Shown here: in pieces, positions 1 to 64,000 of the stretch
Numbering within the stretch: the stretch's first letter is position 1
Layout: each line of letters starts with the position of its first letter
Origin: an uncultured Planctomycetota bacterium
GTDB lineage: Bacteria > Planctomycetota > Planctomycetia > Isosphaerales > Isosphaeraceae
DNA length: 64,000 nucleotides
Assembly (NCBI GenBank): GCA_963845755.1
Contig: CAWJTV010000025.1
Coordinates: 32,001 to 96,000, forward strand
Direction of reading: 5' to 3'
The notes under the pieces: generated by a model
Told to the model about the DNA's origin: nothing
What the model saw: the letters and a program-made list of their open reading frames with translations, nothing else
Database searches by the model: none
Program-made: the position numbers and the translations under genes

Positions 1-1033
1 TCCGGGAAGATCAGCGCCGCAAAGTCGTTCGTAACGAACGGCGACGGGTCCAGTCGTAAACCCTCGCACTTGAGGCGATGGACGTGGTCGAACAACGAGG
101 TATCGAGTTCATTGATGGGGCGGAGCGAATGCAGCAACGTCAGTTCGAAATCGGATTTCAGCGCTTCGATGTATTTCCACAGAGTCCGATGCACACTATG
201 GCCTCTGGCCCAGTATTCGCTGAAGACCGCAATCTTCCGCCGATTCGGTGTGTTCTGGATTGGCACCGGCATCCATTTCTGGATCGTCCAGTTGATCAAC
301 TCCTTGGCCCGTCGCTCTTCAGGAATGCCCAGGTAGGTGCAACCGAAGTAGAGTTCCTGCATATCCAGCGCAGGGACCATCCGGTGTTCCATCTGCGCAG
401 GAATCGCGAAAGATTACGGGTCACTTTTTCGTTGCAATTGCCGCTGCAGACGACCTTCCAGGTCTGATAAAGCCAAACGCTGGCAAGTTCGGGGCTCCCG
501 ACCAGCAGGTTGCCGAACTCGACAGGCGTCTCGTTACGGGCCGAGTACAACACCATCGTTTTGTAAACTTGCTGTTTCTGGCCGAACAACTGGCGAATCA
601 AAGGGTCTGTGGTGGTGCCCAGACAACCCGCCACGATATTGCCGATCATGACATTCTTGGCGAGAACTGGAATCGAAAGCGGCTCCAACACTTCAAAATC
701 GGGCTGAACGAAGACCGCAAGTGCCGTCGCAACCAGCCTGCCCAGTTGACTCTTTTCGGCGTCATCGAACATCGCGAGATTCAGAGACTCGATCGTCTGG
801 AGCAAATGCAGGAAAACGAGGTTGGCATTTTCCAGGTTACCCGCCGCATAAGCCATCAAGAGATTCCGGAGAATGGACTCCACCTGGTTGGGGTCTGCGG
901 AAGCAGCGGAGCCTGGCTGCGGAAGTATGGGTGGCGGCGAGTCGACAGGTTTCGTTTCCCGGAGTTCGGTTTGCATTTGGGCTCCAGCGGCGGAAGCAAA
1001 GTTGCCGTCGGAAGGGTGGTCTTCGGGTGTCAT
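1..1033 (-). CDS. HMW1C/NGT-like cytoplasmic N-glycosyltransferase (GT41), runs off window, frameshift near 395
   Basis: ORF 296..1102 joined to a hand-translated frame from about 395 to 1: ..YKTMVLYSARNE..SPELASVW..MQELYFGCTYLG..RAKELIN..RKIAVFSEYWARGHSVHRT..AALIFP. This parallels remembered HMW1C/ApNGT motifs (SPELCASL, DVYMHCSY, HSIYRT). Confidence 0.7.
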
Positions 1034-1096
1034 CAAGATCGCCTTGACTTGAGGTAATGGCAACTTCGCGTCGGAGATCGGCCGGATTAGCCTCGA

Positions 1097-1217
1097 CGTC
1101 ACGCTCCTGAAGCAGCCGCAAAGCGTCGTCGATCACCTCGTCTTCCGAGGCGAATCCGCCTTCCTGGATGAAGCTCTGGATGATCTGCTCCCGGTCGCCT
1201 GATCAATGGATCATCAT
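1097..1217 (-). pseudogene. ParD-like ribbon-helix-helix antitoxin remnant
   Basis: MMIH*SGDREQIIQSFIQEGGFASEDEVIDDALRLLQERD resembles the ParD/CopG RHH pattern (G.Y.S.SEVIR.ALRLL.ER). In-frame TGA at codon 5, no toxin gene downstream. Confidence 0.55.
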
Positions 1218-1296
1218 AATACGTCTACCGGTTGCTTGTGAGCCTACCACGGTCGTAGCGATTTGTCGAGGTGGCCAGGTTGATGCCGGGACCGTG

Positions 1297-3037
1297 GGGT
1301 GGAAGACGCGGTTCGCGCGGCGTTCGATCCCTGGTAAGCTGTCAAGGTGAGTTTCCCAGATTGTCTATCACCCGAAGTCCAAGGAGGGATCTCCGATGCC
1401 TTTCCAGAAGTCACCATCGATGGATCGAGACGGCGTCGAGCGGCTCGCCGAAGGGTGGGGGAAAGTCGTGGCCCGGCGCAGTCCACGATGAGGTCGGGCC
1501 CGAGTTGGATCTCGACGCCGACGACATCGAGCAGATGGCCATCACCGCCGCCCGCGCCGTCGCTCGGGGCACCATCGCCGATCTGCTGGAGCGGAAGGCC
1601 GCGCTGCTGGGGCCCGAGCAACCCTGCCCGACGTGTCAGCGGCCTTGCGCCGTACAGCGCGAGCCGCGGGCCATCGACTTCTGGGGCGGCGCGGTCACCT
1701 ACGCCGAGCCCCAGTGCCACTGCCCGGCCTGCCGCCGGGATTTTTTTCCCTCAGCGCCGGCGCTACGGCTGACGTCCCATGACTACAGCCCCTCGGTAGT
1801 CCGCAAGATCGTCCGTTCCGCCACCCGCGAGCCCTCCTTCCGCGAGGCAGCCGAGGCCGTCGCCGAATTGGCCGAGGTGGACATCAGCGGCCGGCAACTC
1901 GACCGCATCGCCCGCGAACTCGGCGAGCAGTTGCGGTCCCAGCGGGATGAGCAGGTGGACCGCTTCCAGGCCGGCACGCTCGAGCCGCGCGTCGCGACAC
2001 GGCCAGCCCTGGCGGTCGTCGAGGTCGATGGCGGCCGGCTCCAGATCCGCGGCGCGGGCCAGGGGCCGGGAGCCCACCAGGCCGCCTGGCACGAGGACAA
2101 GATCGCGATCCTGGCGACGATGGCCCCTGTCGTCTCCGAGTGCGACCCCGAGCCGGAATTGCCCGCCTGTTTCCGCGATCGGGCCTACGTCGAGAAGGTC
2201 ATCGGGGCCATCGGCGGGACCGGACCGATGGGCCCGCCGGCCCCCGAGATCCAGGAGCCCGCCGTGCTGCCGATCCCGGCCGTCGCCGAGGCCGCCGAGC
2301 CGCGCGGTACGCCGGAGCTATCGGTGCGCACCTACGTGGCCACGACCGCCCCGGTCGATCGCTTCGGGCCGATGGTCGCCGCCGAGGCCCGACGGCGGAA
2401 CTTCGCCGCGGCCGCCGCCCGGGCGTTCTTGGGGGACGGCTCGGCCTGGATCTGGGGGCTGCACCGCCGCTCTTTCCCGACCTTCGTGGCGATCGTCAAC
2501 TTCCTCCACGCCCTGGCCCACCTCTTCACGGCGGCCCGGGTCATGGTCGCCGACACCGAGGGCCGCTGGGAGTCATTCCAGGCCTGGGCGGAGGCCTGCT
2601 GGAACGGGCGGGTCGATCGGGTGATCGCGGAGCTTCGCACCTGGTGTGATACCCAGATCGCCTTGTGCGGGTGCCCGCTGGAAAGGCTAGCCGACGACGA
2701 CCCCCGGAGGATCGTCGCGCGGGTGCTGGGCTACCTGGAAGACAACCGGGAGCGGATGGACTATCCGCGGCTATCGTCGCGAGGGCCTCCCGTGGACGAC
2801 CAGCCACGTGGAGTCAACGGTGAAGATATTCAACCGCCGGGTGAAGGGGTCGGAGAAGTTCTGGAGCGAGGCCGGTGCCGAAGCGATCCTCCAACTCCGT
2901 GCGGCCTTCCTTTCCGAAGATGGCCGCCTGGACCGCCACCTCAAGGAGCGGCCCAGCAGCCCGTTCCGCAGCTACAAAGCCAGGAAGACTGGGGAAGCCG
3001 CGTAACTCGTCAGAAAAACGAACCGCGTCTTCCACCC
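1297..3037 (+). mobile_element. ISKra4-family (Mutator-like) insertion sequence, 1741 bp
   Basis: Perfect 19-bp TIR GGGTGGAAGACGCGGTTCG (1297-1315, inverse at 3019-3037). 9-bp TSD GGGACCGTG (1288-1296 and 3038-3046). Confidence 0.88.
1420..3005 (+). CDS. ISKra4-family transposase (frameshifts near 1450 and 2770)
   Basis: CPTC..CPAC zinc finger followed by FFP; motifs EVDGG, GDGSAWIW, NFLHA, RMDYP and VESTVK. Ends in ORF 2808..3005. Confidence 0.8.
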
Positions 3038-3272
3038 GGGACCGTGGGGAACCTGTCTGGGCGGGGGCTGCACGGACAACAACCGGGACCATCCGCCACG
3101 CTACTTTGTGAACTCGCCCTTCTCGTGGCGAGCCCAGAACTCTGCCGCCGTCCGAACTTGGCCCCGGTCGATGCCGATGATTCTGAGACTCTTCCTGCCA
3201 TGCAAGATATCCAGGCCCTTCTTAGAGCGCTTCACGGTTGGGTTGCGCACACGCGAAGCCGGTTCCCAAAGA

Positions 3273-3366
3273 ACCCCCCGGAACCCCCTGTTCGCAAGGG
3301 GGGGACCATTGAAGAGGAGTGGACCATTTCCTGTCTCCCCCTTGCGAAGTGGGGGTTCCGGGGGGT
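3273..3366. repeat. REP-like inverted repeat (about 30-bp arms)
   Basis: ACCCCCCGGAACCCCCTGTTCGCAAGGGGG ... CCCCCTTGCGAAGTGGGGGTTCCGGGGGGT, 2 mismatches. Confidence 0.7.
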
Positions 3367-3471
3367 GGATTCGCATCGCTCTGGGCGTGCGCAACGCAAC
3401 TGATAAGTGCTCTAGTGATGTTCTTGGGGGTCAGGCGGATGAGGGGACCGATTGAACTTTTTTTCAGGAGA

Positions 3472-3498
3472 TGAGGGGTTTGCCTGGCAATCGTCGCA
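3472..3498 (+). promoter_or_regulatory. Candidate ECF promoter, copy 1 (TGAGGGGTT-N10-TCGTCGCA)
   Basis: Same two boxes and spacing as at 21535-21561 (+) and 27843-27869 (-). Lies upstream of the pentapeptide-repeat gene. Confidence 0.55.
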
Positions 3499-4007
3499 TT
3501 GTGGAAAGAGAGTTCACGCGGCGTCATCAGCAATCGGTGTCCGAAGGCTGGAGAAACGCCAGGCCGCAGTAGGCAAAGCCCGTTGATTCCGTACCGTACA
3601 GTCCCATGTCGCCCGGCGGAGTTCCGGCCGCGGCAGTGGTCGTCGTACGCGCCGCGGGACTCAAGTGCGATCGGTCCGTCGGTCCCGGAGTGGAGGCTGC
3701 CGCGTTCGACTCCCACGAAGGATCTCAGTCCAGGAGCAGTTCCATGCCGCTTCAGACGCCGATGTGGCCCCTCTGGGGTGCGGATCAACGACGACGAAAA
3801 GTGACTTGAGGACTCGTTGGTGGTGCCCGACGCGGTGCTGGACCTCCCCAACGGAGGGGGGCGGTCCGGGCCCGGTCCAGCCGATCAGGTCCTCGGGGTC
3901 GAAGGGGCGATCCACTCGACTCGACTCGCTCCGGCGCCGCGTTCGGCTTAACAAGCCGGATTCTCCCTTCTTGAGTTCTTCTCCATCTCAACTTTGTCGA
4001 GGGATCT

Positions 4008-7000
4008 ATGAACCTGAACCGACCATCGACCCCAGCGGAAAGAGCCACCGTCACGGCCTTCGATTCCAACCACCACCGACTGCGACGCCCGAAGTCCTTC
4101 GCTGAGACGCGGAGGTCCCGCGCCCTTCGGCCGCTGCTGGAGACATGCGAGACCCGCAGGCTCATGAGTGCCGGGGTCGCGGGGAGCGCAGGAACCAAAG
4201 CACAATCGATGCTCATGGCCGCGCCTGACTTGAGAAAAGGAGTCTCTCAACCTATCGCTCCGCTCGAGTTTTCGGGTGTGAGCCTGACCCCGGGCTGGTC
4301 GGACCGTCCCATTGTTCGGTACCTTGGACCTCACTTTCCCCCTGAGGAAGGCAAGCAAGTTTACTGGCACCCTGGTCCAGGCGCCGGGCAGCACCTCGTC
4401 CGTAGTCGGCAAGGGGCCACTGGTGGCGTCCGGCCACACCCTGGCCGTCAAGGGCAGCTTACATAACCAAATCATGAAACTGAACGTGCGCATCGCACCG
4501 AAACGGTGGGTGCAGTGGATCGGCCCGGTCGTGTCGGCGAGGCTGCCCGACGGCCAGATCACGTTGGACGGGGGCGGTGTGCTGGCCAGCGGCAATCAGA
4601 TCGCGGGCGATGCGATCCGGCGAGGAAAAGCAACAGTGCTGAATGCTCCTGCGTTGCAGCCTCACTTCCGCGTGCCGGCCAAGGGCACTCCGAGCACGGG
4701 CACCTTCACTCTGCATGGCCCCAGCGCCGTCCTGCCCGCGGACACACTGCAGAATCCCAGAGCCGTGAAGCGCATCATCCCGGCCGGGACCACGCTGGTA
4801 CCGACCGCCTTCCTTGGCCAGGTGACCCAGGGCCCGGACAAGGGGTTGGCCGTGCGCGGGGTGCTCTCGCTGGGCCAGGTGGGCAGCGACGGCTCGATCG
4901 CCGGCACCCTGGCCGACCCGATCAACGGCCCCGTACCGGTCACCGGCCGGGTGGTGGGGCAGCGGATCCAGCTCAACTTCAACCTCGGCTCCAAGGGTAC
5001 CGCCGGGGGTGTCGGGCCATTCATCGCGAAACGGGTCGGGCCGGGCCAGATGCAGTTGACCGCCTTCGGCTCGCTCCAGACCGGCAACCCGGCCGACTCC
5101 GGTGACTGGTCGTACATTAATAGCGTGCTCAACAATATGACTCTCAGCAATCTGACAGGTTACGTCCTGAACCAGGACGGCGTCTATCTGATCGGGACGA
5201 ACTTCACGGGGACAACCTTTTCGCAGGCCACTCTCACCGACTCGGAGGTCGATCCGACGGTCCAATTCCTGAACGCGGACTTCTCTGCCGTCCCAGGGGG
5301 AGCGAACCTCACTAACACCACGTTCCTCAGCGGCTCGAGCCTCGCCGGGACCAAACTGAGTGCGGCCAATCTCACCGGGGCCAATCTCACCGGGGTGAAT
5401 CTGACCGGGACCAATCTCACCTCGGCCAACCTCGCCAGTGCCAATTTCACCGGGCAATCCCTGGGGGGATACAATCTGACCGGGGACAATCTCACCATGG
5501 CGAATCTGACCGGGGACAATCTCAACGCGTCGATTCTGACTGGGACCAATCTCACCGGGGCCAACCTCACCAATGCCGCAGTCGGCGGGCCGATCGCCGG
5601 CACGGGGCAGAACTTGTCGGGATTCAATCTGACCGGGACAATCCTGACCGGGGCGACTCTGGCCAAGGCCAACCTGACCGGGGCGACTCTGACCGGGACC
5701 AATCTCACCGGGGCCACCCTCACCAATGCCACCCTCACCGGGGCCACTCTGTCGGGTATCCAACTTGATCGGAGCCAATCTGTTCGGAGCTGCCCTGAAT
5801 AATGCCAATCTGGCCAATATCACCCTGAACAACACGACCAACCTGGTCGTGACCAACCTGGCCAATGCCAATCTGACCAATGTCAACCTGTACTCTGTAC
5901 ATATGGGCGAAGCCAACCTGGCCGGGGCCATCCTGACTGGGACCAACCTGGTCGATGCAATCATGACCTACGACAACCTGGTCGGCCAGAACCTGTCGGG
6001 ATTCAATCTGACTGGGACGTATCTGGGCGGGACCAACCTCACCAACGTCAACCTCACCGGCCAAAACCTGTCTGGATACAATTTGAACGGGGGCGTCCTG
6101 ACCGGGGCCATCCTGACCAACACCAACCTGACCAAGGTCGGCTTCGTGAACTCCACCCTTATCGGGCAGAACCTGTCGGGATTCAATTTGACCGGGGACT
6201 ATTTGGAAGGGACCATCCTGACCAATGCCAACCTCACCGGGGCCAACCTCACCAATGCCGTCATGAACGGGACTAACCTGTCGGGATTCAACTTGACCGG
6301 AGCGACTCTGACCGGGGCGTTTCTGACGGGGGTCAATCTCACCTCGGCCAACCTCACCACCGCTACGCTCACGGGAGAGAACCTGTCGGGATTCAATTTA
6401 ATCGGGGCTAACTTGAACGGGGCTGTGCTGAACAATGCCAATCTGGCCAATGCCAACCTGAATAACACGACCAACCTGGTCGTGACTAACCTGGCCAATG
6501 CCAACCTGACCAATGTCAACCTGTACTCGGAATCTATGATCGAAGACAATCTGTCCGGGGCCATCCTGACCGGGACCAACCTGGTCGATGCAACCATGTA
6601 CTACGCCAACCTGGTCGGCCAGAACCTGTCGGGATTCAATCTGACCGGGACCGCTCTGACCAATGCCAATCTCGCCAACGTCAATCTCACCGGGCAAAAC
6701 CTGTCTGGATACAATTTGAACGAGGCCGTCCTGACCGGGGCCATCCTGACCAACACCAACCTGACCAATGTCAGCTTCGTGAACTCCACCCTCATCGGGC
6801 AGAACCTGTCGGGATTCAATCTGACCGCGACCCTCCTGGGCGGGGCCAACCTCACCAATGCCAACCTCAGTGGGGAGAACCTGTCGGGATTCAATTTGAC
6901 CGGGGCCAATCTCAGCGGGGCGACACTGACCGGGACCAATCTCACCTCGGCCAACCTCACCAATGCCAGCCTCACCGGGGAGAACCTGTCGGGATTCAAT

Positions 7001-8011
7001 CTGACCGCGACCCTCCTGGGCGGGGCCAACCTCACCAATGCCAACCTCAGCAGCCAGAACCTGTCGGGATTTAATCTGACCGGGGCCAATCTCAGCGGGG
7101 CGACACTGACCGGGACCAATCTCACCTCGGCCAACCTCACCAATGCCAGCCTCACTGGGGAGAACTTGTCGGGATTCAATCTGACCGGGACCCTGCTGGG
7201 CGGGGCCAACCTCACCAATGCCAACCTCAGCAAGCAGAACCTGTCGGGATTCAATCTGACCGGGGCCCTCCTGGGCGGAGCCAACCTCACCAATGCCAGC
7301 CTCAGCAAGCAGAACCTGTCGGGATTCAATTTGACCGGGGCCAATCTCAGCGGGGCGACACTGACCGGGACCAATCTCACCTCGGCCAACCTCACCAATG
7401 CCACTCTCACCGGGCAGAACCTGTCGGGATTCAATCTGACCGGGGCCCTCCTGGGCGGAGCCAACCTCACCAACGTCAAACTCACCGGACAGAACCTGTC
7501 GGGATTCAATTTGACCGGGGCCAATCTCAGCGGGGCGACACTGACCGGGACCAATCTCACCTCGGTCAACCTCACCAATGCCAACCTCACCGGGCAGAAC
7601 CTGTCGAACTTCAACATGACCGGGGCCAATCTCGTCGGAGCGACTCTGAGCGGTGCCATCCTGTCCTTAACCAATCTCACCTTCGCCAACCTCACCGGGG
7701 AGAACCTGTCATTAAGTAATGTTAATTTGACCGGGATCTACCTGATGAATTCCACCTGCACCAACGCCAACTTCTCCGGGCAGAACATGTCGGACTACTG
7801 GTTCAACGGGACCAACTTGGCCGGGGCCAACTTCACCAACGCCAACATCGTGGGGGCAAACCTCTTCCTCAACGTCCAATACGGCAACGTCACCTTGGAC
7901 AACCTCACCGGCGCCAACATGGACGGGGCCAATGCAAGTGGGATTCTGACCCTTTCGCAATGGTACTCCATCCCCAATCTCACTTGGAACTCGACGACAA
8001 ACTTTGGTTGA
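4008..8011 (+). CDS. Exported pentapeptide-repeat protein (about 1330 aa; frameshifts near 4300 and 5757)
   Basis: N-terminal planctomycete export motif (RRSRALRPLLETCETRRLMS), a beta-rich domain, then about 900 aa of ANLTG/QNLSG/FNLTG repeats across ORFs 4312..5802 and 5726..8011. Confidence 0.85.
6800..7620 (+). repeat. Near-perfect 180-bp (60 aa) tandem units inside the pentapeptide gene
   Basis: Sequence 6901-6960 is identical to 7081-7140. Similar periodicity continues to about 7600. Confidence 0.8.
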
Positions 8012-8233
8012 CTAGCATAGGAGACGGGACCGATCTGCAAATAAGGGTTCTCCCGCACTTTTGATGGTGACACTGACTGTGCCACTTGGAGGCCAAACGA
8101 CTGCGAATCCCGTCAAAATGGGGGGCTTCTGTGGGAGTTGGCCGTCGTGGATCATCAAAAAGTGAGGGAGAACCCCTCGGAAACCGTCGCTGACAGGCTT
8201 TGCCCACAAAGGTTTTATGGGCACTGACTTTAT

Positions 8234-9854
8234 GCAGTAGTTTCCCGGAAGAAGTGCACTCGATTACTGATCAGAAGTACCGTATTGAAAGCGGCGTCTC
8301 CTGGCCGGAACCTGCCGGGTGGTGACAAACCCATGGCCCCGACACAGGAGACGCACCATGACCGAAGCTACGCTCACCTGGTCCATCTGGCAAGCTCTGC
8401 TCGAGGCCTTCGCCTGCTCGTTCACCCGCCGCGGCTTCCGCCGCTTCGCCGAGTGGATCACCGCCATGGCGCTCAACGTCGAGGAGCACACCATCACCCA
8501 GTCGGTCCTGGCCCTGGAGCAGCCCGCCGCCTGGAAGGCCCTGGAGAACTTCGCCGAGTACGGCGGCTGGCACGAGGGCCGCGTCACCTACGACCTGACC
8601 CGCCTGGTCGCAGACCGCCCCGGGTCGGATCTGGCACGGCTATCACGTCTCGGCCGTCGACGACACCAAGGTCCATCGCGGCAGCCCGCACGTCTGGGGG
8701 ACCTGCACCTTCCACGAGTACACCGCCCGCTGCCCCAATCGGGCCTCCACCGTCCGCGCCCATAACTGGGTGGTCCTCGGCGCCGTGCTCCACGAGCCGA
8801 GGAAGCCCGGCTGGTTCCTGCCGATCACCGGCCGGCTCTACTTCCGCAAGTCGCAGTTGCCGGCCGGCCCGGCCGGCTCGTGGCGTTCCGGACCAAGTGC
8901 GAGTTGGCCGTGGAGTTGTTCCGCGAGCAGGCGCGGATCGCCCCCGGCCACAAGCACCTGGGCGTCGTCGACGGCGGCTTCGCGCTGCGGAGCGTGGTCC
9001 GACCGCTGGTCCTGCCCGAGGACGGCACGCCCCGGATCGACTTCCTGACCCGGCTGCGGCACGACGCCCGGCTCTTCGCCCTGCCCCCGCCGAGCGCCCC
9101 GCGGGGAGTCGGGGGCCCAAGCCCAAGTGGGGCCGGCGGCTGGAGCCGCCGTGCCGAGGCGGCCGGTGGAAGGTGGAGTGGCGAACCGGCAGCCGCCTTC
9201 GTCTACGGCCGCGAGCGGAAGGTCCGCTGGAAGGAGATCGTGTGCCTGTGGCGGGTGCTGGGATGGGAGGTGCCGGTCAAGGCGATCGTCGCCGAGGTCG
9301 AGGGGTACAAGAAGCGGTTCACCTTGGTGACCTCGGCGATGGAGCTGACCGGGCTGCAGATGGTGGAGTTGTTCGCGGCGCGGTTCCGGCAAGAGGACGG
9401 GTTCCGCGACCTGAAGCAGCGGCTGGGCTGGGAGGAGTGCCGGGCGTGGACGAGCCAACCCGATCGAGCGGACCAGCCAGGCGCAATGGGTGACGATGAG
9501 CCTGCTGCGGCTCCTCCAATTCCGGCTGGAGGCGGCCGGGGAGGAGGATTGGTGGTTCCGACCGCCGTGGAACAAGGACAAGGACCGTCCCAGCGTGCTG
9601 GACGCGGAGCGGCTGATGCGGCGGCATCGGGCGGAAATCCAGCGGCTTCTGTCGGAGTGGCTGGGAGATGAGGGAGAAACCGAGGAGGCCGTGGCATGAG
9701 CGAGGTGTAAGCGGGTCAACAGCGGGCATCGCGAGGTGCTCCCGCGGGCGGTGCAGCAGCGAGAAACGCTCGGTGGCGAGGTGGGGCCGCCGCGGCGACA
9801 GGCGGCGGTACGCATCAGGCCGCGATTGTGCATTTTTTCGCAGGAAACTACTGA
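8234..9854 (+). mobile_element. IS701-family insertion sequence nested in the left end of the larger transposon
   Basis: TIR core CAGTAGTTTCC (8235-8245, inverse 9843-9853). TTAT is duplicated at 8230-8233 and 9855-9858 if one mismatched terminal base is allowed. Confidence 0.75.
8358..9699 (+). CDS. IS701-like DDE transposase (several frameshifts)
   Basis: Motifs AVDDTK, AHNWVV, RLYFRK, FRTKCELA, VVDGGF, TRLRHDARL and FAARFRQEDGFRDLKQRLG across ORFs 8319..8765, 8770..9048, 8880..9671 and 9490..9699. Confidence 0.75.
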
Positions 9855-9933
9855 TTATCCGGCGCCAAAAGAGTCGGGCCAGCAGTTTGGCCGGCCCGCA
9901 CTGCGTGCGCCACTGAATATGCAAAAATGTTCA

Positions 9934-10489
9934 TTAGAACGTTGGCGAGCACTCAGATGACCGCTTCGTCGATGTCGTCGAAGCCGCGACCCTCTTTGGT
10001 CTTGGGAAGATCAGCGACTTTTGGCAAGAGACCGCGCTTCTCCTCAGTGCGGTGAGCTTCGTGACGAGCACATATGGCTCGATGTAGAGATCCGTTTCCT
10101 CGTGGAACTCCTTAGCGATGAGTTCCGAGATGTCCTCATCGTAGGAGAGGACATCGGAGCCGTTCTCCAGGACAGTTACGTTGTCGTAATAGATGCCGAC
10201 AAGCACCTCAGTCTGTTCGGCCGTAAGCTCGGGCAGAGGCGGCAAACTGCGGTGGTTGTCGCCGAGTTGCACCCAGCGTGCCGTCTTGCGTTGAACCCTC
10301 ATGTAGTGCACCAGATCCTGCGCGGTATCCGAGCAATTTGACAGAGTGCGCCACTCCTGGACGAATGCAGCTTTCTCCGCGGGGAATCCGTCGAACGAAT
10401 CGACGGGGATGCGATACTTCAGGTACAGCTCGACCAGAAGAGCGCAGTTCGTGCTCAAAGAGCCGGATTGACTTCCTCCGAGTCTTCAC
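9934..10489 (-). CDS. Hypothetical protein with two internal helical repeats (frameshifted at both ends)
   Basis: Starts MKTRRKSIRL. Unit 1 LLVELY..D..F..EW..LVHYMRVQRK and unit 2 VLVGIY..D..IAKEF..LVTKLTALR look related. Confidence 0.5.
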
Positions 10490-10598
10490 TACGATATCCC
10501 TCGTTCAGTGGAAGGGACGGCGGTCGAACTCACCATAAGAACGATCGCCGTCCCCGATACCTACTTCACCTCTTGACCGTCCTCTCCCGTCGCCCCAT

Positions 10599-11751
10599 TT
10601 AACTCAGGTCTAAATGCGATCTGAGAGTAGGATTTTCCATCAAATTGTTGTCGCCCTCGTTGGACGGCACTGTTTGGGCGGCTTCTTCGATTCGCTTTTG
10701 CAACTCATCGTGCCGGACGCCGGTGATTCGCTCCGCGTCAGCCCAACTGAGTTTCTTCGTGTGAATCCCGGATTCAAGCATCAATTCAAAATTGATTGCT
10801 CTGTCCCGCCACACATAACCGGGCTCCCTCTGCCGCCACCCGCGACGGATCATCTCGGACCATAGCCATCGCGATGTCGTGGTATTGATGATGCGTTCCT
10901 TCTCGGCCATGTGGACCATCGCGGCTAGTGAAACGCCGAACCTCTCCTTGTACTGGATCAAGTTGAGAAAGGATTTGCCTTGGAATGCGGCCCTTAGCTG
11001 CGAAGCCGGGATCAGCAGTGACGAGGCGAACGAATAAGCCCGCCGTTCGACATCAGAATCGGTCCAACCATGAAGTTGGCGGCATCCCTGATAGAGCGGT
11101 TGTCCCAATTCGTAAGCGGCATTCATCGCGGACCCGCTCGTTCGCAACGCCGGGATTGAGGACGACGACAAATTCATTCCCGTATTGCGCGAGCAGCTCC
11201 ATCGATACCGAAAGTGGTCTTAATCTCCAAAGCCCATGCCGAGAACGACTCCAGGACATTAACCATGTTCTGGATTGGCTGTTCGTCAGAGAGATTCAAG
11301 AATTTTGAACGAACCATGTTCGCCAGGTCGTCGGGCGAGTCCTCATGGATATTTAAGGACTTGGAATGATGTGACGGGTGGCCTTTGAGGAACCCATCTA
11401 GCTTCAGATAAGCTTCTACCCACTTGCCAGCTAGAGCCTCGAATTGCCGCTGATCGTTAAGCGGACGCGGGACCTCATGTTGCGATAGCGAAAGCAGTCG
11501 AGAGTCGTGCGGTTCTCCAGGAACCAATTCAAGGGCCTCCCATAGATGTCCGCCAGAGCCGCCAATACGTTTATGGGCGGCACGGTAACGCTCTTCTCGT
11601 AGCTGGCGATGGTCGTATGAGAGACAGTAAGTCTATGGGGAAGCTTTTCGGCCGTCGGCTCTCATCGATAAACCGGCTTCCCGCTAGCTTCTCGGAGACG
11701 TCGGGCTAAGTTGCGATCAAATAGAGTGACGATGGTTTTTTGCCACAGCAT
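10599..11751 (-). CDS. XRE-HTH + ImmA/IrrE-family metallopeptidase fusion (multiple frameshifts)
   Basis: RBS AGAGGAG then ATG at 11751. LARRLREA..HTTIASYEK..PPINVLAALAD (HTH), then IDG..VVVLNP..ERVR, AYELGQ at the HExxH position, ERRAYSFASSLLIP and KERFGVSLAAM. Confidence 0.7.
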
Positions 11752-11926
11752 TGCTCCTCTGTTCTACTAGCTTTACAAATCAGCATTTCGATCGCAAGGC
11801 CAATTCCGGAATTTTTGCGTCCGGAAGTGAGAGAGCCGAGAGACGGGCTACGACTCCAGTTCTGTGGTTCCTAAAACCTTATTGGACTGCAATTTATGTC
11901 AGCTTGATTGGGTTAGACCCAAGCTA

Positions 11927-13285
11927 TCATTTCGGCGAATTGATCCGCCGCGGCGCAGAGCTCGGTTTCAATCGGGTCGGCCAGGCCGATTCATCCTTCC
12001 AGAACGTCGCTTCGATCCCGAGTTCGTAATGACTCTGGATGAGGCAGCAGATGTTGTGACAAAGTACTTTGGCGAGCGACTCATTGATCATCGCGGTATC
12101 GGTCTTGCTCCGGAGCGAGTCACCGAACTTCGACTTGATCATCGATGTTGGTCGTCTCGATGTTCGACCTTTTGTGATAATGGCGCCAGGAACTCATCCG
12201 GTTCAGGTTGTAGAGGTGGAACATCTTGGAGAACAGGCCGCCCTTGGCAGCGGTAGTGTTGCTCTTGGGGAGGATGTACGGCGTGCCCCGGCCTGCCCGA
12301 CCATCTCGACGTTTTCGTAACTCAGGTAGGCTGAATCGGCTGAGACTTCCCGAATGCGGAAGTTCTGCTTGGTTGCGTCGAACAGTGGGTGCGAATTGCG
12401 GGCAATCCTCGGCATACCGCTCCCCGATCTCAACCGCCGTTACGATGTTGGTCTTTATGCCGCAAGTCAGATGGACTTTCACCCAATCGTATTTCTGACG
12501 GGGCTGATCCGTACTTGTGATCGAACCAACGGACGAACCGGCGATGGTTGCGAATCCGGACGAGTCGATCGCGAAGTCCTGTTCAACCGATTTGAGAGGC
12601 AGGCTGGACTCCCGATTAGCCTCTTGAGGATCGGCGTCAGCCCGGCCATTTCGAGGTACTTGAAGACCGTGTTGTAATGGGGCGCTACTCGATATGCCCC
12701 CGATCGCACGCTTCGTTCAGATCGCATTGGAACTGCTGGCCCGATACCGTCGAGTAGACCTTGAAGACGGCCGCAAAGATGATGTCACGCAGCGACAAGC
12801 GGGGCCTTCCCTTCTCTTGAGGTGGTTCCTCGATGCCCTGGCAAAGGTCTGCCAGCAACACGTGAAACCTATCCTTCTCGTTGGTCTGAGCCTTGTTGTA
12901 CGCCGGCCAGACCTGCTTGTAAGTGGGCTTGGCGTGCGACCGTCTTCTTCATCACGGTGGTCTCCGTGATGGTCTCGACGGCCGTTTGCGTGGCCTCGTC
13001 GGTCTTCGTTACGGTCTCCGTGACCTTCATCGCTTCCGTTGTGGTGGTCGTCCCATCCTCATTGGCTTCCCGTTAAGCGACGTACTCGACCGCAAAAACA
13101 TGCTTGCACTTCTGCTGACGAGACTCGAAGTCCATACAAGTGCACGTCGGCTGCTCCAGATCGAGCCGCACCCAATAGTTGCCACCGCTTCCGGATTGCG
13201 TGGGAACGGCCCAATGGCCGCTTTTCTTCTGGGTAACCTTGCAAAGAGCCGCGATCATCAAGCCGCGTTGCTGACGAGGGTCCAT
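11927..13285 (-). CDS. SWIM zinc-finger + IS5/IS903-like DDE transposase (many frameshifts, one in-frame stop)
   Basis: N-terminal CTCMDF..CKH (SWIM). Then WPAYNKAQ, FAIDSSGF (D1), WVKVHL, VSADSAYLS (D2) and YHKRSNIETT..MIK (YREK motif). Confidence 0.8.
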
Positions 13286-13301
13286 CGGAAACTCCCCAGG
13301 A

Positions 13302-13392
13302 CTACTAGGCTGATTTCTACTAGTAGTATATACCAATAGGGGTTGCTCTGTCAAGAGTCCCGGTATATACTTCTGGTAGTATTTTCTAGTAG
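13302..13392. promoter_or_regulatory. Overlapping divergent sigma70-type promoters inside an inverted-repeat operator
   Basis: Minus strand TTGACA (13354-13349)-18 bp-TATACT (13330-13325). Plus strand TTGCTC (13343-13348)-17 bp-TATACT (13366-13371). 18-bp IR at 13317-13334 / 13362-13379 (16/18). Confidence 0.65.
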
Positions 13393-13407
13393 CAGGGGGT
13401 TCCACCA

Positions 13408-13585
13408 ATGAAAGAGAAGCCGATCGGGATGGTTCCATTGCCTGGGTGCCGGTGTCGGTGTGGGCACGAGTGGCTTCCACGCGACGCGGCCGAGAAGCCT
13501 GCGCGTGTGCCCCAAGTGCAAGAGTCCGAACTGGGATCGGCCCAAGCGCGTTGCGAGCAAGGTGCAACGTGAAGGTGATGAGTGA
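13408..13585 (+). CDS. Small zinc-ribbon protein (about 58 aa; +1 frameshift near 13501)
   Basis: Reads MKEKPIGMVPLPGCRCRCGHEWLPRDAAEKP-RVCPKCKSPNWDRPK when one base is removed. Absent from the ORF track. Confidence 0.6.
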
Positions 13586-13822
13586 CGCAGAGCAATCGTG
13601 CTCGGGTCGAAAGCTAGACCAGCCGCCTAGCTGCGAGTCAGGCGTGATGTTGTTGGATTAGTGTACGGGCGATACAGCGTGTTGTGTCACGCTCCACGGT
13701 GTGAGCATTAGCGTCTAGACCCTTTGTTATTGCTGCTCTTGACGTTGCGCTTGCGAACTGCCTAGAATATTGATCGAATTTGTTGAATGTATTGCCGGTC
13801 GCGATCGAATCGGGACGACGTT

Positions 13823-14080
13823 ATGGACGAGCCTATCCGCCGCCAGGTGACGCCGGCTCCTGGCCGTGATCCGAAGGAAGGTCTGCTAGTTGACGTCCGT
13901 CAGTCTCACGAGCATTGGAGCCAGTATTTCCTTGCAGACGGAACTATTCTGCGGATCAAACCGCTCGTCACGGAGGTTGTTAGGCTTGATGATGAGTTGG
14001 ATTCCGCGGGCAATCCAACGTACGTTCTAAAGGCAACCCTCATAACTGCCGTAATCAAGGGATCGGGATCATCGGAATAA
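13823..14080 (+). CDS. Small conserved-looking hypothetical protein (transposon passenger)
   Basis: EHWSQYFLADGTILRIK..V.R..D..GNPTY. First gene of a tightly spaced three-gene operon. Confidence 0.6.
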   Translation: MDEPIRRQVTPAPGRDPKEGLLVDVRQSHEHWSQYFLADGTILRIKPLVTEVVRLDDELDSAGNPTYVLKATLITAVIKGSGSSE

Positions 14081-14092
14081 CGGAGGACTTAC

Positions 14093-14542
14093 ATGATCTT
14101 CACCCTTTCGACCGCCGATAATACTCTCAGATTGGATTCCTTGGTTGCTGGGAACACTTATTATTATGACAATATAGTTTGCAGATTAGAGGAGACGATT
14201 GTGCCACCGCCTAGCCCGATCTCAACAGATCAGGACGACGGGGCCGCCAGCCAGACTCAGCATCAATTTGAGGTCCTTGCCCGTCAATGGAAAATTGCAT
14301 CTCGTCGGATGGCGACCGTCAGAGAGATGGTCAAGCATCCGGCCTACAGAGAAATCATTGGCATGGGTGATATCGTGGTGCCGATGATACTGCGCGAACT
14401 CGAACAGGCTCCCGACCATTGGTTTAGCGCCCTGAAGACGATTACGGGTGTCAATCCAGTTCCTGAAGAGCACAGAGGCGATCTCAGGAGCATGGCCGAA
14501 GACTGGACCAAGTGGGGCCGGGAGAATGGATACGAGTGGTAG
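14093..14542 (+). CDS. Helical hypothetical protein, possible partner/immunity of the next gene
   Basis: RBS GGAGG. F..LA.QWK..HPAYREIIGMG..PMILREL..PDHWF.AL..ITGVNPV..W..WG. Overlaps the next ORF. Confidence 0.7.
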   Translation: MIFTLSTADNTLRLDSLVAGNTYYYDNIVCRLEETIVPPPSPISTDQDDGAASQTQHQFEVLARQWKIASRRMATVREMVKHPAYREIIGMGDIVVPMILRELEQAPDHWFSALKTITGVNPVPEEHRGDLRSMAEDWTKWGRENGYEW

Positions 14543-14987
14543 AGACGCCGAACTAGAAGATATGTTTCCAGGGCTTCGGACCACCCCATATCACATCCAC
14601 AGAGAAGAAACAGGACTTTACAATTGCATCGCATGGGCTGCTGGCGATGATACGCGATGGTGGGAGCCTGACGAGGACGGTATCGAATACTGGCCGCCCG
14701 CAATACCACGTGAATACACGATAGACGCATACGTCGCTGCGTTCGAATCTCTTGGTTACGCAAAATGCGACGACGCAAGTCCTGAATATGGATTTGAGAA
14801 GGTTGCCGTCTACGCAAAGGACGACGAGCCGACACATGCATCACGCGAATTCGGCAATGGCATATGGACTAGCAAGCTTGGTCCTCTTCAAATGATCAGC
14901 CATACCTTTGACGCTCTCAATGGCGTCCGATACGGGTCACCGATTCAGATACTCAGGCGTCCCCTCGCATCGCCTGATATCGCCTAG
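14526..14987 (+). CDS. Papain-like Cys-His hypothetical protein (DUF7689-like)
   Basis: YNCIAWAAG..WWEP..YWP..EKVAVYA..PTHA..WTSKLG..YG; catalytic-looking Cys and His. Confidence 0.65.
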   Translation: MDTSGRDAELEDMFPGLRTTPYHIHREETGLYNCIAWAAGDDTRWWEPDEDGIEYWPPAIPREYTIDAYVAAFESLGYAKCDDASPEYGFEKVAVYAKDDEPTHASREFGNGIWTSKLGPLQMISHTFDALNGVRYGSPIQILRRPLASPDIA

Positions 14988-15416
14988 TCTTCCCAGGTAC
15001 TACAACTTGGCCATCACGCCTATTCTGACTTTATGTGCGCCGGCCTGCTACTTCTCGACGTATTAGGCATCGAGCGCCTCTTGGATTCCCCTCGTTTCGT
15101 CATCGCCGCCCCATCGATCGATTTTATAGGCAACCGCCCGAATTTGTGTTTATGGGCAGGTTTGTGTGCAAAGCCTCGCTGACAGTCTAGGCGTCTGGTA
15201 GAGCTTAAGGTTTTTGACGAATCTTCTGATTGGCGAGATTGTTCGTATTACCATGATTGCGGGGAAAAAATGATCTCGGCGGGCGGTCCCGCCGATCCTC
15301 CTGGGTATTAGAACGCGAGGGACGGCGGTCGAAGGTCCGTCTCTCGGAGGACGGCGCGTCCAGCGGCTCGTTGGCTGTCGCCCCGGGAAACCCCAAGGGA
15401 GAGGCGACGGAACGCC

Positions 15417-17521
15417 ATGCGATGGTCGAGGTTGCGCGATTCCCGTCCACGTCGCAGGTGGGACGGGGCTGTCGGCCTGTCGTATGACCAGCTCGAGCCG
15501 CGATTGCTGCTCAACGCGCGGGTCCCGCACGCCACGGCGGATGTCTCCTCGAACGTCGCCAGTGGTGCCGACATCGCTCCCGGCGTGCATGGCTACGACC
15601 CGACCAATCCCACCGATCCCTCCGCGCCGCCCTTGCCCGACCAGGTGCTCACGACCGGCGATGTGAAGGCGCTCTTGCAACGGGCCGCGGCGGCCACCGA
15701 CCTGAACGACGCCATCATCGCCGTCGTCGACCGCAACGGCACGATCCTGGGCGTCCGGATCGAGAGCGGTGTCTCGCCGCAGATCACCGACAATGTGACG
15801 AACAAGGTCTTCGCCATCGATGGCGCCGTCTCGCTGGCGCGCACAGGCGCCTCTTTCGGCAACGACGCGTCGCCCAATACCTCCCGCACCGTCCAGGGCA
15901 TCAGCCAGACCACGGTCACCCAGCGCGAGGTCGACTCCAACCCCGACGTCCCCGACCCCGGCGGCAACTCGACGATCTACGGTCCGGGCTACGTCGCGCC
16001 GGTGGGGATCAAGGGGCACTTCCCCCCGGGCATCCAGTTCACCCCGCAGGTTGACCTCTTCGACATCGAGAGCACGAACCGGGATAGCATCAGCAATCTC
16101 ACGGGCACGCGGTTCAACGTCCCCCCTCAGTACGTCCCGGCCGGCGCCAACCTCGTCGCGCCGGAGTCGTACGGGCAGGTCACGGGCCTCTTGCCCACGG
16201 CGCAGTCGCGAGGGGTCGCGACCCTGCCCGGCGGCATCCCGCTGTATAAGAAGCAACCGGATGGGACCTTCGCCGAGGTCGGCGGCATCGGCGTCTTCTT
16301 CCCCGGCACGACCGGCTACGCCACCGAGGAAAACTCGACCCTGAACACGCCCTTGTTGCGCGACAAGAAGAAGCCGGATTACTCGGACGTCGCCGAGTAC
16401 ATGGCCTTCGTGGCGGCGGGGGGCAGCTCGGCGGCCGGGGTGCCTTTCAATGGCCCGATCAACGGCGCGCGGCGCTGCCCAATTTCACCGAGCCTTTCGG
16501 CCGGATCGACCTGGTCGGCATCACGCTCAACATCTTCGGCCGCGGCGGCCTGGAGGGGATCAAGAACGTATTGAGCTACGGCGCGAAGTTCGGCGCGGGG
16601 AGTCCGGATGACGGCACGGACCAGCCGGTTGACGCCCAGGGGGATATCTACCTGCCCGGCCAGGGTGTGCCCTATGGCTGGCTGGTCACACCCCACGCCG
16701 GCGGCGACCTGACCGCGGCCGACGTCGAGGCGATCGTCGCCCGCGGGATCGCCGAGGCCGGCCAGGTCCGTGCCCAGATCCGACTGCCCTTGAACAGTAC
16801 CACCCGGATTGTCTTCGCCGTCAGCGACGAGAACGGCAACATCCTCGGCCTGTACCGTATGCCCGACGCCACGTATTTCGCGATCGGCGTGGCGGTCGCC
16901 AAGGCCCGCAACGTCGCCTACTACGACAATGCCAGCCTGCTCCAGCCGGCTGACAAGATCAAGGGGATCCCGGCCGGTACGGCGCTCACGGCCCGGACAT
17001 TTCGCTACCTCTCGCTGCCGTTCTTCCCCGAGGGCATCGACATCAACCCGCCCGGCCCGGGCTCGATCCTCAACGATGGCGGCGTGACCAAGTACGGCAC
17101 GACCAAGGGCGCGCCCCTGCCGGCCAAGGCCTTCCAGAGCCTCCAGGGCTACAACGACTTCAACCCCAACACCAACTTCCGCAACCCCGATAACAAGGCG
17201 AACCAGAACGGCGTGGTGTTCTTCCCCGGCAGCGCGCCGTTGTACAAGGACGTCACGGGCACCGGGGCATCCAAACAGATCGTCGGCGGCCTGGGGGTCA
17301 GCGGCGACGGCGTGTTCCAGGACGACGATGTGACGGCCGAGGCGGCGCTGGCGTACGCCCCGCCCAGTCGGAAGCGCGCCGATATGGTGAAGGTCCGCGG
17401 CATCCGCCTGCCGTTCTTCAAGTTCAACCGCAACCCGCACGTGCCGATTGGCGGTCCCAAGTATCACATAGGATCACCCCTGCCCCTGCCCTTGCCGGCG
17501 CCGCAAAAGAAGAAGGCGTGA
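15417..17521 (+). CDS. Exported protein with two GlcG/HbpS-type heme-binding domains (frameshift near 16470)
   Basis: LEPRLLL export motif; IIAVVDRNG..GGIPLY..VGGIGV; FAVSDENG..VAVAKARN..VGGLGVSGDG. Confidence 0.75.
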
Positions 17522-17537
17522 TCCTGGGAGGAAGCTG

Positions 17538-18036
17538 ATGCGAGCATCCGTGTTGCGATCGGTCCTGGCGGGCCTGGTCCTGGCCTCGGGCGTCACGGCG
17601 TGCGCCGAGGACCCGCCCCGGCGATTCCACCTCTTCGCCCGCTATCACCAGAAGAAGCAGGGGACGCCCCCTGCCGGCCAGCCGCGGTGCATCCCGCACA
17701 CCGACGACCGCGCGGGCGACCCGCGGGCGCTGCCGATCACCTGGAACCGAGCGTGACGCCTGGCGGCATCGGTTACGATGTCGGCGGTGGCGTCCCGATC
17801 TGCCATGGCGGTGGTGAGTGCCGGCGACGCGACGAGGGGACCTGGGGCTGGGATGAGACCGGCACCTCGCATTTCCGCCAGCGCGTGATCCTGGGCTGGT
17901 CACACGGGCGCAAATACCAGGGCGGCACGGGCGCGTATCGCGTTCGAACGGGCCGGTCGTCCCCGATCTCATCTATGCCGCCACGGGAACGTTCAACAGT
18001 CTGGGACGACGCCAACGGGGCCCTGAGCAGGAATAG
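17538..18036 (+). CDS. Small exported hypothetical protein (frameshifted)
   Basis: Signal-like MRASVLRSVLAGLVLASGVTACA, continuing in the next frame GYDVGGG..EGTWGWD..LGWSHGRKYQGGTGAY. Confidence 0.5.
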
Positions 18037-18195
18037 GGGTGCAGTCGCGTTGTTGTCGGTGCAGATCACCGGCGAAGGATACCAGAAATGCATCGACCTG
18101 GGCGTCCCCTCGGGAGCCTGGATCGTTGGTGGAAATCACACCGGGGCCGACGGCACCCCGGGCCGTTTCCTTCGCGGTTTGGAAGAGAGCGCGAG

Positions 18196-20065
18196 TCATT
18201 TCCCCGGGAGTCGAAAGGCGGGGTCGAAGGGGACCGGCTTCTCGATCATGCAACTGCTGGCACGTGCCAGGAGGGCACAGGTCGGGCCATCGTCAACGTG
18301 TCGATTAATCATCCGACCCAGTCGCTGGGCCGACTCCGGGAATTGGCCGGCCTCGAACTCGGCGAGTGCGGCCTCGTACTCCGTGGCCAGCTCCGACCAA
18401 TTCGGATGAGTTTGTGTGAACAATTCGTAAAGGTCGATGGGATCAGCGATGTTTTGCACGCGGACCAGACCGAGGCGACGCGCGCGGAATTCGGCTCCGA
18501 GCCGATCGCGTGTCTCCTTGGTCAAGAGGAGGCGGGCGTGGAAGTACTTGGCCGCGCCTTGGACCCGGCTGGCGACGTTCACGGTATCGCCCAGGGGCCC
18601 GTACTTGAACTCGCGCACCGAGCCCGTGTTGCCGACTCGCGCCAATCCCGTATTGATGCCGATGGTCAGATTCATGGGCTCGCGCAGCGTGTCTTGCCAC
18701 CGCGCATTCAAAGCGGGAAGACACTCGAGCATCTCCAGGGCCGCGCGACACGCACGCTCGGGATGGTCGGGCTGAGGCTGAGGTGCTCCCCACATCGCCA
18801 TGAGGGCGTCGCCGATGTAATCGATCAGTACCCCCTGGTGATTCAACCGCGCAATCGGACACGGTGGACAAGACGTCGCCGACCCATCGGACCGTCATGG
18901 CCGGACCCAGATCGCGACTGAGTCTGCTGAAGCCCTGGATGTCACAGAAGAGCGTGCTGATCTCGAGGTCCTCGCCGGCGAGCAGCTCGGGCTGTGCGAC
19001 CAGTTGCCGGGCCAGGTCGGGAGTGAAAAACTGTTCGAACTGGGTCAAGAGCCCCGGCGCTTTTCGTTCCTGCTCCACGCGGGCCAGCCCCGCGGCGACC
19101 CCTCCGGCCAGCAAATCCATCAGAACGGCATCGATTTCCGAGAGGATATGGTCCACCACCGTGGAAACCTTGAGCCGGCGCTCTCCATAGAGGGCCGCGA
19201 TCACTCCCCCGTGGCGATCCAGGATCGGGGAGGCCAGGGCCGCGTGAACACCCGCCAGGCTCGGTGCCATCAGGCCCCCACCCTTCGCGGCGATCCGGAG
19301 CGGGTCCAACCAAAAGGTGCGCTTCTCCTCGCAAGCCCGCTTCAAGACCAGGCGACTGGGAGGTTCGTCGTGCGATTGCGCGGTGGCCGCGACCGCGCAG
19401 GCCACGGTTTCCCAATCCTGGTCCTTGCGAACCAGGATTCGGCCGGTGTCCATGTGGCCCACGTCGACCACCGCCTGGGCGGCTTTCTGGAAGAAATCGG
19501 AATCGGTCGCGGCACTCTGGAAAACTCCCATCGTGGCCTTGACCCAACGAATCACATACTCGGCCTCGGACTGGATGGTATCGCTCCCATTGAGCGTGGG
19601 AGTGTCGATCCGCTTGTAGCTCGATGGCGAGGGAATCAGGGTCGGCTCTCTCAGGCACTCAAGCATCTCCGCCGGCTCTCCAGGCTGGACCGCTTGAACC
19701 TGAATCCTCCTCGCGCCAATATCGAGAGAGACGGGCAGCTCGAGCTGGCATTGTTGGCCCGGCATCACGACCTGAGACTCACCCAGGTCGTCGCCGGCCG
19801 TGAAGTTGGCCTTGATACTGAGATTGGTGAGCTCGATCCGCCTGTCCGCAACGGCCGCGATTCGGGCGTGTTGCCGCGACACGGTCTTCTCATCGTTCCC
19901 GGCGATCACCAGCCGCCATGCGCCCGTCTCCGATTTCGAGAGCTCGTAGAGATCCGCTTTCGTACCCGCGGCCATGGTGCGCCCCAGTTCCAGCGGGCCA
20001 CCGCATTCTTTCGTCGCGACCAGCCGCTCGTCCTCGTAGATCCGGATCAGCCATGGTTCAGCCAT
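18196..20065 (-). CDS. FHA/GAF-domain class III adenylate/guanylate cyclase (frameshift near 18845)
   Basis: FHA motifs LGR..VSRQHA..LTNLS. Cyclase motifs TLFCDIQGFS, DYIGDALMAMWGAP, GINTG and YGPLGDTVNVASR. Confidence 0.85.
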
Positions 20066-21534
20066 GATCAACGACCTTCAGTCGGGTGTGGATAATCCCA
20101 CCGGATCCCCGGAGGCACCCCGGCGACCCAGGTCTCGCGACCGCGGAATTCGCGTTGGCGTCCGGGACCGGACCTGAAACGGTCAGCGCAGCACTCTATC
20201 AGGACATGGAGATGCCGTACAGAAGGGACTCACCGAAGACTCCTCAAGGAACTTCCGAAGTTGAATTTCGAACAACGGAAGCCGGATCGTCTTTTCCGAC
20301 ACCCGCGCCCGCTCCGATCTCACCAGCCCAACCCTGGCGCGGTCGCGAACGGATGGCGCGGGAAGTTCGCGTCGGCCAACAGGTCGCGGATGTCGGCGCG
20401 GCTGCGGAGCGGATCGCCGTTTGTTGGGGTACACGTTGATCACCTCGCGAATGCTGTCCAACTCGGACAGCAGCCGTTGATGCCGCTTGGGGGAATGTCG
20501 ATCAATATGTCCCACGTGCCCGGCGCGGGTGGCTTCCTGCCAGAGGGCCTGGGACAATCCCCATTGGAAGACCTCGGCACAGATCGGCGCGGGCCCAGTG
20601 CCGTCGACAGCGGCGACGATATCCTCCAGCCTGCCCAGATATTTTTTGCCATCACACGTCGGCGGCGGTTGTCAACGCGCGGCAGTGGGAGTACATAGTA
20701 GTTGGTATGCCCCTTAACGTGCTTGGCTTCCAGGCGTTCTATGGTGACCTCCCTCATGGATGACGAGGGAGGAACGTTTAGGGCGTACGTATGAGGAATT
20801 CAAGCCTAAGAACGAATTAGGAAACTCGGGCTGGGTGGGATCCATCGATAGCGAGGCAACCTGCGGGAGTCCGGGGCGATGACCTGCCTCAAGTTTGACA
20901 CTCCCTTACCTTCAGCTATGCATGAGTTCCCCGCTTCGTTGAAGCCTGAAGTCGAGAAATGGCTTGAAAACGACCTTGCCGAAGCGAGCACTCGCCGGGA
21001 ATCGCTTTCAGAACACGACGTTAGAGCGCGTATCGGTTGGATTGCGCACGCCCCGGGACGACGCGAAGCCCCCGCTAAACTTCAGGCTGAAAATAAAATC
21101 GGAATTTTTAACTGCCGCTGGGGCTGAGAGTTGGGGCGGCTCTCGGCCGAAATCCCCGCTAGGTGCATTAACGGTTTTCCAAAGTTGCGGCATCCTGAGA
21201 GTATGGCCCACGTGCGATCACTCCCGAGACGGACTCCCGGCCCGCGCCTCCCGGTTCAGCCCGTCGTCGCAACCGGATTTCCGCAAAAGAGATCGGGGAG
21301 GGCGACATGGAAAAAAGATGTCCCATTGTGCCACTTGATGACACCCGCATCGGTCGGTGAGTCCCGAAGGGGACCTGCGGTCGGCCGGGTGGCCAGGTCC
21401 GCAGACCGTACCACAGCGCGGGCGCGGGCCACGCAACTATGAGGCGCTCTGGGCGACGTGTGAGGATGGAACTCGACTTTGAGCCGAGGAGCGCAAAATC
21501 CGCAACCGGAACCCGATTTCCTGGCGACATCGCT

Positions 21535-21561
21535 TGAGGGGTTCCGAGAGGATTCGTCGCA
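21535..21561 (+). promoter_or_regulatory. Candidate ECF promoter, copy 2
   Basis: TGAGGGGTT-ccgagaggat-TCGTCGCA ends 16 bp before the kinase ATG at 21578. Confidence 0.6.
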
Positions 21562-21577
21562 GGATCGGAGTCATGCC

Positions 21578-24500
21578 ATGTGCAGTCCCTCGCGTGTGGA
21601 ATCGATCTTCTTCACCGCGCTCGAGAAGAAATCGGTGGCGGAGCGGGCGGACTATCTGGACCAGGCCTGCGGCGACGACACCGCGCTGCGCCTCCGGATA
21701 GAACGGCTGCTGGACGTCCATCCACAAGCGAAGGATTTCCTGGCCCAGCCCGCCGTCGATCGCCATGAGGTCAACTCACACGAAGGGGACCCGCCCGGCG
21801 ATCTGGGTCCGACGGTTGAGGTGCCTGGCGAAGGGGACCCGCCCGGCGATCTGGGTCCGCGAGGTGCCTGGCCCGGTCTCGCCGCGGCCGGCCTTCCCGC
21901 GACCATCGGCCGCTACCGGATAATGCGGCTGCTGGGTCGAGGCGGTTTCGGGACGGTCTACCTGGCCCAGGACGACGCGCTCCGCCGGCCGGTCGCGATC
22001 AAGGTGCCCAACCCCGAGCGGGCCGCCGGCCCCGAGGACGTCGCGGTCTACCTGGCCGAGGCCCAGCTCCTCGCCCAGCTCGACCATCCCCACATCGTGC
22101 CCGTCTATGACGTGGGCCGGACCGAGGCCGGCCTGTGCTACGTGGTCTCCAAGTACATCGAGGGCACCAACCTGGCAGACCGGCTGGGTCAGGGCCGGAT
22201 GTCCTTTGGGGAGTCGGCCGAGCTGGTGGCGGCGGTCGCCGAGGCGCTGCACCACGCCCATACGCGGGACCTGGTCCACCGCGACATCAAGCCGGCCAAT
22301 ATCCTGCTCGACTCGGCGGACAAGCCGGTCGTAGCCGACTTCGGGCTGGCGCTCAGGGAGGAGGACTTTGGCAGGGAAGGCCGGCTGGCCGGGACTCCGG
22401 CCTACATGAGCCCCGAGCAGGCCCGGGGCGAGGGCCACCGGGTCGATGGCCGCTCGGATCTCTTCAGCCTGGGCGTGGTCTTCTATGAGCTGCTCGCGGG
22501 GCGTCGTCCCTTTCGGGGCGACTCGCATAGCGACGTCATGAATCAGGTCGCCACCGTCGAACCCCGTCCCCCCCGGCAGATCGACGACACGATCCCCCGG
22601 GAGCTGGAACGGATCTGCCAGAAGGCGCTGGCGAAGCGTGCGTCGGAGCGGTACAGCACGGCGCGGGACCTGGCCGAGGACCTGCGCCACTTTCTTCACA
22701 CCGAGGCGGCGGCCGGCCGACCCGCCTCCACCCCGGGCCCGGTCAACCCTCCGCCTGGCTCCGCCCAGGATCCGACCTCGAGCGTTGAACCGGTCAAGAT
22801 CATCCCCAAGGGACTGCGGTCGTTCGACCAGCACGATGCCCACTTCTTCCTGGAGTTGCTGCCCGGCCCGCGCGATCGCGATGGCCTGCCCGAGAGTCTC
22901 CGGTTCTGGAAGATCCGGATCGAGTTGAACCGACGCGGACTCCACCTTCCGGGTCGGTCTGATCTATGGTCCCTCGGGTTGCGGCAAGTCGTCGCTGGTG
23001 AAGGCGGGGTTGCTTCCCCGGCTGAGCAAGGAGGTGCTGGCGGTTTACATCGAGGCGACCGCGGCGGAGACCGAGGCCCGGCTGCTTCGAAGCGTGCGCA
23101 AGGCCTGTCCGGACCTGAGCCCTGGGGTGGGCCTGGTGGAGGCCCTGGCTGCGCTGCGGCGGGGGCAGACGCGCCGCCCGGGCCAGAAAGTGCTCCTGGT
23201 GCTGGACCAGTTCGAGCAGTGGCTCTTCGCCCGGCAGGGCCAGGAGAACACCGAGCTGGTCGCCGCCTTGCGGCAGTGCGACGGCGAGCACCTCCAGGCG
23301 ATCGTGCTGGTCCGGGATGATTTCTGGCTGGCCGCCAGCCGGTTCATGCGCGAGTTGGAGATCGACCTGGAACCGAACGCGAATATCGCCCTCGTCGATC
23401 TATTCGATCTTCAGCATGCCCACAAGGTCCTGATCGCCTTCGGCAGAGCCTACGGGAAATTGCCCGGCCGCCATCGGGACTGGACCCGGGAGCAGGAATC
23501 CTTCCTGAGCCAGGCCGTCGCGGGGCTGGCCCAGGGTGGCCGAGTGATCTCGGTACGGCTGGCGCTGTTCGCCGAGATGGTCAAGGGGAAGCCGTGGACC
23601 ACCGCGACGCTCCAGGAGGTCGGCGGTACGGAAGGAGTGGGCGTGACCTTCCTCGAGGAGACCTTCAGCTCCCCGCAGGCCAACCCCAAGCACCGCCTGC
23701 ACCAGAAGGCGGCCCAGGCCGTGCTGAAAGTGCTGTTGCCCCAGACGGGAACCGATATCAAGGGCCAGATGCACTCGGAGGCCGAGCTCGCGCGGCCTCG
23801 GGCTACGCCGGTCAGCCGCGCGATTTCGACGACCTGGTCCGCATTCTCGACCGCGACCTGCGCCTGATCACGCCGACCGACCCTTCGGACCCTCCGGGAA
23901 AGGATGAAGGCGGAAGGATGAAGGATGAACAAGACGTGCAGCGATCGACCGTCTCTGGTTCCGATTCATCCTTCATCCTTCATCCTTCATCCTTGAAGTA
24001 TTACCAGCTCACCCACGACTACCTCGTTCCCTCGCTCCGTGACTGGCTGACCAGCAAGCAGCGTGAGACCCGTCGCGGCCGGGCCGAGCTGCGGCTGGCG
24101 GAACGCGCCGCGCTCTGGAACCACAAGCCGGAGAACCGGCACCTGCCCTCGGTGCTGGAGTGGGCCAACATCGGGCTGCTGACTCGTCGCACGGATTGGA
24201 GCGAGTCGCAGCGCCGGATGATGCGGCGGGCCGCCCGGGTGCATGGCTTGCGGGGCCTGGGCCTGGCGATCCTGATCGCCCTGATGACCTGGGGCTCCCT
24301 CGAAGGGTATGGATCCCTGCAAGCGGCGCATCGGATCGACTCGCTGAGGACCGCCAATCTCCGGGATGTCCCGGCCCGGATCGAACAGCTCCGGACCTAC
24401 CGCCGGTGGGCCGGCCGTCCCCTGGCGGGATTGCTGTCGAGCACGGAGAATGACCGCGATCAGCATCTCCGAGCCAGCCTGGCCCGCCTCGCCTTGTGGC

Positions 24501-26399
24501 CCGGCGACCGAGGGCAGGCCGGCTATTTGTACGACCGCCTGCTGGAGTCTTCACCAGCCGAGCTCCCGGTGATCTGGGGCATCCTGCGGAAGCACGATCC
24601 GGCGATCGAGCAGCGGTTATGGCCGTTGCTGGACGATGCCAAAGCCGACAAGGAGCCACGCTTTCGCGCGGCCTGTGCCCTGGCCAACGCCGATTCCAAC
24701 CAGATCAAGAACCGCTGGGACAGCGTCTCTTCGTTCATCACCGACCAATTCCTCACAGCCGCGATCAAGAATCCCGGTGATTACGCGACGCTGATCGAGA
24801 CCCTGCGACCCGTCCGGAAGGCTCTGCTGACTCCCCTGGCGCGCGTCTTCGGGGACGCTGGCCGATCCGAGAGTGAACGGACCTTTTCCACCACCATCCT
24901 GATTGACTACGCCAGCGACAATCCCCGTCTGCTGGCCGACCTGCTCATGGACGCCGGTCCGAAGGCGTATGCCAGCCTCTTTCCGGTCGCCCAGCAGCGG
25001 GCGGCCGGGGTGCTGCCGGTGCTCCAGGCGGAGATCGCCAAGAGCTTGGCGAGCCTGAACGAAGAGGGATCGGAAGTGGCCAAGGACCGGCTGGCCCAGC
25101 GGCAGGCGCGGGCGGCCATCGCCCTGGTCCGGCTGGGTCATGCCGATGAGGTCTGGCCCCTCTTGCGGCACACGCGCCGATCCCCGGCTGCGGAGCTTCA
25201 TCGTCAACTGGCTCAGTCCCCTGGGTGCCGATCCCCAGATGATCGTTGCGACCGTTCTTCCCCCTCGCCCCGCGGAGCGGGGAGAGGGTGGCCGAAGGCC
25301 GGGTGAGGGGTCTGCTGAATCACCTCCCACCCAGCAGATGGATGCCATTCTCTTCCACCCCGAGACCTCAGTCCGCCGCGCCCTGATCCTGGCCCTGGGA
25401 ACCTACCGTGCCGATTCCTTCTCCCCCGGTGACCGCCAGCCCCTGATCCCCAAGCTGCTCGACCTCTATCGCAACGCCCCCGACGCCGGCATCCACGGCT
25501 CAGCCGAATGGGTCCTGCGCCAGTGGAAGCAAGACGACACGCTCGAGGCCGCCGATGCCGAGCTGAGCCAGCTCAAGGATCCGGGTGAGCGGCGCTGGTT
25601 CGTCAATCGCCGGCGACAGACCTTCGTCATCATCGAAGGCCCGGTCGAGTTCCGCATGGGCTCGCCCATGAATGAGCCGGATCGGCGTGACAACGAAACC
25701 CCACATCGCCGGGTCATCTCCCACCGCTTTGCCATCGCTACCAAGGAGGTGACCGTCGAGCAATATCAAGAGTTCGTCAAGGCGAACCCCGGGGTCGATC
25801 ATGCCCGCAACGACCGCCTCAGTCCCGCCCCGGACGGTCCCATGATTGAAGTGTCCTGGTATCATGCCGCAGCCTATTGCAACTGGCTGAGCCAGCAAGA
25901 AGGATTGCCCAAGGATCAGTGGTGCTACCTGCCCAACGACCGAGACGCCTATGACAAGGGGATGAAAATCCCCGCCGATTTTTTGCAGCGGAAGGGTTAC
26001 CGCTTGCCAACCGAGGTGGAATGGGAGTATTCGAGCCGCGCTGCGGCTATGACCAGCCGGCATTATGGCCTCTCGGTCGATCTGCTGGAGCAGTATGCCC
26101 GGTATCAGGCCAACAGCCACAACCATGCCTGGCCATGTGGAAGCCTGATGCCCAACGATCTGGGCTTATTCGACACACTTGGGAACGCGTATGAATGGTG
26201 TCAGGAGCGTTCCACGAGCTCTCAGCCAGGGAGGGCCGCATCACCCATAAGCGATATCGTCGATGATACCCCTCGTCTGCTTCGGGGCGCGGCGTTCAGC
26301 GTTGAACTGGCGAACGTCCGCTCGGCCATCCGTAACTGGATCGTGCCGACGTACCGGAACTACTGGATCGGTTTTCGCCTCGCCAGAACTAACAGGTGA
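21578..26399 (+). CDS. Ser/Thr kinase - STAND-like P-loop NTPase - TM - helical repeats - FGE-sulfatase/CLec protein (frameshifts near 22925, 23790, 25175)
   Basis: Kinase motifs LGRGGFG, VHRDIKPAN, DFG and GTPAYMSPE. NTPase motifs GPSGCGKSS and VLDQFEQ. FGE motifs FRMGSP, YRLPTEVEWEY, GNAYEWC and RG..IGFRLAR. Confidence 0.85.
21781..21872 (+). repeat. 31-bp tandem duplication (EGDPPGDLGP x2) in the kinase linker
   Basis: CGAAGGGGACCCGCCCGGCGATCTGGGTCCG at 21781 and 21829. Confidence 0.85.
23900..23994. repeat. Inverted heptamer arrays (AAGGATG)n..(CATCCTT)n inserted in frame
   Basis: Translates as KDEGGRMKDE...DSSFILHPSSL between LRLITPTDP and YYQLTHDYL. Confidence 0.8.
25261..25310. repeat. 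REP-like element in frame inside the kinase gene
   Basis: CCCCTCGCCCCGCGGAGCGGGGAGAGGGTGGCCGAAGGCCGGGTGAGGGG, with nested hairpins. Confidence 0.65.
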
Positions 26400-26423
26400 A
26401 CATCTTTCTAAATAATCAAGTCT

Positions 26424-27581
26424 TCAATACTGATCGGAGCTGATGACCTCGCCGCCGTTGATCGAGCCGAGCTGGATCCAGGTCGGCCCGTTGATCGAGT
26501 TCTTGATGAAGTGGACGGAGCCGTCGCCGAAGAGGCAGTCGACCCCACCGGGGTGGCGGGACCGCGTGGCCGCATACGAACCCGAATCGTTTGCCTGGTC
26601 ATTGCAGCCCAGCATCTGGGCGGGCTGGCTGTCGCAGAGGGAGCCGGGATTGGGCGGGCTGGAGCCCGGCCTCGAAGGACCACCGACCGTGCCGATGTTG
26701 TCGTAGTTGTCGAGGGCCAGGGCCCCGCTGATGCCCGCCAAGGCCCCGGGGTTGGAGAGGGACAGCCAGATGGGCAGAAGGTCCTGGTATCCGTTGGGGG
26801 CGAACCGCGTCATATAGGAACCAGCACCTGCGTGGCAGTCCCAGATCGTCCCGCGGAGGTCGTCGGGCACTCCTTGCAACAGCTCCGCAGCGACGTGCGT
26901 ATTGCTGGTCCCATCCGTGAACGAGGCCGATCGGATCGTGATGGGGCCCAGGCCGGTTGTGTCGATGCCGAACGGCGACTGCAGAAACAGGTTGCGGGTC
27001 AAGACCGGACTGAGAACGCCCTGGCCAAAATCCAGGTTTCCCCAATTGACGCCGTAATTCCCCTTCGACGCCATCCAAGGATAGGCGGGGACGAACCCGC
27101 CGGTGGCCTTGCTCAAGGCCGCAAAGCTGAAGCTCTGGATGTTATCGCTGGGGCATTGGAAGGAGGCGATCCTCGACGTCATGACCGTGCTGTTGATGAC
27201 ATAGCCGAGTAAGCCAGGCCCTTCGATGCCGATCGAAGCGTTGAAGGCGTTGTAAAGCGGCGCCTGCTCGATATACGGCAGCGTCAGGACGAACCAGGGC
27301 GTGTTCTGGCAGTTGGCGCCGTAGGGCGACGTGCAGATCGCACCAGGCATGCCGCTGACGCCATTGACCGCGTAGACCACGGCAATCGGCAGGCAGTCGT
27401 TGGCCGACTCGTAATTGGCGATGGCCAGGCCGAGCTGCTTCAGGTTGCTGGTGCACTGCGCACGGCGTGCCGCCTCCCGTGCGGCCTGCACCGCGGGCAA
27501 GAGCAAGGCAATCAAGACCGAGATGATCGCGATGGCGACCAAGAGCTCGATGAGTGTAAAGCCACAATGTCGCTTCGACAT
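26424..27581 (-). CDS. DUF1559 prepilin-type N-terminal cleavage / H-X9-DG protein
   Basis: GFTLIELLVAIAIISVLIALLLPAVQAAREAARR.QC.NLKQ; C-terminal SRHPGGVDCLFGDGSV. Confidence 0.93.
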   Translation of the reverse strand: MSKRHCGFTLIELLVAIAIISVLIALLLPAVQAAREAARRAQCTSNLKQLGLAIANYESANDCLPIAVVYAVNGVSGMPGAICTSPYGANCQNTPWFVLTLPYIEQAPLYNAFNASIGIEGPGLLGYVINSTVMTSRIASFQCPSDNIQSFSFAALSKATGGFVPAYPWMASKGNYGVNWGNLDFGQGVLSPVLTRNLFLQSPFGIDTTGLGPITIRSASFTDGTSNTHVAAELLQGVPDDLRGTIWDCHAGAGSYMTRFAPNGYQDLLPIWLSLSNPGALAGISGALALDNYDNIGTVGGPSRPGSSPPNPGSLCDSQPAQMLGCNDQANDSGSYAATRSRHPGGVDCLFGDGSVHFIKNSINGPTWIQLGSINGGEVISSDQY

Positions 27582-27842
27582 GCCTGGACCCACCCCTAAA
27601 ATCAGTCTGTGAAGTCTGGGATTGACATCGGGGGGGCCCACGCTCCCCCGACGACCGAGAAAGGCCGCGACGTTCGACCCGGCTCCTGCCGCCCCATTCC
27701 GTCGCCACATTCACCCTGGCACGGCGAAGCCGCAACCAAAAAGACGGCAAGGGCTCGACGGAGTTTGCCCCCGGCGCCCTCGTGTATCTCCAGCCCTCGG
27801 ACAATGATGATTGATTACGACGCGTTCACTCCACGTCACCAA

Positions 27843-27869
27843 TGCGACGAACCCGCGTGAAACCCCTCA
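27843..27869 (-). promoter_or_regulatory. Candidate ECF promoter, copy 3
   Basis: TGAGGGGTT-tcacgcgggt-TCGTCGCA on the minus strand, just after the ECF stop codon and upstream of DUF1559. Confidence 0.6.
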
Positions 27870-27886
27870 ATTCTTGAGAACGACTA

Positions 27887-28462
27887 TTAAGAATTCGCTG
27901 AATCGTCTCGGTCTTTGAGCTCGGCAAAGAGCCAGGTGCGGGCGTAAGTCCAATGTCGCTCGGCGGTTGCCAGCGAGATCTTCATCACCGTGGCGATCTC
28001 GGGCATCGTCAGACCGGCGAAGAAGCGGAGCTTCACCAACTCGGCCTTCGCCGGGTCTTCCGCTGCCAGTTTGGTGAGGGCTTCGTCCAGGGCTTCGAGG
28101 TCTTCGGATGGTTCCTTCGCCAGGAAATCCGCGTCCTCCAACTCGACGCGCAGGCGGCCGCCGCCGTGCTTGCGACGTTTCTTGCGGCGAGCGTTCTCGA
28201 CGAGGATCCGGCGCATCGCCTCCGCGGCCGCCGCGAAGAAGTGAGCGCGGCCGCCCCACTGCGACCCGTCGCCCTCGCCGACGAGCCTGAGATAAGCCTC
28301 GTGCACCAGGTCGGAAGACTGGAGGCTCTGCCCCGGGGCCTCGCGGGCAAGCCTCTGGGCGGCCAATCGGCGCAGTTCCTTGTAGACCAGAGGCAGGAGC
28401 TTCTCGGCTGCCTGAAGGTCGCCCTCCTCGATCGCCGAGAGGATGTTCGTGACGTCGCTCAT
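27887..28462 (-). CDS. ECF sigma factor, TIGR02999 type
   Basis: MSDVTNILSAIE.GD..A.EKLLPLVY.ELRRLAA..LVHEAYLRL..HFFAAAAEAMRRILVENARRK..LRFFAGLT..W.YAR.WL. Confidence 0.92.
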   Translation of the reverse strand: MSDVTNILSAIEEGDLQAAEKLLPLVYKELRRLAAQRLAREAPGQSLQSSDLVHEAYLRLVGEGDGSQWGGRAHFFAAAAEAMRRILVENARRKKRRKHGGGRLRVELEDADFLAKEPSEDLEALDEALTKLAAEDPAKAELVKLRFFAGLTMPEIATVMKISLATAERHWTYARTWLFAELKDRDDSANS

Positions 28463-29448
28463 CGCAAGGAATCGCTAGAAGGCAGCAACCCCGCCGCTTC
28501 GACCCGGCCCCGAGCGCCAGCGCTCGGATCGTCAACGAGCCCGGGCCGGGCCGATGGGGTGGCACCCCAGATTAACACCTACGAGAGCGAGGAGATAGAG
28601 ACACTCGCTGGAGGTCGTCACACGAACGACGCGAGACGGACATCGATCTACCGGACCGCAGTCCGTCGTCGTGTCGAATGAAGCACGTCCTCCGTGTGGA
28701 AAGGCGCAGCCATTCGGGACGCATCGCAGCCACCAGGAGGCGGACCGGTCTCGATCCTGCGTCGTTTCGACCCCTCGACGGAACCATGGCCCACCAGAAC
28801 ATACGTCGGAAAGCGCCGAAAATGTGTCTTCCGTGATCTTTGACGCCGGGGTCACGGCGATCATCTATCGGGAGAGCACCAATCGGCGTTACTTCTTGTC
28901 CAGATTCCTATCTCCGGCGCATCTCGCCGAACGCCGACGGCCATGATACTCACACACGGCCAATGGACCCCTCGTCGGGGGAGGTCACGGTAATCTTGCG
29001 CACTTGGGTCGGATCGACCGAAGCCATCTTCTGCCGGTAATGTCGGACGCGACCGGAGCCAAGGCAGTGTACGCTTGACTCCATGCCTCTGTCGGGCCAA
29101 TGATGGGGGGATGCTGCGAGAACTCCCCGAAGACGCCCAGTTGCGCCTCCGCTATCGCATCGCCTACGGGGAAGCCGCGCCGAGCGGAGATGGCTACAGT
29201 TCGACCATGGCCGGGGGCAGGGACTTCGCTGCCCAGATCGGCGGTGAACCCGCCGCGATCGAGAAGCAAGTGTTGCGACGGTTCGGCCCGGGAATCCATC
29301 CCGAGATCGTCAAGTTGGCGGTCCGGGCTGCGACGGAGCCCCGCAAGCCGAGGTGGTGACCGGCAGGTAATTCTGGGCTTGCTCGGCAAGGCACGATGGA
29401 AGGTGCCGTCTGATGCCCGCGACTCAGCTCCCCGACGCGGCGTTCCGA

Positions 29449-30009
29449 TCAGCGTGCCACGAACTTGATCCAGGTGTTGCGACTGCGTCCCCAGAGCGGT
29501 TTGCCGGTCCACCCGTCCGCACTCCGATTCATCATGTCATCTCCCTCGGACCATGCGGTCTCGATGGGCCGAGCCCGATTCTCGGAGAGATAGTCCGGGG
29601 CGCTGATGAACTCGGGCACCTTGCGGACGTCGTCACAGTACGACCAGCGACCACTCTCCAATTCGGTCTCGAAGGCGACCCCCGCATCGCCCCGACCCGT
29701 GACGCCGAAGTAGGAGCAACCGCTCCATCGCAGCCGGTTGTTGACCACGTTGAAAACCAGCCTATCGCCCTTCCTGACCTCGATGTCGATCCGTTCTGCG
29801 GTCGCCCCGAACCGTTCGACAAGCAGCGTCCGCTTGGAATCCGGCACCTTCATGCCGTTGATGTAAATGTCAATGATGAAGTCATCGGCGACGGTGAAGA
29901 GGCGGTCGGCGATCAACTCGCTGTGAAGTTCACCGGATCGGCTAAAAGTCTGGAGGGACCAGACAAGTCACAGGACCAGGAGAGCCCCGATTGTCGAGAT
30001 TCGTCTCAT
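29449..30009 (-). pseudogene. Small exported hypothetical protein with an in-frame TGA in the signal peptide
   Basis: MRRISTIGALLVL*LVWS.. is in frame with ORF 29449..29916 (VADDFIIDIYING..NNRLRW). Confidence 0.5.
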
Positions 30010-30271
30010 TGTCTAACCCTTGGTGTCGGCCTTCGATTCGCGCTATTCGAACCGCTGTGATCATCACTCGTACCACGAGGAGTTAACGATCTGGTTGCGA
30101 TTTCTTAGGATTTTGCCCCCTCTCTCTCGCTTCTGGTCCCCGTGACAAGCCAGTACGAGAAACAGGTGGAGTGCCGGCGCTGGCCTGGCATCCACCCCAG
30201 GCTGGTCATGCGGGTGGTCAAGAACGCCACGGAGCCGAGTAAGCCGCAGTGGTGTGGGAGCCGGCCAATAT

Positions 30272-31238
30272 TCACGCGAGACTCTTTGCCACTTCCTCAA
30301 TAGTCGTCGGCGCGTGCCCTTCGAGCCGGTTGTTGATGAACAGCCAGGATGGGATCTTCCGCTGAAGCGACTGCCTGGCGATCTCAACCATCCCCTCCCG
30401 GGCACCCTCATTCAGCTCCTGAAGATGCTCATAGGGCTCGAAGGACTCGACCGCCTTCTCGTAGGCACGCCCCCGAGCCAATAGCGCCCGGACGACCGTG
30501 AAATCCGCCGTGTAGGCGTCGGAGAGTCGCGCCTGCTGGTCGAGCACGGGCATTCGGGTCCAGGCGTTGAACACGTGGGCGACGTTGTGGGATGCCAGCA
30601 GTCTGAAGTATTCCGGCGACAGGTAGTTTTCGTTCCGGATCTCGACCGCGTATCGGAATCCGCCCGGCAGGGACCCGAGAAACGAATCAAGCCGCGCCAG
30701 GAAATCACCGGGAGTGGGGAACGTAGTCTTGTTGAACGTGCCGAACTCGAAGATCAGCGGACCGAGCCGTTCCTTGTAGGGCTCGAGCGGCTTTGCGAAG
30801 AATCGGTCGAAGGTCCTGGCATCGAGGAAGTGTTCGTTCTCCAGACCGGCACGCTTGCCGTACCGGGCATGCTTCGGCCAGACAGGAACCGTGATGCTCT
30901 TCCGGCACCTTCAGGCCGAGGAGGAAGCCCGCCGGAATCTGGCCGAAGAGCCGTTCCCAATACTCCTCGGTCGGGAACTGGTAGAAGGCGAAGTCACCGC
31001 AGACGGTCGGGAAGGTCTGGGCATACTCGGCCAGGCACGTCTCCTCGAACTTCTTCTTCGAGAGCTTGCCCCGCGTCACATAGCGATCCTGGCTGTAGAT
31101 GCTGCCAAGCCAACCCTCGTACTTCCACGAGCTGGTGCCGAAGTAGATGCCTTGCTCGGCGAGCTCCCGCAGCTTCGGCCGAAGGCGGGCGGCTTGTGGT
31201 GGCGGGTCGGCGTCGGCGAATGCCGGGAACAGCGTCAT
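30272..31238 (-). CDS. DUF72 (YecE-like) protein (frameshifted)
   Basis: YFGTSSWKYEGW.G.IY, LAEYAQTFPTV..D..FY, LKVP, YAVEIRN and FINNRLEGHAP. Confidence 0.8.
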
Positions 31239-31377
31239 TGGATTGCCTCGACGGCGTACCATAGGGCCTGCCCTCAAGTATAACTGGCCCCACTCGCCGT
31301 CACATCCCGACCTCCTCTGGCCAATCTCATGAATCCGCCCTTGTCGGGATCGCCCGTCGAGACTTAGGATCGATAGC

Positions 31378-31469
31378 ATGCGTACACCAAGCGCCGTTGG
31401 CCATCTCGACGCCGACTGCTTCTACGTATCCGCGGAGCGGGTGCGGGACCAGTTCCTGATCGGCAAGCT
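31378..31469 (+). pseudogene. dinB: N-terminal stub of a Y-family DNA polymerase
   Basis: MRTPSAVGHLDADCFYVSAERVRDQFLIGK matches DinB/UmuC motif I (H.D.D.FY.S.E....L.GK). Similarity ends abruptly. Confidence 0.65.
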
Positions 31470-32101
31470 GTTTAACAAAAAGTCAACCATCGGGATCTCG
31501 ATGTCTTTCGCGGCCTGTCTGAGATGCCTGTGATTCTTCATTTGGCCGTTGCCGCATCCTGCCGCGCGCGGCACACTGGACGGGTCCGACAACGGCAAGG
31601 CGACCCTCGTCATCTAGGGGATGAAATCATGACTCACCGAACTCTGCTGTCCGCCGTACGTGCCCTGATGACACCGACCGTTCGCATAGGTCCCGTCGTC
31701 GAGAGCCTGCCCCCGCTGCCGGAACCCCTGCCAGCCGGCCGAACAGGTCCTCCGCGCCTTGATCGCGTGGCATGGGGGTACGGCCGGTGCCATCGTCGCG
31801 CTGACGGAGGGACTGGATAGAGCATTTGGCGAACCCTACGTCGATGACGAGCAATACAACGCCATCAAACCACGCCTCGAACGGCTTGACGTTTGGGCCA
31901 GCGGACGCATGATCGATGAAGCGGTCCACGAGGAACGCATCCAGGCGGCTTGTGCAAGATACGGATACAAGTGATGATCGCCTGAAAGCCGTTCAACTCC
32001 GTGAGTCGAGGCGGCCATGTTGTCAAGGAGACCGGCCTCGGCACCCAAAATCATACGGCGGGGAATCGCCCGGAGGAATCGGACCATCGCGAGGAGGCAG
32101 T

Positions 32102-32749
32102 ATGCGCCGCTTCTCCATCCGGACCCTGATGGCATTCATCGTCCTCGCCGCCGTCGGTCTGGCGGCTCTCCGTAACGCGAATGAGGACTGGGCCGAGATG
32201 ATGCTCCTGACTGCCCTGTCCGCCGTCGGAGTTGCGGTCCTTGGGGCGAGCCTGATGCGAGGCCGGGAGCGGGCGTGGTGGCTGGGGTTCGCCGTCTTTG
32301 GCGGTGGGTATCTGTCTCTGTCCGTCGGCCCGTGGGTCGGCGATCCGTTCCGGCAATAGCTCGTCACGACGCATTGGATAGGCCAGCTCCGCGACCTATT
32401 GTTCGAATCGAACGCCGGAGCTTTGCGGCTTGAAAATCAGGAACTCGAGACTGAGTTGGCCAGGCTGAGACAGGCGACGCCGAAGTTCAAATACGACCCC
32501 GTCGTGGCGACCATGACGAATAATCTTCGGTCGATACAATCCCAACTGACCGCAAGCAAGTATGCGGGGCTTCGCTACGACGAATTCCAGCGAGTCGGCC
32601 ACTGTCTGTTCGCCCAGATGTCCGGACTGCTGGGAGCGATGGTGGCCACGTGGTTCCTCGCGAGGCGGGAGAGGGGTGGAGGTGACGCTGGGTCGTCGCC
32701 ACACCCGACGCAGGAGCGAGCCCAAGTCGTTGACGAGGGCGGCACGTGA
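32102..32749 (+). pseudogene. Planctomycete-type membrane protein with an internal TAG (32357-32359)
   Basis: MRRFSIRTLMAFIVLAAVGLAALR..WWLGFAVFGGGYL..* continues in frame to FQRVGHCLF..GLLGA. Confidence 0.6.
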
Positions 32750-34196
32750 GGCCAAGACGTGATTAGCACCCGACAGAGGTTTCTCGATGCCGGCACGAAT
32801 CACGATAGGAGGCAGCCATGTTCCGGGTCAGCTACCAGGCGAAGGCATCGACGACGCCGACACCCTCGAGGGAGCCCGGGAGATCGACCGGAGTGGGCGG
32901 CAGAGTCGGGACGACGTGGACGAGATCCGGTCGGATCGGTTCCCGTCGGGGCATAGCAGCCGGCCGTGGGGCCGGATGATCCGGCAGTCGGATGGGGGTT
33001 GAGGAGGTTCCTGTCTGTGGTCGCACCGATGATGCCTCGCCGCTTCGACTACGCGATGAAGGCGGAACCGGTCCAACACGGCCATTTCGCCCGATCGATC
33101 GGATTCCACTCGTGAAACGAGCCGAGTCCTGCCGGGACCACTCGCCGGGCAGATGCTTCGTGCTGCGACAACCGATCGTCACCGTTCGCAACGGCGTGAC
33201 GGAGGCAAATCGTGATGAACGTCCCTGCGGTTTCCACCGGCCGGCCATGATCAGGCGAGGAATCTCCCTGGGGATGGGCTCGTTGAGCGACTAAGGTATC
33301 TCTCGTCGCCAACAAGTCCGTGAGCCGGGACGCAGCGACGGATCGTCCGCTTCGCTGACTCGCTGCCAGGAAGACTACCAGGAAGACAGCGATGGCTTGG
33401 AGGGAGAACTTTCGATGGATGGCCCGCCCGGAAGGCTTCTCATAACGGCTTGAGAGCGCGGAGATATTCGAGAACGAGGCCATGGTTCGGCTCCACTCAT
33501 TTCCATGTCATCGCGCACGATGCACCGGAGCATCTGCGGGGGCGATGTCGTCGCACTCGGTTGTTAGGACCGAAGCTCGTCCCCGGCGCGGGGGTGCTGG
33601 CGCCAATGAAGCAAGAGGGCTTGGAACTGGCCAGGGGTCCGAGTTTCGCGCATCGGGGCAACTTCTGCTGATCATGGCGTGTGATGCCACTCAACTCTAT
33701 CTCACTCCCGAACGACATCGGGCGATATCGCGAAACCGTTGGGCGCCGGTGATGCCACGGAGCATCATCTCCTTGACAGGATGTAAATCGCGACTTAGAC
33801 AGAGGCGACGGCCTTCACGACGGGCTGCCCTCGCGGTAATTGGACACGACGGGCAGCCTGCAACACTCCCGGCCAGGGGGGGTCCGAGGATCCGCTTCGT
33901 CGTCGTGCGAACCCTCACGGGGGTTGCGGTTCCGGGCTTGATGCTCGTGGTCTTGCTCCGTTGAGTCATCCGGAGCGATGAGCTGAACCGCTGGGGCCCG
34001 GCCTAGTGGATCCGGACGAGTCATGTTTCGCAAGCATGTCGGCGGAACCGGTGTGTCGCGACAAGCCAGATGGCCAATACCGGTTGGGCTCCGCTCTCGC
34101 GGTCGGATGGAAGTTCTCTTTCAAGGGCCAAGAAAAAGAGCAGGCCGGCCACGGCCGCAGCCGTAGCCAGCCCGCCTCGCGATCGTGCCGTGAACC

Positions 34197-34523
34197 TCAG
34201 GGCCGATAGAACCTGTGCTTTCGCATCAGGTGATCGCCGAACACGAGGCCGCCTCCGAACCCGAGGATGGCAACCAGGGGTCCGGCGATGCCCGATCCGA
34301 TCACGCCGCCGATCAGAGCGATCGCGATCGTGCACCAGGCGCTCAAGCCGTTGAAGAGCTTCCGGCGATCGCGCCCGCGAATGTCGGGGAAAACCCAGTC
34401 GCAGATGTGTCTCGCCCCGAAATCCTGCAACGAGTTCGGCCGGACCTGGTAACCGCCGCGATAATGATGCGGCGGTCGCCGGCCCGGCCGCTTCCTGCGT
34501 CGGTTTGGATAGTGTCTTCCCAC
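34197..34523 (-). CDS. Small membrane hypothetical protein
   Basis: Abuts the upstream ORF; two C-terminal hydrophobic segments. Confidence 0.45.
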   Translation of the reverse strand: MGRHYPNRRRKRPGRRPPHHYRGGYQVRPNSLQDFGARHICDWVFPDIRGRDRRKLFNGLSAWCTIAIALIGGVIGSGIAGPLVAILGFGGGLVFGDHLMRKHRFYRP

Positions 34524-35069
34524 TCAGACCCCCTCTTCTGCCGGCGCGATCGCCAGCGCCTCGCGTTCGAGGTGGGTGAGCTCGTCGCCGAGCAACTCTC
34601 CGACCTTGGTCCAGAGCTGGCGTATCTGGGCCGGTGAGCGGGCGAGCCAGACGGTGTCGAGCAGGCGATCCTTCTCGGCGCGGAGCCGCAGGATCTGCCG
34701 GCCCAGCTCGTGCACGGCCAGCAACTCGTCCTCGTGAACCGCCTGCCGATGGGAAACAGCCCTGGTGATATCGGACTCGTGACGGACGTAATAGACCTCC
34801 TCGATCTGGTCGATCTCGACCCCGCGCACCCGGGCGAGCATGGTGCGCTGGGCCTGCCGCTCGCGACGGGCGAGCGCCTCTTTCTGGGAGGCGATCTGGT
34901 CGAGTTCCGCCCGGAATCCGGCCAGTCCCGGCGAGGTCAGGGCGCGTCCTCGAGCCGAGGCCTTGATCCGGTCCATCAGGCCCGGGTCGCCAGCCAGGAT
35001 CGCCTCGATCCGCCGATTGATCTTGGCCTCGATCCGATCCTTCCAGTGGGTTTTCTCTGCTACCGTCAA
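34524..35069 (-). CDS. Coiled-coil hypothetical protein (phage/ICE-like cluster)
   Basis: TVAEKTHWKDRIEAKINRRIEAI..EKDRLLDTVWLA.SP.QI.QLW; coding-like codon usage. Confidence 0.6.
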   Translation of the reverse strand: MTVAEKTHWKDRIEAKINRRIEAILAGDPGLMDRIKASARGRALTSPGLAGFRAELDQIASQKEALARRERQAQRTMLARVRGVEIDQIEEVYYVRHESDITRAVSHRQAVHEDELLAVHELGRQILRLRAEKDRLLDTVWLARSPAQIRQLWTKVGELLGDELTHLEREALAIAPAEEGV

Positions 35070-35136
35070 ACCTATGCAGGTCCTCCATTCGATGGAAGGT
35101 CATTCCGGGTTGTACTCGAAGCTTACCGATGGCTGC

Positions 35137-35618
35137 TCAGATCTGGCTTACCGCCTTGAGGGTGTCGATCATCCGGCTGGCCTGGGGCAGGCTCAGATCC
35201 TCCGGCCGATCGACTCCAAACTCCAGCAGCAAGCCCTCAAGGTCAGCATGCTGCCGGGTCGCGATGGAGCGAATCGCCCGGATTTGGTTCTCGGTCGCCA
35301 GCTTGCGGGTTCGGGATCGCCCGGCCGGCGGAGGGTCGGTGGGACCGTTGCCGTTGGCGTGGCCATTGGTCGTCTGGCGGGGCGGTGATGCCGGCGGATC
35401 TTGTGGCGCGGCGACCGGGGCCTGCAAGCGGGCCAGTTCATCGTGGACCGCCTGATGGGCGGCGACGTAGGCACTGCGGACCCGAGCATGGAACCCCTCC
35501 AGGTCGCGATCCAGCAGGCCGGTGTCGATCTCCAGCTCGAGGTGGCACGAGGCGCCGACCGAGCCGTAATCCGGCTGGCCGACCTTGCGCGAGACCCGAC
35601 GTTCAACTTCAAGGACAC
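35137..35618 (-). CDS. Hypothetical protein (phage/ICE-like cluster; frameshift near 35595)
   Basis: RBS GAAGGAGG and GTG start. LKLNVG.SRKVGQPDYGSVGASC..ATENQIRAI..LSLPQASRMIDTLK. Confidence 0.6.
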
Positions 35619-35705
35619 GGTGTGGGCCTCCTTCATGACACGGCATGGGACTGGGCCGGCGATTCTGCCTTAGCCGTGGGTTTCGGTTGGCGACGCCGAC
35701 GTCCG

Positions 35706-36660
35706 TCACTCCTTTCGTTCCGGTTTCTGGGCCGGCTGCGCCTTCCGGTTGGAGCGATCGGCGCTCGCGTTGTTCTTGCGGCGGGCCTCCAGCAACTCTG
35801 GCTCCCACTGGAACCTCGGTCCCTTGCCGGGTTCATAGCCCGCAAGGTGACTTTCGGCCAGGCCCGTTCGCTTGTCGGGCCGCACATAATGCCACGAGCC
35901 ATCGCCGAAGACCTCCTCGACGAGCTTCGCCAGCGCCGGGTCGTAAGACTTCAATTCGGCGCGCGTGTCGACGTGGTTATGCGAAGAGTCGTTCTGGCGA
36001 TTGGTGTCGAACCACGACTGGACGCCTTCGGCCCAGTATTCACTGATGTTGCTGATGGCATAGGTATTCTTCCAGAGGCCTTTGGCCTTCGCATCTTCGT
36101 AGACCTTGCTCAGCCGCGGCTGGAACGTCGGGTTGACCATTCGCAGGCCCATCGAGTGGATCGCGTGGGCGAACTCGTGGATCATGATGTTCTCGGTCGA
36201 ATATGGGTCGCCCTTGTAATTGAGCAGGTTCTCCTCGGCGCAACTGACGGCCGGGCGCTGGCGGCTGGCTCCCAGGCCTCGCGCGGATGTTCCAGTAGAG
36301 TTTGGGCTGCAAGTCGCGGTGCTCGGGAATGTCCGTCGTCCGCTCCGAGTAGGCCATGACCGCCAGCCGAACCTTGTTCCGGATCATCGCGTCCCGGACC
36401 TCCGGTCGATGGGCCAGCATCTGGTCGGCCAGGTAGGCCGCCTCACGCAATGCGTAGTCCGAGACCTTCGATGAGCCGACGACCGGCAGGCCGTGGGCGC
36501 TGAGATACTTGGTGTAGAACGGGTCGAGGCCCAACTCCTTGGGCGGGGCGGTCACCGCGGGCAACTCCGGCGGCGCCGCGGTTGCATTCCATGCCCCGAC
36601 CGGGAGCAGACAGAGAGCGACATGGAGCAAGAACCCGTTCCGAGCTGTGCGTTTCATCAT
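35706..36660 (-). CDS. Exported zincin-like (HExxH) protein (frameshift near 36280)
   Basis: Signal peptide; LDPFYTKY, EENLL, ENIMIHEFAHAIH and EYWAEGVQSWFD. Confidence 0.7.
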
Positions 36661-37274
36661 CGCGTTACCCTCTTTGCGACCGATGACTCGTGATGCGTCT
36701 GTCGCAAATCGAAAGGTTGGATTCGCGAGTGTGGCGAGTCCTCGCGATCGAGCGACCGTCGCCCGGCGTCCGCGGCACGAAACTAGATTACAACCGGCCC
36801 CAGCAGTTCGGGTCGAGGGTCAAGACGAGAAAAAGCCGGCCATGATGGCTCTGGGACGAGACGTTGAGGGCGGACCTTCGACGGCCTCACCGACCGCGAG
36901 AGATAAATGCGGGCAACGGCCGGGCGCATGAAGCCACGGCGGGCGCCGGGCATACGACGGACTTACGTGGCGTGGTCGGTCACGCCATGATCGTCGCTTT
37001 CACGGAACTGGCCGAACCAAGCCCGAGGACTTCCTCTTCGCCCGGAGTCGCGATGGTGCGTGCTGGCCACACCGGGACTGCTGGTAGTTGCAGCGTCCCG
37101 GCACTCGCCAAGGGCTCGACGTATGTGACCGCGACCGATCGCCAACGCCGATCGCCGAATCGATCGGTACGTGCCCCCGATCCACGAGGCCGCCTCGGGT
37201 CGCATGAACTGCACGGCACTCGGCACCGAGCACCCCTCGCGGGTTCCGATCCGATCGAGAGGCGCGACGTCCGG

Positions 37275-38678
37275 TCAGTCCCTCACCCGCCTCGCGGTGA
37301 ACGTGACGCTCCGTTCGTCGCCGATCTTCAGGCCCTTGCCCGCGTCCCAGATGATCGTCTCCCCCGGCAAGACCACCTTCGAGAAGTCGGTCTTCTCCAC
37401 TTTCACGTCGGTCACCTGGTACGGCAGCAGGTAGCAGAAGATCCGCCACCCGTCGTACTTCTCGGTCGTCCTCTTGTTCCCCTCGCCGACGAAGTTCACT
37501 TTCACCTTGTAGGTCATCCGCACGACGTCCTTGTCCCCGGTCTCCCGGACGTCGAGCGTCTCGGTGAGGGCCGGCTCGCGGGTCTTCTCCACCCGCCCTT
37601 CGAGGGCCGGGTCGCCGTAAAGGACGAAGATCCCGTCGGTGAACTCCGTCCCTTCCCTTTCCCGGCCGGTCACGATGTCCTCGGCGAGCAGATAGTTCGA
37701 CCACTGGCGGAGGAGGAACAGTGACTCGGAGAACGTCCAGCGGCCCTCCTGCTTGAGGAACCAGTCGGCCATGTTCCAGTTGAGCTCGTACCAGGTGGAC
37801 TGGACCGCGCCAACGTACTGTTTGGCCCCGTTCTTCATCCAGGCCAGGGCGTAGGAGTCCTTGAAGCTGTTCCGGCCCGTGTTCACCACGCCGGTCAGGC
37901 AGTTGCCGACGGCCCAGTAGATCTTGGGCCTCGACGCGGTGAGCGGCAGGTCCACGCCCGGGGCGGTCATGGTGAGCCGGCCGCCCCTGGCGGTCAGGTA
38001 GCCCTTACCGCGGGGGTACATGAGCATCCAGTTGTGATGCCCGCCGTGGCCAGACCCGATGATCAGGTCGAACTTGTCCTCAGACAGGAGCCTGTGGACG
38101 TACCTGGAGTCTTCCGCGTCACTGGTCGGCCCTCCGGACGTTACCGTGAAGTCCTCCCCCGCCTTCTTTTCGCCCAGCTCGCCCCGATCGCGAGTCCACT
38201 CGGTCACATAGTCCCCCTCCGGCACCCAGTTCAGCCACGCGCCGAGGGTCTTGGTGAAGGCCCGCTTGATCACCACCGGTTCCGCCTTCGCGAGCTCCAG
38301 CGCGTGCTCCTCGTCGAACCCGGTGAGGATGCCCCAGATCGCGTTAACGTACGGGTCATCGTCGAGCGTGCGGCAGAACTTGTTCGCCACCAGGGCGAAG
38401 TCCGGGAAGTTCTCGGTCGGCTGGCAAACGAAGCAGACGTAGCGGGGATGGTACACCCCGACATTCTGGCGGACGTCCTCGGGGGACTTGTCGTAGGCGA
38501 AGGCCTTCCCCTTGTACTTCGCTTCGAGGAACTGGACGACCTTGCCCCACGGGCCGGCTGCGACATCCTTCTTGACGACGATCGCGTACGGCCCGGCCGA
38601 CTCGGCGGCCCCGGCCATCCCGTCCGGCACGACGAAACCGGCCACCGCCACCAATCCCGCGACGAACTTCCGAGTCAT
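37275..38678 (-). CDS. Exported protein, possible gingipain/C25-like (caspase-hemoglobinase fold) peptidase
   Basis: Signal peptide; WGILTG, IGSGHG (His), AVGNCL (Cys) and VLYGDPAL. Confidence 0.6.
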   Translation of the reverse strand: MTRKFVAGLVAVAGFVVPDGMAGAAESAGPYAIVVKKDVAAGPWGKVVQFLEAKYKGKAFAYDKSPEDVRQNVGVYHPRYVCFVCQPTENFPDFALVANKFCRTLDDDPYVNAIWGILTGFDEEHALELAKAEPVVIKRAFTKTLGAWLNWVPEGDYVTEWTRDRGELGEKKAGEDFTVTSGGPTSDAEDSRYVHRLLSEDKFDLIIGSGHGGHHNWMLMYPRGKGYLTARGGRLTMTAPGVDLPLTASRPKIYWAVGNCLTGVVNTGRNSFKDSYALAWMKNGAKQYVGAVQSTWYELNWNMADWFLKQEGRWTFSESLFLLRQWSNYLLAEDIVTGREREGTEFTDGIFVLYGDPALEGRVEKTREPALTETLDVRETGDKDVVRMTYKVKVNFVGEGNKRTTEKYDGWRIFCYLLPYQVTDVKVEKTDFSKVVLPGETIIWDAGKGLKIGDERSVTFTARRVRD

Positions 38679-39000
38679 GGCACCCCTCCCCAGGAGAAAA
38701 GCGGCCCCAATCGGCCGATCGTACCCGCTCGCAAGGGAAAGGTCACGAAATAATCGCCGCCCTTGCGCTGCCGCCGTAAGGGGAAGCCGGTCACTCCGGT
38801 CTCCACCGCCCCGCAGGTCGGGCTCGCCGGCAGGCACTCCGGGGACGACACGGCATCCGACCAGATTCTATCAAACCGTAACCACTCCGGGCGATGTGAC
38901 CGTCACGCGCCAGCCGTTGAAACGAACAGGGAGTATTCCCCTACGAGCATTGGCAAAAGTTTGTTCAAAATAACACGCTAGAAATAAGGGGGATTGAGCG

Positions 39001-39480
39001 ATGCTAAAAATTGAGGTGGTTTCTGATGTCATTTGTCCTTGGTGTTTCATTGGCAAGCGGCGCTTGGAGCAAGCGATCGGCCGATTCGACGAAGAAGTCA
39101 GTATTCGCTGGCTCCCGTTGCAACTAAATCCGACCATGCCGTCGGGAGGAATGGATTGGCGCGTATCGCTCGGCCAAATTGGGGAGTTGGGAGCGGTCTC
39201 TTGCCTTCGATGACCAGGTCACAGCCGCCGGCGCGATGGAAGGCATGGCGTTCGATTTCACGCGTGTTGAACGGACGCCGAACACCCTCGACGCCCACCG
39301 GCTCATCTGGCTTGCCGGCGAGCGGGGCGTCCAGGACGCGGTGGTCGAGGGGCTGTTTCGCGGCTACTTCGTGGCGGGCAGAGACCTCGGCGACCGGGAG
39401 GTGCTGGCGGGCATCGCATCCGAAGCCGGACTCGGCCGCGAAGAGGTTGACCGATTCCTGCATGGCGATGACGGTCTCCG
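39001..39480 (+). pseudogene. DsbA/FrnE-family oxidoreductase, frameshifted and C-terminally truncated
   Basis: IEVVSDVICPWCFIGKRRLE, W.P.QLNP.MP and PNTLDAHRLI..LF.GYF. The C-terminal GVP segment is missing. Confidence 0.7.
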
Positions 39481-39615
39481 CAATCGTCCGTTTAGTATCC
39501 CGAGGCCTAGTTGCATCTTGCTTGCCCCTGGACCATAACACTGTTAGCGTTTGAGCGAAACCGAAACTGACGACTTTCTCTATGCCCGCGCCCCAAGTAG
39601 AGAGGAGCGACGATC

Positions 39616-42469
39616 GTGTCACGAGTCTTGACGACCTGGACGGCGGCGGCACTGGTGGCCCTGATCTGCGACCTACCGGCCTCGGCGGGGGATAAGACCA
39701 ACGGGGCTGTCGCACCCTCGGTCAAGAACCTGAGACTCAAGATCAGCCCGAACGGGCGCTACTTTGTCGATCAGGATGGCAAGTCGTTTTTCTACCTCGC
39801 AGACACCTGCTGGCTACTCTTTCAGAGGCTGAATCACGACGAGGTTGATGAGTACCTGAAAGACCGGGTTGCCAAAGGGTTCACCGTCATCCAGGCCTAC
39901 GTCATCCGTGGCCTCGGCCAGCGCCATCCAGATGGGAACGGCTCACTCCTCGGGGAGTCCCCGTTTATCGACCGCGACGCCACGAGGCCCAATGAGGCGT
40001 ACTTCAAGAACGTCGATTACGTCGTCAATCGAGCTAACGAGCTAGGCCTGTTCATGGGCCTGGTCACCGCCAAGTCGTGGCACGTCAACAAGACCCCAGA
40101 GCAGGTATTCAACGAGAAGAACGCCTACACGTTCGGCAAGTTCCTCGGCGAGCGTTACAAGAACAACGCCGTCATGTGGTATCCGGGCGGCGACTCCGTC
40201 CCCGGAAAGGACGACGCGGTTTGGATTGCGATGGCGAAGGGTTTAAGGGACGGCAGCGGCCGTACGCAATTGATCTCCTATCACGGGTCCGGGCAGACAT
40301 CCTCCTCGACCTGGTATCACAACGCCGATTGGCTCGATTTCAACACGATCCAGTCTGGCCATAACTTCAGGTCGGACAGCTTTGCCTTCGTCAGCAAGGA
40401 CCACGCCTTGTCACCCGCGAAACCGACCGTGGATATGGAGCCGGCGTATGAGAACCATCCTACCGGCGCCGGGAAGCCGCGCGTTGATGCACATAAGGTG
40501 CGCACTCAAGCTTACATGGCGATGCTCGCAGGCGCGGCGGGCCACGCTTACGGATCACTCGACCTTTTCTGGTTCTTCAAGCAGGGCGATGGCCCATTCC
40601 CCAGGGACGGATTCCGGGACTGGCGCACGGCGATGAATTACCCGGCTGCCGGACAGATGAGTGCGATGCGGCGGCTGTTCGAGCAAAGGCCCTGGTACAA
40701 GTTGATGCCCGATCAGTCGGTCCTGGCCTCGGATCCGGGCAGCGGTCCGTTTCAAGTCGTCGCCGCGCGGGCCGAAGAGGACAGCTTCGTCATCGTCTAT
40801 GCGCCCGCAGGCAAGCCCCTCAGCATCAACATGGAAAAGGTCTCTGGCAAGGCCGTGAAGGCACAGTGGTATGACCCCCGCGAGGGTACATGGCAGCTCA
40901 TCGGCGAATACCCGAACACGGGCCGCCGTGAGTTCGTCGCCCCCTCCCAAGGCGGAGCAGAGCGATTGGGTCCTGGTCTTGGAAGATGCCGCGAAGGGTT
41001 TCCCGGCCCTGAATTCCGCTGGTGACCTGTTGCGAGGCGAGGGCCAACCCATCAACCTCCCGATCAGCGGCCCGCTTCGGGCCTCGAAGAACCCGCACTA
41101 CTTTGAAGACGCCCGCGGCGCTCCGCTGATCCTCTGCGGATCCCATTCCTGGAACACGCTCCAAGATTGGGGTATCGATGGGTCAGTACGGCCGTTGGAT
41201 TTTGATGCGTTCATCCGCTTTCTAAAGGCGCACGGCCACAACTGCACCTTGCTCTGGTATACCGAGCTGCCCAGGTTCCACGGCCTACCGACCACGGATG
41301 CCGACCCGCCGAATTTCACCGTGAGACCTCATCCCTGGTTGCGGACAGGTCCTGAGTTCGCGACCGACGGCGAGCCGAAATTCGATCTGAAGAAGTTCAA
41401 TCCGGAGTACTTCGACCGATTGCGCACGCGGGTGCAGGCGCTCGAGAAGGCCGGCATCTATGTCGGCGTGTATTTGTTCACGGGCGAGTGGGTCCTGCGA
41501 TTTCGGTGTCCCACCGACGGCTACCCGTTCTCGGGGCCCAACAATATCAACGGAGCCGACGACGGCTATCGGGATAAGTCGTCCGCCGTCAGTTCCGTCA
41601 CCATGACTGCGCCCAACGCCATCACCGGTTTTCAGGACGTTTACATCAAGAAGATGATCGATACTCTGAACGACTTGCCGAACGTCCTCTGGATCGTCTC
41701 GGAAGAAGCTCCGACGTCCTCAACGTGGTGGAACAACCACCTGATTTCGGTCGTCCGCGCGTACGAGAAAGGAAAGCCCTTCCAACATCCGATCGGCTAC
41801 GCAACGCTCGGCGAGCGGCCCAACGATTCGATCCTTTATAACTCCGACGCGGATTGGGTTGCCCCGTGGGCGCGCGTATCCCCCACCAAGTCGACCGGAA
41901 CGGGTAGCCCCTCGGCCAAGGTCAACATCAACGATAGCGATCACAGCTATTACCGGATGTGGGACGACACACCTCAGAAGAACCGGAATTACCTCTGGGA
42001 GAATCTCGCGAACGGCAGCCAGGTCCTGTTCATGGACCCCTACCTGGTGAATTGGCCCAAATGGAAGCGGAACCTGTGCCTCGCTCCCGTTAACGGCATC
42101 GGCACCGCGCCCGACCCGCGCTACGACAATTTCCGGGACAATATGGGCTACCTCGTGCGTTACTCGCACAAGCTCAACCTGGCTGAAGTCACTCCGAGGG
42201 GCGAACTCTCGTCGACGGGCTTCTGTCTCGCCCAGACACCCGCCGTCGGGGCGGAGTACCTCGTCTACGCCCCCGACGGAGGCTCGTTCACGCTGGACCT
42301 CTCCGCCATGCCGAACACTCGAAGCCTTGCCGTCGAATGGTTCGACCCGGCGAACGGGAAGACGATCACGCAGAGCCCCGTCCCCGCCGGATCGTCCTCC
42401 CAGTCGTTCCGCGCCCCGTTCCGCGGCGATGCAGTGTTGTACGCGGTGGATGTCGCGGGCCACAACTGA
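39616..42469 (+). CDS. Exported tandem DUF4038/GH140-like glycoside hydrolase modules with collagen-binding-like C-terminal domains (frameshift near 40950)
   Basis: Module 1: FFYLADTCW, KGFTVIQ, QSGH, KPTVDMEPAYE, WYDPREG. Module 2: GSHSW, KFDL.KFNPEYFDRLR, EWFDPANG, DAVLY. Confidence 0.72.
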
Positions 42470-42677
42470 TCGTCCGCCGGATCCCCGTAAGTCGGGAGGG
42501 TGAGTAGCGATGGATGCTGCTGGCGAGGTCCGATCAGGCCGCCAGCCTCGCGAATCGCGACATCCGTGTCACTGCACACGGGACGCCCCCCAGCCAGTCC
42601 GAGATCCGATAGAGGGGCGTGAGTATCAATGGAGAATTCAAGGAATATATTCTATATATCTTCTTATATAAAATACT

Positions 42678-42776
42678 CTCCATGGCTTCCGACGCCGGTC
42701 AGCGCCTTGACCAGCTCGTCGATCATGATGACGCACGGCACCTCCGCGTCGGCGATCTTCAGGGCCTGTCGCGTCC
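42678..42776 (-). pseudogene. AAA-ATPase Walker-B fragment
   Basis: RQALKIADAEVPCVIMIDELVKALTGVGS resembles R.AL..A.A.APC.L.IDE.EK in Ycf46-type AAA proteins. Confidence 0.45.
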
Positions 42777-42809
42777 GTCCAAACAGGGGCTACACGTTCG
42801 TCAGGCGCA

Positions 42810-45800
42810 CTATGCGGCATCGCCCGCGGTTCGTAGCAACTCCTGGAAGTCTTTTCGCCCGCGGATCGGTTCGAACGCGGGCTCGCCCTTGATGAGGTCG
42901 AGCTCGTTCGGGCCGGCGGCCGACTTCTTCCAGAGCTTCAGTGCCTGGCGAAGCAGCGCGATCGAGACATCCTGGTAGGAGGCAGCCTGCGCGTTTTCGG
43001 TTTTCGAGAGGGCCGCGTAGATACAGGCGACATTGTGCAGCACGAGGTAATCGTCACTGCCGTGCAACAAGGATAGGTCGGCCTCGCGCTGGGCGTCGCG
43101 GGGGAGCTTGCTCAGGGCCTGGACGTAGCCGAGTCCGGTGTGGGCTTCGGCGTTGTCGGGAGCGACCTGGACCGCGGCAGCGAAGTCGGCCGACGCCTTT
43201 TGGTGCTGATTCAATTGCTCCCAGGCCCAGCCGCGCTTGATCCGCAACTTGGCGAAGTCCGGCGCCAACGCGAGGCCACGAGTGTAAGCCACGATAGCCT
43301 GGTCGAGCCGGCCAGCGTGCTCCAGGAGCGCGCCCAGGTCGTCGAACAGCCCCGCCTGCTTCCCGCCCATCTGGACAGCCTTGAATAGCTCGGCGAGGGC
43401 CAGTTCGAGCATCGTCCGCCCGGTGGGGCCGCCGCGCTTCTCCTGGGGAAGTTCCGTGTAGAGGAACCGGAGCAATCGGCCGCGCAAGCCGTGGACTTCC
43501 CAGCCGCCGGGGTCGATCTTGCGGACGAGCGAGACGTAGGTGTCGAGGTCGGCCAGGGCGCGAGCGGTGTCGTTTCTCGAGAGGTAGATCAAGGGCCTGT
43601 CGAGGTAGACAGATCGGAAGCCCGGGCTCGCGGCAACCACCCGGTCGAAGTCGTCGAGGGCCTTCTGCGCCTCGCCCCGTTCCAGGTGAAGCTGGCCCCG
43701 ATAGTAGGCGGCCTCGACGAGCCGCTTGTCGTCGGGGGGGGCGAGGACGGCCTCGAAGTCGGCCAGCGCCTTGTCGTACTTCTTCTGCCGCCAGGAGACG
43801 ACGCCGCGATGCAGGCGGGGTGGGCGGGCGTCGGCGTCGATGTCGATGGCCTGGTTCAGCGCGTGCTCAGCTTCGTCGTAGCGGCCTTGCTCGGCGAGGG
43901 CCAGGCCGAGGGCGCTGTAACCCCAGGAAGCCTTGGGGCGGATCGCGACGCAGGCGCCCAGCGCCTCCACGGCCTCGGGGAACCGCCCGAGGCTTTGCAG
44001 GCAGCGGCCAAGTTGGAGCCGCGCCCAGTAGTGGTCAGGGTCGATCGCCAGCGCCTGGCGGTAGAGCGCAACCGCCCTCTGCATCCTCGCCGGGTCGAGC
44101 TGCCAGGGCTTCAGGTCGGTCCGGTCGCCAATCCGCGCCGCCGACTCGTCACGCTCGCGTTCGCCCAGGAGGAACAGATCCAGGGCCGTCCTCGGGGACT
44201 TCGGGTCCTCGGCCCGCCGGCGCATCTCGGCCGCCTGTTTCTCGTCCCCGAGCTGCTCGTAAGCACCGGCCCTGAGCCGGAAACTGCTAACCGACGAGCC
44301 GCCCAGCCGCGTCGCCCGGTCGAGGGTCACAAGCACGCGCTCAGCACCGGCGTGACCGGGCTCGGCCCGGAGGGTTTCGGATGCGGCGAGGATCAGCAAG
44401 CCGTGGAGCTCGGACCTGACCGCCGTGCGATCCTCGGGCAACGGCAGCGCTTCGAGGGCAGGTCCCCACGGTTCCGCCAGCTCGATGGCGACCCGTGAAA
44501 TGGCCACACCCTTGTGCGGGTCGAAGTAGGGGGCATGCTCGGACGCCGGGTTGGTCGTGGCGGCGAAAAAGTTCGCCTCGTCCGCGAGGTGCCGGAACGT
44601 CCTCAGGTCGCCCCGTGCCTGCTCCTGCGCCTTCAGGCGGTTGGCCTCGAGGCTGGCCTCGGCGCGGAGACGCTCGGCGTCGCGGACCTTGATGGCCGCG
44701 AAGAGCGCCGACGAGCCGATCAAGATGGCCGCCGCTGAGCGGCCGAGGGCCTTGCGGTTCCGCCTGGCCCAGCGCCAGGCGCGGGCGGCGAAGCCTTCGC
44801 GGTACGCCGAGACGGCCTCGCCGGCAACGAACCGCTGAATGTCGTCAGCCAGCTCGGTCGCGGTCTGATACCGGTCCGCCTTCGCGTGCGCCATCGCCTT
44901 GAGGCAGATGGCGTCGAGAGCCTTGGGCACCAGGGGTCTGATCGAGCGAACGGACTTCGGGGGTTCTTCCTTGGCCTTCTTGAGGATCTCGCGCATGGTC
45001 TTCGCCGAACGGGGCGGGTACCCGGAGAGGATCTGATAGAGGGTTGCCCCGAGCAAGTAGATGTCGCTCCGCTCATCGACTTCTTCGTTCAGGCCCGCCG
45101 CGACCTCCGGGGCCATGTACGTAGGCGTGCCCATAATGGCGCCGTCGTGTGTCTCGGTGTCAGGGATCGACTCCCTCAGCCGGGCGGATGGGCTCGACTC
45201 ATCGCGCCCGGCAGGGTCGTTGTGGCCCAGGACCTTGGCGATGCCCCAGTCGAGCAGGATGGTCTCGCCGAAGGGGCCGAGCATCACGTTCTCGGGCTTC
45301 AGGTCGCGGTGGAGCACGCCACGGGAGTGCGCGTAGGCGACCGTCTGGCAGAGAGCGAGGAACATCTGGAGCAGTCGGAGCTGCTCGACCTCGAGGGCGC
45401 CTCCGGTCAGCTTCCTGGCGTGGAACTCCTCGACGACCTTCTGGAGCGTGCGCCCCTGGACGAACTTCATCACGTAGTAGGGCTCGCCTTCGGCGTTGGT
45501 CCCCAACTGGTGGACGGGGACGATGCCTGGGTGTTCGAGCTGGCCGGTGATCTGGGCCTCAACGCGAAACCGCAACTGCTGGTCGGAACTCTTGCCCAGC
45601 ATCCGCTTCAGCGCGACCGACCGTCCGATCGCGGGGTCCTCGGCCAGCCAGACCTCGCCCATGCCCCCCTTGGCGAAGAACCGCTTGAGGACGTAGTTCC
45701 CACAGCGCTGCTGGGGCGAGACCGGCTCCGCGGCTTGGCCTCCCCGATGCCTGGGATCATAGGCGCCGGTGCCGACCTCGGTCGGGTCGAAAGCACCAGT

Positions 45801-46097
45801 GGGCCCCGGCCTGCCCTGGGGATTGAGTTCGTACCCCCCCGTGGGGTCAATCGGTTGCGTAGCGTTCGCGTCCAGGGCCTCGGTCGCATCCATACCGCTC
45901 GATTCACCCGGATCAACGGCTCCGGTGGCCTGGAATGCGATCGGTAGTTCGTCAGCCGAGGGAGCGGTTTCGCAGTCCGTGCTGGCCCATCCCCGGTCGG
46001 TGATGTCGGCGGCGGTCGCGGCGGGCTCGACTCGCGGGGAAGCCCCGGTTTCGCGCGACGCGATCGTCGAACTCAGATCGATTGTCTCGTCAGGCAT
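42810..46097 (-). CDS. Ser/Thr protein kinase with TM segment and TPR repeats
   Basis: Intact 1095-aa ORF with RBS GAGGAGG. GGMGEV, VALK, HRDLKPEN, DWG and GTPTYMAPE; TPRs; YLVLHNVACIYA tail. Confidence 0.92.
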   Translation of the reverse strand: MPDETIDLSSTIASRETGASPRVEPAATAADITDRGWASTDCETAPSADELPIAFQATGAVDPGESSGMDATEALDANATQPIDPTGGYELNPQGRPGPTGAFDPTEVGTGAYDPRHRGGQAAEPVSPQQRCGNYVLKRFFAKGGMGEVWLAEDPAIGRSVALKRMLGKSSDQQLRFRVEAQITGQLEHPGIVPVHQLGTNAEGEPYYVMKFVQGRTLQKVVEEFHARKLTGGALEVEQLRLLQMFLALCQTVAYAHSRGVLHRDLKPENVMLGPFGETILLDWGIAKVLGHNDPAGRDESSPSARLRESIPDTETHDGAIMGTPTYMAPEVAAGLNEEVDERSDIYLLGATLYQILSGYPPRSAKTMREILKKAKEEPPKSVRSIRPLVPKALDAICLKAMAHAKADRYQTATELADDIQRFVAGEAVSAYREGFAARAWRWARRNRKALGRSAAAILIGSSALFAAIKVRDAERLRAEASLEANRLKAQEQARGDLRTFRHLADEANFFAATTNPASEHAPYFDPHKGVAISRVAIELAEPWGPALEALPLPEDRTAVRSELHGLLILAASETLRAEPGHAGAERVLVTLDRATRLGGSSVSSFRLRAGAYEQLGDEKQAAEMRRRAEDPKSPRTALDLFLLGERERDESAARIGDRTDLKPWQLDPARMQRAVALYRQALAIDPDHYWARLQLGRCLQSLGRFPEAVEALGACVAIRPKASWGYSALGLALAEQGRYDEAEHALNQAIDIDADARPPRLHRGVVSWRQKKYDKALADFEAVLAPPDDKRLVEAAYYRGQLHLERGEAQKALDDFDRVVAASPGFRSVYLDRPLIYLSRNDTARALADLDTYVSLVRKIDPGGWEVHGLRGRLLRFLYTELPQEKRGGPTGRTMLELALAELFKAVQMGGKQAGLFDDLGALLEHAGRLDQAIVAYTRGLALAPDFAKLRIKRGWAWEQLNQHQKASADFAAAVQVAPDNAEAHTGLGYVQALSKLPRDAQREADLSLLHGSDDYLVLHNVACIYAALSKTENAQAASYQDVSIALLRQALKLWKKSAAGPNELDLIKGEPAFEPIRGRKDFQELLRTAGDAA

Positions 46098-46147
46098 TGG
46101 GGGGCCTCCTCAAAAGGTGGACCGGGGCCGCTCGGTGTCAGGTGGGG

Positions 46148-49100
46148 CTACTCCGGCGGCTCGAGGCTCGGCTTCCGCGCCGAGGGCGACCCGGCCGGAG
46201 GCCGTTCGTTGAGCTGGGAGACGACCAGACCGGAAGCCAGGAAGGCAGCCGCCCAGAACGCGCCTGACCCCGATCGATTGCAGCTCGGAGTCGACCGGGA
46301 CACGCTCCTGGAGCAGCCCGTCAATCCCGTGGTCCCAGAGTACGAGATCGATCTGGTCCTGGTCCGGCGTCGACTCGGGAGCGATGTCCGACGTCGTGAT
46401 GGGGGCGGCCTGGGCCGGCCCTGGGTTCGCGTCCTTGACCTGGTGATTCCGCATTGCGCGGTCTCTCGCCGCCCCGGGGATGGCAGGGCGGCCCAGTTTC
46501 TCGAGCATCTCGTGGAACTGGCGGAGCACCGCGGCCGCCGGCTTCCGGCCCAGGGAGTCCATCACCCCGCTGACCCTGGACAACCCCTGATTCAAGACCT
46601 GGAAGATCGACTGGAAGGACAGAGGGCCGTTCTTCTCGTCGATTTGTTCCACGGCGAAGTCTTCCGACAGGCTCAGGGCGTACGACTTCAATATCGGCTG
46701 GCCGGGCCCGGTGGCTCCGCCTGTCGGGGCGGCGGCCGTGGCCCCGCTGGAATCTGTGGAGGAATTTTCGCTCGTCTCTTCCTCGAACGTGACCAGCCCC
46801 ACGAGCAAGGCCGCGCTCGTAACCGCCGCATTCGAGGCCAGCGTCGCGTCCACGCTGGACGACGTTTCTGGTTCCACTGTCGGGCTCGCGGGGCTCCCCG
46901 GGGATCCGGGAGACGAGGCGGCGCCGGTCTCCCCGCCCAGGGCAAGCTCGAATGCGGTCTCCCCGCCCTGCAACTGCGCGGTGAACTCCTCGGCCGAGAC
47001 GCCGGCGGCGGATAACACCACCGCGCCGCCTTGCGCCGTGGCCGCGACGTTGGCCACATCGAGATTGAACGTCCCCGCGGCATTCTCCATCACGATCATC
47101 TCGACGTTCCCGCCGACAGATACGAAGGACGAGCCGAGCCCGTTGGACACCGCATTGGTCGACAGGTTGTAGGAGAGGTTCAGGCCCTGGGGCGATTGGA
47201 GGCTGATCGACACGGGGTCGAGCCAGATAATCGCGAACGACGGGAGCGTCTGCTTCGTCGACCCGGAACCCGGCGACGCGTACAGCGGGAGGTACCGCGC
47301 GAGGATCTCGTCGTTGACGGCCGCCGTGATGGCCGAATCGCCGAGGGCCGCCTGGAGCCCCTGGTCGAGCACCGCGGTGAGGTCGCCCACGAGCTGGGTC
47401 AGGAACGGCGAGGCGACGACGCCCGACCTGGGTGTCGGGACGGTCGGGCCGACGGGGGCCTGCACCAGCCCTGGCTCGTAGAGGCTGGCGCCGTTGACGA
47501 CGAGCGAGCCCGTCACGGTTACGACCGGATGCCCCGCGAACGAACCGTCGCCGGCTGCCAGCTCGCCGGCCTCGGCCGCGTTGAAAGCGGCGGCCTGGAT
47601 CGCGGGGGAGAGCACGATCTCGTACGAACCGGCCGCCAGGGGTTGAGCGAAGAGCAGCGTCACCGTCTGGTCCACGGCGGTCGGGTACGTCAGGCCGCTC
47701 GTCACATCGACGTTCACGCCCGGGTCATAGATGATCGACTGGCCCCCGGATGTCGCCGCGATCGGGACCACGCTCTCGACGCCTGGTCCGAGGAAGATCA
47801 CCGAATAGTTGGCGGGGTCCTCGGCGGACGCCGGGTCGAGGCTGTCGCCCTGGAACGTCAGGACGATGCTCGTGATCGGCCCGCCGGGGATCGGCGAGAG
47901 CGCGCGGACCGACACGACCTGGGGGAGCACGTCGATGTCCAGCGTGTAGTCGCCACTGCCCTGCGCAAGGCCGCCGGCCTCGGCCGGTTCGCCGAAGACG
48001 TGGATCGTCAGCACCGACCCCTGGGCGACCACGACCCGGAATCGATCGCCGGTGCCCAGCACGTCCCCGGCGGCGTCCATCACCTTCATCCCGAGCCCGG
48101 CGCCCCCGACGTCCTGGAACAGGGCGGAGAAATCGACCACCTCGGGGCCGCTGCCCGGGACGTCCTCGGTCGGGACCTGGTAGGTAAAATACGCGTCCTC
48201 GAATCCGGGGACGATCGCCTCCGAATCGGTGACGATATGAACGGAACTGCCCAGGTCGCGGGCGGTGGCGAGCGTGGTATTGGGCGCGACCGGCAGGGAC
48301 GAACTGCTCGACCCCTCGGGCACGCCGGAAAGCACCCAGACGCCCCCGGTGTCGGTGGCGACCAGGTCGGTGTTCCCGTTGTCGTCGAATGCGGTGATCT
48401 TCCCCGCCGACTGGAGCGTGGCCTGCAACTGGGGCATCCGAAGATGGTGAACTGACCCTGGGCGTCGAACTCGGCCGGGAGGAAGTAGACGGCGCCGCCG
48501 CCGCCGCTGGTGGACTCGGCGGTGGCATAGATCCCGGGCGTGCCGGCGATCTCCGCCTGGCCGGCCGGGGGCGTGCTGCCGGAAATGGTGCTGTCGAAGC
48601 CGACCACGGCCAGGCCGAAGACGCTCACGTCCGAGCCGGCGGTGGGCGGCATGACGGGGTACGCTTTGGGGGACCCGAAGGTGCCGTTGCCGTTGCCCAT
48701 CTGGACGTAGACGTTGCCTCCGTTGGTGCTGGTGGTGATCAGGTCGAGGATGCCATTGTCGTCGAGGTCCACCGCCTCGGCGGCATTGGTGTTCTCGCCG
48801 ATGGTGAACACGGTCCCGGGCTGGAAAGTGCCGTTGCCATTACCCAGGAAGATCTCGGCCAGGTCCGAATTCTTGCTGAAGACGATGACATCGTCGATGC
48901 CGTTGCCGGTGAAGTCGCCGACGACCATCGGGCCGGCGCCCTGGGTGAAGACGGTTGGGTAGAGTACCTCGGGCTCGAAGGTCCCGTTGCCCCGGCCGAT
49001 CAGGATGGCGAGCTGCGAGGTCCCGACGCCCTCGGGGAAGTTCTCGAGGACGGCCATGTCGACGTTGTTGCTCCCCGCGACGAAGTTGCCGGTGACCAGC

Positions 49101-52100
49101 GAGTCTGGGTTGGTCACGGCGTCGTCGGTGCGCTGGGGCTGGAAACCGCCGTCGCCGTTGTTGAGCAAGACCGAGACATCGCCCGCGCGGTAGTTGGGGA
49201 CCGCGACGTCGAGCTCCCCGTTATCGGTGAAGTCGGCCACGCCAATCTGCCGGTAGCCCGCGTTCAGGAAGGACGTGCTCAGGCCGGGGCCCACGGCGTA
49301 TTGCTGGGGCGCCTGGAAGGTCCGGTTGGCGTTGCCCGCCAGCACCTGGAGCGTATCGGTGGTGTCCACGTTGGAGACGAGGATGTCCGGTTCCGAGCTG
49401 CCGCCCAGGTCGGCGACCCGGACCGAAGCGGGGTCGCCCGCCGTCGGCAAGAAGAGTGCCGTGGTGCCCGGCGTCTCATACTGGTCGAAGTTGGTATAGG
49501 TGAAGGTGTAGTCCCCGTTGTCGGCGGGACCGTTGCCCGCGACCTGGATCAGCAGGACCTCGCCCTGAGTGACGGGCAGGCTGACGGTCTGGGGTACGCC
49601 GGCCGGCGTACCCCCGGAGGTCCCCGACATCAGCACGGTCTGGCCATCGGCGCTCAAGATGTTGAGGACCAGGTCCCCGGAGACGACGGCAGACGGGTTG
49701 AGCGTCACGGACAGCGATCCGGAAACGGCTGCCTCGATGCGGTAAAGCGTCTGTCCCCCCGCAGCGATGTTGCCCGCCACATTGCCCCCGACCAAAGTGC
49801 CGAGGTCGCCGGTGAGCGACTGGAGCACCAGCGAGTACGCGATGGTGGACGTGCCGCCGCTGACGTGCACAAGGTAGGTCTGACCGCCGACGCTGTTGAA
49901 CACGAGCTGGCTGCCGATGACGGCGCCCGAGGAATTCACGACCGGCGTCACAATGGCCGGCAGGACGTTGCCGCTGGAATCCGTCAGCTCGACCTGGAGC
50001 TCGGCGGCGTCGCCGGAGGTCGCCGTCGCGACGACGTCGAGCACGCCGGAAGCACCGGCCTGGAGGCTGTACCAGTTGTCGTCGCCCGGGCCCACGGTCA
50101 ACTGGGGCACCTGTCCCTGGGTCGTGATCGTGCCCAGCGCGGTGGCCGTCGCCGGACTGTCATCCGGATAGTACCGATCCAGCGGCGGGGCCGGCGGCTG
50201 GTCGAGGCTGTATTGCTGGAGCTCGATCTCCTGGTTGCCGTTGACCACGGTCGTCCAGACGGCGTAGCCGATCCCGTTGACCGCGGCCAGTCCGATCTGG
50301 TCGCCCAGGTAGTCGGTGGTCGTGCCGTCGCCGTCGGTGAAGGCGCCGGCGGACGGGTTGAAGGAATCGTCGCTGAGGCGGAAGTTGGCGCTGAAGTTCT
50401 GCCCGCCGTTGTTGCTCACGGTGCCGAAGACGTCGAGATCGTTGTTGAGCGGGTCCTCGCGGGTGTCGTACCAGACCACCGTGACCTGGCCCTGGGCGTC
50501 GACGGCCAGGCTGGGAAGGACATGGCCGGCCACGACTTCCTGGGCCAACTGCTGGGGCGAGTCGAATAACGTGAAATTGCCGTTGTCGTCGTCGTTCAGG
50601 ACCGACATGTACAGGGCGTCCGCGTAGGAGGGCAGGTCCGCCAGGTTGGTCGTCTCGCTGCCGACCTGGAACATGAACTGCCAGGTCTGGCCGTAGTCAT
50701 GGGAATAGGCGAACACGATCTCGGGCGCCAGGTCCTCTTTATTATCGAAAACATCATATGACTGGGCCGCGGCAATGTAGACCCAGCCGGGATGGCTGGG
50801 ATCGGCGACGATGTCTTGGAGTGGCAGGGTCAGGAAACTGTCGTCGCCCACGCCGCCCTGGGACAGCGTGGGCGACGGGTCAACGATGGCGGCCTGGTAC
50901 TGAAGGATGCCCAGACCGGTACCAAAGTTGGGCTGAGTGAAGCTGGCCCCGTTGTCGAGCGAGTGGTATACGGTGAAACGACCTCCATCCCAGGTGGACA
51001 CGTAGAGATCGCCCTGGGGACCGATCGAGACCTGCGGGTAGTAGATATACCCCTGGCCCGCGTTCCCTTGATCGTCGGGGATTCCGTACGCCGCGGCGTA
51101 CTGCTCCTGGATCACGGTCTCCTGGACGTTGCCCGGTTCCCCGGTTGCGGGCTCGGTCTGCAACCGGGTCTGCCAGGTTTGGCCGCCATTGCGGGAGACG
51201 GCGAACATGACGTCCGTGCCGTCCTGGGAATTCGGGTCGCCGGGGAACTGGCCCGGTGCATAAGCCCGGACCCACGTCACGTAGAGGTCGTCGTAATCGG
51301 GGTTGGGCTGGCCGTTGGGCAGGCTCTTGTCGGTGTCGATGGCGAAACTGGGTATCATCTCGAAGTTGACCTGCGTGCCCGTGAAGGTATGCGAGACCAC
51401 GGCGACGGGCTGGCCCCAGTTGAGGCCGCCGTCGGTGCTCCCGGACACGAAGATCCCATTGTTCGACGCGAAGCCGTCGTCCATCTGCTGGGGGATGCCC
51501 GGTTCCGGCAAGGTCAGGGGTGGCTGTTGCGGCCCGAGGTAGGTCGCCGCCATGAACGCGATGAACACGTTCCCCTGGCCGTCGAACTCGACGGTGGGCT
51601 GGGCCGCCCCCTGGTTGAACCCGCCGGGCAGCGGGACCGACGAATCGGTCCAGGTCGCCCCGTCGTCCTCCGAAACGGCGACGCCGATGCCTGCGTAGCC
51701 GGTGTTGACCAGCGAGTAATCCATGGAGGCGACGACGATGTGGTTAGGGTTCGACGGGTCGACCGCGATCGAGGGGTTCTGCTGGATGCCCGGCGCGGTG
51801 GTCACCGCCTGGTTGGGCGCGATGGATAGCGCCGCCTCGTCGGTGCCGAGCCCCTGATTGGCGTCGTCGGCCGCATCGTTGTGCGTCAGAGCGTGGTTGG
51901 GATCGATCAGGAAGCCGACGATCGTCTGCGAGGTCGAGCCGAAGCCGGCCGGCGGCGTCGAGGGGAGGGCCACGGTCACCTGGCCGGTGGTCGAGGACTG
52001 CGCGGCGAGGCCGTCGAAGTGGAGCGTCGCGATCGATGGGTCGGAGGCCGCGATCGTGCCGTCGTCCGAGAGGAAAACGCCGACATCGAACGCGGGCGCG

Positions 52101-53138
52101 TCGCCGTAGCCTTCGTTCGCGATGGTGTAGTTGATCGTGATGGCCTGGCCCCAGGTCGTGGCCTGGGTCGAACAGGAAGAACGAGGTGGTGGTGAGGTTG
52201 GAAGCCGGCTGGAGGCCGAAATCGACGCCCGTGGCGTTCTGTCCGTCGGTGACGGTGACAGTCTGCTCGGCGCCCGCCGCGGGGTACGTCTGGACGTCGC
52301 CGGGGGCGGGGACCAACCCGACCTCGTACGTGCCGGAGGCCAACCCGGTGAAGGAGTAGTTGCCGCTGCCATTGGTCACGGCGATCGGATCGGGCGTCGT
52401 GATCGTCAGGGACCAGCTTTGAAGAGTGATGCCACCCTGGGCGCCGGGGAACAACAGTCCCCAGGTGCCGTTGGGGTCGGTGCTGTCGATATAGGCGTAC
52501 GGCTCGTTGAAGAACTGCTCGGGGATGTACGTGCCGGAGATGTTGGAACCGGTCGCGTCGGTGATCGGGGTCGAGGCGTTCATGGCGAACGAGCCGTTGA
52601 ATGTCTCACCCGGATTGAGCAGGAACGCGATGGGGAAGTCCCCATTGATCTGTGCGGCCGGGCTGACGACGCACACATTGATCGGGTAGGGGTTGGTGTT
52701 GGTCAGGTCCATCGTCACGGTCAGGTCCGTGACGCTCGACGGGAGGCCCTGGACCGTCAGCGGCGCCCAGAGCGAGGGACCGACGAAAGAAACCGAGCTG
52801 GGCTCCGGCCCCATGGCGGTGGACCCGGCCAGTGTGGTCACGTCCTGGTCCTGATGGTCGTTGTTCAGGTCCAGGAAGACGTTCTCACCCCCTACTCCGG
52901 CATTACTCGGAGACAGCACGCCGGTGCCGGCCTGGTCCAACTCGACGGTGCCGGCGATCGACGCCGAGAGGAGGACATAGTCCTCGAGCCACTCGAACGC
53001 CGGCCGGGCCGGGAGTCGACTCCAGGAAAACTTGCCTCTGCGCCGGCGGGTTCGCCGTGTCGAGCGAGCGGTCGTTGACCGAGAGAGGTGGAGGAGGCAG
53101 TCGCGAAGTGTGGGACCACTCGCCGTCGAGATAGACAT
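46148..53138 (-). CDS. Giant exported protein (about 2300 aa): P-domain, SdrD-B/CARDB-like, BNR/sialidase-like, PPC and FG-GAP repeats, C-terminal hydrophobic anchor (frameshifts near 52160, 48440, 46265)
   Basis: RRTRRRR..FEWLEDYVLLS export motif; NGTWGL..LQSWSL; NPSIAVDPSNPN; S.DGG..W BNR repeats; ADFTDNGELD and GNGNGTF FG-GAP repeats; FWAAAFLASGLVV tail. Confidence 0.75.
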
Positions 53139-53205
53139 GGGCCAGGGTCCTGGAGAGCCAAGGAGACGGTGGCGTCCGCTGTTCCGGAGACACAGGGTTG
53201 TCTCG

Positions 53206-53325
53206 GAGTCTGTTCCCGAAGGGGCGGGTCCGGGCGAGCGGGGGGCGTCAGCCCCCTGTCCGGTCAGCGACGGCACTCGAAGACAGGGGGCTGACGCCCC
53301 CCGCTCGCCTTTCCGGAACAGACTC
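53206..53325. repeat. REP/MITE-like nested inverted repeat between the two giant genes
   Basis: Perfect 28-bp IR at 53233-53260 / 53282-53309, inside a 15-bp outer IR GAGTCTGTTCC(C/G)GAA at 53206-53220 / 53311-53325. Confidence 0.8.
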
Positions 53326-53465
53326 GCAGTCGGCGACGAGGGCAGGGAGCCATTGGGCCACCTGTCGAGTATACCCCATGCGGCCAAGCGTCGCCGGTAT
53401 CCAGATTTTCTGAAGTATGTGGTCATCTGGGTCAACCTTTCATTGGTAAGGTCCCAACTGTCAAC

Positions 53466-56400
53466 CTACTTCACCGTCTTGCCCATCCCTCTCGCACGGT
53501 ATTCGGTGGGCGGTCCGACCTCAACCTTGCGCTGCCGGCGCCGCCCGAGACGCTGAAACGCCGTCCTGGCTCCCAAGGCGATCAGGCCGGCGGCAACGCC
53601 GATCGGGAACCGCCCGACGGTCTTTCCACCGGCTTCCGGCAAGCCGCCCAATTCCTCCTCGGAGGCGCTCGTCCGTGGGTCGGTACGCGGTCCCGCCCTC
53701 CTCGGACATCGGACGGCCCGCAATCTCGGACACCACCGCATCGGCCGGTTCCACAACCGAGCCGGACGCGGTCAACGCGTACCGGGAACCCCACTCCGCC
53801 AGGATGGAGTCCCGGACGCCGTTGTGCAGGTCCGTGGATTCCCTGTGCTGCGAAAGTGCGAGCCAGATCATCGAGGCCGCGTACCGTCTCTCGATGGACG
53901 AAAGCGGCTGATCGATCGAGTTGGCCGATTCCGCCCGGGTGTTTTGCGCCGGAGAATCGAGGCGTTTGAATCCCAGGATGCGCCCGCGGTCATTGCGAGG
54001 GGAACGGTCGGAGGAGCCATCACGACCGTCAACGAGGGCGAACCGATGATCAGGAGGACCGGTGACACTTGGCTGCTGGAGAAGGTGGCTCCCATCGCCG
54101 ACGTCGTGATCGGGGAGAGGTGGGTCACACCTTCCGGGAAGCCGGTCGCCGTCACCGTGCTGGAGGCCGCGGAGAGAGCCGGACTGGGACTCAGGTCGTG
54201 GCCGGATCCGCCGCTGTTGTTCGACACGACGAAGGAATCGAAGACGCTTAAGACGTCGATCGGACCGCCGTCATTCGTCCAGCTACCGTCGAGGTTGGCA
54301 TCTTGCAAGGGCCCGACCGTCGGTCCCGAGTAGGTCGTCTGCGGACCTTGATACGCCACGAGGTCGGAAACGAGAAGATTGGCCACGGGCGTTCCCAACC
54401 CGGTCACCAGATTGTAGCCCGATTCGGCGGTGTAACCGTTGGAGCCGCTGTCGATCTCGTGATAATCGGCCTGCGGCAAGCGGTACAGCGCCTGAAGCGT
54501 CTCGGTGGGGTCGGTGCTATTCAGCAGTGGCTGCGCCGCCTTCGCCCGCGCCTGGTTCACCAGCAGCAACAACCCCGCCCAGGAGGGCGCCGACAAGCTC
54601 GTGCCGCCCACGACCTCGAACGGGTCGCTGGGATCCAGATCGTACGGGTCGGCGATCCAGGCGCCGGTGGCTGGGTCGGCAACCAACGATACGTCGGGCG
54701 TCGTCCGGCTACCCAGGGACTGGACGCCCTGCTGATACGCCGGTTCGGGCTCATACAGGCTGATGCCGCCTCCCGAGCCGATGGAGGTCCCTGCGGCATC
54801 GGAATAGTAACCCCATCCCGTCTCGCTATTGTAGGAGTTATCGCCGTTGAGCGTGAGGCTGGTACCGCCGACGGCCACCACGTTCGGCGAGAACGCGGGA
54901 TACTCGGGATCCGCGACGCCATAGTCGCCGGTGCTGGCGACGAACGTCACGCCGGGCACGTTGAACTCGCTGTCGTAGGTCGCTTCATCGGCAGCGAAGA
55001 CGGCCTGGCCTTCGGGGAAGCCCCAGCTCATCGACACCACCGACACGCCGGGCTGGCTGGCTGCGGTGGCCACGCTGGCCATCAGGTCGGATAGCGACTG
55101 ACTATTGGCTTCGACGAGGATGATCTGGGCTCCGGGGGCGATGGAATGGACCCATTCGACATCGAGGGCTTCCTCGAGCTCCCAGTTGTCGGTGCCTGGA
55201 CCGGTGGGATCGGTGGAAGGCAGCGAGGTCGCCTGGCCCTGCTGGTTGAGCACGGTCAAGAACGAGGAAGCCGGGCCGTACTGGGCGAACAGCGCCGATC
55301 CGGAGTCGGTCAGGCTGAACTGGGAGTCGTAGGCGTCGAGAGACTGGTCGATGTCGGGATCATCGTAGGCGTCGACGATCGCGATGGTCTGGCCGGAGCC
55401 ATCCTGAGTCAATGCGTTGATGCCATAAGCATCCCGAATCTGGGCCGGGGTGTAGGCGACGGTGCCGGAGGGCGAGCTCAAATTGAGGCCGTCGGCGATC
55501 GCGGCGCCGCTGAGCGTCATCGTATCGACGATGATCGAGATCGTGTTCTTCGAGCTGCCGACCTGGGCGCTGCCGCTCTCGACGAGCTGGGCCGCCGGCG
55601 CGTAGATCGTGCCGGTGATCCCTTGCAAGGCGGAGCCGCTGAAGGTCAGGGCCTTGGTATTGTCGCGCCCCTGGAAGATCAGCATGCCGGCGTAGGTCCC
55701 GCTGGAGGGCGGGGTCAGGCTGACCGAGCCACTGCCGCTGAGCGTGATCGGGCCGAACGTGCCGCCGTCGGTCGTCCCGTTGTAGGCTGTACCGAAGTTG
55801 AAGATGGTCACATTGGTGCCGCTGACGGCGGCGGCTCCGGAGACCGACAGGCCGCCGCCCTCGAGGATGATCGAGGTCCCTGCGGAGATCGTGACGACGG
55901 CGCTGCCGGATGCGGTGAAGCCGCCGCCCTGGATGACGTACGTACCGGCGGCCAGGGTGACCTTGGCGGCCCCCGAGATGCTGATCTGGCTGTAGATGCC
56001 GGACTGAATGGTCGTGGTCGTGCTGCCGCTGATGGACTTCGAGCCATAGTTCGTCAGCCCGGTGGGAATCGCCGGCATCGGCAGCGCTGCGAGCGGGTCG
56101 GAGACCGCCGTGATGCCCGTCAACGGTTGCGGGCTGAGCGTCGGGCTGCCACTCTTCTGGACGCCTCCGACGACCTGGATCGCGCCGGCCTTCACCGAGG
56201 CCGTTCCGCTGATCGCGAGGGCGCTGGACGACTTTGAGTCGATCACCACGTTTCCTGGAATGTTGATGCCGGCGCTGCCCGATAAGGTGAGCGCGCCTCC
56301 GGCCGTCGGGTCGAGAATGTAGAACCCCGTGGCCATGGTGACCGTCAAGGTGCCGGACAGGAGGGTCACCGTATAGTTGGACGTCGCCCCCGTACCATTG

Positions 56401-59400
56401 GACAGCGTGCCCGTGATGGGATACGTGCCGGCGATGGCCGTGGTGGTATTGCCCGTGCTGCTGTAGGTGATGTCCAGGTTCTCGCCGTTGACCCCAGTAC
56501 TGATGGTCGTGCCCAGGTCGGCCGCGAGGTTGGCTGTGCTGCCGTAAAGGTGCGAGTCGTTGCCGATCTGGTCGTTGAAGGCATAGGCGGTGATCGATCC
56601 GGGACCGCTGGCCGTGGTCGGCAGCGTGTAGTTGCTGGCCAGCGTTCCGGTGCCGGCCGTGAAGTTGGTCGCGGACAGGCTGGCGGTCACCGTCGTCGCC
56701 GACACCACATTGGGGCTGTTATAGGCGCCCGTGGTCTGATTGACCGTGAAGCTCTGGCCGCTCACCAGGCCCGACAGGCTAAAGTTGGCCGAGGTCAACG
56801 TCGCGGTGGTCGTACCGTTGTAGGCCCTGGTGGGATCGCCGATGATCGAGGCGGTTACCGTCGCGGGAGTGATCGATCCGGCGCCGCTGGCCGTGGTCGG
56901 CAGGGTGTAGTTGCTGGCCAGCGTTCCGGAGCCGGCCGTGAAGTTGGTCGCGGAGAGGCTGGCGGTCACCGCGGTCGCCGTCGTCACATTGGCGCTGTTG
57001 TAGGTGCCCGCGGTCTGATTGACCGTGAAGCTCTGGCCGCTCACCAGGCCCGAGAGGGTGAAGTTGGCCGAGGTCAACGCCGCGGCCGTCGTGCCGTTGT
57101 AGGCCCTGGTGGGGTCGCTGACGATCGAGGCGGTCACGGTCGCGGGCGTGATCGCGCCGGCGCCGGTGGCTGTGGTCGGCAGGTGTAGTTGCTGGCAGCG
57201 TCCCCGTGCCGGCGGTGAAGTTGCTGGCGGAGAGGCCGACGGTCACCGTGGTCGCCGTGGCCACATTGGGGCTGTTGTAGGTGCCCGCGGTCTGGGTCAC
57301 CGTGAAGGTCTGGCCGCTCACCAGACCCGAGAGGCTGAAGTTGGCCGAGGTCAGTGTGGCGTTGTTCGTGCCGTCGTACGTCTTGGTGGGATCGCCGACG
57401 ATCGTGGCCGTCAACGTCGCCGGTGAGATCGTGAAGCTGGTCGTGGCGCGGGAGGCCGCGAAGTTGGCGTCGCCGGCGTACGATGCGACGACAATATAGG
57501 TTCCGACGTTGGTCGGGGCCGTGGTGCCCAGATCGCTGACGGAATCGCCCGAGACGGCGTAGTACGTCACGATGGGCGTGACGCCATCGAGGCTCGAGGA
57601 CGGCTCGATGGAGTGCGTCCCCACCAGGACTTCGGCCACCATCGGCGACCCGGTATAGGTACCGCCCGGAGCGCTCAAGGTGACCATGGTCGCGGTCGTC
57701 TGAGAGACCGTAAACGAGGACCCACCTTCTGAGCTGCTCTCCCCGGCATTCTGGAGCAGGTTCGCTCCGGTCCCGAAGGTGACGATGGCGCCGTACGGCG
57801 TACCCGGGACGACTCCCGTCGAACATCGTGACCTGGGGCGTTGTCGATACGGCGGGAGACGCCGCGGTGTACTGGATCGAGTCATTGCCGGAAGTCGCGT
57901 TTTGCGCCGAGAACGTGTACATGAAGAGCTCGTACGCCCCGTGCTCGGCGTCGTAGTACGCGGCCGGGAGGTAGTTCTGCGCGGAGGGATCGTTGAACGA
58001 CGGGTCGGTCGAGTGGAAGGCATTCACCTCCACCGTGTAGGTGCCGGTCAACGGCAGCGACACGTCGAAGATCGACGAGTCGGACGGCTCGAACTGGTCG
58101 TCGTTGAACGCGACCACCTGGCCGTTGGGACCGTAAACCGTCAGGACGGTGTCCACCGGATCCTTGATCGAGGTGACCGACGTCAACATCGCCTGGAAGC
58201 TCATCAACTGTCCGGACTGACCGGTGAAGGTGTAGTAATTGGGCTGGCTGAGCGTGAACGCGGCACTCGTCTTGGGGTCGGTCACCGGTTTGCCGCTGGC
58301 GTTGAGCACCGGCTGGGTGCCGCCGATGTAGCCGTCGATGTCCACGGCGGAGACGTCGAACGTCATGCCGGCGTCGAAGCCGGTGGTGATCGGGTTGGGC
58401 ACGTTCAGGTCGTACAGGCTCACCGGCTGGGCGATGACGGTCGTCGCGACGCCGGCGACGTTGTCGTTCGTCGAATCGACGTCGCCCTCGGCCTCCGGCA
58501 CTCCGGCGACGCCGGGCAGGTCGGGATCCTGGTCGAGCTGCACCGGATCGGTCGCTTTCTGTGCCGCCGGCACGGTCGGCACCGGCATGCCGGACCAGCT
58601 CGGGTTCGACGGGTCGGTCGCGTCCGAGGCGACCGTGGTTCCATCCGAGATGAACGCCAGGGTGATCGCGTCCCGCTCGCCGAGCTGGGCCTCGCCATCG
58701 GCCGCGTTGACGAGCGTGGAGCCCACCGACGCGGGCGACGCGATCACGTCCCCCTCCGTCGTGAACGCCCCGACCGTACCCCCGTAGGCCGGGTAGTAAC
58801 TGGACCCGCCCGGGGGACTCGAGATCCCGAACCCGACGGGGCCGATGGCGTCCATGTGCTCGAGGCCCAGCGTGTGACCCGCCTCGTGCGCCGAGATCGT
58901 GATTGACATGTTCACAAAATCGGGCAGCCCATTCATCGAATCGGCGGTCGAGTCGGGCACCAGGCCCGGTCCGGTTCCCAGGAAGCCGTTGACGTCGAGC
59001 TGCACCGTCGTCTTCTGGTTCAGGTTGCCGAAGTCGACCTCGTTGGAGAACCCGCCGGGCGACGGCTGATTGTTGAAGATCGGCGTGTCGTTGTAATAGA
59101 CCGTCACGTAGTTGCCATTGCCATTTTCGTAGACTGAATTCGTGAACGTGGGATTCACCAGGCTCGCAAGTGTCGTCACGTCGGCCGGTGTCAAATCGAT
59201 GGCCGCAAGCTGCGCCGTGGTCATGCTCCGGAGCTGTGTAATCTCCGCGGGGTCGATGGTGAATTGAATGCTCGGGCTGAGTCCCGCGTAAATCGTCTCC
59301 AGCGCCTGAAGCACCTCCTCCTGCTCGACGGCCGAATACGATCCGTTGCCGTTGTGGAAGGTCTCGGTGGGGCTGAGCACCGTGGGCGCAAACTGGGTGA

Positions 59401-62400
59401 AATTGAGCGCCACCCACTGGACCGACGGCGTCGAAGGGGGCACGGCCGGCAGTGCATTGGGATTGGGATTGTTCAGCGCGCTGCCCTGAAGGATGTCGTT
59501 GGTGCCGTTGCCGATGATGGTGTCGTCGCCGGGGCTGCCGACGACATTGGTGAAGGCACCGCTGGCCGGTAGGGTGATCGACAGGTCCGCGGTCGCGTTC
59601 ACGACCTGTGCCTTGCCGGTCGTGCTCAGGTTGATGTTGACCCCGCCGCCCGTGAAGTTCGAGAAGTCGAGCGTGTCGTTGCTGGCCCCGGCCGGCTCGT
59701 TCAGCGTGACGTTGCCGATGGGATTCGTCGCGGACCCGCCGACGAAGTAGACCGTGTCGTTCGACCCGCCGCCGGTGAACGTCCCACCCATCGACAGGGC
59801 GGCCCCGGGGACCGACGTCCCCGACGGCAGGCCGAGCTGGCTCGTGTCCCCGATGATGATGTTGTTGTCCCCACCCCCCTCGGCCGTGACGTTCGAAAGC
59901 AGGCCGCCGACCAGGGAGTTGAAGCCGCCCTGGGTTGTGACGTTCACGGCGTAGTCGGCCAGGGACGCCCCGCTCGTCACGGCCTGGTTCAGGAGCGCGA
60001 GCTGCGCCGGCGTGATCGACTCGGTGAACGTCCCCCCGGTGCCGATATTGAACGTGGAGAGCAAGCCGCCGGTCGCCTCGTTGCCGCTGCCCGGCAGGGT
60101 GACGTTCAGCCGGAAGAGGTTCAGGACCGCGGCGTTCAATGTCTGCTGGAGGGCCTGGGCGTTGGTGCCCAGGAAGGTCTGCAAGACGGACGGATTGGCG
60201 ACGAGGAACTGCTGGAGCTGGGTCGGGTCGCTCGAAAGGAACTGGACGAGGGCACTCGGGTTGGAGGTCAGGTATTGCTGGAGCGAGGCCGGGTTGGTGT
60301 TGAGGAATTGCTGGAGCACCGTCGAGTTGGCGGACAGATACTGCTCCAGCGAGGTGGGGTTGCTGGCGATGAACTGCTGGAGCACCGTGGCGTTGCTGGC
60401 CAGGTACTGCTGGATCACGGTCGGGTTGGCGGTCAGGTAGCCCTGGAGGACGGTGGAGTTGCTGTTGATGTACTGCTGGAGGTCGCCCGGGTTGCTGGTC
60501 AAGTAGGCCTCGAGTCCGGCCTCGTCCCCGCTGACGTACGCCTGGTTCGCCGCGCTGTCGCCCGCGAGGAACGCGTTCAAGGCGGTCGAGTTCGAAGCGA
60601 GGTAGGCGGTAATGCCAGCGACGTTCTGCTGGATGTAGGCCTGCTGCGCGGCCGTGTTGCTGTTGAGGTACTGTTGCAAGATCGCGGGGCTGGACGTGAG
60701 ATATTGCTGGAGGGCCGTCGTGCTGCTGGTCAGGTATTGCTGAAGCACGGCGGGGTTGGCCAGGAGGTACTGCTGCAATCCATCCGGGTTGCCCGTCAAG
60801 TACCCCTGGAGTCCGGTGGCGCTTCCTTGCAGGTAAGCCTGGTTCGCCGCCGGATTGTTGCCCAGGAAGGCGCTCAAGCTGGCCGGGTCGGTGGCGAGGT
60901 ATTGCTGGAGACCGGTCGAGCCGTTGGTGAGGTAGGCCTGATTGGCCGCCGAGTCGCTGCCGAGGTAGGCGCCGAGGCTGGCCGGGTTGCTGGTCAGATA
61001 AGCCTGGAGACTGGAGGCACCCCCTTGCAGATACGCCTGGTCGGCCCCCTGGTCGCTGCTGAGGTAGGCGCTCAAGCTGGCCGGGTCGGTGGCGAGATAC
61101 TGCTGGAGGCCGGCATCACCGCCTTGCAGGTAGTCCTGATCGGCCGCGTTGTCGTCGCCTAGGTAGGCGCTGAGGCTGGTCGGGTTGCCGGTCAGGTAGG
61201 CCTGGAGTCCGGTCGTGCCGCCGTTCAGGTAGGCTTGCTGGGCCGCGGAGTCGCTGCCGAGGTAGGCGCTCAGCGCGTCGGAGTCGCCGAGGATGTAGGC
61301 CGAGACCCCGGCGAAATTCGCTTGCAGGTAGGCCTGCTGGGTGACCGCGTTGGCCGCGAGGTACTGGGCGACGGCGGTCGCGTTCTGCTGCAAATACGAC
61401 TGGAGGGCGGCCGGGGCCGTCGCCAGGTATTGCTGGAGCGACGCCGGGCTGCCGGTCAAGAACTGCTGGAGGGCGGTCGGGTCGCCGGCGATGTACTGCT
61501 GCAACGCGGTGTTGCCGCTGTTGAGGTACGTCTGGAGGACCGTGGGGTCGCCCGTCAGGTACGCCTGCAGGCCGGTGGCGGCACCTTGCAGGTAGGCCTG
61601 GTCGGCCGCCGAGTTGCCGCTCAGGAAGGCGCTCAGGATCGACGGATTGCCGATCAGGTAGGCCTGGAGGCCGGCGGTGCCGCCTTGCAGGTAGGCCTGC
61701 TGGGCCGCGGTGTTGCCGCCGAGATAGGCGCTCAGGCTGGTTGGGTTACTGGCGAGATACGCCTGGAGGCCGGAATCGCCGCCTTGCAGGTAGGCCTGGT
61801 CGGCCGCCGAGTTGCCGCTGAGGAAGGCGCTCGAAGCTGGTCGGGTCGGTGGCGAGATAGGCCTGGAGGCCGGCGGGGCCGTTCTGCACGTACGCCTGCT
61901 CGGCACTGGAATCGCTGTCGAGGTAGGCGCTCAGGCTGGCCGAGGCGCCACCGAGGAACGCCTGGAGCGTCCCGGGGTTGGCGCCGATATACTGCTGGAG
62001 GACGGTTGGGTTGCCGGTGATGTATTGTGCCAGGACGGTCGGATTGGCGCTCAGGTACTGCTGGAGCACGGTCGGATTGGCGGAGAGATACTGCGACAGG
62101 GCGGTGGGGTTGACGCTGAGATACTGCTGGAGGACGCCCGGGTCGCCCGTCAGATAGGCCCCCAGGCCGGTGCTGCCCCCTTGCAGGTACGCCTGCTCCG
62201 CCGCCGGGTTGGTGCTGAGGAAGGCGCTCAAGCTCGTCGGGTTGGTGGCGAGATACGCCTGGAGGTTGGCGCCGCCGCCTTGCAGGTAGGCCTGGTCGGC
62301 CGAGGCGTTACTGCTGAGGAAGGCGCTCAGGCTGGCCGGGTTGGTGAGGAGATACGCCTGGAGTCCGGTCGAGCCGTTGGTGAGGTAGGCCTGGTTGGCC

Positions 62401-64000
62401 GCCGAGTCGCTGGCGAGGTAGGCGCTCGAAGCTGGTCGGGTTGTCGGCCAGGTAGGCCTGGAACCCCGTAACACTTCCTTGCAGATAGGCCTGCTTCGCC
62501 GCCGAGTCGCTGCCGAGGTAGGCGCTGAGGCTGGCTGGATTGCTGGTCAGGTAAGCCTGGAGGCCGGAGGCACCCCCTTGCAGGTAGGCCTGGTTGGCCG
62601 CGGAGTTGCCGCTGAGGAAGGCGCTCAGGCTGGACGGGTCGGTGGCGAGATACGCCTGGAGTCCGGAGCCGCCGCCTTGCAGGTAGGCTTGCTCCGCCGC
62701 GGAGTCGCTGACGAGGTAGGCGCTCAAGCTGGTCGGGTTGCCGCCGAGGAATGCCTGGAGCGATCCGGGGTTGGTGCTCAGGTAGCCCTGGAGGCCGGTG
62801 CCGCCCCCTTGCAGGTAGGCCTGGTTCGCCGCCGAGTTGCTGCTCAGGTAGGCGCTCAGGCTGGCCGGGTCGGTGGCGAGATACTGCTGGAGTCCGGTCG
62901 AGCCGTTGGTGAGGTAGGCCTGGTTCGCCGCGGGGTCGCTGCCGAGGTAGGCGCTCGAAGCTGGTCGGGTTGGCGCTGAGGTAGGCCTGGAGCCCGGATC
63001 CGCCCCCAGTCAGGTAGGCCTGGTCGGCCGCGTTGTTGCTGCCGAGGTAGGCGCTCAGGGCGGTGGGGTTGGCGCTGAGGTAGGCCGAGACGGCGGCGGA
63101 GTTCGCCTGGAGGTACGCCTGCTGCACGGCCGGGTCGGTGGCGAGATAGGCCGAGATGCCGGCCGAGTTCGCAGTGAGGTAAGCTTGCTGCGCGGTCGTG
63201 TTGCTGGCGATGTAGGCCGAGACGCTGGCGGAGTTCTGGCTGAGGTAGGCCTGCTCGGCGCCGCTGTTGCTCCCCACGTACTGGCTGACCGCCGTCGCGT
63301 TCTGCTGGAGGTAAGCCGAGAGCGAGGTCGGGTTCGCGGCGAGGTACTGTTGCAGGACGCTCGGGTTGCCGCTGAGGTACGCCTGCAAGATCGTGGGGTT
63401 ATCCGACAGATACTGTTGCAGCGCGGTCGAATTCCCCGCGAGGTATTGCTGCAAGACGCTGGGGTCGCCCGTCAAATAGGCCTGGAGGCCGGCGGCACCG
63501 CCTTGCGTGTACGCCTGATTGGCCGCGGAGTTGTTCCCGAGGAAGGCGCTCAAGCTGGCCGGGTCGGTGGCGAGATACGCCTGGAGGCCGGTGGGGCCGC
63601 CTGAAGTGTACGCCTGATTGGCCGCGGGATCGCTGCCGAGGTAGGCGCTCAGGCTGGCTTGAGCGCCGCCGAGGAACGCCTGAAGCGTCCCGGGGTTGGC
63701 CGTCAGGTAGGCCTGGAGGCCGGCACCGCCCGACGCCAGGTACGACTTCGAACCGGGGTAGGCCGTCTCGAAGGCGCTCAGCGCGGCGGTGTTGCCCGCG
63801 ATGTAGGCCGTGACGCCGGCGGAATTCGCCTGGAGGTACGCCTGCTGCGACGTCGGATTGCTGACGATATAAGCCGAGACGGCGGCCGAGTTCGCCCCCA
63901 GGTAGGCCTGCGCGGCCGCCGGGTTGTTGGCCACGTACTGGGCGACCGCGGCGGAGTCTTGCTGGAGGAAGGCCTCTTCCGTGGTCGGGTCGCCGGTGAT
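53466..64000 (-). CDS. Giant exported multidomain protein (>3500 aa, 5' end outside window): 11-mer repeat region, RTX-like repeat, metzincin, PPC, MBG/YDG-like, beta-helix, S53 peptidase, C-terminal TM + basic tail (several frameshifts)
   Basis: Chain of ORFs 62327..63934, 62308..62727, 61746..62474, 57134..61906, 56779..58023, 53868..57137, 53521..53871 and 53466..53756. Motifs HEAGHTLGLEH, EEALDVEW, ASTGDYG, GGTSLSAP and IGVAAGLIALGA..RRRQRK. Confidence 0.75.
60130..64000 (-). repeat. 33-bp / 11-aa tandem repeat array with a 99-bp higher-order unit
   Basis: LQAYLATDPAS / LSAYLGSDSAA / NQAYLQGGATG units recur throughout, with [YF][LI] every 11 residues. Confidence 0.9.

Follow-up and report, generated by a model that had tools for sequence, protein, structure and literature searches.

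At positions 8196-15175 of the window (the whole 64,000-nucleotide stretch of planctomycete DNA that was analysed) lies what is very probably one non-composite unit transposon, which arrived by a single insertion, has since died, and belongs to a widespread family of elements moved by SWIM-finger DDE transposases. The segment spans 6980 bp between GGCTTTG inverted repeats, and its features are the following:

8187..8195, no strand: target-site duplication, left copy, 9 bp TCGCTGACA (sequence)
8196..8233, plus strand: R-type end, 3' of the transposase, with terminal GGCTTTGCCCACAAAG and subterminal region (sequence, end comparison)
8234..9854, plus strand: nested IS701-like insertion sequence of about 1621 bp (own repeats, flanking TTAT, GC content)
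8358..9693, plus strand: IS701-like transposase pseudogene with five frameshifts (comparison with a same-genus homologue)
9934..10458, minus strand: 174-aa ORF downstream of the RmrA-like gene, no family match (Pfam, NCBIfam, PADLOC, protein atlas)
10599..11760, minus strand: broken XRE-HTH and M78-peptidase gene, RmrA-like (RosmerTA antitoxin type), upstream limit approximate (PF06114, PADLOC)
11913..13285, minus strand: SWIM-finger DDE transposase pseudogene (Pfam, read-through against P0042)
13393..13582, plus strand: frameshifted zinc-ribbon gene (CxxC...CPxC), divergent from the transposase (profile match in two frames)
13787..14080, plus strand: 97-aa passenger ORF, no family match (Pfam, NCBIfam, PADLOC)
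14093..14542, plus strand: 149-aa ORF, no family match (protein atlas, paralogue comparison)
14448..14987, plus strand: DUF7689 protein, PF24738, E 3.8e-37 (Pfam)
15142..15175, minus strand: L-type end, 5' of the transposase, with GGCTTTGCACACAAAC at its tip (15175 to 15160) (sequence, end comparison)
15151 down to 15142, minus strand: direct second copy AAACACAAAT in the L-type end (sequence)
15176..15184, no strand: target-site duplication, right copy, 9 bp TCGCTGACA (sequence)

The left tip begins at 8196 with GGCTTTGCCCACAAA and the right tip, ...TTTGTGTGCAAAGCC, closes at 15175; 14 of the 15 bases of the inverted repeats pair identically, and the TCGCTGACA duplication that brackets them is perfect over its 9 bp. 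Both the 15-bp terminal repeats starting GGCTTTG and the perfect duplication had been read from these letters in the original prediction, and both stand, the heptamer recurring around relatives elsewhere. The element is present in one copy in its 14.27-Mb genome. A search for the empty site found the right flank (15176-16600) neither in the same-genus genome nor, in any usable form, in 40 relatives; a paralogue of this flank on contig C36, 87% identical, diverges 30 bp from the insertion point. With no second copy or empty site found, the case for movement as a 5.4-kb unit (the size without the nested insertion sequence) draws on the duplication together with the relatives. An Rfam search of positions 7000-16500 returned no family match.

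The transposase was expected in the middle of the element with a SWIM finger and a Thr-rich linker before its DDE core; the place, the start at 13285, the finger (PF04434, E 3.8e-6 by Pfam), the Thr-rich stretch and the motifs that follow it in order (DSSGF, SADSAY and YHKRSNIE...K) all agree, while the read-through ends at about 11913 instead of 11927 and the gene is a pseudogene. When read through, the product is identical to the family protein P0042 at 379 of 455 positions (83%), interrupted by nine frame changes, two more that compensate, and a TAA stop in codon 71 (13075). Across the family transposases, CxCx9CxH, two aspartates and Y-x2-R-x3-E-x6-K are conserved; among 105 sequences D241, D316, Y369, R372, E376 and K383 (P0042 numbering) are invariant or nearly so, and the equivalents of all six are kept in the read-through window copy. 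The N-terminal SWIM finger (CxCxnCxH) is fused to the DDE core, with PF04434 matches and conserved Cys and His. Contig C13 carries the truncated remains of a second transposase, upstream of which is an RHH gene.

The original prediction had passed over the small divergent gene, as it had the unlike ends and the possible hairpin-tip insertion of some relatives described below. Of 80 relatives, 37 have a match to a zinc-ribbon profile immediately upstream of the transposase, other small-gene types there being RHH (NikA-like, 14 loci) and HTH_3 (10 loci), with no type assigned in 19 of the 80; on these profile matches the gene is a conserved component of the family and not a passenger. Such a small gene probably serves to regulate the transposase, which is a guess on our part.

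The nested IS701-like element has 11-bp inverted repeats, CAGTAGTTTCC, at 8235-8245 and 9843-9853, is flanked by TTAT at 8230-8233 and 9855-9858, and differs in GC content (about 70%) from the surrounding element. A 4-bp duplication is typical of the IS701 family. Its broken transposase gene is identical at 371 of 446 positions (83%) to a homologue of 470 aa that is intact in a genome of the same genus and carries DDE_5; a 263-aa fragment scores 85.6 bits against NF049999, for which the whole-protein cut-off is 170. Soil-metagenome contigs from four runs cover about 8230-9839 of the 7.4 kb examined, that is the nested element, and elsewhere only scattered low-depth pieces.

As for the passengers, six genes flanking the transposase had been claimed, a count that holds in part: one is the nested IS701-like element, several ORFs are pieces of the broken XRE-M78 gene, and the zinc-ribbon gene belongs to the family machinery as described above. 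The XRE-M78 gene runs through at least three frames with an in-frame stop and matches PF06114 in Pfam and RmrA in PADLOC (E 3e-16); its match to the NCBIfam spr1629 family is below the cut-off. It shares with RmrA of RosmerTA the XRE-HTH and M78-peptidase architecture, but differs in being frameshifted and in having lost the HEXXH site, which reads YELGQ. Its 174-aa neighbour may be a putative toxin partner, although that ORF matches no toxin family in Pfam, NCBIfam, PADLOC or the protein atlas, the last yielding unnamed clusters only; the element carries no RosmerTA defence system in which antitoxin and adjacent toxin are whole. The 149-aa ORF, for which the protein atlas gave no usable match, forms a two-gene module with the DUF7689 gene (likely starting at the ATG at 14526), and a paralogous pair occurs at C36:80672-81268. 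Four of six window ORFs have no match of any kind in NCBIfam and PADLOC. Toxin- or defence-like cargo, as originally proposed, is found in the family (Pfam, PADLOC) and is only partly demonstrated for the window copy.

Relatives of the transposase number at least 324 proteins of about 430-470 aa (E <= 0.001), with SWIM and/or DDE_Tnp_1 precomputed by Pfam for the 120 of these that were listed. In contigs taken from one genome per species, 471 loci were found whose hosts, judged by record titles, span Planctomycetota, Acidobacteriota, Alphaproteobacteria, Chloroflexota, Verrucomicrobiota and one Methanocellaceae archaeon; no plasmid record carried a full-length relative. In 46 of 80 genome loci GGCTTTG-type ends were the top candidate of a repeat search whose only seed was an exact 9-bp direct repeat on either side of the transposase gene; in the same search 30 loci, some of them on short contigs, yielded no pair of ends, and in 4 the pairs were unrelated and due to chance. 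Exact GGCTTTG at both ends with an exact 9-bp duplication delimits 42 of the 80 (2667-5959 bp), and in 7 further loci the duplication is shifted by one base. An independent metagenome set gave GGCTTTG ends with duplication in 18 of 40 full-length loci, and a metagenome scan with P0042 returned a best identity of 58% over full or long matches. GGCTTTG starts all 100 ends of 50 elements. The layout thus recurs, and the proposal of a non-composite cargo transposon family driven by SWIM-DDE transposases, which called for a scan of SWIM-DDE homologues for distant GGCTTTG ends and 9-bp duplications, is sustained by these 42 genome loci with their varied cargo and by the 18 metagenome loci.

Every one of the 49 delimited relatives (2327-6513 bp) carries extra genes, and no bare insertion sequence of about 1.5 kb is present among the 42 exact-ended elements. 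Terminal repeats closely bounding the transposase without cargo, the arrangement that would have spoken against the proposal, do not occur, since in none of the 49 does the transposase start closer than 777 bp to the upstream end (median 2088 bp). Passengers on both arms are common, as 25 of the 49 have 332-2878 bp beyond the transposase. The cargo is diverse: 238 ORFs fall into 163 clusters, restriction-modification genes occur in 13 of the 49 elements, and PIN, HipA, SocA/Panacea, AbiLi/AbiLii, a PD-T4-6-like kinase and NYN are also present, with many ORFs lacking assignment (Pfam, PADLOC). Relatives have moved recently: L007 and L013, in separate genomes and with different duplications, match at 93.5% identity along 99% of their length, a stretch that takes in the restriction-modification genes, and L025 and L027 are 100% identical 2474-bp copies with unrelated flanks on one contig.

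The two ends are unlike each other and have a fixed orientation relative to the transposase, in the relatives as in the window: a second motif copy is direct at the transposase-upstream end (L) and inverted at the other (R). The right end of the window element is L-type and the left R-type. The latter, truncated by the nested insertion sequence 38 bp inside the tip, most resembles the R end of relative L004, and its inverted second motif copy is degenerate and abuts the nested element. Folding energy at 41 reconstructed target sites did not differ significantly from that of nearby controls (p = 0.067). A strict hairpin test (3-base loop, exact centre) was passed by 4 of 41 sites versus 6 of 8200 controls, and a looser, exploratory one, its criterion chosen after the sites had been seen, by 12 of 41 versus 25 of 8200. 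A subset of relatives may insert at hairpin tips, a suggestion that draws partly on the exploratory test.

The best named match to the transposase is IS903B (26% identity over residues 118-410), with which the elements share the GGCTTTG heptamer and 12 of 16 end positions of the family consensus, so that the link to IS903 drawn in the original prediction is upheld. The 9-bp duplication and a DDE core with Y-x2-R-x3-E-x6-K are likewise common to the IS903 group. According to Table 2 of PMC3281130, IS903-group elements measure about 1050 bp (1050-1054 bp in Paracoccus) and have one gene, 15-27-bp repeats and 9-bp duplications. The SWIM-DDE family, in contrast, is larger (2.3-6.5 kb, always with at least 777 bp of extra DNA), has a transposase of about 450 aa with the SWIM finger and linker added, and possesses a divergent small DNA-binding gene and unlike L and R ends; five intact relatives score 90-109 bits against NCBIfam IS5_2 (NF033579), for which the cut-off is 140. 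By size, gene count and NCBIfam score the family falls outside the IS903 group.

Passengers between outward-facing IS903-type ends also recall Tn903-type composites, which however have two full copies of the insertion sequence; a composite reading was rejected on the grounds of a single transposase and no internal end-like repeats. Tn3-family and Tn7-like unit transposons resemble the present elements in being single units with defined ends and variable passengers, often defence systems, but are much larger, whereas here one IS903-like DDE protein occurs with no resolvase or TnsABC-type set detected by Pfam. Transporter IS form a class of cargo-carrying elements. For the Tn7-like elements the comparison refers to PMC8649781. 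Mutator-like and IS256 elements combine a SWIM finger and a DDE domain in one protein, as here; the signature of the SWIM-DDE family is instead of the IS4/IS5 YREK type. In Mutator elements the SWIM finger is C-terminal. A sequence search of solved structures gave no match. In a fold predicted from 105 sequences (mean pLDDT 90.1; a first model from 14 sequences, with mean pLDDT 62, was discarded), the best overall match of the model is Tn5 transposase at TM 0.40, and the top Foldseek hit by E-value is ISCth4 of the IS256 family (1.8e-5), at a TM of only 0.27. No catalogued group with the SWIM-DDE cargo layout was found in NCBIfam, among plasmid records or in the literature, a comparison made outside ISfinder and TnCentral; the literature search returned no description of such elements and, for the end heptamer, only primers.

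The mechanism we propose starts from a layout of L end, variable passengers, divergent small DNA-binding gene, transposase of about 450 aa (N-terminal SWIM zinc finger, linker and IS903-like DDE core), optional passengers and R end. By analogy with IS903 and Tn5, the transposase would likely bind the terminal 16 bp and the second motif copy some 10-20 bp inside; it would likely cleave at the GGCTTTG tips and join them to a 9-bp staggered target, leaving TCGCTGACA duplicated. The SWIM finger probably contributes additional DNA binding, again a guess. On this reading the unit inserted first, the IS701-like element followed 38 bp from the R tip with its TTAT duplication, and frameshifts then built up in the two transposases, in the zinc-ribbon gene and in the XRE-M78 gene. 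The chemical steps, the functions given to the SWIM finger and to the small gene, and the route of cargo exchange are what we infer, while the ends, the duplication, the recurring layout, the diversity of the cargo, the recent movement of relatives and the decay of this copy are observed.

The window copy has decayed, and one might ask if its frameshifts are assembly errors in an intact and possibly active element. With a single exception the lesions are indels of 1-2 bases (the SWIM transposase has 11, the IS701-like gene 5, and there are more in the XRE-M78 and zinc-ribbon genes), soil-metagenome IS701-like contigs have single-base indels at or near four of the five frameshifts in that gene (8611, 8881, 9193, 9453-9456), and no public run contains more than 7% of the sampled words, with matches limited to the nested element. 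Nevertheless, the window has uninterrupted ORFs of 909, 1099, 1124, 1429 and 1598 aa, so the indels are not general; a homopolymer run is found in only one of nine indel contexts, and neither the TAA nonsense codon nor the lost HEXXH site is an indel. Lesions of the SWIM transposase include those at 12934, 12687, 12610, 12545, 12507, 12389, 12289 and 12143, besides the TAA at 13075. We hold such errors to be a distinctly improbable explanation.

It is also unlikely, though worth weighing, that a smaller element inserted and part of the interior came later through nested insertion or rearrangement, with some passengers never carried. Later arrival is proven once, by the IS701-like element with its own repeats and duplication, and foreign transposases are nested in relatives L019 and L038 too; since the window passengers were found in none of 145 related loci, some may have been gained after insertion. 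Against this, the interior apart from the nested element is uniform in GC (51-58%) and below the right flank (64-70%), no other repeat and duplication pairs were seen inside the element, and about 5.4 kb with passengers on both arms suits the family. That an ordinary short IS5-family insertion sequence sits among host genes, with distant repeats and duplication that are coincidental or another element's, we consider next to impossible: the repeats are short and have one mismatch, but by our own arithmetic chance would supply about 2e-4 such pairs per 64 kb, 42 of 80 relatives, 2.7-6.0 kb long, are delimited by this heptamer and a 9-bp duplication, the L and R ends lie relative to the transposase just as they do elsewhere in the family, and end-like repeats sought beside the transposase gene as an internal core insertion sequence were seen neither here nor in any of the 49 delimited elements.

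A single unit transposon, since dead, remains our reading of the window copy, which is a fossil and contributes little past one more member. For the family, we put at even chances the broader view that SWIM-DDE elements are a distinct, phylum-spanning class of miniature gene shuttles, with IS903-like ancestry, a cargo bay, an exchangeable regulator (zinc ribbon, RHH or HTH) and, in one large branch, insertion targeted to GC-rich hairpin or terminator tips. If the broader view is true, much of the traffic of restriction-modification, toxin-antitoxin and abortive-infection genes within and between soil bacteria and archaea would take this route, a major one that has yet to be named. The usual picture of a small insertion sequence with a single transposase is that it transports nothing but that gene. 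In this family, by contrast, 1-4 kb of other genes are regularly moved by an IS903-like enzyme, about one third of them recognisable as defence or toxin-antitoxin genes, and this in no fewer than five bacterial phyla and in one archaeon. Naming and cataloguing the family would improve the annotation of transposases currently labelled just 'transposase' or 'hypothetical', would help account for the spread of defence genes in soil microbes, and would provide for study a compact cargo transposon that needs one protein and has defined, asymmetric ends.

The perfect 9-bp direct duplication TCGCTGACA bounds the element on both sides. Immediately inside it lie inverted repeats that share 14 of their 15 bases, GGCTTTGCCCACAAA starting at 8196 and GGCTTTGCACACAAA, which reads on the opposite strand and runs up to 15175, in keeping with the GGCTTTG-type terminal repeats and perfect 9-bp duplication originally noted. 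We calculate that chance alone would place an exact 9-mer repeat directly against an inverted pair of this kind approximately 2e-4 times in a window of 64 kb. With a length of 6980 bp, or ~5.4 kb once a nested IS701-like IS is subtracted, the element is present as one copy in the 14.27-Mb, 49-contig genome. GC content is 51-58% in the element interior, with one 1.6-kb block of ~70%, and 64-70% in the right flank. The parts of the element, in which the L end lies on the 5' side of the transposase (right in the window) and the R end on its 3' side (left), are listed below.

Features of the element (window positions)
8187-8195 and 15176-15184: the two copies of the 9-bp duplication
8234-9854: nested IS701-like IS, 38 bp inside the R tip, with 11-bp repeats and flanking TTAT
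R arm: XRE-HTH + M78 gene resembling RmrA, the RosmerTA antitoxin, in three frames with an in-frame stop; HEXXH reads YELGQ
R arm, after the XRE-HTH + M78 gene: 174-aa ORF with no family match
From 13285, minus strand: SWIM-DDE transposase gene
13393-13582: frameshifted zinc-ribbon gene
L arm: 97-aa ORF
L arm, 14093-14987: two-gene module, 149-aa ORF and DUF7689 protein

Several repeats were observed in the flanks. Just left of the element, a 761-aa ORF (5726-8011) contains little other than pentapeptide-type repeats (NLTGANLSG...), and its DNA is strongly repetitive internally. A further repeat of ~130-150 bp (8029-8175) stops 12 bp short of the insertion site. Its 18-nt arms, at 8045-8062 and 8158-8175, are inverted relative to each other (94% complementary), copies of 75-81% identity are present on contigs C29, C33, C17, and C36 of the same genome, and it is a possible MITE- or REP-like element. 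The right flank (15205-18036, including a 385-aa ORF at 15417-16574) has a 2.86-kb paralogue, 87% identical, at C36:64727-67587, the homology beginning 30 bp from the duplication.

The transposase gene encodes, in order, a SWIM finger (PF04434, E 3.8e-6), a Thr-rich stretch, and the motifs DSSGF, SADSAY, and YHKRSNIE...K, which upholds the earlier reading of a SWIM finger and Thr-rich linker ahead of a DDE/YREK core. The nearest intact relative, P0042 (453 aa), has the Thr-rich insert in common with it, and a frameshift-tolerant alignment of the two reveals 379 identical residues out of 455, along with nine frame changes, a further compensating pair, and a TAA at codon 71 in the window gene. 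The nested IS701-like transposase likewise carries five frameshifts relative to an intact 470-aa homologue from the same genus (83% identity). General assembly noise is, judging from the sequence, an unlikely source of these frameshifts, because uninterrupted frames of 909-1598 aa are present elsewhere in the same window; public runs were searched for source reads with which to check them, and none were found. On the evidence of its reading frames, this copy is a dead member of its family, a fossil. A relic of a second member was observed on contig C13 (locus L002, C13:205929-209134, at 1037-1956), where a SWIM-DDE transposase breaks off after its N-terminal ~165 residues; upstream of it is a divergently oriented RHH (NikA-like) gene, and PIN-type and other small toxin-antitoxin-like ORFs surround it. 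Metagenome contigs from soil, wetland, and mine drainage (public runs X1-X4) contain many relatives of the nested IS701-like IS (8230-9839; 85-99% alike) and essentially nothing of the remainder of the 7.4-kb region; the soil-metagenome contigs cover only the nested IS.

Using the N-terminal relic on C13 as query (cut-off E <= 0.001), at least 324 related proteins of ~430-470 aa were found. For the 120 relatives listed, precomputed Pfam assignments include SWIM and/or DDE_Tnp_1, and the labels are only "transposase" or "hypothetical". Conserved signatures are CxCx9CxH and D, D, Y-x2-R-x3-E-x6-K, and the structure predicted from 105 sequences (mean pLDDT 90.1) matches DDE transposases, with Tn5 transposase best overall (TM 0.40). 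Five intact members scored 90-109 bits against the NCBIfam IS5_2 model, below its cut-off of 140. No PLSDB plasmid record contained a full-length relative; the best partial matches there were IS903B transposases (26% identity across residues 118-410), and the IS903B end from one such plasmid, GGCTTTGTTGAATAAATCAG, matches 12 of the 16 positions in the consensus of the family ends.

A genome scan limited to one genome per species located 471 loci; 80 of them, each with flanks of 10 kb, were retained. The search for ends was seeded only with exact 9-bp direct repeats spanning the gene, after which the adjacent 16 bases were checked for inverted symmetry; the top candidate was a GGCTTTG-type pair at 46 of the 80 loci and an unrelated weak pair at four, and 30 yielded no end pair. 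The heptamer at both ends together with an exact 9-bp duplication was found at 42 of 80 loci (2667-5959 bp, median ~4.27 kb), and seven more have the heptamers with a duplication offset by one base. An independent metagenome set displayed the same pattern in 18 of 40 loci with full-length genes (3.1-6.1 kb), several of these being one element sampled repeatedly. The distant GGCTTTG/9-bp duplication pairs anticipated by the original prediction do, then, recur in both sets. In the 49 delimited elements, the upstream end lies 777-4186 bp from the transposase start, and the downstream end lies 27-132 bp from the stop in 24 and 332-2878 bp in 25. Since the upstream distance is at least 777 bp and no end-like repeat lies beside the transposase gene in any of the 49, no delimited relative is a bare IS; close repeats without cargo, the layout named beforehand as counting against a cargo transposon, were not seen among them.

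The ends are unlike each other. At the L end the terminal motif is repeated in direct orientation at approximately bases 23-34, and at the R end in inverted orientation at approximately bases 32-40; the window element obeys this rule, its right end being L-type and its left end R-type. Immediately upstream of the transposase, and divergently transcribed, relatives carry a small predicted DNA-binding gene, which is a 50-70-aa zinc ribbon at 37 of 80 loci (as in the window), RHH (NikA-like) at 14, HTH_3 at 10, and of no assigned type at 19.

Cargo is varied. The 238 ORFs of 70 aa or more in 50 elements form 163 clusters, most of which have a single member, and most of the ORFs scanned with Pfam and PADLOC (137 and 139, respectively) had no match. 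Restriction-modification genes were detected by these scans in 13 of 49 relatives, and include type IIG or type I-like methylases with a specificity subunit, a NotI-like enzyme with a C5 methylase, a D12 methylase, and an N4/N6 methylase fused to Mrr. Other cargo comprises PIN, HipA-like, SocA/Panacea, AbiLi/AbiLii, PD-T4-6-like kinase, and NYN proteins, DUF433 with PIN_10, and an integron-cassette protein; two foreign transposases are nested in family elements. Cargo often differs between close transposase relatives (L072/L080; L015/L031/L044), and the window passengers were present in none of 145 related loci searched. The 149-aa ORF and DUF7689 gene recur adjacently at C36:80672-81268 (41-47% identity), with further copies of the 149-aa ORF alone on C28 and C10; by sequence comparison, the pair looks like a conserved two-gene module.

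Two pairs of elements argue for movement as a whole unit. Loci L007 and L013, from different genomes, share 93.5% identity across 99% of their 4.37-kb length, restriction-modification genes included, and their duplications differ. L025 and L027 are 2474-bp copies, 100% identical and 250 kb apart on one contig, with unrelated flanks (212 and 215 mismatches in 300), both inserted in a GGGGTACCCC palindrome.

Perfect hairpins that have a stem of 7 bp or more and carry the duplication on the loop, a criterion chosen after the sites had been inspected, were present at 12 of 41 reconstructed target sites versus 25 of 8200 control positions; a stricter criterion gave 4 of 41 versus 6 of 8200, and a plain folding-energy test on the reconstructed sites found no significant difference. 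The typical hairpin is CCCTCTCCC...GGGAGAGGG, and perfect, GC-rich hairpins of the form CCCTCTCCC-NNN-GGGAGAGGG occur at L006, L017, L018, L024, L028, L029, L030, L036, L037, L039, L078, and L082. Other targets are G- or C-runs (ex. TGGGGGGGT, ACCCCCCCT), and the window site is without such a hairpin. This suggests that, in part of the family, target choice is directed by structure or motif.

The element is not a composite transposon, given its single transposase and lack of internal ends, and the machinery types of Tn3 and Tn7 are missing from the family. IS903-group elements of Paracoccus are 1050-1054 bp long, with 15-27-bp repeats and 9-bp duplications (PMC3281130, Table 2). The family has the end heptamer, duplication length, and catalytic signature in common with the IS903 group but departs from it in size, gene content, and NCBIfam score; it works like IS903, yet is outside the IS903 group as defined. 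A full-text literature search found no paper on SWIM-DDE IS903-like cargo elements. With recurrent distant ends, varied cargo, and no bare IS, the proposal of a cargo transposon family driven by SWIM-DDE transposases is sustained. The element belongs to a widespread and apparently unnamed branch of the IS903 lineage that carries cargo, and it is this family, more than the single fossil copy described here, that deserves attention.
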